Source: Auanema rhodensis (taxonomy: Eukaryota > Animalia > Nematoda). From it: a stretch of 64,000 bases of DNA. Each line of letters begins with the position of its first letter. The first letter of the stretch is position 1. The stretch lies in the NCBI GenBank assembly GCA_964057225.1, contig OZ059895.1:7688001-7752000 (forward strand), written 5' to 3'. Positions 1 through 64,000 of this stretch are shown here, one piece after another. The notes beneath the pieces are model-generated. The model was not told where the DNA came from. It searched no databases and saw only the letters and a list, made by a program, of their open reading frames with translations. The position numbers and the translations under genes were made by a program.

Positions 1-1178
1 CACTTTCCTCCCTCTTCTCACTTCTCTTTTTCATCGCCGATTATCAGTTTCATTTATAAGCATACACAATCAGCTCATTGTCATTCTAATTTAAACGTAT
101 TTGTAATGTATTGTATTTAACAAATTCGGTAAAAAAAGGTCATTTTTGATTGAAAATATTTAAATAATATAATATGAAAATGAGATCAAATATATAAAAG
201 CTGTATATATATACTATATAATTGAAATATACTAGAAGAAGTTTTCTTTAATTCTTTAGATTTAAGAATTATTCTAGGATGATGCAATAGAAAATAAAAA
301 AAATAAATGAATGAAGCTTTTGAGAAAGTGCTATAACCTTGATCAGAGATTACAGCATACGCGTATGTTGCATTAGGAAGTTGGTAAAACTGTTACTAAT
401 GCATCATACAGCCTTCATAACATAGCTTAGCCATCTCGGTATGATGCTTTTGTCAAAGGACAACTGTAACTAGCAATGATGAGGCTGTTACAGAAAGAAG
501 TAGCGAGAATAGACCATGGTTGTGGTTGTCTCAATGCTGGTATTGAAGCTGACGTGGTAGCGACGTCTGAAGCCTGGGCCTTGAGGCTGATTGCATTTCG
601 TGTAGTCCAATTCAATGCATTCTAGATGGATTTCTGTCATATAATCATACATCTAAATAGAATATGCATACACAAAGGACACCTCCATATCGTTTTCTTT
701 TCTTTTTCGATTTTCGTTCTAGCAAATTTTTTTAGCTCCTGTCTCTGACTACATTCACATACAGCACTCTCACTTCTATTTCTTCATTTCCTTCCTCATT
801 TGCCTAGTGACTCTCTCATATACACATATATTCTTATACAATTTTTATCTTATTCTCTCTATTCATTCGATGTCTCACTCATCATGCATATGATCTTTAG
901 CTTTTCTGTATCTCATTAATAAATGCTTGATCTTGAATGATGAATAAGTACAGAATCACAGAATAGACTTGTGGAGCTGATGATGATGATGTTGGTCATC
1001 TTAAATTCTATATGAAATATGGTCTTTGAGCTAAATATCGTTGGCATGCTTTATGTCTGTTCTATTCTCTTATCATACGTAGCATTCCTCGTAGTTCATG
1101 GAATAATATAATTTGGAAAATAGCAAAATAATACTATATATTTTACAAAAAACATTATATAAATATATATAAATACAC

Positions 1179-1182
<4 letters not shown>

Positions 1183-1247
<65 letters not shown>
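1183..1247. repeat. (TA)n microsatellite
   Basis: About 32 perfect TA units read directly. Confidence 0.95.
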
Positions 1248-1250
<3 letters not shown>

Positions 1251-4200
1251 TAAATATATACATACATACATCTTTAAGTGAATAAAAAAAGAAGATGAGT
1301 GGTTATGGAAAAATGCAACCGCTGCACATTGTTTGGTTAAAAAAAATGAAGTTCACGCAACTTCACGCTTGGTTATAACAATTGATTGATGTAACTATAT
1401 AATATTCATTGAATTAAAATCAAGATTATAAACTATATTGATATGATAAATCATTTGCAGTTTGGCAACACAGCAAGTTCAGAATTTTTTTTTCATATAA
1501 AAAATTACTATATACATTTGCAAATCAAATAATCTGATTATGCGATATATCTTTCTCGATTGTTCTCGATCAATTTTTTGTCATGCTCTTTCTCTCTGAA
1601 ATATTATATATGTGATAAATAGGTTTATATTACATTGATATGTTGCCTAGTTTTTCTTTGTTTTTTTTATAAATAAGTTCTTGTTACGCCTCATTCACTT
1701 TGTTTGGTTCAGATTCAATTGCGCGATAGGTTTTCTCAACATCACTCTCTAAACTTTCTATCCCACATTAGCCCGGAAAGTGCAAGACCGACGGATTATG
1801 GGTATAAATGGAATTGTAAAGAACTAGATACAAAAAAGTGATAGAATGATAGAGAAAAGAAGAAAGTGGGAGGAAAAGTGGGTGGATAAAGATGTGCGAG
1901 AGAAAAACAGAGGTATAGAAAAGGCAACGGCTATCTAGATCCAGGTGTGGTTCAAAACTGTGGCGACTTTTTTCCCGGAACAATAGAAAAAAAGATGATG
2001 AAAAAAGAATGAAAGATAGTTTCGAAACTAAGTTCAAGAGGCAATTGGTCAGTATGACTGTATAGTAAAAAATTGTTGTACTTTATGAAAACAACAAAAA
2101 AAGAAGAAGAAGAACAGTTTATATGATACATAAAACTGTTTTTTAAATACTTTTTTTCAGAAAAATAACATTTTTTTGCTTGAAAAAACATGAATGACTC
2201 TGTATTGGATATATATTGTTTAATAGACTAGGATTAGTTTGTTTGTTCTATTACTATAAAATCAAATTATAAATTATATTTCTAATCAGATATATCATAA
2301 TATCTGAACTCGGAGCAAAATGAAAAAAAAAATAACGGAATAAGATGTTGAATGGCGAATGGCTTAATGGAAAAATTGTGAATTGAAATCTGAGTTTAAA
2401 AGGAAAAGTAATGAATAATGTTATATGCATTTTGGAACAAAAAATATGAAACAACAGACAATTCTTGCATTCAAAATAAAAAATGCTAAAGCTTATATAT
2501 GTTTGATAAATGGAAATTGGTTCGATTCCGAGATCTTGTCGCATATCCCACCTAGCAACAGAGATGGGGTACGGTAGTCAAGGGGGAGGAGTTTGGGCTG
2601 CAAATCTACCGATTGGTTTGACGTTAAGAGAAATATGCATCTTTAAAATGAATATATAAACTATAAAATGTCATAGTTAAGTTATGAAAAACGTATGAAT
2701 TTCATGTAAGCTATGCTGCTTTGACGAGAAACATTGTTGCTGAAAGTGGGCAAACATGAAAGTTATGATCTGGATAAGCTGACTATACATTATCCTATTA
2801 ATAAAAAGAATACAAGACAGAAAAAATTTTTGTTTAATTTTGATTATAAAATACTATATGATGATGGTTCGAAACAAAAAAGGGCAATTATATAACCAAA
2901 TGACGAGTGTGGTTAAGCAATCAAAAGCCGCTCAAGGAGAGAGCGAGAAAGGAAGCCTCATCACATAAAAAGAGAAAAATGCAAAAGAGAGAAAAAGATA
3001 GATAGAGAAAAATATAAAATGAATCGAAGTATAGATCATTGAAAATTAGGCAGCTGTTCTGACAGAAAAGGATAAGCTCAGCGTATATACTGAAATATTG
3101 AGAGAAGAAAAATGGCTGATTTGAGTGTATTGTGATGTTGAACAAGAGCAAAGCATTACTCATATAACACAATATGGTCTAAGGTTACTGATAGTAGTTT
3201 AAGAGCAAGATTGCCAAAGTATACAAAGTGAATATATTCGTAAGGAACGCTTAAAAACGTTGAACTTAGATGGAGCATTTTTAAGGATCCTCCTTCGCTG
3301 TGTGCTTTCTGCTCATCATCATTGTCTGAACTCTTTGCTCCCCTTGGTTCTCTCATTCTGTTCTTCTATCTTCAGCTCATTTAGATATATGTGATCGTTC
3401 CAAAAATTGACTATATAAAGTCAATTAGATGATCACATATGAATGAGATAGAAACAGCAAGTGTGAAGAAAAGTACAAACGATAGGCAAGGAATTCCACA
3501 AAAAAGGACGAAATACATGAATATGTGAATATGGTTAAGGAGAAAAAAGTGAAGAAGAAAAACCATTCGATCTCAAGCTAGACATATACATATCATGATC
3601 ATATGGGTGTCAATGTTTCAACGGTCTAAGGGCAGTATAAAGAGTGTAAGAATGTAGTTCAAAGATCATTCATTACTTGTAGATGACTTGAAAAGAAAGA
3701 TAGAAGAAAGACTATGTGATGAAGCAAATTGAAAGATCAGAAATGTTGGCTGGACATACATACATATACATGTAGCATGTATATATTAAAGATGGTGAAG
3801 TCTAGTAGGGTACAATACTTGAATGAAAACTAGAAAAAACTTTAAACTTTTCCAAGCATGAGGCTGTATGAATAGATTGCGTTATGAAAATGGTAAAACA
3901 ATGAAATATAGAAAAGAATTGAAAACAAATTTGAAAAAAGAAAAGAAAAGAATTGCATATGATAATCTAAACAAAAAAATTAAAATAGAGAAGAAATTAT
4001 TTCAGATACGGCAGGTGATGATAGAGAAAATTGTTTAGAGCGGGACAATGAGGTTTTTTCGCTAAAAGAGGTCAACTGGTACAAGTGATCTGAGAAAAGG
4101 AAAAATGAAATAAGTGAACCAGTGATTGGGAGGGAATGAGATATAAAGAGTAGAAGAGGGAATAAGAAACGGCAACTTGATCATACATAGATACCCATCG

Positions 4201-7200
4201 AAACGATTTTGCACTTTTGAAGGAAAATAGAGAGACAGAGAGAAAATTTAAAGAATGACTTTCGATACCCTAAAAGAGTTTAATCGCCTTTCTGTGTTCA
4301 CAGAAATCTGAGAAAATTTCATACAAGGCCTTTAAAGTGTAGAAGGATTAACCATGTAAAATACTTTAGTGTATTTGTTCGTTTATAAATCAGAAATTTA
4401 AAAAAAAAACAAAAGCCATCTGAGATCTAGCGATATGGAAATTCTTTGAAACTCGTAGTTTGTAATTAGGTGTTATTTCAGTGAAAACGGGGGGTGTGAT
4501 GGGGGTGACAGACGAGTGAACAGAAAACAGAAGATAAGGTACTTTCGCTACGGCCATATTAGAAGACGTACAACGTGATAGATATGTCGATGACGAAGCA
4601 CGGATTAAATAAATCGGAATAAAGTTTAAAAAGAGTACACCAGTTTTTTGCATCTAAAAGGACTAAAAACTGAAACTGATCAGCGAAGGCGAAGGCGAAG
4701 GTAACAGATATTGGTCGAGGTGGATTGTCGTCATAGACATCGTCGTGGTTGACCATTCTGTCAAAAATTTTTTTTATCTCTCTCACTCCCTCTTTAGGAC
4801 TAATATGCAATAGATAGAAAAGGGCATATCGTTTAATAGAAAGGGGGGGGGAGAGGATCTTGTACTGAACTGACTAACCAGCTAGACGGAAATATAGAAT
4901 AAATGAGGTGACGATGTCGACGACAACGTTGACGAGAAAAGACGAAGAGCTAACTGATGAATGGTCCATCTGTGAAACATTAATAGATGGATAACAATGA
5001 GTATAAAAAAATCGAGACAACCATTGAAGAGAGAATGAAAAAAGTCATTTTTTAGAAAACACATGAAAGAAAGGAAAAAGCGAAATTGTCAGCCTCATTG
5101 CATTTGCATATTCCGACTAGATAATACCATCTATAGGAGGTCTATTCAAATAAGAATTGAAAAATAAATTGCCAGAAAGTCATGATTTGATTTGAGAAGT
5201 CTGAAATGCATCAGGATGTTTAGAATAATATCTGAAAGAAATGAATAGCAAATCCATCAGAAACAAATATTGTAATTTCACATAAATAAAAGAAGTGATA
5301 TAGCATATCTCATCCATCAATATTGAGATTTCTATTTGAAATTGTGATATAGTTTAAATTAGTTTAATTATGCTTAGACTATGCTTGAAATCTAGCTGAT
5401 TTGATCACTCTATATCTGAATATGCGGCCTTATGAATGAATGAAGAGGTTGAGCAGAGAGTGAGAACGAAAGGGAAGGAGAGGCAAAAAGGAAAAACGAG
5501 AGTGATGGTGAGGGAAAGAGAGTGAGAGAGAAAAAATCCTGTGTAAATGATTATGTAATAGAATATTGGAATAGCTAGGGAACGATTAAATGGTATGCGC
5601 ATGATTATGCCTATCATCTGCCATCTGTCCATGATATGGTCGTGCTAGTGCCCGTCTATGTGTGTTCATCGAGCAGCATCTCGTTTCGCACTTTGAACTC
5701 TCTCTCTCACTCTCTCTCTCTCTTTCTCTCTCTTCATTTTTTCAATTTTCCCTCCTTCTCTCTATTTCTCTTTATTTTATTATCTTAGAACTCTCTTTAT
5801 ATTTCTCTTTTCTTTTTCTTTCCTAAATTCGTATTCAGTTTTCTGTGTTTTTTGGGGTATAGCCAAATGATAAAACAAGTATACGTAATACAGAAGAAAT
5901 TAAATAGAAGAAGAACAGTTGCAAAAGGAAAAATGAAGATAACAAATAAATAGTATATACAGCCAAGAGTGTAGACAACAAAGAGAAATTAAATAGAGAA
6001 AAAATGAAAAAAGATAGATTAAAAATTACGAGAAATTATATATCTGACTTGAGAGAAGAGAGAAAGAGAAAACGAGTTGAAAAATGTGGATGATTAGATG
6101 ACTCGATGTAAACCTTATAAGTATATAATTAGTGTAGAGGGGTACAATCAAATGAAGTTGAGATTACATGACGGATCTTGAACTGTTTTTGAATAAAAAA
6201 AAGATATTTGGAAAAAAATACTAAAATATACTTCTGAATCAATATAATAGTGGTAGGAAAGTGGCAAGTTTATTTCTCAAGCATATGGAAAAGAAAAATA
6301 AAAGACTAGCTAGATATGCATGATTAATCAAAACCGTATATATATTTAGATATATATATATATATAGATAGATAGATATGTATATTTATATATATGAATA
6401 GTATAGTAAGGTATTCAAGAATATATTCTGAAGATTATAAACTGCATGGTTGATGGATATGGTGAGCACTATAGTCGTTTGTACAGGCTGTGCTATAGAA
6501 AAATGCTGACGGATATGGAAATACATGAATGTTTTTTTAAGCTACCAAACATTTAACATATCTCATGTTATCATATAGTATGTCAGCTTATCCATAGCAT
6601 CATTTTCAATGTTTCCGAGCTGGCATATGTGTATGCTATAACTATGTGCTAAAGAAAGAAAAATTTCAAATTTTAAAAAAACAAATGAGCAAATGGCAAA
6701 ACAACAAGAAATTTGCAAACGTAATTAGTCGAAAAGAAAATTTACGAGAATGAATGTAGTATTATGATTAACTAATAAATTTTTTCTGTGGATTAGCTAT
6801 GAATCAGGCATGTTTCATAAGTTGGTAACATTTAAATTATATGCTAATGTGACGTCAATTCTCACGTATCGAGTCACGTTGTGGCTAATGTTGCAGTGCA
6901 TCTTCAGTCCCAGAAAAAGACAGGCAATCAAACGGTTGTTATTTGTTTTCAGCTAATATTATACATTATACGTATAGTTAAAGAGGTTACGTTGCATTTT
7001 TAACACATAAAGAGCCTTCCTTCATGTGTTAGGCTATAGTACAGTTTGAATTATATGCTATGAAATTGCCAAAGAAGACGAAAGAAAGAAGAAAAGAATA
7101 GATGATGCTGAGATATAGAATATGTAGTAAAGGAATTCAGTTTGATAAGATTAATTCATACGTCATTTACATATTGAGAGTTTTGAGTTGCTGTCATTTA

Positions 7201-8079
7201 GCATTTTGAAAACAATGTCAATAAATAAACGAATGACTCAAAAAGGAAAGTTGAAACGAATGGATTGAGAAAAAGACGAAATGTTTAATTTGGTATTCCG
7301 ATTCATGAAATAATCGAGAAAGATGATAAATTCATAAATATAACATAATGATATTAGTTGTTGATAGAAACGAAAGAATAAGTAAAAGACTGAATGGTCA
7401 ACGAACAGGAAATCAGTTGTAGCTGACTGCATATGTTCAATGAGGTTGTTGAGAAAGTCAAATAATGACAATTAGTTTTATGTGGATTAAAATATTAAAT
7501 GAAAAACGCTAAAATAGGTAAAGGAACAGGTATAGAAAGTGCAAATTAAGGTTGACTGGCTGAAAATAGAAAAGACAGAAAAGATGTGAAATGGAACGAT
7601 TGTCATCGGCTAGATGAACGGTGTTTCGGGGTGTCTCTTCATCAAGTTGAAAGACAATCAAAGAATATATGAAATGTAGAGTGTGGAATAGTAGCAGAGA
7701 GGACAACCTACGGCAGAATTTAAAGAGAATAAGGGAGCTAGTTAGTTAGGTAGATTGATGGAGAGAAAGAGAAAAAAAAAGATTCAAAAGGGGGAGGGGG
7801 TAGTTTTCCACCTGGGGAGAGAAAATATTTGATGAAGGTCAGCTTCTTCTATATCAACGGTAGTATCATTAAAGAGAGAGCGTCTTCAAGACTGAATTTA
7901 ATATAAGTCAGCATATATATATATATATATATATATAAGGAAGCTACTTAGTTAGTATATGCATATAATTAGATTTGAAATGTTTACAAAATGAATAACC
8001 TATAGGTAAACTATATGAAATAATGCTAATTGAAATGTCGTCATTTTTGAAGTTATGATTGTGGTTGACGGCTGATAGT

Positions 8080-8117
8080 CATCATCATCATCATCTTCAT
8101 CATCATCATCATCATCA
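8080..8117. repeat. (CAT)n trinucleotide microsatellite
   Basis: Near-perfect CAT/ATC run. Confidence 0.85.
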
Positions 8118-8131
8118 CATATCGAACATAC

Positions 8132-8204
8132 CTGATGATTTTGGCTGATTCAAAGCCGTTTCGACAGCGCCATTTAGCATTCCATTAATGGCACAAACGG
8201 ACAT
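8132..8204 (-). CDS. Candidate first coding exon of an unidentified minus-strand gene extending off the left edge (MSVCAINGMLNGAVETALNQPKSS)
   Basis: GC-richer island with ATG at 8204, open frame and strong donor CAG|GTATG at 8132/8131. No recognisable domain. Confidence 0.3.
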
Positions 8205-8956
8205 TCCGATTTTTATAATATTTATATACAAATCAAAACATAATTCTTTATTCATATATAAATTTTTTTATTTAAAATATTAGTTATAAGTTTAAAAAAA
8301 AAATAATATTTTTCATATAACAATATTGTATTTTATTTTTTTTTTCAAAGTAAAGTAAAAAGTAGAGAAATCGAATTAAATGAAAGAAAGATGTTCGAAA
8401 ATAAGTTTTTGTACTATTTATATATTCATATAAACTATATATATATACATAGATATACTATACTATACTATACTACATATAATAATATAATATATGATTA
8501 ATGATGTTTGAAGTAGATCACAAAACATCATCAATACAACAACTATCATAGGAGGTAATACTAATACCCATCACATCAATTTTGAGAGAAGGAAACTGTT
8601 GAAGGACAAAAGATGGAAGAAAAACGAAAAAGAAAATGGGTGGCCGTTTGGTTAATAAGAAAATGCTGAAGATACTATGTTAACTATCAAAATCTTTTCT
8701 TTCTCTTTTCTTAACATTTCATGTTATTCATATATATAGTTTTCGATTGTTTCTTTACATTTTTAATTCATAAATATTCGTATATTATGATGACAACTTT
8801 TCATTAGACTGTTGATGAAAAGTAAAAAAAAAAGCTGAAGATATGTATCTGTACATGAAAATTAGCTTCGACTTAAGGGAAGGAGACGAGGAGACTCTTC
8901 TCTTCTAATTATGTTCGTTTCGCGTATCTATCTCTGACCATCTAGTCTTCATTTAC

Positions 8957-9010
8957 CTCGTCATTGAAGCTTGCTTAACAACATGTTCATGTTGATTCAA
9001 GGTTTTGTCT
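8957..9010 (-). other. Candidate 54-nt exon of the same minus-strand transcription unit
   Basis: Canonical TTTTCAG acceptor, GAG|GTAAAT donor, length a multiple of 3, open frame DKTLNQHEHVVKQASMT. Confidence 0.3.
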
Positions 9011-9493
9011 CTGAAAAATCACCCTTTTTCTGTTATTATACATCAGAGTCCACATGAACGACAGCTGACATCAACCATATAGGAATAATCGTGAAACTTG
9101 TGGGTTTCAGCTTTCTATACCAAAACTTTCATGTGCGAACGTTTGACAGAGAAAAAATGGATCGCAGCATGGCAGCAGACTTTGGTATATCAACGACATG
9201 GTAGACTTGATTTCCTTATGTCAACCATATTGACGTGACACATGAGCTTCGGACGGAGAACGACAGCCTTCAGATTAACGTGACTCGCTCTCTCACTTCA
9301 TTCTCTTCGATACGAGCTCTATGCCACTTGGCTATTAATGAAGTTGTTACTAACTAAGATAGTGGTCGCACAATGAACAAGTGAGTAAGTATATGAAAGA
9401 ACAGAGATCGGAAAAGAAAGAATATTATTATATTCTGTCTGTAATTCATAATCAATTCTCAAACAGGTTGCCTTTTCTCCCGGTTTCCCTCTT

Positions 9494-9533
9494 TTCTCTC
9501 TCTCTTTCTCTTCCTCTCTCTCTATTTCTCTCA

Positions 9534-9577
<44 letters not shown>
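9494..9577. repeat. (CT)n microsatellite tract
   Basis: CT dinucleotide run. Confidence 0.9.
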
Positions 9578-9580
<3 letters not shown>

Positions 9581-10622
9581 CTCCTTTAGCAGAAACTACA
9601 ATATCTTTATTTTCTCTTCCGTATTCCCTTATGAGCCATGTACGACAAACTATAGATCATCATCATCCTCTTTTTATTTGAAATATATCTCAACACCATA
9701 AGTTTATCAAAAAGTAAAAATGAGGTGAGGTTGTCAGATAATATGTGAACAAGAACTAAACATAATACAGCCAGTAACAGTATTCAAATAGAAAAACGAC
9801 ACAACATAGTAATGAGCAGCGATCTTTTTTTTTTGTTCAATTCTGTATTATTCTTAACAAAATTCAATTTCCATCACATGTCTAAACATAGAACTAATAA
9901 TAAAACGCTGAGAAGGAAAAAAGAAGAAGCTGCTTCGTTAGAAGGAATGACGAATGAATGCCGGAGAGAGTATGATCAGCTTGTCATTCCAGATGACATG
10001 CCTCAATCAAAAATATACATAATTTTCTTCTATACATATAAATTAGTATAATACTATACTATATAGTAAACATTATACATATACAATGCTTCCATGTCAA
10101 AATATATGCATATAATATAAAGAATAAAATTTGAATTAATTCTTTTTTTTTTCTCATCTAATAATTAAAATATCTTTATATTTGTTGATTAATTAAATTT
10201 TTTATAAAATACAATGAAGATTTCTATCATTCTAATTTATCTTACAAATTTCTAATTATTTATAAATCTTGCTAGAACCATCAAAAACGATGCACGCTAT
10301 CATGATGATTTTTTTCTGCTTATTTGCTTGATGTACCCATAGCAATTCTCCTAAATTTCTATCTGATATCATTAGATAGGAATAATTTACAGCCCGATAT
10401 CAAATTTGTTTCAACAGAGAAATAAATATAAAAAGAAATGGAAGAAAAAACGAATAGCTCACCGTAATCGGAGAGAAAAGAGGAAAAGCAATTAGTTTAA
10501 CATTCTGCTAATCTCAACAACTGAATTGATGTAACTGATATATTGATAAAACAGAACATCTACAATAGAATATAAATGATAGAAATAGGTCAAAATCTAC
10601 CATATAACGTATATAATAATCA

Positions 10623-11211
10623 TATTGCGTGGGTGCATTGATTCGCAACCCCTTTTGAAAATTTAAAAATTTTTTGCAAATTTTATAAAATAATTTAATA
10701 ATGATATTAATGCTTAAAAATTAAATAGTTTTAAATATTATAAAAATATAAAACATCTAAATATCAAAGTTTTACATCTGAAAAAAACTGTTTTTTCTTT
10801 GAACGTTTTTTTGTTTCTCATTTTCGTTATGGATGTTTCACTTAAGTGCTACACCCTTCTTCATCATTTTAATGAAGAAATTTCTGCCAAAGAAACCTTC
10901 AGAAGAATGAAAGTTGTGTACGGAAATTCTTCTCTATCAAACACAACTAGTTAGAAATGGTTTAGCCGCTTCAAAACCGGCGAGATCGATCTCGATTAGT
11001 GTCCAAGTCAAACTCTTCAGGCCTTGCTCTAACAAATTCTTATCTGTTTATGTGGATGGAACACAATTTGATAGTTGGAAAATTTTTAAATTTAGAGGAA
11101 CTTGAAAAATTGGTTAAAAGTTTTTTTACTTCCAAAAATGAAAAAAATCTTTAAAGATAGATAGGAGAAAGTGATTGAGAAGATACAACATATCAACGCA
11201 ACTACCTAATA
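10623..11211 (+). mobile_element. Internally deleted, decayed mariner (Tc1/mariner) element
   Basis: Degenerate terminal inverted repeats: tattgcgtgggtgcattgat at 10623 versus revcomp tattaggtagttgcgttgat ending 11211, 15/20 identical, both ending in TA. Transposase N-terminal HTH from ATG 10829 (ISAKETFRRMKVVYGNSSLSNTTS*KWFSRFKTGEIDLD) is followed directly by C-terminal remnants (NLEELEKLVKSFF...EKVIEK); the catalytic core is missing. Confidence 0.85.
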
Positions 11212-11777
11212 TATTCAATATATTTGAATATTTTTAACGTGAACTATTCCACGTGTTATTTTCAATTAATTATCATTTCTATTTGTAATTCTGAATAAAC
11301 CGGGCGCTCATAATCATCATCATCATCATCATTTTCCATCAACATCATAAATAAATATATTTATGAAGATTTCAATTACTTTTGGACAGAAATAGTATTA
11401 ATGGAAAACAAAATAAATGATTTTTCTGAATATTAACTTCCAATGCAAGATTGGAACGTAAAAGACCTTTGCTTATGATTTTCGTATAAAAAAAACAAAA
11501 AGAGCTAATCAATTTTTTTTTTCAAAGTGTTCTTAATTAACAAGTAAATACCATTTCTCTTATCACACAAAACTTTTTTTTTAATTGAAAAAAAAGTGGA
11601 AAATGAGAAATTAGTGGTAAATTAAAATTTGAGACTTTTAAGGATATGACAATTGAGAATCAAATTTTATTCTACACAGAGACAATTACTATTAAAAAAA
11701 TCTAGGGGAAAAAATAGGATAGCTAAAACAAAGCAGGGAGAGAAAGAAGTGAAGAAAGAGTCAAAAAGATATATTGA

Positions 11778-11781
<4 letters not shown>

Positions 11782-11816
<35 letters not shown>
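11782..11816. repeat. (GA)n microsatellite
   Basis: Perfect GA run. Confidence 0.9.
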
Positions 11817-11819
<3 letters not shown>

Positions 11820-14169
11820 GAGTATTATGCGAGAAACGTTTATCGTATGAACGTAGTTTGACAACCGTCCTTGTTGAAATCATAGTTCATATAGGCAAAG
11901 TGCTGTCCTATTTGAAATACTTTCTATGATGCCATGTTCTTGGTGAACATAATGACATCCAATATAAAACGAGTGAAAAGAGGTAAAAAACAAGAAATTA
12001 CATCAATTTCTTATTTGCTGATGAAATTGCATATATTAGTTGAGATTTCATTTGATATCAATTAATAAAGTTTTTGAAACAATTCCTTTATCAGCTTCAC
12101 ATTTTTGGGTCAGTAAACTCACATAAGCAATCTCTTGTTACAGTATATCAGACCGTTCTTGATATATCATTTTGATATTCTGTATAACCAAAGATCTTCA
12201 CAAATTATTTATTAGTTTTGTAATCAATATAAAAGTAAACACAAAATATCTACTTAACTTTGCTTTGTATAGCAAAAAGTTTAGAACCGGGTCCAAACAG
12301 ATCTTTAAATTCAAAAGAGTTATTACAGATAGTTCAAGCGGAGTATCAGCTTTTAGCTTTCATTGAACTCCTCATTCACATTGTTTCATAGTTAGGTAAT
12401 CTAACATTGAGACCATTTTAAAGAATCAAACGATCAACGAACTTTCCAATATCTTTTTTTCCATCTAGACTAATCATTTTATTTTTCGTTCCTTTAGTTC
12501 TTTTACCATATATAGTTTCTTATTTCTTTTATATGATAAATCCATACAAACTATAATATTGCTTTCTATTGTACTATGTATTATTCATTCAAGCGTTCGC
12601 TATTTAATTTCTCAAACTGATAATGTTGCTATTATGTCTTTCATTTAAGATTTAAACCAAGTACAACATTTTTTATACATAATATATTAGGGTTTTTTTC
12701 TCGCAGAACAGCTAGAAAGAACAGCAAAAAAAATCGAATCGGAAATCTCTCACAACCACGAAGACGACGACGATGAAAATCATCCGGTCGTCAGGCTACC
12801 CCGCACGCCGACTTGTACTTTCGAGGTCTTTGCTATTATGTGATGAGTGTTTCTTTCTCCTTCCTATCCATTTACTGTCAGATGAACGACGAACTTTCGT
12901 AGGGCTTTTAAGGGGACAGTTGGAAAATTCGAAGACAACGAATGAACACATAATTTTAGAAAAAAAATGAAAGAATGATGTATCAGACACAAATAATAAT
13001 ATTCCTCATAAGTTTTTGTGGAATGAGAATGTAATAACACACAATGAAATAGAAAATTGAATAAATACATAAGTTCAAATTCATGCTGAATTTGTGTATT
13101 TGTTAATTATACTTGTAGACAATTGTATATAGTATATTTAAAATATTCATAGTGGCTACTAGCATGCATACAAGTATAAATATCAAATAATTGAACAATT
13201 CAGTTTATTATGCGAAGATATAACCTCCATACTCTTCTCTCTATCCTTGTAAAAAAAATCAAATGCAACAAAATAGCTGTTTCCAAGGACAATATACCAT
13301 GGCTGTCTTGAAAAAAAAAACAAAGTATAACTTGATTACGATCTAGGGTTCATGAAAAAAAAATTCAAACCGTCAATTTTAAACTTTCTCTAATGATACA
13401 ATGATTACTCCAAAGAACATTCAATCATGATGATTTTAAAGATATTTCGTATATCTAAACAGATTTGTTATCCCATCACAATCTCTCAAATTTTCTTTTC
13501 CCTCAACTTCGACAGTATATAGAAGATAGTCTAAATTGACCGTCTTCACATACGGAACTACTAAGCCTAGAATTTCAGTCCAGTTTTATGTACTTCGATA
13601 CCTTCATAGTTCAATTCTGAAAAAAAGAGATTACATACATAAAAAGGAAAGTTAAAATCGAAGAAAAAAGTTTTTTATTAAAAATTTTTGAAATAAACTT
13701 TTATCTTTCATGAACAAAAATTAAATTTGTTTTAATGAAAAATGTATTAAAAGATATCCAATATTCATGTAATTATTACAGATTCTGGTTTTACAATTTG
13801 CAGTATAACTCATGCAGTTTTAAACATTCTCTACTGAACAAATTTGTAAAGAGAAAGTACTATCTGGTGCAGCTTTGATAATTTTAACCAGAGGATATCA
13901 TGTTCACAAAATTATGAACAGAACTACACGGATAAGCCTTATACTGGTGATCGATAATATTTCTACTTATCCCTGAGGTATAGATCACAACCTTAGATAC
14001 ATATATGATCTACTTTATTGATCGATGTGGGAACTGTATAATTAAGTTTTCACACATTCATACATAGTTACTATTTTTTATTCAGATATATTCATATAAT
14101 AATATTAATATATAGCCAGGTAAATGTTAATTTTAATTTTAATTCATAGTTGTCTAGACAGTTTTACAG

Positions 14170-15736
14170 ATGTTGTGTTGTCCTTTATGTAGACTGCAGT
14201 ACGGTAATTTAAAACTAATTTTTTAATTTTTTAAATAATATTGTAATAAATATTAAAGATGATGCTCGTCGTTTACCAATGTTAGGGTTGTGTGGTCATA
14301 CTATTTGTGCCATATGCCGTTCAAATCTGTAAGTTAAAGAGCTTCAATAGGAACAAACTTGTTTATATTTTTGTGTTGTTCTTATTGTTTTTATTATTTA
14401 GTGTTCGACGACAATGCCCTGTGTCATTAAGATGTTCATTAGTAAAATATTCCTTTTTATTTCCAGCTGTTAATTACACTGTACAAGGTTTTCAGTGTTG
14501 CTTATAATAATATATTTATTGTTTTATTGTTTTAGAACATGTAGATATGTTCAAGAGAATGAAGAGAAAAATGGACGATTTCAAACAAGGTTTAATATAT
14601 ATGTATAATTATACTTTATGCATATTTGTTATCTTCAGCGTTTCCTTTACGTAATTTCACCGAGTTGAGACAGAGCTTGATTGACTCTCACAGAGACGAA
14701 GCTCTAGAAAATTCAGTGCTAATTCAAGCCCTCTCTGACAAAATTTCAGAATTAAAATCTCAGTTAGAAATGTTGGAAAGGGGAAACCATGACGAACTGA
14801 ATGTGAGTAATATCCAATTGCTGAATGTTACCTTTGTTCTGCTTATGATTTATTTCAGAGCAGAGAAATGGATGTTGTTCAGTGTTCAAAATGCAAAGAA
14901 AGTATGGCTGATTGGCTCGCGATGTGCTGCGTGAACTGTATGGATGGAATTGAAGTTTCAAATTCTGGAGTAGTTATAACTGACTTAAAAAAGGTTTAAA
15001 ATATTTCTTATTCTGTTTATTTAATTTAACATATCACTCTTTAGCTCCGCAAAAATCAGTTGTGTGGCAATTGTATTTTGGAATCAGAACACAAGCATCA
15101 TCCATTTGATACTATAATAGCTTTCCAAGTACTTAATTCTTTTAATATTATGGTAATACTAGTTTATATAGGCCAGACATCTTATTCAAGAAAAGTTAAA
15201 AGATCAATTAGAAACTGTGAAGAGCCTAAAGTGGCCAAACGACGATAGTGGTGCCATACATTATCATGTAAGTTGTTTCAAAGGTGCTCTAGAAGTATCT
15301 GATTTTGTTTTAAACCGCTTCTAACTATTTTGAATTTAAATTACAGAATTTAAAAAGACTTATTACTGATTCAACATACTGCCGGTCTTTAAAACAGGTC
15401 AACGATATCATCCGAAATGTTCAAAACGGAGTATCTTCAGTATTGCAAATGCACCGAAAAGCATGGGACAATGCAAAGACTATTAACCAGGTTTCACTTT
15501 CTGTTCAGCTCTCACTTTATTTTCATCATCTTAAGAACTTGAGCTTCTCGAAAGAATTACGTAACCATAGAAAGAGAATATCAGCTGGTCGATCTGTATG
15601 TTCTGTATTTTAGTTTGCATTGAAATATCTTTTGTTCCAGAATACAAGAAGTCGACCAATCGTTTTCGGTACGCCAGAAGGAGCTCACTTAAGTAGGAGA
15701 AGTAATCGTTTAAGAACATTTGCTGCTGCCCACTAA
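14170..15736 (+). CDS. RING finger + coiled coil + B-box-like Zn finger + coiled coil protein (TRIM/RBCC-like putative E3 ligase), about 11 exons
   Basis: Spliced model: MLCCPLCRLQYDDARRLPMLGLCGHTICAICRSNLVRRQCPVSLRC...FPAVNYT (RING), a heptad-rich segment, then CSKC...CCVNC...LCGNCILESEHKHH (B-box-like). GT-AG introns keep the frame to TAA 15734-15736. Confidence 0.75.
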
Positions 15737-16003
15737 TCATTTTCATTACTAATAATTGGCATATATTTAAATATCAAATTTTAACATTCAATGTATTAAT
15801 ATTATTGGTAGCTAAGCTTATTGTTGTCTTAGTGTAATAACTTGAATAATTTTTTGAAAAAAAAAAAATATCTGAATAAATTTTCACTAGGAACCATTTA
15901 AAAAAAATTATCATCTCATTTCTTTAGAGATCCGATATACTTTAGATAGCAAACTATTTCTCCTAGAAAAAAGTCCCATGCTTAACTTTTTTAGCTCTTC
16001 GCT

Positions 16004-16827
16004 CTAGAGTGTGTCTGTAAGATGTTTATGTTTAGTTGAAAATAAAGAAATCTTACTCGATGTTAATTGCAGGTGAGGGATCACGGCCAGGGATCCGTAA
16101 AACTTTATGTCTGGCATCATGTGGATTCTGAAGTGGTGATTGAAAACAATGGTATATTTTTACTTACCCCAAATGAAGCTTTGGTGAAGGCAAAAAAGTC
16201 ATCTAGAATGGATTGCAAATTAGGAATAAAATAGGGACATACCTTTCAGAGTATTGCTACTTGTTCGACTTTGTCCATTGCTTCGTAAATCTAAACTTTG
16301 AGTTTTTTTTCGTAATTGGTTAACACGTTCTCGGAGTATCCTGTTTTCTTCTTGAGCTTTTCTTGAAGTTTATACGTTTGCAATAAAAGGTAGCACTATC
16401 TACTTTACTTGTAGTTGTGGATATGAGCTAATTCAAAGCGGTCCTGCGTCTTCTTCTGGAAAGTTAACATTCGTTTCAAAACTTCCATTTTCATTGCACT
16501 GAATTGATAAGGCTCTCCAAAATATGGCATCTGAAAAAGTTAGCCAGCCATTAAAATAAATTGGCTAGCAAATATAAAAGTTTTCCTCACAGCAACATGA
16601 GCTGGCACTTTGGTCAATTCCACTATCCCACCTGTGATTTTGCAAATAGCGCAAGATTTTCCGGAAGATTCATCTAGGATATATATGAAATATATTCAGT
16701 TCGAGAGCTTACTTTTCGCGCATTCTATGCAACTAATATGCCCACATTTACCGATAAATAAGGCTCTTTTTACTTCTGCAGCATCTCGATAACATTTATT
16801 ACAGTGAAGCCATGAGGGCAAAGACAT
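16004..16827 (-). CDS. ZHP/RNF212(B)-family meiotic RING-coiled-coil protein
   Basis: MSLPSWLHCNKCYRDAAEVKRALFIGKCGHISCIECAK...CAICK...YFGEP...LKRMLTFQKK then a coiled coil. This matches the WxHCNxC RING / YF.xP / FQ signature of ZHP-1..4/RNF212. The paralogue cannot be assigned and the 3' end is approximate. Confidence 0.75.
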
Positions 16828-17049
16828 TTTCTTAAATACTACATTAAATCTTTACATATATTTGAAACCCATTTATTTTAAAATAGTTGGAGTAAATTCG
16901 AAACGAACCACTTACTGCGATATATCATCGAAAAATGATCTTTTCTTTGCCCGATCATTCGCTGCGAGACCGCATTTAATCGAATGCCGTAATTCTCCAG
17001 AAAATAAGCTTATATGGGTATAAAGAAAAAAACAATATCAATATATTTA

Positions 17050-18596
17050 TTAAAATTTTCCTCCTCGTGCGAAAACATTGTTGCCAATATTAGCCATCGT
17101 TTGGTAATTAGGATCAAAAGCAGCAGCATGGTTCTGAAGCAACTCATGAATTGCAATCAAATACATAAATGATGGTTTGGAACCTTATTTGCGGGAGCTA
17201 CAGGACCTCGAGGCCCTTTCTTAAATACGTCGTCATTGATGCCAGCTAGGGTCTGGTAATTTGGATCCATAGCAGGGGCTTTACCAGCCTTAAATTAAAA
17301 ATATAATACAGAATCATGATTTAGACTACACATACATTAGTAGGTAATTTCGGTGCATTTGAAAATGGTTTGTTACCCCCAAAACTAGGTTTGTTAGCTT
17401 TTTTTTCAAATACGTCGTCCTTAACGTTCGCCATTGTAAGATAGTTAGGATCCATGGCTTCGGCTTTTCCACCCTTAAATGACGTGAGTATGAAAAAGAG
17501 CTTTACTATTCTTACAGCATTTGGAAGTTTGACTCCCGCTTGAGGTTTATTCACTACTTTCTTTTCAAATACATCTTTTTTTATATTTGCCATTGTCATG
17601 TAGTTGGGGTCCATTGCGTCGGCTTTACCTCCCTAAATATTAGACGAAACGTTAACAATTATCTTTCCTCAACGCCTACGTTTTGAGGAATCCCATTTCC
17701 TGTTCCAAAATTTCCAGCAGCTGCTTTTTTGTCTCCTCCGAATACATCTCCACGGACAACATTTAAAGTTTGATAGTTGGGATCTTGGGCACCAGCTACA
17801 TCATTTTTCCCTCTCATTCCAAATCCTGGGGCTTCTTTCTTTTCCTCGAAAACATTTCCAGCTACTGCAGCCATTGTTTGATAGTTTGGGTCGTGAGCAC
17901 CTTCAAACAATTCATCACAAGAACTGCCACTATGAGAGAACCTGCAACTCCTCCACCTCCTGGAGTCTGATGGTTTTCAGCGGCTTGTGCTTTTTTGAAA
18001 ACATCTTGCTGACATATATTCAGAGTTTGATAGTTAGGATCATTGACTCCTTATCACGAGTTACGCCTTATTTTAATTAAGCTTTATATACCTGCCAATT
18101 CATTTTTTCTCACTGGAACTATAGGTTGTTTAGCACCATTATTGACAGAATCTGCAAATCCAGCGAGAGTTTGGAAATTTTGGTCTAAGTTGTTACACTT
18201 CATAGGACTCTCTAATTCAACATCTAATCAAATTTGATCATCATGATACTATTCGCAACATTCGTTTTATAATTAAACGACTCACCTGGTTCACCATTTT
18301 CCTGCTCACTGTCTCCTACTTTAAGGGGCTTCTTTTTGTTTTTTTGTTTTTTTCCTGTAAAGTTATTAATATCCAAGAAAATATATATATACGAAGAGTG
18401 ATGTATCATGTATTACACATTCACCTTCCTACAATACCTACCAGTCTTGTCCGAACGGTCCTATAAATATAGCAATTAAGTAATTTTTTTTCTTTATGTA
18501 TACCTTTTTGCCTACACATTTTATTACCGTAAAACCCAGTAAAAATACAAATACATATCCTAGTAATATTCTATATATTAATTCTTCACTATTCAT
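17050..18596 (-). CDS. Nematode DUF236-repeat single-pass membrane protein
   Basis: N-terminal TM (ILLGYVFVFLLGFTVIKC), Lys-rich juxtamembrane segment, then 7 DPNY(Q/M/L)T(L/M)xxxxxxVF repeats plus one degenerate DQNFQTL copy, over about 10 short exons. Confidence 0.8.
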
Positions 18597-19082
18597 AACG
18601 ACCGGGCTTTGAACGCCAGCAAGTCAAAGTAAAAAGTTTCACGTAATCACGTAATACCTAAGAATGCAAGTGGAATAACTTTGTACTTAATGAGGTAATT
18701 TGTTATTTTTGCCTCAAGGAAGAAGAGAAATCAGGAAATTATAAAACAGCTTATTTTCTTTCTGATTACAAATCATTCTTCCTGCCTTTCGTGATCAATT
18801 GTCTGATGTATACAACGGAAATCAATCAGTTGTGTGAGCGGACACCTAAATTATTGTAAACTGATTATTATTAATTTCTTCTATATAACTTATGATCTGG
18901 ACAGGTTTATGCGTCATGCCACCTTTCATCTTACTGACAATTCAATGCGAACTACTTTTTCTTTGTTTGATCAGGAAATGAGAGAGAAAGAGGAATAGCT
19001 CATTTAAACATTCGGCAAAAATCTTTTCGTGTTCGCCAGACAATCTTATACTGTCGATTTGTTTGGTTTGACAATTTTCAGG

Positions 19083-19590
19083 ATGAGATTTTCACAAATT
19101 GTTGTAATTGGATTTGTTATTGGATCAGTTTTAGCACTAGAATGTTATAGTGGCTTCAAATATTTGGCTGGCCAAAGCGTAGGCAAGTTACTTTGAAGTA
19201 AGTGATAATAAAACCTTTTTTTTCGGAACCTCCAAAGAAACTTGCACAAGCTCAATGGATTTTTGCTATAATGCTACAGCGGATATATCACAGTTGAGCA
19301 ACGTGAAAATGGCTGGTTGTTCAGCAGCTAGATGTCTTGTAAGTTTTCTTTACTTTTAGTTTTGTGGAAATAATATATTTTTTTAAGTTGGCCCGAAACA
19401 AATGTATAAAACAAATTTTCAATGGCAAAGAGGTTCAATTTTGTTGTTGCAACAATGGAGATTTGTGCAACTCGAAGATGACTGTATGATGTTAAAACAA
19501 ACGGTTTACTCATTTTACTAATTTTAGAACCTATCGTTCTTTGAAAAAACCAAGCAACGCGTACAAGATTGGACCAAAATACTCGGATAA
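19083..19590 (+). CDS. Small secreted 10-Cys three-finger (Ly6/uPAR/activin-receptor-like) protein, paralogue A
   Basis: Signal peptide MRFSQIVVIGFVIGSVLA, then LECYSG...C...FCYNATA...GC...C...C...FCCCNNGDLCN. Four exons; TTTTCAG lies 1 nt before the ATG. Confidence 0.8.
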
Positions 19591-19668
19591 TATAATCTAT
19601 TCAACAATATACAAGCTTTTAACAATAAAATTCAAAAGATCAATAGTTAATAATTAGGAGAGTATTCA

Positions 19669-20229
19669 TTACTTTCCCATAAAACTCATCATACCCTTGA
19701 GAACTGACATTCCACGTTCTACAAAGGAACCACTTTCCTAAATCCATATCAATTTTCTCTTTTGAAGAAAAACTACTAACCACCATATTGCCACCGTTGC
19801 ATCGATCGCCATCATTGCAACAACAAAAGGTTACATTTTTATCCGCAATTACTTGTTCGAAGCATTTGTTTCCATTAAACTATAAAATGAGTCTTTGTCC
19901 TTATACAAAAAAAAAATAATACTTGACAAATCATTGTATTACATCCAGCAGTTTGGAGAACACTAAAAGAAGTTACATGAGCAGTAGCATTATAGCAATA
20001 GTCAGACTCCTTTCCACATTTCTTAGTATCAGATCCAATGGTTCCTCCTGTATTTAAATCTCTGATCAATGTGGTACACAAAATTAATATAGTATTATCC
20101 AACACGCATGTTTAAGCTTTCACTTTGAGTTTTACCTTTAACAACAGAATAACCATTATAGCACTCAAGAACAGCTAAGGATTCTAATACAAGAAGAAGG
20201 ATCAGAAAAGAAGGCAGAAAAATACGCAT
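19669..20229 (-). CDS. Small secreted 10-Cys three-finger (Ly6/uPAR-like) protein, paralogue B
   Basis: Signal peptide MRIFLPSFLILLLVLESLA, then LECYNG...CGKESDYCYNATA...GCNTMIC...KC...FCCCNDGDRCN. Four exons; Cys spacing matches paralogue A. Confidence 0.85.
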
Positions 20230-20476
20230 TTCGTGAAGAGCCTTACCGTTACACGTACAAGACGAAGAATTTTATAATGGCAGTATCACTGTTACACTGC
20301 GTTCAACTTCGACTAAAATATTGACTATGACAATTCTGTGACAACAATTAGTCTTCAACTTCATATTCCTTCGTTTTTTGCGTAGTGAACTGGGAACTAA
20401 CAACATATTTTTGGAACAATATTATTTTGAAACAAACGAATATATAACAAAAGCGTACAACACGAGAAGATAAAAA

Positions 20477-21355
20477 TTACGAAGCTTTAGGAGGCAATAA
20501 ATCAATACCATCTTCATTAACCTCGTCAACGTCACCAGCTCCCCAAAGACCTTCTAGATCATAACGGGCTCGAAGATCAGCACTCATAACGTGAACTTGA
20601 ATAGATCCTATAGCGACTTGAAACCAACCAAAGCCATTACGAACAGAACGCTTAGACACCTCAATAAAAATAATTAACGGATTTATCAAGTGTAAAACTC
20701 ACTGCTTCGTCAGACAAACGAGCAGACTTTCGAAGTGCATCTGCCATTGCGAAGCCATGTCGAGGATTGAAAGGGCTACATATTATCTAGAAGTCAGATG
20801 AAAATAGCATCAAAGAATACTACTAACCAATGTTGTGAAAAAGGTAGGCCCATCTTTCCCTAGTTCTAGCACCACGATGTCGGCTGCTTTCTCTTCATTT
20901 AAAAAGTTATAAATATCATCAAGAGAAGATAATCTATAAAAACAATGTATATATGGGAAAGTTGTATTGCAAATATACGTTGTCTCTTGCACTTCTTTCG
21001 CAGGTTTAAATTCTAATTCCTCTTTGGTGGAGTCTTCGTAATATTCTTCAACATACTGATTGAAATATTCTTGCATTTGCTTTATACGTTGTTCGGGAGT
21101 TAGAGATGAGGATGAAAAGAACTTTACAGAAGAATAACTACAATGAATATTCAATACTATATACGAGGAAGAGCAAGATTCATTTTACCTTATTTTTCTA
21201 CATTGCAAGGGGGTTTGTATGGATGGTAATGTTTTTAATTCTAAAAAACAGAAACTAATGGCATTTTAAGAGTATAACCAACCTCTGCTCAATAACTGGC
21301 CGATACTTGGCATCAACTTTGATGTTTTCCAATTCATCAAGCGCATCGAAGCCAT
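20477..21355 (-). CDS. MALSU1: Mitochondrial assembly of ribosomal large subunit protein 1 (RsfS/Iojap family); N-terminus overlaps PPIL3
   Basis: RsfS motifs FLNEEKAADIVVLEL, IMCSPFNPRHGFAMA, WFQVAIGSIQVHVMSADLRARYDLEGLW. The start at 21355 is inferred (see findings); the fallback start is the Met near 21076. Confidence 0.8.
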
Positions 21356-21921
21356 CGATAACTCTAAACAAATGTCATAACGATAAATATCTAAACATTT
21401 CACTCACTTTCCGAAAATTGTATATTTCAAGTCAAGATGTGGTTGCTTAGCGTAAGTTATGAAAAACTGAGACTTGTTGGTATTTGGACCGTTATTGGCC
21501 ATAGACAGGATACCACGAGCGTTATGCTAGAACAAAATCAGAATGTATAAAATATTACACAAATACCTTTAAATCAGGGTTGAGCTCGTCTTCAAAAGGA
21601 ACTCCCCAAATACTGTTTCCACCTTTCCCTGAACCACTTGGGTCTCCTGTTTGGACCATAAAATCTTTTATATTTCTGAAATACACTAATATTGAGAAAA
21701 CTAAACATTTAATTAACCTATGAAATATGTTATCTTTATAATAATCAGATGCACACAGGGCCAAAAAATTCTGAAATTATTAATTATCAAACGTTATCAA
21801 CGTACTACGGAGGCTATTATTTACTAAATTTGTTAAATCTTACCTCACAAGCCTTAGGACAATCCTCACAAAATAATTCAATTTTAATATCACCTGTGGT
21901 GGTATGCAACGTTACAGACAT
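21198..21921 (-). CDS. PPIL3: Peptidyl-prolyl cis-trans isomerase-like 3 (spliceosomal cyclophilin; C. elegans cyn-10 type)
   Basis: [37 protein letters not shown]...[15 protein letters not shown]...[37 protein letters not shown]...[10 protein letters not shown]. Confidence 0.95.
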
Positions 21922-22171
21922 AAGCAAACTAAGATTGTATTCAGTATTTTTCTTATTTAGATAGCGCTTATCTAAACCCTAACTATGCAAAATTCGTATT
22001 TTTAAATTTTAACTATCGTAAAAACAGTGCAGTTCAACGCAAAAGAAGCTGTTGACGCAAACAAGGTGTTATGGACATGTTGAACTGTTCAATACATGAC
22101 GCATCATATGATTCTGATTTTCACATTTCTCATTTCTTTATTCATTTTAAATTGAGTCATGAAAATTTATA

Positions 22172-23409
22172 TTAATCCATAATGTGGCAAGCTGGTCGTC
22201 CTGGCTCCCAATCATAAGGATATTCTTGTGTTCCCGTTGACATCATTGCTCGGCGCAAGAGCTGAACAAATTTTACAATAGCAACACTAGTTTGTAATTC
22301 ACTCACCTGGTATATTTGTTGATAATTTGGAGTATCGTAATATCTTAATGAATCTATGTGAGACAGACATTCACTGATTTCTCGTGGGCAACCATGAGGA
22401 AACAATTCGTGCGCAAACTGTTGAGATCGAACCCGACGCTTGTATTCACCAACCTTAGTCATATAACTTATATATCTTTGAGCTGCAATTACCTGATTCA
22501 TTTCATGACAATTGCTCCAGGGTACACGACCATACATGAGCTCTATTTGCATGTACAACCAGGATTCGACATCGTCTTTCCTAAAAATGACTTCACGTTT
22601 TGTGTTTGTATATCACTTTTACACACCGGCATAGTTCTTTTTGCATGTGACACATGATTGAAGCATATCTAACAGTCCCTCTAAAACCTGCAGCTTGTCT
22701 TGGTCTTCTTATAACGCCCTGTGTTTGTGCTATGTATCATAAGTATTTTACTCTTTTGTTTTACTTGTTCGTTAGTGAATTTACGGCACATTCCGAAATC
22801 CAAGATATAAACTACCCGAATCTCTCCTAACTCCTGTCTACCTATAGCATAGTTTCCGGGTTTGACATCTCTGTGTATGTATCCAATGTTGTGCAAATCT
22901 AAAAATATTTGGTAATCATAACTGTTTGTGCAACTTCACCTTCCAGTGCTTCTAATGCTTGAATTCCAACCGAAAGCGAACATCCCATTGTCATATGACC
23001 ACCAGGGCCAGCTTTACTGAGGTCCTACAATGTTTTCGAAATTGTGATAAGTTGAGAATAATTATAAACCTGTAGACACTTTGATACCAATGTCATTACG
23101 ACATAATTAAAGTTGCCAAATCTTCCCCTATCTTCAATCTTACAAAAATGACGTGACGATCTCTTTGTCAATTCTGTGAGTACATGTACTTCAAGTTTAA
23201 GAAGCTGAAATTATAAAACTATATTATAATCGTTTGTTATATTAATGAACCTGGATTTCTGCGTTAACAGCCTCTACTTTTAAGGCAAACGATTGCCCAG
23301 ACATATCTCTAACTTTGTAAACTGCTCCAAAACTTCCTTCTCCAAGTTTTTTTTCTATAACAAAGCGATCTACTTGAGTTCCAATTGGCGGATGCACAAT
23401 TTGAGCCAT
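22172..23409 (-). CDS. Tau-tubulin kinase / casein kinase 1 family Ser/Thr kinase (nematode-expanded TTBK-like)
   Basis: LGEGSFGAVY, ALKVE, LKLEV, IHRDVKPGNYAIG, ILDFG, FRGTVRYAS, KDDVESW; short C-tail YPYDWE. Confidence 0.9.
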
Positions 23410-23714
23410 GACCGCTCTTATTAAATTGTGACGCCAAAATGGAAACGAAAACCTTGAAATACCCACGCGAAATTCACGTTTACATTTCACGTGCTTTTTT
23501 CGCTAAGCAGTTGTTTTTTCCAATTTGTTTTGTTCGAAGTGACCTATGTTTCATAAGAGAGAAACATTATATTCAGCACAAGTGAATCATTTTCTGAGTC
23601 ATAGAAGATGACATTTTTCAGCTTGATTGTATGGTAGAAATTGCAAAATTTTCTAATCTTTATATTTCTCTTCTTTTTAATTACTCATTCGATTTTTTAC
23701 TTTCAGAATAAAAT

Positions 23715-24621
23715 ATGGGGAATGGAGAAAGCTCTATGGCTTTGGACAGTAAGATTTTAGAACAATTGTTAAGGTTTTTACATTTCTCATTTAAGAGCAT
23801 TTGTTTGAGCTTAAATTCGCCTCAAAACAATTAGAGCGTTCTGCAGCTAATTGCGACAAGCAAGAAAAGGTGGAAAAAGATAAATTAACTGCCGCTATTA
23901 AGGTCTTGATATGATCTGAAATTATATTAATAAAAGCTGCATTTACAGAAAGGTAATATGGAAGTAGCTAAAATTCATGCGGAAAATGCTATTAGAAAAA
24001 AGAATGAAGCTGTTAATTATATAAGAATGGCTGCTAGAATTGATGCAGTAGCTGCCAGAGTTCAATCTGCAGCTACACAGGTAAATCTTTAAACGTCATT
24101 AAACTAACGATTCATTATTTTAAGAGACGCGTTACTCAAAGTATGGCTGGAGTTGTAAAGGCTATGGAGAGCGCTATGAAGAGCATGAATCTAGAGAAGG
24201 TTCGATTTTATCATATTAGTTTTCTTAACGGCGAATTTTGTTTAGGTTCAACAGCTCATGGACCGATTTGAGCGTGATTTTGAAAATCTTGATGTACAAA
24301 CCGGCACAATGGAAAATACCATGGTTGGAACTACAGTTATGAATGCACCACAATCTCAAATTGATGCTCTGATCTCCGAAGCTGCTGACAAGGCTGGGTA
24401 TGTGTTTTTTGATCCTTGTACGCTCTCTAAAATTGACTGTTCTCTGAGTTCTTTGGCCGTTCTCTGAGCGTTTTATATAAAACTACGTTTATTTGTCTTC
24501 CAGAATCGAATTGAATGCTGAGATGCCATCTACCATTCCTACTGCTCTCCCCACTACCGGACAGTCAGTTGCTGAAGATCAGGAACTAACGCAAAGATTA
24601 GCAGCTCTCAGAAATAACTAA
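23715..24621 (+). CDS. CHMP1: ESCRT-III subunit CHMP1/Did2 (Snf7 family)
   Basis: [13 protein letters not shown]...[29 protein letters not shown]...[15 protein letters not shown]...[10 protein letters not shown] (MIM1 tail). Confidence 0.95.
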
Positions 24622-24997
24622 TTTTTAAAAGTTTATTCCTATTTTATGTACAGGTATTTCTGTAATTACGCTGTGTATATTTATGGAGCTCATGTGATTA
24701 TGTTTTTATACTTTATTTTCATTGATTTTATTGTTGCATACTGTAATTATGTACATTGTCAATGCTTATAAGGCAAGAGAAGTCTCGTTTTTATAACTAA
24801 TACGATATTATTACTAAAAAAAAACATTGCATGAATATTTGTGAAAAACTATGCTTTTAATTTGTTATCTATCATCTTGTTGAATGGTTATGCTTGCGTG
24901 TACTTTGTACTCTGCAATCCAGTCGCATTTGCGGGTTACCTTTTCATAGTATCGCTTTTTTGTCTGTACTTAATTCTTAATTCACTGAGTTTAGATC

Positions 24998-26026
24998 ATG
25001 AGAGTTCTTGTCGGAGTTAAGAGAGTTGTTGATTATGCTGTGAAGGTGTGAAATTATGCCGAAAATTTAAACTCATTTTTTCTCTTTTAAGGTTCGTGTG
25101 AAGCCTGACAAAACTGGAGTTATAACTGAAAATGTTCAACACAGCATGAATCCTTTTGATGAAATTGCTCTTGAAGAGGCTGTAAAGATGAAGGAAAAGA
25201 AGCTCGCCAAAGAGGTTTTTTCGAAGTCTGGATTTGATTTATTTTAATTGTATTAGGTCATTGCTTTTTCTATGGGAGGACCAAAGTCGCAAGAAGTTCT
25301 TAGAACTGCTCTTGCTAAAGGAGCTGACAAAGCCATTCATGTCGAAGTAGTGTTTTTAGTTGAATATAATAAATATTATACTTGTTTAGGTTCCTGATGC
25401 TGAAGCTGCCAAGCTCGAGCCTCTCCATGTTGCCAAAGCTATTCAGAAGTTGGTTGAGAAAGAAAAATTTGACGTAGTGTTTGTTGGAAAGCAAGCTATT
25501 GATGACGATGCTGCTCAAACTGGACCTCTTCTTGCTGGTTTACTTGAATGGTCTCAAGCTCTTTATTCTAGCAAGGTTACTAAACGAAATAAAGATTGTT
25601 GACAAAAGTGATTAAAGGTCGAAGATGGCGGTGATGGCTCCTTGAAGGTTACCCGTGAAATTGACGGTGGACTTGATACCATTAAAGTATAGTTCTTTAA
25701 TAATTAGAAGCAAAAAGAATATATTGTTTAGGTCAAGTTACCTGCTGTTCTTTCTGCCGATCTTCGTCTTAACGAGCCTCGTTATGCTACCTTACCTAAT
25801 ATCATGAAGGCAAAGAAGAAGCCTCTGGAGAAATTGAGTGCTAAAGATTTGGGCATTGATCTCGCTTCTCAAACAAAGACTCTTGAGGTTTTGTAAATTT
25901 CGATTTCTCCTTTATTTATTTATTTTCAAGGTATCCGAACCTCCTGTTCGTAAAGCCGGTGGATTCGTTGCCGATGTTCCTGAGCTCATCTCTAAGTTGA
26001 AAGAGAAAGGATTTATTAAGGCTTAA
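24998..26026 (+). CDS. ETFB: Electron transfer flavoprotein beta subunit
   Basis: [26 protein letters not shown]...[13 protein letters not shown]...[13 protein letters not shown]...REIDGG...[22 protein letters not shown]. Confidence 0.97.
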
Positions 26027-26156
26027 TTTTTTCCATTTTTATTGTAAAACGTGTTCAAAAGTTACATTTTAAAGTACGGTTGTAGGATATTAGGGTAATA
26101 CAATAAATTATTGAACTTCGTAAGAGCTTTTTTTTTCGTAACGTTGGTGATGTATG

Positions 26157-26170
26157 GTTACTATGGCAAC
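26157..26170 (+). promoter_or_regulatory. X-box (RFX/DAF-19 binding site)
   Basis: GTTACTATGGCAAC fits the GTHNYY-AT-RRNAAC consensus exactly and lies about 90 bp upstream of the TBCCD1-like ATG. Confidence 0.75.
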
Positions 26171-26257
26171 CAGGTTGGAGCGCAGTTGCTCTTTCAGCTA
26201 GTGTTTTTCTAAATTTTCTGTTTATTATTGTTGTAACTGTTCGTCTAAGATTTGTAG

Positions 26258-28177
26258 ATGAATGATGATGCTTATATTTGGCCGAGAGGCGATTATTTTC
26301 TGGAACATTTCATACCCCTAGATTTTACTCCAGTGAAAACACCTAGAGCAGTGGTTGTTTTTTGTTTTAATTCTATTTCATCCTTGAATCGTAGAAACCC
26401 ACGATTGATGCAGCTCATACGTTTCTAGATGTTTGCACTATTTACAAGTATGGAGAAACTTTGAGGTGAGTTGGTAAACACCGATTTTTCCTTTTTTTCC
26501 TTGTTTAGTAAAGACGAATGGATATCAGCTATAGAATACGTTGGTGTGGAAGGAAATTTGGCTAATATAATTTTTCAAAACTGCGCAAATGACACTGGGG
26601 TGAATTATCTTTTGCGTTTAATTAATTTTTTGCTTTTCTTAAGAATGCTGCGCCTAAACGAAAATTAGTATTAGACATCCTTTTATTATCTATGGAACAT
26701 TATAGTTATAATGGAAATAGGTATGGATTCCTCAATTTTAAAGTTATCTTCATTATTATAGGACTCTGTTTATGCATGGCGATGTTGTTTGTGAGTTGAT
26801 TAGAGAACTCTTCGGTATGTTTGGTTAGGGTTTTCTAATAATGTTTTTTGGTTTGTAGCTGATATATTAGTATTACTTCTTCGATGTACTGAACAGTACC
26901 AAAGTATGACATATGAAGCTTTTTCTAAAATATCTTTAGAAATATGCGCAGTAGAGGTAATTGTTATTAAACTGTTAAATCATTAGTTGTTCTTTCAGAA
27001 CTTAGAATTCTTAGATTTGATATTTGAGGGTTCCATAAATGGGAATCTTGTTGATGAAGTACTTCCTTTATCGCATATTGGAAATGCATTGTTATCAAAA
27101 GATTCCTTTCGAATATCAAATATTATCGATATATTGCGCAAATGGCTTATCAGTAACCCATTTTGTCTTAATGATATATCGATATTTAAAGTAAGTACGC
27201 CTATAAAAGACATAAAAGGATTAACATTTTTTCGAAGTCATCTTGTTTCTCAGCTGCAAGAAAACAAACATCTCTGGGGATAACCTCTCGCCGTCGAGTA
27301 GTTGTTGCCCATTGGAAGCGATTGGAAATTCTTAGAAAAGGTGTTTATAATAATGTACATCTAAGGATAACAAATAACCAACCGAATGCATCTTTTCTAT
27401 TTTCTCCTTGGAAGTATATACTCATAATTTGAAATATCTATTTGATTTTTTGTAGCTCTCAATCAGTATGTATTGAGTATGTCCATGATTGCCCTGGGGT
27501 GATTATAGGACCAACGAAAGGCGTAGTTATTGTGCATGAATGCTCGAATACATATATAAGCTGTTTAGCCAGGTTAGCAAGATGAGCTTCATGTATAGAT
27601 TTATTTTTAAGGTCAATTGTTATATGGAAATGTCGGAATTTAGTAATATTCTCAGCGTCTAAACAGTCCGTGATTTTGAGACAATGCGAGAACATCAGAC
27701 TTGCTCCCTATAACGTGGCTTACACTGTAATAGAAAATTTCTAAATGAATAATATAGAATCTATTCTAGGGATTGAGGAAAGAAATGTTCTATGCTAACT
27801 TGGACCTTGACGTGTTAAACAAAGACTCTTCAAAGAAAGCTATTGTGGTAAACGTTCTTTACCGTCAAGAGAAAAAATTGAATTTTATAGTTGGATGATT
27901 CAACTTATCACAGTCTTAGGCCATCCAAGTTCTATATCCAGCCAGTGCCATTCGACAGAAATCAAGATGAATTAGAAGTATGGTGTTTCTATGTATAAAA
28001 GAGTGCTCATTCTGTTAATCTTTGTAGGCATTATTGGAATCATTACCAGACCATTACAAAAATTCTTGGACTCTATTTAGTTCAACAATTGATAGGTCAA
28101 AAGCTAAGGATTTTAAACTTTCAAAAAAAGATGCGTCTTACTTACGATCAAAGATAGATGTCAATAATAATACCTAA
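26258..28177 (+). CDS. TBCCD1: TBCC domain-containing protein, TBCCD1-like
   Basis: Multi-exon model with N-terminal YIWPRGDYF, WLISNPF and a C-CAP/TBCC beta-helix (FLFSPW.SQSVCIEYVHDCPGVIIGPTKGVVIVHEC...CENIRLAPYN...FYIQPVPF). This layout is typical of TBCCD1 rather than TBCC or RP2. Confidence 0.7.
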
Positions 28178-28826
28178 ATAAACCATTTAGAAAAAAAAAG
28201 TTAAAAAACATAATATTGACAATTAATATTGAAAAGTTGTTTACAACATCGTTTTTTTTCACAATGAAACATTTCTTTTAATGTATGATTCGGCTTTCGT
28301 AACAGATTTATAATTTATATTACATCATTAGCGTGAATGTTTATGAAATCTTTCTTTATTGTATCTAGGCATCGAACAAAATATTAAATAGTTATTTTTG
28401 ATTCGTTTATATTGTATTATATTTGAAGAAATAATTAAGATGTTTATTCTTAATATTTTCATTTAATTTAATCCTTAGTATGGTAACTAATTCAAATTCA
28501 CAAAGTCTGTTTAGTGAATTAAATAAAAATCGGGTCGTTAATATTGTTTACGGTAAGTGTTATGTACGCAACATATTTCCTTGGATCAATGCCAACTTTC
28601 GAATACTATCATAGATGCGAAGATATATTGTTTAAGTATTTTATTTTTTTAAATTTTCGTTTTGTTTTGAACGGTTTCTTATTGATTTTTATAAGTTATA
28701 TTAAATATATTTTGCTTTTAAATCTTGTAAATCTATCAATATTTTTTATATGCGTTTTAAATCTTAAGTAATGGCGTTACCTAGGTTACTGAAATTATAA
28801 TTACTTGTTTTCCCTTTTAGAAAGTA

Positions 28827-31431
28827 ATGTCTGATGAAGATCCTTTAGTTAATGGGGAGAAATTGTCTTCCTTAAGAGTTGTAGATTTGAAGAGTGAACT
28901 AGAAAAAAGAGGACTCTCTAAAATTGGAAATAAAAGTATTCTTGCTGAACGTCTGAGAGAGGTTTTTTTTTTCTCATACCAGCTTATAATTTTACCAAAT
29001 TTCAGTCTATTATAAGTGGAGGTGGAACCCCAGCATGTACTCCAGTGAAAGACGTAACAAAGTCACCTGTAGTCGAAAATCCTATGGTAGCCGAGTATAG
29101 AGCTAAACAGCGAGCTTTGCTGGAAGGAAGTATGTGAATTGAAATAATAAATAATATACTTTGTAACGATTTCTACTAATTTAGAGAGTCCATCAGCTAG
29201 ATCTCCAAGTACTGACGCTAGTTCTCCGGCTTCATCTCCTAAAAAATCGCAATCTTCTGTTGAAGTAAGTCAAATCATATATTGTTTTTTCATTTGTTTC
29301 TCTTCTAGTCTCCTAAAAAAACTGATGTTATATCTAAAGAAACAGAGATAAACACTAAGGAAGATTCACAAGAAGAAAAAATTATCATCGAAGACGATCC
29401 AATCTCAGAAGAGAATGCGCCTCTTCATGATAAAGAAAAATCACCCACTGGAGTGGAATCCGAAACTGAAGATTCAGATGTTAAAGAATCAGATGTTAAC
29501 GAGTCGGATGTTAAAGAATCAGATGTTAAGGAATCAGATGTTAAGGAATCCGATGTTAAAGAGTCAGATGTTAAAGAGTCAGATGTTAAAGAGTCAGATG
29601 TTAGAGAATCCGATGTTAAAGAATCCGATGTTAAAGAGTCAGATGTTAAAGAGTCAGATGTTAAAGAATCGGATGTTAAAGAATCAGATATTAAAGAAGC
29701 ATCTGATGGTGATTCAAATCCTGACCCTGTCGTGGAAGCGGGTGTTGATTCACCACAAAACTCTCCAGTTGAGCGGATCGAAAATGTAGAAGATAATTCA
29801 CCTAGCGTTAATGAAAATTCAAATGTAGAACCGGAAGATACCATTGAGGATAGGGTACTTTTGTCAATATTTTTTTTTCATTTATTTATTTGGCTTATAG
29901 CAAGAGGCTTCTTCTGAGGATACTTCATCACCTCCTTCAAGACAATCTGGATCCCTTTGTGAAAATTCTTCTTCGCCAGTTGCGACTTCAGATGATAAGC
30001 CGAATCAACAAGATTCAAAAGATGAGGTAAAAGACGAACAAACTGCTGGAGTACAGAAGAATGATTCGGCTGAAGAGTGAGTTTCGATTATGTTCAAAAT
30101 ATAAATGTTTTTTCTTTAGTATGAAAGAAGAAGAAACCCAGGAAAGAGCAGAATCAAAGAACGGTATAACCTTTTCTAGAAAATTTGCTTAATTAAATAT
30201 TTAGATTTCCAAGAAGAAGGAGTAGAAGAACTTGAGTTAGATTATGGAGATAACGAAGATTCTGTGGATGATGAGAGAGAAAAGGTTGGTTTTTGTTCAT
30301 AATTCACATTAACACTTCAATGTTTTACTTGACAGGATGACGGTAACACATTAGGAGCTAGTACTAAAAAGGAGATTGTTGCCCCTCAAATCGAAAGTGT
30401 CGAATCTTCTTCAAAATTACCCTCAAGGCAAGTTTTTATCCTTTAGTTAAAAAAAAAAATATTTTATAGACATCCCGTTTCCGCGGTCTTACATATCAGA
30501 GGATTGGTGCGTCCGTTTACTGACCGCCAACTCAAAAGTGAAATTAGCCAATATGGAGAAGTAACTGATTTTTGGATTGACAAAATAAAAAGCCATTGCT
30601 TTATTAAAGTATATTTAATTTTTCCGTTTTATTCAGTAATGCTTATATATTAGATGGCCAACAATGAACAGGCTACGGCCGTTCGAGAGGCCATGCATGA
30701 TATTACATGGCCGCAATCTAGTCCTAAACAACTTTCAGTTCAGTTCGACACAGTTGAAAATGTGAGATATATTCTAACGTTTAACGTTTTCCTCATTTTA
30801 CAAATTTCAGTTGGAGAAACATAAAGCTGGCAATGCTGATGATGGACCTTCTGGAGTATCTCGCTCGTTATCCTCTGATAAAGAGCGGGAACGACATGTT
30901 ATAGGATCACTTCCAGGTAGAAACGGAAGTCTTCGAGGTACTGTAGAAGCCGTCATGAGGGACAATCAAAAGAGGGACATTGAAATGAAAGAAAGGCAAG
31001 GCAGGGAAAGAGATGTAAGGTCTAAAGAGGACGAGAAAAAGCGCACTGAGGTTTGTATCATTTTATTGTAGTGTTTTGTTGTATACAGTATAGTATACGT
31101 ATAAGTTTATAATTTTAGAGAAGAGACGAAGATCGCGAGAATGACAGGAAAAGAAGATATAGTGGTGGATCGCCTCGTCGCGACGGTGTAGTAGACAAGA
31201 AGTTGTCTAGATCGGAGAAGGAAGACGTTCCTGTGAAGACCGCAGATTCATTGTTTATGAAAACTAAGACAGAGCCAAAAATTTATTATATGCCTCTTAC
31301 GGAAGAGGAGGTATTGAGTATTAAAACTTCAATATAACATTCAAAATTGTTTTCAGGCCAAAATCAGGAAACAGAAACGGGAAGAGGAACGGCAGCGACG
31401 TGACTCGGATAGAGATAGAAGACGCCGTTAA
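28827..31431 (+). CDS. ACIN1: Acinus (SAP domain, RRM, RSB motif; ASAP/EJC-associated)
   Basis: [34 protein letters not shown]; [18 protein letters not shown]...[12 protein letters not shown]...MHDITWP; [25 protein letters not shown]. Confidence 0.92.
29471..29695 (+). repeat. Coding minisatellite, 15 x 15 bp, encoding (ESDVK)n inside Acinus
   Basis: GARTCNGATGTTAAR units; variation falls mostly at third codon positions. Confidence 0.95.
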
Positions 31432-31695
31432 TTCTTTTATTATTACAATTTTATTTACGAAAAAGGTAACTTGGTTTTTAATGAAAACAATTTAAAATTA
31501 TTTATCTATATCTGTTACCATTCAATGTCGCTAAGTTGTTACGATATCAAAAGTCTTCCCTTTATATATTATAGTCTCAATCTCATGTAATGCCTTCATT
31601 GATCTTTACCCTCTTGTTAAGCACTCGTTTTTCCAAGAATCATTTATTGTTGATTCTATTTAAAGTACGACTTAATAAAGATCTAAATTAAATAT

Positions 31696-34871
<3,176 letters not shown>

Positions 34872-34959
34872 AATATGCTCAAGCAAACATAAAATAGCAT
34901 GAAGCTTCGAAAGACGTAGTTAATGAACTTATTTAAATTTTATGATTTTTGTTGTCGCT

Positions 34960-35028
34960 ATTTAAAAATTTTAATTCCCGCCTTATCTATGCGAATCTGA
35001 TTACGGTAGCTTAGAGCTAATGACGTCA
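34960..35028. promoter_or_regulatory. Divergent rad-54/snx-3 promoter with E2F-like TTCCCGCC (34975-34982) and CRE palindrome TGACGTCA (35021-35028)
   Basis: Motifs read in the roughly 270-bp head-to-head gap; function is inferred only. Confidence 0.35.
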
Positions 35029-35139
35029 TTGTTCAGTCTGACTCGTTTAACAGAATACCGGTCGTTCGTTTATTCTATTCTATTCTTATATTTGTTTTAT
35101 TTTTGTATTTACCTTTTTAATAATATTTTTGGAAATTAG

Positions 35140-35759
35140 ATGAGTGGACCGATCGCAACTCAACGCATTCCTACAAAGCGCCAAACTTTGGATGAAGCAT
35201 ATGCCCCTCCAGCAAATTTTTTGGAAATTGAGGTCGTAAATCCCATCACTCATGGTGTCGGGAAGACCAGATATACTGATTATGAAATCCGCATGAGAGT
35301 AGGTCAATGATTTAATTTTTCAATCTATGTTTTATATTTATAGTCGAATCTTCCTGTTTTCAAGCAAAAAGAATCTTCAGTTAGACGTCGGTACAGTGAT
35401 TTTGAATGGCTACGAGGAGAATTAGAGCGCGACAGCAAAGTATGTAGAAAAAGTTTAATGATAATAGTTAAAAAATATTTTAAGATTGTTGTGCCACCTC
35501 TTCCTGGTAAATCCTTGAAACGACAAATGCCATTCCGTTCAGATGATGGAATTTTTGAAGAAGAATTTATTGAAAGAAGAAGAAAATCGCTTGAAGTATT
35601 TATTAACAAGTAATTTGCTTTTTCTGATTCATACAGTTTTACATTGAGTTTAGGGTTGCCGGACATCCACTAGCACAAAATGAACGTTCGCTTCATATTT
35701 TCTTACAAGAACCTATGATTGACAAGAATTACATTCCAGGAAAAATCCGATCCACATAA
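35140..35759 (+). CDS. snx-3: Sorting nexin 3/12 (PX-only)
   Basis: EAYAPPANFLEIEVVNP...[50 protein letters not shown]...VAGHPLAQNERSLHIFLQ. Confidence 0.96.
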
Positions 35760-37409
35760 GTAATGCATAGATTCATCTGATTTGTAAGAATTTGAATTTT
35801 TTTCACGAATTTGTGTTCACATTTTCATATTCCATCTCAATCCCATATTTTCCCAATTCTGAATTTACACAATTGTCGCAAATTCCGTGCTTTTATCGGT
35901 GCTAATTTAATTTTTTCGACGGTTTATGTTTTAAATGTTAATAACCTAGACTTCCAGATTTTTCAACTTTTCAAATTACGTGTTCTATCAATGTGATTTC
36001 TAGATACATAAGGTGTTTTGTTTATATTTATTTTTTAATACAGTTTTATCACCCAACGCTTATTTTACTATTATTTGCTCGTTGAACTTCTTCTGTTATG
36101 AAAAATCTTTAGAAGACGATTTAATTGAGACAGTACCTCAACAGAAAAAAAAGAAAGATGAATATCATAGTAAGTGATTTATATTATTTTTATTCGATTA
36201 TTTATTATCTAAAAATGTTGTTTTGAAATCTTGTAGGATATCTGTCTATTAGGTTCATATTTGCATTATTCGAATACTTCCCTTATTCAGTTAATTTGAG
36301 CTTCTTCCTATTTGTTTCTTCTGCATGGCTGCCATTTTCAATCGACTTAAGTCATTTGCTTTGGTCACTGACCGTGCGATAGTTTCAGTTCCATAAGCGA
36401 CCAAAAATTGTTCTTCTTTTTTAAGTGCCATATCGTTTAATCTAGTAAGTTACTGAAATTGTATAAAACATAGTGCCTTTATGTTTTATCTAGTCGGTAA
36501 GCATGAAACGTTATCATTAAAATCGGTTCAAGATGGCTATTCAGTATTCAAATAGATTGCCTTCAAACGTAAATAGACTATGGAATTTTGTACTGTTGAG
36601 TATGCTGACATTGAAACTTACGACTCATGTACTGTTAATTTTCCAAGGGCTTGAGTTTGAGCTGGCATCGTTGTACCTTGATATGGCGATTTCCTTATAG
36701 AGATATGGCGAGTTTTGGACATTGTTTGACCTTATTAGAATATAACCTTGTATATCACATTGACCATCGATTTATCACTACTAACGTCAAAATGTTAACC
36801 GCTAGACCATCAGAAGATATTATTCATGTTTCTTTATCATTGTTTATGTTTGACAGCCAATTCCCAAACTTTGTAATTTTGGTGTGCACCATTGTAGACA
36901 TGTTTTTTTATTTACTAGGATGATCTTTGTGATACGATTTTTTGTCCGGAGAAATATTTTATCAGAAACTATAGTGACGGTATTTCCAGATTTAGTAATA
37001 GTCATTTTCTTCTTTTTCGTCTTCATCAAACTTGATATTACTTTTTCACCTAGTTTGGGAGATATCTTGTTATACTTAGTATTAAACTTCAAATAATCAT
37101 TACTACATTTTTTTCAATTTACGTTTTTCTGCGATCGTCAGTTGTTTCTATTATTCTTTTTTGAGCTCATCGGAATGTTGGTTTGAAAATTTTCAGACAT
37201 TACAAAGTAGACAATATTGAAGTCGCCGTAGGCAACCAGGCATGTGTTGCCCAGGCAAATTTTCTTATTTATTACGTATTTTGAGAACATATATGCAGAT
37301 GCATGTGTGTATGTGTGTGTGTGTAGCATGAATTAGTATTCAAACATCTTTCTGAGTAAGAAGAAGCATCTTCGATGGACGTATATGCTCTTTTAACGAA
37401 TGATGTCAT

Positions 37410-40400
37410 ATGTTTGTCGGTAGGCCTGGAGAAGCAAACGATAGATGGTTCCGTTATGGCCCGGTGTTTGAGATACCCGTTTCCGAAAACGTTCAAGCAT
37501 ATATTCAAAGATATTACGAACGGTGTTGTTTTTCTTCAAGCTTTTGCTTTTCCCGTTATCACTCCCTCATTCCTCAGAATTCGGTTGCCATCATCTCTTT
37601 GCATTTTTCTATTTTCTCACTATTCTCTATACTCTTATTCCCTATTTCATTCTTTATTAACTATGCTATGATGCATATACTCGAAAAACAAAAATATGTT
37701 ATAACGATGTATATACAAAATCTATAATATAATTTTCTGGAAGAATAATTTTCCTTTGCTTGAAGCTGTTTGTGATGCTTTCGAAAGGCCATGAACTTTT
37801 GATCTTTTCAGGCTCTAGTGTCTTGTGATCAGTAGGTCATTTTTATCGACTACTACAACCTCGTCGTCTTCCTATTCTAAAATTTTTCTTATCTGGTTAA
37901 GGACTTGTCCTCCTTATTTATATTTTGAACTTAAAATGATCTTCATTTATATTTTTTATGTACAGATTTCAGAATCTTGTTCATACGTATCAAATGGTAA
38001 AACACTATTAGTAAACTAAGAATAACCTTATTTTCTCTTCACGATTTTTATCTGTTATTATGTGGTTCACTCCTGTGTTTTCTCCCTCTTTACTTTACCT
38101 CTATCAAGAGTTTTCGTAGAGTTTCTGGCTGTTCAAGCTAGCTAGCGAGTGTCACATGTGCTTGTCAACTCATCGCTTCTCCGCAAACTCCTTTTGCTGC
38201 TCTTCTTTTCATTGGCAATCATAGTTCCTTCCTTACTCATATTAAATGCAATCGAAATTGGTTTTTGATTGAAATCTTGAGGACGCCTAATATTCTTCAG
38301 CATTTGCTGGGTTTATTTTAATTTTGTCGTTTGAAAGTGTTCGAAAGCCAAGGGGTCAAAACATTTTCTCCATCTTGTAATGCTCAGTGTCATTCATTTC
38401 ATAATTTTTTTAATTTGTAAAGTTAATTGTTCTGAGACGAAAAAATATCTGAGAGCTTAATGACAGTGTACTTGTTTACCCATTTTTCTTTTTAATTGTT
38501 TTCATGTTTTTTTTTTCCTTCCGATATATTTTTCATCAATTAAAGAAAAGCGCTAGCATAGTTCATGATACATGAATAAATTCTGAAAATGTATTGTAAA
38601 AAACGTTTCTTTCTTTTTGTTGTTGTTTACATATGCTATATTTGGTCTAATTTATAGTTCGTAGTACTGTTTTCACCTTTCGAGAGAGGTTTGAGTTTTT
38701 TCTTTTCTCCTCATAGTTATCGGTGATGTCATAAACGATACAGATGAGGACGGTAGGCTGTAACGACTACAAAAAAACGCAGACGATGATGATCTGAGGA
38801 CGGTGACTTCAACACTAAATGTGCAAACACGCAGACACGTTGAATGGAAAAATGAAAAACGTCTTTGAGAGAAGTGTAGAGTGAGACGGAGTCGCGGAGT
38901 AGCCTTGCTTCTCATGTTCAGTCTATAAAAGACTGACAGAGGCAGAATGTCTGTCATCGACTAGATGCATAACATCTTAATTTCACTACAGTTGTTGTCT
39001 AATTTTCTTTTTTTCAACGTTCTACTTACTATTGTGTTGATCAGTCGTTGCTTTCTTGTAATCATTACAAGTAATCTTGTTCTCTTTGTCTCATCGACTT
39101 GTATCACTGTCTGGCATTAATGCTTTTCGTTGGTTTCATTGTATTAATCCTCTTCCGGATCTTTACCTTAATCGTTTATTTATATTATTCTTTTAAGTTT
39201 TAGCCGTATCTGTTTACTTGAATTCAGTTTATAAACGATGACGCATTAAGACGCATCAAGATTTTTCATATGATGAGAAATTAAAATGAGAGAAGCATAA
39301 AGCACAACATACTGTCTTTGACTTGTCTACATTCGCTCCAATCGTATTCTGATGTTTATCGGCAAATTTCTAATAAGCAAGTGAAAAAGGCTGTTGGTCA
39401 CGAACTGGTTGCCTGAAACTTCATATGGTAAAGCTAAAGATTCAAAGATAGAATTTGCATTAGCATGTTTGTCCTGCTATTAGGAATTTGAATAATTTTT
39501 TTTCATCTATCATTGCTGTAATTTGTCTTTTCAATATTCTCTATGCTTACCACTCTTGCATCGTTTATTTTTCTTCTTCAATCACATATAATAGTTGTGT
39601 TATTCATCAAATAAATTCATATATTGACTTACTCGAATGTTTATGATTGTTATAATCATAATTACCTAGTTTAATGTGTTGTTTGACACAGCTACTTTAC
39701 TCTTCATGAACTGTTAATGTTCTTATTACATGTAAGGTTCACATTATTAACGTTCATATTTTAATTTTCTTTTTCTTTTTTTTCCTATTTCTTTTAAGCT
39801 TCAGCTGTCAACCGCTTGTTTCACATCCTTTCTGCTGTGTCAACGATCTGGCTACATCTGATTGCTCTCTTCTTCATCCTTACGAAACATTTCATTGCAA
39901 CGTCTGTTGTTGTTTCATTCATAGATTGCGTTCAGATTCTCATAAGATCTATACGAAATCCGTTAAAATTGAATTTCCTCTACGTTCTAATAATATATGT
40001 TAAAGTAATTTTTATATTAAAATATGGCCACATCCATATAGGTTGCATTGATATTTTCGAAAACATAATGCTCTTAAACTTGACACTTAATGTTACTAAT
40101 CTTGCTTATGAATTGTCACATATTTACTTTCAATATTGCATTTTGCTCTTATCTCTCTCCTCAAACTATTCACGTTACGCTCTTGCTCCCTTCAGTGCCT
40201 CTCTCTATTTTCTCTTCCTCTCTCTCTTTTGCTCTCTCCCTTTCCCTTTCTCTCTCATTCTTTCTTTATTTTTTTTGCCTGTTGATCTGCCGTCCTCTCA
40301 CGACCTGAGTTCTTCGAATCCTTTGACTGTTCAATAGCTGAACTGTCGAAGCAACATATATATCAATACTATTACCTTTGCTCAGATTTTCGACAACTTA

Positions 40401-43400
40401 CTCATTTGTTAACAATGTCTCGTAGAAAAATTAACTTTTTCAAATTCTTCTTGCTTACCTTTGGCTTGCCTCATTTCAAATATCCTCAGATGAAGAAATG
40501 TTATTTCATATTTTGCTCCATGCAAACACGATCGAAGTCTGTTGTCAATCTATGTAAGATACATAATGTTTTTGATAGAATTGGAGTTCAGTTCATCATA
40601 TCTTTTCCATTATAGTATATTCTATATTCGAAACATAGATATCTATTCAACTATTCATATTTTTCTAACCATTTTTCCAGTTCTTTTTCTTTTTTTTTGA
40701 CTAGCCATTATTCCTCTCAATGTATATATGTATATATGTATTTCTCTCACACTGCTTATTAACTAAAGTTTTTTTCATCATTATATTGAAGTAATAGCTT
40801 CCTGCAGCTACATACATACATATTATTCTGCAAAAGTATTTTTTTTAATCAAAAAATCAGTTTGCTGAATTAATTAGTTCAATTACATATATGGCATATT
40901 ATATGTTTCTCTTTCTTTCTTATATTTCAATCTTCTATTTCTTTTTCTTTATAGTTATTGAGCTAGATCTATTTGACCAAATGACGTTTACAAGAAGCAT
41001 TACGCCATTTTCAATATTTGTAATGAAGCAATCGGTTGAACTATATCAATCCATGTTATATTTCATTTTTTGATTTATTGAAACAAAGTATCAATTTATA
41101 TAGTTAATATATTTATGTTTGTATATGTAACACATAATATTATTGATATACATTTTTCATAATTCTATTTAGAGATCACATCTTGTTTTCATTTATTTTT
41201 TTTTTTCAACAAAAAAAAGAAAACAAATTCCTGTTATGCTTTTGTTTATGATTTTTGCCTATCTTTCCAATATCTTCTATCTACAAAGGCTATTACTGTT
41301 TTTGATCATCTTCAACAAATATTTTTGTACTTCTTCCGTTGGAACATAAAGTTATTATCTCAAATACATTTTGAATCACGTTCCCTTATATTTGCCCGTT
41401 TAAATATTTCTTTCGGACTTATAGTTGACTCATTTTAAATTTGATATTATCAATGTTAATACTGGTTTCTTTTGCATTTTTTTTTAAATTTGGAAGAAAA
41501 ATTAGCTATATTGCTATCTGAAATCTTATGCAATCTTGCTGTCCATTTTGAAAGAATTTTTCAGTCTTTAATTGCTTATAATCAGGTTCATCTAAGTACA
41601 ATTCGTTCAAATAGTTTGCGTTTTTCACCTAGCTCTCCTTCTCTGAAAAATTCTAGCTGTAGGGAAAGAAATAGAGATAAGCATCTGTAGTCACATTTTG
41701 AAGTCACCGTAAAGCTCTTCCATGCGATGGTATCGTGTGGTCCACGCTGATGCGACGAAATTCCCTCCGAACGAATCATCAACACTTGAGAATGTGGCAT
41801 TTATCTCCTTCTAGATGTTGTCAATCATTATGTTTTTGAATTAGAAAAATTTTTAAATTCAACTAGAGCCGATATATCGTTTAAACAAATCTTCTTCTTT
41901 TATATTCATTCAAATGATCACGTACAAGATCATAATGTAAATCTACAACTATGATTGGAAAACGAAGAAGAAAACATCTGGAAAGATTCAAGAGACGCGA
42001 CAAGTTCGATCTTCTCTCGTTTGTTCTTTTATGTTTTTATATTTCTCTATCTTTAACGTTTAAAACTTTTCTTAACATCCACTAATCTCAACTATTCATC
42101 CATTCATTGTTCATTTTTAGTCGTTGACTTCTACATGCTATTCTATCCTCATCTCTGTCCTTCTATAGCAATATGACATCATTCTTTTATTCTTCTTCCT
42201 GTCATTGACCACAATCCTTAGAGTTTTCATTTTCTCGAAACCTTTTCTACAATTTGTTCGAGTGTTCTACAAATTTCCGACTTTTCAAACCATTTTCACC
42301 TGCAAAATTATTTTGTTTGCGCATATTCTGCTTATCCAGCCATTTTCAAACCTTTCCTCCTGATTTTGAAATACTGAGATGCAATATCGACAGCTTACAA
42401 AACAGCAAAACGTTTTTTTTATTTATTTGTATGCAAAAACAATTTACTGACTTATTTTTTGTCGTTCGCTACTTTTGAACGAAGAATGTGTGTCTTTTTA
42501 TTCAATTTGTTCTATTTTGTAGCCAAGGTCGTGTCCACTGTGTTAAGCCTCTGTTTTCTTCACCTTTGAACTCTGATCTGCTCTCAGATCAGCTTCGACT
42601 TTATTTATTTCCTATCTACAGTCTGACGTTTTTTGCAACATATACATACATTAATTTACTTTATAATCTATAATCTAATTTTCATTTATACGAATCGTAT
42701 CATTCTTACTTGTTACAGGTGCGCCATCCTGTCGGAGATACAAGCAGACAGTGTTTCGAGTTGCAGTGGCAGCTCGACCTCCAGTGTTTCTGACACTGCT
42801 ACATCGTCATCAGCTGCTCAAGAACTTAGCGTAATAACACTTTTGGATGAAGCATCATCAACTTCAAGCCGTTTGCCAAGACGTTCATATTCTCTCCTTA
42901 ATACAACAGGAATAGATCAGAATGCAAATACGGTCAGTTATTTTATCTTCATTATAATTTGAAGCAAAAAAAACATTGTTGTCATCCTTTCTCCTTTTTT
43001 GCAAATACCAAATTACAGATTGTCGTCGAAAAGCATATTAAAGCTCCTCGTCGTTCTCTTCGACGGATATTCTCTTCTATGAAAATACGGTAAATTTTAA
43101 AAAAAGTTTTAAACCAATTTCTTATTATTGATTATTGATTCATTTGTTTTCGTGACTGAATTCTGTTATCCAACGTTATCAGCAAACAAAAGTTACAACA
43201 AAAACAAACAAGAAAATGTTATAAATATAAATTTTTAATTTTCCATTTATTGATATAATATAATATTTTAATATTATATCTGTTTTTACTTATAAATTAG
43301 TTTTATTCATTGAGCTATTTCCATTATTTTCTTTATTTTTATTTTTAAAAATAAAGTAAATAAATTGAATTAGTAATAATTATCTTTTATCATAATTTTT

Positions 43401-44347
43401 TGTTGAATTAATTCATATATTAATTTTTTTTTTATATTTAGGGGAAGAAAAAATTGGGCCACAGAAGAAACATCCTCATCATCTACAGTCAGTAGTCTTC
43501 TAGTCGATAGGTTAGTCTTCTTAACTTTTCAAACATTAACATATTTTAAATTTATGAAAGAAATTATGAAGAAAAAAGATTATATGTTGATTAGAGTATG
43601 AATTGGTTGAATTGAGAATTTGTTCATAGTTATTTTTTGATATTTCTATAAACATATACATTGATTACAAAACATCATAAAAACTATTCGAAAAATGATT
43701 TTTTTAACTTTTATGTGTTATTTGAACAATTATGAACTTCTCTTATCAGTCTCATTAATTCTTAACTATAAAATTTTGATCAAGCATAATTACATTTTGT
43801 TCTTATATGTTTCATATAAGTAATATAAAATTAGTTAAAACTAATATTTGATAACATGAACACATATTTCACTGTTCAGATATGAATTAAATGTTAGTTT
43901 TTCTATCTACATTCAATATTTATTTTATATTCGTTTATTATTTATTTACAATTTGGAATTGCAATGATTATATGCCTGTGTTGTATATACACATGTATAG
44001 CTATAGGAATGAAGATAAATTTCCGTTTCCAGAAAAATTAATCCGTTTTCATTTAACATATCACTTATGGGTTGGGGGAGGGAATGTATAGTCTCAAAAG
44101 GCATTTCTTGTTTTCTTTTCTCTTTGAAATAGATTTTCTTCTCTCAATCTGTTTTATTCTGTTTTTATCTCTTTCCCCATTTCTTATCGATAAAGCAATT
44201 TTGGCTTCAAACTAAGAAGAGTAGGTGGAGAAAAGATTTTAAAGGTATTTTTCGATAGTTAGCCATGTTGTACACATGGTTAGATTCATATCTTATATGG
44301 CTTAATCAATATTTTAATCATTTCTTGCTCTCGTTCTTTACTTCCAT

Positions 44348-44390
<43 letters not shown>

Positions 44391-47300
44391 TCTCATCTCT
44401 CTATCTATCTATCTCTCTCCTTCTTTCCTTCTCTTTCTTTCAACGGTATCGTATATTTATTTCCCAATATTCATTATGATGTATATACTTTGATTTTTTT
44501 TTTGCTACCAGAGTTAACTATATATGCTCTTGTATTTTGTAACTCTTTGTTGACCAATATCTGTTGATAACACATGTTGTGAATATATGGGAATTAAAAC
44601 TACGCTTTTGTTTTATAGTTGAACTTAACAATACCTGACTCACAAAGTTTTGTCCGATTTGTACTGAATTTTCACATGTCTATGATGCAGTTCTGATTTT
44701 ATAACACTTTTTCTCTCGATTATATATAATAATATTAATATTGATGCTCTTCTCTTTATTGAACTTTCTCTCCCTCTTTCTCACTTATTCTTTCTCTCCC
44801 TCTTTTTCTCTCTCTCTCTCTCTCCTTTTCTCTCTTTCTCTCTTTTTCTTTTTCACATTTCTCACTCTATCTCTATCTCTCTCTCTCTCTCTCTTTCCTT
44901 TTCTCTCCCATATTCTCATTTACATGTTCAGTGAATAGAAACAAGTAATCTACTAAAGTCTCATCTTTTTCTCTCTAATTCTTTAGTCTTGATTCGCACT
45001 AAAATTCGATTACTTGTGTCATACAAATATTTGAAATATCAGGCGTTCTGTTGTGCCATTATTCATATCGTCAGCTCAATCACATCATTTGTTCTTTAAT
45101 TGTTAATTATTGATTATTAACACTGACAACAAATGATTATTAGAATTAAGATGATGTTAATATCTGATAATAATTTCATTTCAATGATATGAATTCGGAA
45201 GGTCCAATTATATTTCGTCGCACCTCATACGAAGACTATATCATAATAAGGTTTATCATATTTCTATCCAATTTAACCTTACTGCTACCTACTAATCTAG
45301 TTATATTGGACTGTTTTTTGTCTTTTTTCTGCTGACTCTCAGTTAATTATATATTTTGGGACTGGTTGCTTATCATACTTTATATAAGATTTCTTTTTTT
45401 ACGAACATTTACACGAATAATCAGCACAATAATATCTTTTCTTTTTGATGTCTCCCTCGCTTTTTGTATTTCTTATAGTTCTCCAAAGTTCTATGTATAG
45501 AGGTGATGTGTCTGAACTTTTCCCGGAATGTCGGTCAATGACTACGGTTCGTTACTGTCATGCTTGTCCATTAACCGTAGGGTTTACACTGGCCGCATGG
45601 CAACCAGACGATCAGCATGCGGGCCACAGAATCAGAATCTCACGATGATCAGTCGACAACTGTTTGGCTGCCGTCTTTCCGATTTGTTCGCACATCACTT
45701 TACATGGCCGTGTGGCTTTTTCATCCTTTGTTAGCTATATTCAAGTCATTCCATTGGCGCCCCAACCCAGAAAAAAAATTTTTTTTTTTGCAAACTAAGT
45801 CGAATCTAACCTCAATCACCTTATTTTATTTTTTCTATCTACTGCTATACTCGCTGAATTATTACCCAAGAAGTAAATCAATCGCACTGAGTTTACTTCT
45901 CTCGCTATGGCCGAAGAGAAGAAGCTACGTCGATCTAACAGCTTAAAAGTTGTCGGTCAAGTATTGAGCCGAATAGTTTTACGTCGTCCTCCAGTTTCTG
46001 AAGATTCTTCTACATCGCTACCAGTAGCTGAATCCAAAACAAATGGTCGGCGTGAAAAACATCTACGCCGAACTACGAGCTTGCATACTATGCCTGCATC
46101 TAAAGCAACCTCCCAACTTCCTCTAAAACTAATGTCTATACCTGTATCTCCAACAGTTCAGTTACAACACCCACATCAATCCACTGGTCGTCGACGTCAA
46201 CATGTTCTGCGCCGAGCAACTACTAGCTCACTCCAATCTAATTTATCCTCCTTTCGTGCAGGCAATGTTTCTGCCCGCTCGCCGATTGACGTGAATGGAT
46301 TTGCCGATGCTCCAACCCTCGACGACGTTAGCAGCTATTCCGTCAGTTCATCCTCTTCGACAAGCAGCTCATTTCGTCGAAATGCCATGAATGGTCTTCG
46401 GCTTACCGAAGACGGATCTAAGCAAATGTCGTTAGAAGATGAGAACTGCGGTAGTCGCTTCACAAAGCTACGTCGAAGTTTGAGTGCCAGAATACGAAAA
46501 AGCGGTCGTAACGCGCTGCGACGTAGCACATCTTTTGCTGTTCGAAGACAGTAAGTTCATTTTAACTAACGAAATGTTCTTCTTTTTGATATGTAAAGCC
46601 TGCTGATGATATGAACACATCATAACAGAACATTGTACGGAAGTTATCGTGTTTACCATCTATTTTGCCAAAATATATTCATGAAACGACAAATGAGTCT
46701 TTCCTTTTTCAATAGATAACATCCGTTTCATTATATTTTCTGATATTTTGTTATGTCAGTATATCAAATACATATAATGTTCCATCTTATATCTCAAATT
46801 ATCTGTAACATCGATCTATTTTGACATCACTCGAAATAAGCAGAAAACTGTACAAAAGCTATATTTCTAGTCTTTTCTGCTATATTTCATCTTTTTTTTT
46901 GTAATTTTTCTCTCTTCTCACTACATCTTATCAAACTTTGACATCAGCAAGCATCTGTACTCGTATTGTTACTCCACAATACTCTCCATCATAATATATT
47001 CCTGTTTGGATATTTTTATTCAAAAAGAAAATTTATTTTTCATTGTTCATCACCATGCCAGCACGTACAAGTATTCAGAATATTTGTTCATTATATATAT
47101 TTTTTTAAAATTTTTATCTTCATTATTTCAACATTCAACTCTTATTTCTTCTGATAAATGTTGTAGCTGATCATTCTTGGGGCTCAATTGTTTCCATTAT
47201 GACAAGCTTTTGCTCGTTTAACTATGCCATAGTCTCTTATCATATTTCTTTGACAATCATTATTTTACTTATTTATAACACCATAATTAAACATATTCTC

Positions 47301-49325
47301 TTTTCCGTATCTAATTGAACTTTCACCTGCCTTTCTTCTTATAGTTCTTATTTTATCACATATCATATTCTCTTTATATGCTTATGTTTTAGTAACTTCA
47401 TTCTCAAATACTAGTAGATTTTAGTTATATTCCAATATATCATTTGATTCTAATTATATACATATATACATATATATATATATATGAATTGTTAGAGGGA
47501 AACTCGAGAAACAGCGGGATCATGACGAAGAGCGTGTCGAGACCTTCTCGTATCGGTTTCAAGGAACGCATTTCTGTTTCGGAAGACGAGTCAAGTCATT
47601 ACAGGCGATTCAGAAAGTATGCTCATATATTCTCCAAAAACCTTATGTAACTCTTTTCCTACCCTATATCAACCATGCTTATAACGTCCATATCTATATC
47701 TGAGAGTCAGTTAGAAAAAAGTTGTTCAATGCACTCCTAACCTTCGTTTATCCCCTCTGTAGCATAAACCCAAAATGGAGCTTGACTTCTACTTGGATTG
47801 CCAATGATGATCGTCATTGCAGGACTATATCATCTGATGCTCTGCTGCATGAGGTGGACAGTCGTTCTCTTATCGCATCTCTTCCAGTTTATGATCCATC
47901 ACCTGAGTACCGTGTGCTCGGTTCCGTCAGCAGTAATTCAAGCGCCGAGAAACGGATGTAAGAATCAACATCACCGTTTATCTTGGGCTTTTATTCCATT
48001 CCATTCATTTTTGGATGATAAATTCTATTTTCATCAAATTTTCGGAAAAATTTTAAAATATAGAAAAGAAGGAACATTTGAAAAAGAATCTTTTTATTAA
48101 TAAAAGCTTCTGAAAAATATATATTTTCGTATTATAGAGACGATGAAGCTCCATTTCAAACAAAAAAAAAGAAATATTTTACCGAAAGGAATAAAAACAT
48201 TTTCCGAAAGTTACTTCATCCAAGCTATCAGGACAGAAATGTGCAATATCGTCGTTTATTCGGATCTCTAGTATCTGATACGGATCTATTTCTCATATGT
48301 AAGTTGATAATTTAGATATTCTTATAATTTTCTTTTTGAATTTTTATTCAAATATTTCCATTTTTGTCATTTTTTGCGAAAAAAAAAGAAATATTTAAAA
48401 AGTGATGTCATTTTCACTCTGCTTGAGCTATTATTTTTCTCTCTATCACTCTCTTCCCTGTTCATTCTCTCTACTAATTGAGAAGAAAAATGAAGAAAAA
48501 GAAAATAAGTTGAAAATATGATTATGATTTGTATCTCTGAGCATTTTTCTGCTGATGTCATCCATGTTTCAGCTTTCTCATGTGCCTATCAGCGTGAGAT
48601 TCTCTGTCAGGGCCGAATGTATATTTCCCAGCGTCATGTCTGCTTTCATGCCAATATACTCGGATGGGAGACGTGTTTTGCTGTACCGTTTGATGAAATT
48701 ACGAACATAACGAAAGAAAGAGCAGCACTGATTTTTCCAAACTCCATTCAGGTAGCCATACTTCCATACCCTCATAGAACCTTTTGTTCTCTATTTAGCC
48801 AAAAAAATATTCTTCAATTACATCTTGAAGATATGAAAGTTTATAGAAATTTTTTTGTTTTTTGACTAAAAAATCTTAATTATTTTCAATATATCTTGTT
48901 ATTTTCTTTCAGTTTGAAACAAAATCTGGAGAAAAATACTTCTTTGCCTCCTTTGTAAATCGAGAAAAAACTGCTAATGCTTTGAGTATGGTATTGGAAC
49001 GACGGGAACAAAATCAGGTAAATTATTATGAAAAATTGTGAGAAAATAATATAATAAGAGATCAAAAAGAATATTTTATATAAATAATTAATTTATATGA
49101 AACGATCTGCTTAAACTTTAAAAGTTTTATCTGTTACTATTGAATAAATATTATATATTTAAGGATATTGCTCCAGAAGAAGTATGGGAAAGACTGAATC
49201 CAGAAGCAGTAAGTCATTTTTCTTTTCTTTTCTTTTTTTTTTTGCAAAAACAAATTACTCATTTTCCCACCTCATCTTATTTCTTTATTATATTTACTTT
49301 TTTTACTTCATTCATACACTTAAAT

Positions 49326-49381
<56 letters not shown>

Positions 49382-52300
49382 TTTTCTCTCTCTTCTCTCT
49401 CTCTTTCTTTTTATTTTTTGAATGCTAGGATGCGTTTTCGGTCTAGATTGCCTTCTATTCAGATATTTTACTTAGCCTTAAGCTAAAGAAAAGCCAAACC
49501 ACATGAGTGTGTTTGTGTCTCATCTTAGATGGAAGCTGGTCAGAATGTAGAACGGGCGCAGCTCTAGGAGCACTCTTTCGGAACAACCTATCGATCCAGT
49601 GTTCCAACTAACATACACACAAACACATACACAGCGTACGCCGTGCCATGCTTCTCTTCTCTTAATATAGTCACATTAACTCTCTTCCTGTTTATTATAA
49701 TCAATCCAAGTAATCATATACATATAATATTAATTATGAAACATATCTTTTCTTTTCTTTTTTTTTATTAATTTATAAAAATCATATTCAGCTTGTTTCA
49801 TAGATGAATTATTGCTTGTTCATGAATATTTAATTATTTTTCCTTGTTTTTCTTATTGATAATACCTCTATATATCAAAAAAGCAATACCTTCCACATCT
49901 TCCACGGTCCACAACATTTCCTTTTCATGCTCTTCAAGAAATTTATGATCGCCTTGCTACCATCAATCTCTCATATCAACATGTAACGGCCTATTTGCCT
50001 AGTACATCGTCATCGTGATGCCTTGTGCATCTAACTAGTTTCAGCCAACTGACATGGTTTTCTCGGCTAGTCGTTCAATTCAAACAGACTTTTTTTCCCT
50101 CCAACCAAAAAATCTTTTAAATTCTAATTTTACTAATCACGTGATGATGCGAAACAATTTTTTTTCAATGGTCAGGCTCGCAAATCGGTTGAGTCTTGTC
50201 TACTTCTCTCTCTCTCTCTCTCTCTCTCGCTTTCGCCCTCTCTTTCTCTCTCATTTCGTTATTCAACTGCATCGGTGCCACATATTATCTTTGAGATTGT
50301 GCTCTTAAACCGTATCACTTTTACTTTTTCATATCAGGTCAGGCCTTTAACCATACATAGTTTATAACATATAATTTACTTTCCATTTATGTGATTCGCT
50401 CTCTCTCTCTCTGTCTCTAGTTCACTCTCTCTATTTCTTTATCTTTTCTTTTTGAATATTTCCTTTTCACTCTATCTACTTCGATATTTCTTTGTTTTCC
50501 ATTCATCAATTCAGTCAGCTTTTTCGCAAACCATGTTATCATGTCTTTTCCTCATGCCCATTATATGGTTTCCCTTCTTTCTCTCAAGCTCATACTATCT
50601 TAAATTTTTTATCTCTAATTTCTCTTTATCTTCCACTGTATTGGTAGGTCTCTAACATATGAAATGTCTACTGTTGCTTCTACTATACCTCTTCATATCT
50701 GTTCCTCGTTTTGTTCAAAATATTCTTTTTTCCTGGTTTTAACGATCCTCGATATTTGTTGATTTTTGTCATTTTAATAATCATCCTGTTCCCCTGTGGC
50801 AATATTGAAGTTTGCTTATGCCAACATTCCATGCTCTTGCTCATTTCTTTTTCACTTTCTTCCTTCTTTTCTTCCTTCTTTTCTTCCTTCTTTTCTTCCT
50901 TCTACCTCCTCTTTTATCTCTCTCACACGTACTTAATACATTTTATATATTGTACTTCAAATGCTTATATTATTCTTCTGATTTTGTTAGCAAATTTTGT
51001 TGAATTTTCTGAACAGTAGGAGACAAAGTTTGTTCTTCCCTCCTCTTCCACTTTTTTTTATCATTTTTCATTGTTTTCTTCGCTTGTAACATCAAATTGC
51101 TATCGCTTCTTTTCTATTTTTTTAAAGTAAGTATTGATTTCAGCAATTATTAGGTTAAGCAATCTGATTATATTTTTGATCTCATAATCTAGTTCACTAA
51201 GCTAACTAGTTGTGATCTCAAGATTCTTGATATACCTTCTTATACATTTCTTCATCGCTTTTTTTTTATTTTAATGTCAACTCTACAGCCACTAATCATA
51301 CAGATGAATTGCGCTTTACTTACTATGGCAACGTAATACAACTAGCTAACTCGTAATTGCAATTATATTCATATAATCAGTATAATCTCAATAACCCCGG
51401 TTTCTTCAATACATTTACTGATTATATTCTTATTTTGAACATTTATTCGTTTCTTTTTAATTTGTTTGAACCGTTTCTTCTTTCTTTTCTTTTCTTCATT
51501 CAAATAATAATGATTTGATGTTTCCAAAATATTTCTTGTTAGTCTTCATGGAAATGTCGTTTCTATTATTATTATTTTTTGATTCATATAGTTGTATAGT
51601 TAATATAAACTATATATATATATATATATATATTTAATGAAACAACAAAGAAGCCTATTATTCATGCAAAGCTCAACTTGTACATTTGATTGTCCTCCTT
51701 TGTTTCATCCTTTGTCTTCCATCATGCCACCTGCAAGACCTTGTCATCATGTTGGTCCAAAAAAGGATTAACTCGTCTATCTTTCTCGTATGCAGGCACA
51801 CATAATCATATTTTTGATCAAAATTTTGTTTTCTAAAACAATAACTGAATAACAGCTGATTCATTTCTTGATTCCTCATTTTTCGGTTCAATTTTTAGTG
51901 AACAAACTAAATTCTTGTTTGCAAAGTGCATGAACAGCACTTGGAACGGCTAGTCGACCTTATAAAGCTTGTTTTGGATTAGAATCAGACACTCAGACAA
52001 TCGGACTAAAATGTGGAGGAGTGTGACTATGAACACTAAAACACAGATTGAGAACGAACAAGGGAGATAGATTGAAAGAGTATGATGATAGATGTATGAT
52101 GCAGAGTATGATGAGTTTGAGAGAGGGAGTTTGAGGGAGTTCGAGGGAGCGGGATTAGGTGATTCAATGTTGGCCTATCAATTCAACTAAACTCTAAATT
52201 TCGGAAATTGTTTTAAAAAAATAAACGATTTTTTTCAACTTATTGATTTTAGATTTTTTCGTATGAAAAGAGCATTTTGTTTCAATTATTTTAAACTAAA

Positions 52301-55300
52301 ATCACATGTTCATACTCGACGGTGTTGTATGATTGTAAAATGTGTGTACAATTTAGTGTTTTGAGCTTTTTCTGATTTTTTGTGCTTATTTAACGACTAC
52401 GGTTTGCTTTTAACATTGTCATCGTCTGATGATCACAATCTTTTCATCGTACTCAATATGTCTCTATTTATTCTTGGAGTCTGGTTAAATTGATCGCCGG
52501 TTGTGACAAAGCACTTCGATTCAGGGGAGAAAGAGATAGAGAGAAGAAGGAGTGAAGAGGACGCTCGGTGAGCAAGAAGGTTGTGAGGATAGCAGTAGCT
52601 GAGAGATAGCTTGATGTCAGTTCAAAATATCTATTTTCTCGATTTCGCGCTAAAGCGGAAATTTTCTGTGGAAGAGAGAAACATAGTAAGAGATAGAGAG
52701 ACATATAGAGAGAGAGAGACAAAGAGGGAGAGAGAGAGATAAAAATAGAGAGAGAAACAGAAAGAAAAATAGTGAGAGAACTATAGGTTCAGTAGGTCTA
52801 GCTACCGGCCTGTTTGGCTCACACAATTGTACTCTTGGTTCTAAATTCGGCCTCCTTGCCTAGCATTTTCACCTTTTTTTTATTTTTCTTTTGCGATGCT
52901 TTTTCGTGTCTATTCTTTTTTCGTTTTTCCTTTATCGATCTTCATCAATCTGTTTGATTGAACCGATTCATACAATGAACTTCTTCAAACTGAGACCATC
53001 TACATGTTTTGCCTCACAAGAGATTCTCTTTTTCTATTTTCATCTTATCACTTTTTATTCATTTAATTCTCAATTGACACATAGTACAAGCATCTTGTAT
53101 AATGATCAAATTACATTGAACCGTTTTCGTTTTTCCATTTTCATCCAGCTTCTTTCTTTTATTATAAATTAGCTTCTCATACATGTTGAGATGCGATAGT
53201 AGTTGCTGGATAGAATCTTTTCATTCTACCTCAATCCGTACTCATCTCTTCTTCACCTTTTAGTGTAGATGTCCTCTAATTTATGTCCTCTAATTTTAAT
53301 AATATAATAATATAAATTATTTTCTCTTCTTATCTCTGATCACATATTTTATATTTTCTCTCTTCCAAAGCAAATCTAGATTTTTAAAAAAATCAGCTGG
53401 TGATTCTTTCACAGCTCATGACTGACGTCATATCGCATCTATTTAATTATCAATATATATTATACCCATAATAATATTAAAAAATTGATAATTCTTAGCA
53501 ATTTTAGTATGAAACTTATCACATAGTTATCTATGTTGCTTATTTTATTAGTCCATATATGTTACGTATAGTTAAATATATGCTCATTGTTCAGAAACAA
53601 CGCTCACGGGACTCTAAGTCGGGCCAATCATCGCCCATGTCTCCCGTTGACTTCACAACAAGGTACAGCCTTTTATATTCAAATTAGCATCAGCTGTTGT
53701 TAATTGTATCTCATATCATTTTCACATATTTCTCTTCTAGTCCACCTCCAACGCCTCTCATATCATCTCTGAGTGGTCGTTCAGCTTCAGCTGGAAACTT
53801 CATGACAGCATCATCTCGTCCCTCGTCATCTATAGGTATACGAACATCACCCGATATCGGCTCTGTTGGAGCTACAGAAGATGTAGCATCACTGTCATCG
53901 TTAGAAGATCAGGTAATAACTATTCTCTTAGCCTCTTGCTACATCTTTTTCTTTTCTTATTCTCATATTCCCTTTACAGGAAGAAGTAATTTGCACATGT
54001 GAAAATCATTTTGGCAAGCAACTAGTGAATACCGTATTTCCATTATCAGCTCTTGAGCTTCGTCAGCTTGTATTCAATGATAGTCCATGGGTTACAAGAT
54101 TCAATGAAGTGCTTAAAAACAGTGGTAAGTTTATAAAACTGTAAATTATAATACTATACGTAAATAGTATATCAGATATATATTTAATATAAAAACGTTT
54201 AGGTTACCACTCATCAGAATGGGCTGTGGATAAGAACGGCCAGTTGAATCGTACATGTACTTATACCATGGCTTTGAATCATGCTATGGCACCAAAAAGT
54301 TGTGTTGTTACTGAAAATCAAGTCATTGAAAACATCAATGCATCTGATGCATCTCATGGTTTTGTTGTGAACAAGGAGACTCAAAATTCTGGTGTTCCGT
54401 ATGCAGATCATTTCACTGTTAAGGTACGGTATACGATAATGGTGTATTAGGTGGTTCAATTGAAATGTGGCACCCATCTATTTTTTTTTTTCAAAAATTT
54501 TAAAATTTAACAAACAAAAATAAAATAAAAGAATATATTTAAATGAATACAAAATAATATTTTTATTTAATCTCAGCTCATTCGTTTGAAAAGCTTGTTT
54601 GATTTTCCTCTTTCTCTGTCTTGTTAGTAATGGATGGATGTAGCTCATATGTTTCACGTCCTTCTTCTTCATTTTAAGAATTGTGTTTGCCATTGAAGCC
54701 AAAGAACAGCTCAGAAATAGAAGCATAGCGTCGTTGCATGACAACGCGCGCCCACACTGTTGTGCGAAAGCACAAGAGACGCTTCTGGAGTTAGATTGGG
54801 ACGTTTTTAGCATCCTCCCTATTATTCAGATCTAGCTCCAACAGATTTTCATCCGTTTAAATCCATGGAGCATAGTTTGAAGGGTCAAACCTTTAAAACA
54901 ATACACGAAAACATACGTGAACTTTACAAAGTTCACGTGAGTTTGTAAAGAAATATTGATATGTAACTTCTGGTTCACGTGAACTTTATATAGTTCACGT
55001 GAGCTAGAAGTTACAATGTCTCTTGACATGGTTCAATGAATAAATGAATTCTTTTGTTTAAAATATTATATAATATATATAATTTTGATATATATCTGAT
55101 CAAATATTTTTCAGTGTACATACTGCGTTACAAGAATTAATAAACGAGAATGTCGTTTGGTAGTACATGGAGGGATTATATATAAAAGAAACATTTGGAA
55201 TATTGTGAAAGGATATATTGAAAAGACAGCATATCAAGGATTGGATGATCATTATGCCATTTTAAAGAAGATGTTAACAGAAGAATGTCAAATACGCTTG

Positions 55301-55975
55301 AAAGAACGATCAAATGCCGCACGTGCACGTGATGATGCATCTGAAAATGAAAGGTAAAATTTTAGTTTTTTTTTTTTTAATAAAAAAAAGTTTAACATAT
55401 CATATATCATATTTATTATTTTCAGTCTATCATCATCGGTTGAAGATCCAACTACTGATTCTCCTGCAAAAGACTGTTATATTGGTAAATCTAAAAGTTC
55501 ACCACATCGCTTATCTAATCGAACTGCTTCACCTTGTAGAGAAGGTTAGCAGCATCATCATCCATTTTTAAATATTTTATTTTACAGAATCAATTACATC
55601 ATCAATAGCTATGACGGGTATGCAATCAACCAAACTAGCAACAATTCCTGATTATGGTCCATATATTCGTATTATTATTGGACTTCTAGCCGGCTTAGTA
55701 TTTTTACATATACTCTTAATTATACGTATTAGTTGGATTGAGCCGAATACCGGGCTACATGAAGAGATGTCTCAATTTATTAGAAGGTAAATTACATTTA
55801 TCATACAAATTAACTTTACTGATAATTTGATTATAGAATGTCATCACCGAGTTCTTTCAACGTCTTGCCTACAGCATCTAGCACCGATTCCAAAATGTTG
55901 GAATCCCTTCTTGATACAGTTAGTCAATTAGCAGCTGATCTTCAAAAATTGAAACAACAACGTGATGAGCTGTAA
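37410..55975 (+). CDS. GRAM + VASt (StART-like) domain ER membrane protein, Aster/GRAMD1/Lam family, with alternative 5' exons
   Basis: GRAM (FSCAYQREILCQGRMYISQRHVCFHANILGWET...FFASF, 48573-49017), VASt (53980-55350; SGVPYADHFTV), TM helix IIIGLLAGLVFLHILLII, stop TAA 55973-55975. The core from 47763 is solid; the 5'-most exon 37410-37522 is tentative. Confidence 0.85.
44351..44420. repeat. (CT)n microsatellite in GRAM-gene intron
   Basis: CT run; similar tracts near 44770-44910, 49331-49400 and 50205-50230. Confidence 0.9.
54445..54910 (+). mobile_element. Mariner (DD34D) transposon remnant in a GRAM-gene intron
   Basis: Left TIR tattaggtggttcaattgaaatgt at 54445. Transposase fragment LHDNARPHCCAKAQETLLELDWDVF/HPPYYSDLAPTDFHPFKSMEHSLKGQTF (about 54690-54905) with a 1-nt frameshift near 54809; restoring the frame gives D-34-D spacing. 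Confidence 0.9.
54915..55015. repeat. Nested near-perfect palindromes built from GTTCACGTGAAC
   Basis: 54915-54938 and 54962-55015 are each almost self-complementary. Confidence 0.85.
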
Positions 55976-56378
55976 GCTCACACGATTGAAGATTAGATAT
56001 GACGGGTATTCAGCAAGCTGCTGCGTCAGAATATCTGACGGTACACAGTCTCACGCATCATTGATTTTTTTTTAATTTTCCAAACCATACTGGCTAGATG
56101 CTTACACATACACATATATAACATAGTTATCCATTCTTCTCACAGTTATTTCTTTTACAAAACATTTTTGCTTCTATTCATTTTCTATATATATATATAT
56201 ATTTAGCTCACTTTGATATAAATTCACTTCATAGCTTAATTTTTTTTATTTTATTAACATTCCAATGTGTGTTTTATTTTTCTAAATCATCATATAGTAT
56301 AATTCATATGTTCCATTTTTATTATTATTTTATATATATTTTGTAATGGAAATATACAAAAATCTTGTTTTTTTATTC

Positions 56379-56412
<34 letters not shown>

Positions 56413-57982
56413 ATGTGTGGTTAAAACATGCATTTTGTTATATTATTATTATTTATTTTAGTTTAGTTATTCAGCTTAGTTTATTATACTATGCAAAGCC
56501 TGTAGAATATCGTCAAACATTGCCGATTCATGGATATTATCATTATATAAATATGTAGAAAAACAAAACAAAACAACAAAGATTTTGATTATTGTGATAA
56601 ACTTCTAAATTACAAAATCTTTTTCAATTTCTTTATATTTTTCTTTCTTTCACTTTATAAACAAATATATCCATATTTTGCTGGTATTTCCTTTTTTTTT
56701 TGTTAATTCATATATATGTATAGTATACAATTTATTGAAAATCTTTGTCTGTGTCCTTATCGTTGTACTGTAACTTGGTTACATATAAAATATTATTATA
56801 ATATTATGTTTTTTTATTTTAAAAATTAAATATTATCAAGTTTTTTTGATAGAAACTTTTTATAACTTTTATTACGTCAAATGTGCAAAATAATTTTAAA
56901 TTATTAATTATTTAAAGTGTTCTATATGAACGTATTGGACAGATGTATATAGCCTAATCTATTTTTTTAAATTAAAATAATAAAATGACGTCAATAATTC
57001 TATAATAAAACACATTTTTTATAATTTAAATTATTATAATAATTTATATTTTAATTTTTGAATAAAAACAATACTGAAAAAGGTTTCGTATTAAAAGTTA
57101 TAACATTATCTTAATTATGTGAATAATTAATTAAAATATTTAGAAAATAAATTGAATTATTCAATTTACAGAAGCTGTGTTAGTTTTCTAAATACAAATA
57201 TGATTCTCCAAACCGTATTGTTATTGCTCACCTGACCTCAATTCAATGAACTATTCTATTTGGGAATTGTTTCAATCAAACATAGAGAAATAACATTTCA
57301 ATAGTTTGGAATTTCTGAAGCTAGCTTTGATCAAAGTATAAGATGAAATACATAGATGAGGAATACCTGTGGTCAACAATTGTTAAAAAGAGATTAACTG
57401 TTGCAACTAAAGCAATAGGACATCATATTACTTTTTCTAATAAAAAACAAAAAAATAAAAAAGTGTTTGAAATAAAAATTTATTTGTTTCTTTCTGTGTA
57501 TAAACTGAAACAATGAACAAGCAGGTGCCGGCGTCAGGCACATATCAGACATTCTTTGACCCCCCGATCAAATGAATGAATTGAATATGTGACTTACTAA
57601 TACAAAAATTTAAATAAAAAAAAGGAAAAAAAAACATAAAAAGGGATAATAATGACAATAATATAGAATAGTTAAAACATCTAGTTCTATATTATTCTAA
57701 ATTATGTTCTTATATTTTGATTTTGGTTCGTATGAATATAAATATAATATATATATATACTATGTATATATATTATATATTATATCATATAGTAAAAGAT
57801 GATGATGACCTACACGTCGTTATTCTTATATATATAAGCTATAATATCTAATTTTGAATCAAATTATGTGGGTAAAGGTACATGAAATATGGCAGTTAAG
57901 GTGTGCAACAATTGAAAATCTTTTCATAGGATCAAAAATAATAAAAAGAAAAAGAAGAAAATATATTCAGTGCATAGAATAA

Positions 57983-64000
<6,018 letters not shown>

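What the first reader, a model, noticed from the sequence alone, without database searches (positions are those of the whole stretch)
21138..21363. Dual-coding exons: MALSU1's mitochondrial presequence appears to be written in the +1 frame of the PPIL3 cyclophilin C-terminus, with a splice-versus-polyA switch
Seen (minus strand): the last two PPIL3 exons (21363-21283 and from 21240) encode [27 protein letters not shown]|[13 protein letters not shown] (stop 21200-21198). Their +1 frame has an ATG at 21355, 8 nt after the acceptor TTTAG|. It stays open across the same 42-nt intron and past the PPIL3 stop to a donor AAG|GTAAAA at 21189/21188. A 51-nt intron (21188-21138) then joins it in frame to the MALSU1 body, giving [58 protein letters not shown].... 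This N-terminus is R/K/S/L-rich with one acidic residue in about 55 aa. The +1 frame is closed by stops in the preceding exon. The ATG at 21183 hits a stop after 8 codons, and the only other in-frame Met (about 21076) would give an acidic N-terminus with no presequence. An AATGAA lies at 21184-21179, inside the 51-nt intron. Established: MALSU1 is a mitochondrial matrix protein that normally carries a cleavable presequence; AATGAA is the commonest variant poly(A) signal in C. elegans; nematodes can SL trans-splice at internal 3' splice sites. Inference: one pre-mRNA yields either PPIL3 (cis-splicing plus intronic polyadenylation) or MALSU1 (SL trans-splicing at 21363 plus removal of the 51-nt intron). 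That would be a mutually exclusive two-gene unit with about 116 nt (38 codons) of overlapping code, where a targeting peptide arose by overprinting a conserved enzyme domain.
Basis: partly seen in the sequence, partly recalled or inferred. Interest (0 to 1): 0.92.

Follow-up and report, generated by a model that had tools for sequence, protein, structure and literature searches.

The report
Two overlapping genes on one nematode mRNA
In this nematode and at least nine others, one spliced mRNA carries the cyclophilin PPIL3 and, starting inside PPIL3's last coding exons in the +1 frame, the mitoribosome assembly factor MALSU1, so MALSU1's mitochondrial-looking N-terminus is written over the enzyme's C-terminus.

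Summary
Spliced RNA contigs from four runs (one study) remove the predicted 51-nt intron (21188-21138). They join all PPIL3 exons to all MALSU1 exons in one ~1.2 kb contig. That mRNA holds a 160-aa PPIL3 ORF and a 218-aa MALSU1 ORF that starts at ATG 21355 in the +1 frame, with 116 nt of overlap.

The layout is old. RNA contigs of nine other nematodes (strongylids, a panagrolaimid, ascarids) and two genomic loci (Nippostrongylus, Mesorhabditis) show the same +1 overlap of 50-116 nt. One contig runs from SL1 to the poly(A) tail. Three species have no other Met before the RsfS domain.

Instead, out-of-frame ATGs are purged from PPIL3 upstream of the MALSU1 start: 1 seen against 29-41 expected over ten species. 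The MALSU1 body serves as control, with 112 seen against 92 expected. This is the signature of leaky scanning or reinitiation on one bicistronic mRNA.

I found no paper describing this. Many public gene models wrongly fuse the two proteins. I class it as a new member of a known kind (MOCS2-like overlapping bicistron).

The parts
21922..22053 (-). 5' leader of the transcript as assembled (no ATG in it); true 5' end and SL status not resolved
   Evidence: RNA contigs reach 22006-22053; ATG list
21844..21921 (-). PPIL3 coding exon 1; start ATG 21921 lies in a weak context (C at -3, T at +4)
21718..21770 (-). PPIL3 exon 2
   Evidence: joints; splice sites
21567..21675 (-). PPIL3 exon 3 (contains in-frame Met 21659)
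21283..21363 (-). Dual-coding exon 5. PPIL3 frame reads [27 protein letters not shown]. The +1 frame holds the MALSU1 start ATG 21355 and further ATGs at 21346, 21337 and 21313
21241..21282 (-). 42-nt intron shared by both reading frames
   Evidence: joint 21240/21283 in 4 runs
21189..21240 (-). Dual-coding exon 6 (52 nt). PPIL3 ends at TAG 21200-21198; the MALSU1 frame runs on to the donor AAG|GT
21138..21188 (-). 51-nt GT..AG intron joining the PPIL3 terminal exon to the MALSU1 body. It contains AATGAA (21184-21179). No contig depth inside it
   Evidence: joint 21137/21189 in 4 runs; bin depths equal the exon fraction only
20979..21137 (-). MALSU1 exon: end of the presequence-like extension, Met 21076, acidic EYFNQYVEEYY motif
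20828..20933 (-). MALSU1 exon (RsfS domain, N-terminal part)
20703..20786 (-). MALSU1 exon (RsfS domain, conserved CSPFN.RHG)
20381..20659 (-). MALSU1 last exon: RsfS C-terminal part, stop TAA 20479-20477, 3' UTR to about 20381-20414

Best explanation
PPIL3 and MALSU1 form an overlapping bicistronic gene. One pre-mRNA is cis-spliced, including the 51-nt intron just after the PPIL3 stop, into one mature mRNA with two ORFs. The 5' ORF is PPIL3 (160 aa). The second ORF is MALSU1 (218 aa). It starts at AUG 21355, or at the AUGs just after it, in the +1 frame of PPIL3's last two coding exons. Its first 38 codons are therefore written over the cyclophilin C-terminus. Together with the next ~20 codons they form a basic, hydroxyl-rich, nearly acid-free N-terminus of the mitochondrial-presequence type. 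Shown here: the splicing, the two ORFs, their overlap, and their conservation across nematode clades III-V. Inferred: ribosomes reach the MALSU1 AUG on the same mRNA by scanning past the weak-context PPIL3 AUG. That could be leaky scanning; in some species it could be helped by a 4-5-codon uORF that overlaps the PPIL3 AUG and allows reinitiation downstream. Also inferred: the unit probably arose from a PPIL3-MALSU1 operon whose trans-splice acceptor (21138) became a cis acceptor once a donor appeared after the PPIL3 stop. I put the overlapping-ORF architecture at about 0.9 and scanning/reinitiation as the main access route at about 0.6.
For: One spliced contig per run (4 runs) carries all nine joints from PPIL3 exon 1 to the last MALSU1 exon. 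Its ORFs are PPIL3 (160 aa) and MALSU1 (218 aa), with 116 nt of overlap. The genome holds only one RsfS locus and no second copy of the region.

Annotated MALSU1 proteins of Necator, Nippostrongylus, Parelaphostrongylus and Cylicocyclus begin with the same +1-frame peptide. Nippostrongylus and Mesorhabditis genomic loci have the same exon layout, with an intron 45 nt and 0 nt after the PPIL3 stop.

RNA contigs of nine other species all carry PPIL3 plus a +1 overlapping MALSU1 ORF. L011 runs from the SL1 22-mer to a poly(A) tail. L011, L021 and L024 have no Met between the PPIL3 stop and the RsfS domain.

Out-of-frame ATGs upstream of the MALSU1 start number 2 (one of them inside a Nextera adapter) against 41 expected. 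With permutation inside the region alone the figures are 1 against 28.6. The MALSU1 body as control shows 112 against 92.

No A at -3 of the PPIL3 AUG in 6 of 6 complete species, and in-frame Met50 is lost in two lineages. The first 40 residues hold 0-2 D/E and 3-7 K/R in all ten species.
Against: All RNA evidence is from k=31 de Bruijn contigs. These prove each junction but not that single molecules span both ORFs, and they drop minor SL-joined or polyadenylated forms. The window's four runs come from one study. Scanning ribosomes would have to pass the PPIL3 AUG and one or two conserved in-frame AUGs (21659, 21502), which should be costly. The MALSU1 AUG context is itself weak (T at -3). Synonymous divergence in the overlap is not depressed. 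D/E avoidance in the overlap is only modest, 3 against 7.9 expected. No translation, import or N-terminal data exist. The alt AUG lies 8 nt after a 3' splice site, a typical position for a trans-spliced start.
Confidence: 0.62

Rival explanations
1. MALSU1 is made from a separate mRNA created by SL trans-splicing at the exon-5 acceptor (21363). PPIL3 mRNAs end by polyadenylation inside the 51-nt intron (AATGAA 21184-21179). The two products are then mutually exclusive outcomes of one pre-mRNA. The overlap and the presequence are as in the best explanation; only the access route differs.
For: ATG 21355 lies 8 nt after a good 3' splice site. In ascarid and panagrolaimid relatives the first alt ATG lies in the stretch that corresponds to the start of the window's exon 6, but their exon boundaries were not checked in genomic DNA. 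AATGAA is present in the intron and AATGAA precedes the poly(A) tail in L011. Contigs cannot exclude minor forms.
Against: No loose SL end at 21363 or 21138 and no contig depth in 21153-21188 in 4 runs. Ten contigs of one relative all start within PPIL3 exons 1-3, none at exon 5. One relative's contig runs SL1-PPIL3-MALSU1-poly(A). The purge of out-of-frame AUGs over the PPIL3 region that this mRNA would lack is unexplained.
Confidence: 0.18
2. A PPIL3-MALSU1 fusion protein. It would be made either by a +1 ribosomal frameshift near the PPIL3 stop or by skipping the 52-nt exon 6. Skipping puts exon 5 in frame with the MALSU1 body, as several public gene models assume.
For: Exon 6 is 52 nt (1 mod 3), so skipping it gives an in-frame fusion. 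At least 10 annotated proteins in strongylids, Mesorhabditis belari and Steinernema carry Pro_isomerase plus RsfS.
Against: The fused models use a different junction in each species, and even within Ancylostoma ceylanicum, as gene predictors do when forced to keep one ORF open. Every RNA contig of 10 species keeps the exon-6 sequence and the PPIL3 stop. The alt frame always has its own AUG, often right after an alt-frame stop. An N-terminal cyclophilin would bury the targeting signal. A fusion does not predict the AUG purge.
Confidence: 0.05
3. An ordinary operon. MALSU1 mRNA is SL trans-spliced at 21138 and translated from Met 21076 without a presequence. The cis-spliced join and the open +1 frame would be by-products.
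For: Met 21076 (MQEYF) is in frame and conserved in some species. Several database models start there (P0008, P0010, P0031).
Against: The frame upstream of that Met is open for at least 60 codons in all 10 species. The Met is absent (S, K or A) in Necator, Nippostrongylus, L011, L021 and L024. The resulting N-terminus would be strongly acidic for a matrix protein. No SL end is seen at 21138.
Confidence: 0.04

Closest known systems
MOCS2 (MOCS2A/MOCS2B) overlapping bicistronic mRNA of animals, translated by leaky scanning (own knowledge; bicistronic MOCS genes are discussed in PMC9607355, seen)
   Same: Two conserved, unrelated-fold proteins sit on one mature mRNA. The ORFs overlap by tens of nucleotides in different frames. 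The downstream ORF is reached by scanning past the first AUG.
   Different: Here the two proteins do not share a pathway: PPIL3 is a cyclophilin (its human homologue is solved in spliceosome structures, own knowledge) and MALSU1 is a mitoribosome assembly factor. The overlapped part encodes a targeting peptide. The mRNA is SL1 trans-spliced at its 5' end in relatives. An intron lies just after the first stop.
Human POLG/POLGARF dual-coding mRNA (PMC10742948, listed)
   Same: An overlapping second ORF on a nuclear mRNA, with access by leaky scanning or reinitiation that involves uORFs.
   Different: POLGARF is a young, lineage-specific overprinted ORF near the 5' end. Here the second ORF is an ancient conserved gene and only its N-terminal extension is overprinted.
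INK4a/ARF (CDKN2A) and GNAS XLalphas/ALEX (own knowledge)
   Same: Shared exons are read in two frames to give two unrelated proteins.
   Different: Those rely on alternative first exons or promoters. Here no alternative 5' end was found, and both ORFs lie on the same assembled mRNA.
Nematode operons (SL2-type and SL1-type) and the rare unprocessed dicistronic mRNAs of C. elegans such as exos-4.1~tin-9.2 (own knowledge, not verified here)
   Same: Two genes share one promoter in a nematode. The downstream acceptor at 21138 looks like a former trans-splice site. The upstream mRNA is SL1-capped in relatives.
   Different: The intercistronic region is removed as a cis intron instead of being cut by polyadenylation and trans-splicing. 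The ORFs overlap. No separate downstream mRNA was detected.

Membership tests
Overlapping bicistronic (dual-coding) eukaryotic mRNA read by leaky scanning/reinitiation | Both ORFs lie on one mature, spliced mRNA | tested here: met
   One contig per run carries all joints. L011 runs from SL1 to poly(A). Caveat: these are k=31 contigs, not single molecules.
Overlapping bicistronic (dual-coding) eukaryotic mRNA read by leaky scanning/reinitiation | The ORFs overlap in different frames and both encode conserved proteins | tested here: met
   +1 overlap of 116 nt here and 50-116 nt in 9 other species. Pro_isomerase and RsfS by Pfam.
Overlapping bicistronic (dual-coding) eukaryotic mRNA read by leaky scanning/reinitiation | AUG-free path to the second start and a weak context at the first AUG | tested here: met
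   Out-of-frame ATGs: 1-2 seen against 29-41 expected; control 112 against 92. No A at -3 in 6 of 6 species. However, 1-2 in-frame AUGs remain.
Overlapping bicistronic (dual-coding) eukaryotic mRNA read by leaky scanning/reinitiation | Both proteins are actually translated from the same mRNA | not testable with these tools
   Needs ribosome profiling, reporters or proteomics.
Nematode operon with trans-splicing between cistrons | The upstream gene is polyadenylated and the downstream gene is SL trans-spliced into a separate mRNA | tested here: inconclusive
   No SL end at 21138 or 21363 and no depth in the intron, but contigs lose such ends.
PPIL3 (cyclophilin J) orthologue | Single cyclophilin domain of ~160 aa, closest to PPIL3 among cyclophilins | tested here: met
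   160-aa ORF. Pro_isomerase on three exons. Best PDB matches 1xyh/2oju PPIL3, E ~5e-19, against 3e-13 or weaker for other cyclophilins.
MALSU1 / mitochondrial RsfS (iojap) | RsfS domain | tested here: met
   PF02410 E 2e-6 on the last exon. Orthologue P0026 matches human MALSU1 chains 5ool_u. Single locus in the genome.
MALSU1 / mitochondrial RsfS (iojap) | Cleavable N-terminal mitochondrial presequence | tested here: inconclusive
   Composition fits: 7 K/R, 1 D/E and 8 S/T in the first 40 aa, and the same in 9 relatives. No predictor or import assay was available.
Programmed +1 ribosomal frameshift (antizyme-like) | The second ORF lacks its own start codon and is entered from ORF1 | tested here: not met
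   Every species has 2-4 AUGs in the alt frame, in four species directly or one codon after an alt-frame stop.

The most novel reading that the evidence does not exclude
An obligate, ancient (nematode clades III-V) translation unit in which two unrelated housekeeping genes are expressed from one SL1-capped mRNA with overlapping ORFs. The second ORF would be reached by leaky scanning or uORF-assisted reinitiation across ~370-450 nt kept free of out-of-frame AUGs. It would have arisen when an operon's trans-splice acceptor was captured as a cis acceptor, and a mitochondrial presequence was then overprinted on a conserved enzyme's C-terminus. That would be the first conserved non-operonic polycistronic translation unit described in nematodes.
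Probability: 0.5. Interest if true: 0.78.

Novelty: new member of a known kind. Interest (0 to 1): 0.66.

Why it matters
1. Annotation. Public nematode gene sets treat this locus inconsistently. Some give chimeric cyclophilin-RsfS proteins, each with a different invented junction. Others give MALSU1 truncated at an internal Met. Only a few give the overlapping start. Recognising one rule would correct models in many parasite genomes.

2. Evolution. This is a clean natural case of a targeting peptide created by overprinting a strongly conserved enzyme segment. The start codon slides between four D/H/N-codon-derived ATGs in different lineages. It probably shows how a nematode operon can collapse into a cis-spliced bicistron.

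3. Translation. The near-total purge of out-of-frame AUGs over hundreds of nucleotides, in ten species whose synonymous sites are saturated, is a strong and testable signature of scanning-dependent access to a second ORF on a trans-spliced nematode mRNA. Leaky scanning is little documented in that setting.

4. Physiology. The unit would couple the output of a cyclophilin (by its PPIL3 homology likely nuclear) to that of a mitoribosome assembly factor.

Tried and rejected
- Depressed synonymous divergence in the overlap: not seen. Codon identity is ~0.3-0.7 in the overlap against ~0.4-0.65 upstream.
- The +1-stop avoidance test across relatives is partly circular, because the overlap is defined as stop-free. 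I use it only for the window (P 0.01) and as a contrast with the non-overlap region, where observed stops match expectation.
- D/E avoidance in the overlap is only a modest trend, 3 against 7.9 expected.
- RNA structure of exon 5: z -0.99, nothing.
- Rfam on 20200-22200: no match.
- Second copy of the locus or a second RsfS gene in the genome: none.
- Literature: PPIL3+MALSU1, iojap+cyclophilin+nematode, K12H4.2 and dual-coding/elegans searches found nothing on this locus.
- The look-up of encoding contigs for P0001: not on record.
- Search with P0047 to reach Caenorhabditis: only itself, so the state in Caenorhabditis rests on the Toxocara protein's name 'K12H4.2' and my own knowledge.
- Pfam on the upstream gene's last exon: no hit.
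- Earlier scan notes: nothing relevant.
- Chance or artefact reading: rejected given RNA joints in 4 runs and conservation in 10 species.
Full report
ANATOMY. Read on the minus strand, the locus is a six-exon cyclophilin gene. Its ATG is at 21921 and its exons end or begin at 21844, 21770-21718, 21675-21567, 21526-21408, 21363-21283 and 21240. The stop is TAG 21200-21198. Four exons of an RsfS-domain gene follow: 21137-20979, 20933-20828, 20786-20703 and 20659 onward, with stop TAA 20479-20477. All introns are 40-73 nt with GT..AG ends. Pfam places Pro_isomerase on the upstream exons (best E 4.5e-14) and RsfS on the last exon (E 2e-6). Exon 4 matches human PPIL3 structures best (1xyh/2oju, E ~5e-19, against 3e-13 or weaker for other cyclophilins). 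An orthologue of the downstream protein matches human MALSU1 chains. The genome (181 Mb, 112 contigs) carries thousands of canonical SL1 22-mers in tandem arrays, so it is a nematode. It has no second copy of this locus and no second RsfS locus.

The +1-frame ATG at 21355 lies 8 nt after the exon-5 acceptor. The frame stays open through exons 5 and 6, past the PPIL3 stop, to the donor AAG|GTAAAA. The 51-nt intron 21188-21138 restores the frame into the RsfS body. A +1-frame stop lies in exon 4. The ATG at 21183 is abortive. Met 21076 and AATGAA at 21184-21179 are as described. With the PPIL3 protein held fixed and synonymous codons redrawn, only 1% of draws leave the 38 overlapping codons free of +1 stops.

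RNA EVIDENCE. The only public runs holding the stretch are four runs of one 2019 study, kept as contigs. In each run a single ~1.2 kb contig lies on the locus with nine GT..AG joints. It runs from 22006-22053, upstream of the PPIL3 ATG, through every PPIL3 exon. It crosses the 21189/21137 joint, where the 51-nt intron is removed, and continues through every MALSU1 exon to 20374-20414. The joints show that this is spliced RNA. Bin depths over 21153-21233 equal exactly the exon fraction of the contig's depth, so no contig covers the intron. No loose (SL-like) ends are reported at 21363 or 21138. The reconstructed mRNA has two long ORFs: PPIL3 (160 aa) and a 218-aa MALSU1 starting at 21355, with 116 nt of overlap. 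Caveat: contigs built from 31-mers prove each junction but not single-molecule continuity, and they lose rare ends.

CONSERVATION. A search with the last MALSU1 exon, followed by named homologues, showed several things. MALSU1 proteins annotated in Necator, Nippostrongylus, Parelaphostrongylus and Cylicocyclus begin with M(A/D)SM...-type peptides, which are the +1 translation of the cyclophilin motif [11 protein letters not shown]. Parascaris MALSU1 begins with the +1 translation of DVIIHANPI. At least ten other gene models (Haemonchus, Ancylostoma, Trichostrongylus, Dictyocaulus, Angiostrongylus, Mesorhabditis belari, Steinernema carpocapsae and others) fuse Pro_isomerase and RsfS into one protein. 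Each uses a different junction, which is the mark of predictors forcing one ORF onto a two-ORF transcript.

GENOMIC LOCI AND RELATIVES' TRANSCRIPTS. The Nippostrongylus locus (L010) has the same ATG at GAT|GGC, a PPIL3 stop, 15 further alt-frame codons and then a ~60-nt intron. In Mesorhabditis spiculigera (L026) the donor sits right at the PPIL3 stop (TAG|GT) and the intron is 37 nt. RNA contigs of nine further species were fetched: strongylids L011-L024, L025, the window's nearest relative L027, a panagrolaimid-like L028/29, and ascarid-like L030/L031. Every one carries the PPIL3 ORF and, in the +1 frame, an overlapping MALSU1 ORF. The overlap is 50-116 nt. L011 starts with the SL1 22-mer 12 nt before the PPIL3 ATG and ends in a poly(A) tail, so it is a complete SL1-PPIL3-MALSU1-poly(A) mRNA. 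Nine other contigs of that species start at scattered points in PPIL3 exons 1-3, and none starts at exon 5.

THE START CODON SLIDES. The start moves between four ATGs that arise from D-, H- or N-codons followed by G. In L023 it directly follows an alt-frame TAG. In L011, L021 and L024 no other Met exists between the PPIL3 stop and the RsfS domain, and the Met equivalent to 21076 is S, K or A in several species. The start must therefore lie inside PPIL3.

PRESEQUENCE CHARACTER. In all ten species the first 40 residues hold 0-2 acidic and 3-7 basic residues and many S/T/L, whereas the mature body is 19-23% acidic. In the overlap itself D/E are fewer than synonymous redraws predict (3 against 7.9) and K/R are more frequent (35 against 27). 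This is a modest trend. The +1 frame of this cyclophilin segment seems intrinsically suited to the role. Sequence conservation of the peptide is low and synonymous divergence is not depressed. That fits a signal defined by composition rather than by sequence. Import itself is untested.

HOW MALSU1 IS REACHED. I found no trace of either, though contigs cannot exclude them. A different signal appeared. In the window mRNA the 367 nt from the PPIL3 ATG to ATG 21355 contain no out-of-frame ATG, and the 132-nt assembled leader has no ATG at all. All four NAY-G dipeptide sites use the C-ending codon, while 13 of 19 other NAY codons end in T. The same holds in all ten species. The observed total is 2 out-of-frame ATGs, one of which lies in Nextera adapter sequence at the end of L023. 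Expected are 41 from locus codon usage, or 1 against 28.6 by the conservative permutation confined to the region. The MALSU1 body on the same transcripts shows no depletion (112 against 92).

WHY THE PURGE COUNTS. Codon identity between lineages is near saturation, so the lineages are close to independent. The PPIL3 AUG never has A at -3, and position +4 is T or A. The conserved in-frame Met50 has been replaced in two lineages. Four of six complete transcripts also carry a 4-5-codon uORF whose AUG lies 5 or 8 nt before the PPIL3 AUG. It is in the +1 frame and stops just after the PPIL3 AUG, a layout that lets ribosomes bypass that AUG and reinitiate downstream. A purge of AUGs between the 5' end and a downstream start is the classical footprint of scanning-dependent access. 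A trans-spliced MALSU1 mRNA lacking that region would not explain it. Against scanning: one or two in-frame AUGs remain, and the MALSU1 AUG context is weak.

RIVALS. A fusion protein could arise by skipping exon 6, which would be in frame because the exon is 52 nt, or by a +1 frameshift. It is disfavoured by the constant presence of exon 6 and the PPIL3 stop in RNA, by the alt frame's own AUGs, and by the need for an N-terminal signal. A plain operon with trans-splicing at 21138 and a start at Met 21076 is refuted by relatives that lack that Met and by the long conserved open extension.

COMPARISON AND NOVELTY. The nearest known systems are the overlapping bicistronic MOCS2 mRNA and POLG/POLGARF (leaky scanning), and INK4a/ARF or GNAS (shared exons read in two frames). 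In nematodes the nearest are operons and the rare unprocessed dicistronic mRNAs. The kind is known; this member is not. Six literature searches found no description of it. In C. elegans the MALSU1 orthologue (K12H4.2, the name carried by the Toxocara hit) is, to my knowledge, not next to cyn-10. The linkage has therefore been lost there, which may be why it went unnoticed. I classify the finding as a new member of a known kind. It has unusual features: two ancient unrelated genes, an overprinted targeting peptide, a likely operon origin, and conservation across clades III-V.

LIMITS. No raw reads, no SL-anchored or 3'-end data, no ribosome profiling and no targeting predictor were available. 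No negative-control PPIL3 from an unlinked species could be fetched.

Noticed in passing
L011:32-46, L021:9-23, L025:36-53, L030:128-142: A 4-5-codon mini-uORF (MVCQ*, MLCP*, MELCP*, MLCR*) has its AUG 5 or 8 nt before the PPIL3 AUG, in the +1 frame, and ends just after it. It is shared by strongylid and ascarid-like transcripts but absent from the window and from L028. In L030 a longer uORF ends in UGAUG right at this uAUG.
   Followed up: partly
G000:C3:6741531-6766485 and C3:14134320 onward (L001-L008): The canonical SL1 22-mer occurs 3451 times in the genome, mostly in tandem arrays with a 252-bp period (and a 341-bp period at a second site on the same contig as the window).
   Followed up: no
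P0016, P0017, P0018, P0021, P0022, P0023, P0027, P0028, P0037, P0040, P0044: Public gene models in at least ten nematode species fuse cyclophilin and RsfS into one 250-440-aa protein. Each uses a different junction, and two different ones occur within Ancylostoma ceylanicum. They are likely annotation artefacts of the two-ORF transcript.
   Followed up: partly
L021 and L028 (PPIL3 codon ~50): The conserved active-site-region Met of FMVQTGDP is replaced in two lineages (V in the Angiostrongylus-like sequence). This removes one in-frame AUG between the PPIL3 start and the MALSU1 start.
   Followed up: partly
P0045 versus P0042/L028: Panagrolaimus sp. ES5 MALSU1 (P0045) is very similar to the panagrolaimid-like P0042 through the body, by eye on the sequences. 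Its N-terminus is unrelated and does not overlap PPIL3. This is either a second solution in that genus or a model error.
   Followed up: no
window 22073-22500 (minus strand): The upstream neighbour's last exons (intron 22262-22306, stop near 22172, AATAAA near 22141) are transcribed at much lower contig depth. They end about 150-200 nt before the PPIL3 ATG. Whether this neighbour forms an operon with PPIL3-MALSU1 is open. Pfam gave no hit for its last-but-one exon.
   Followed up: partly
window 20135-20295: Another spliced transcript begins or ends about 90-250 nt beyond the MALSU1 3' end. Its contigs continue into sequence outside the laid stretch at 20135.
   Followed up: no
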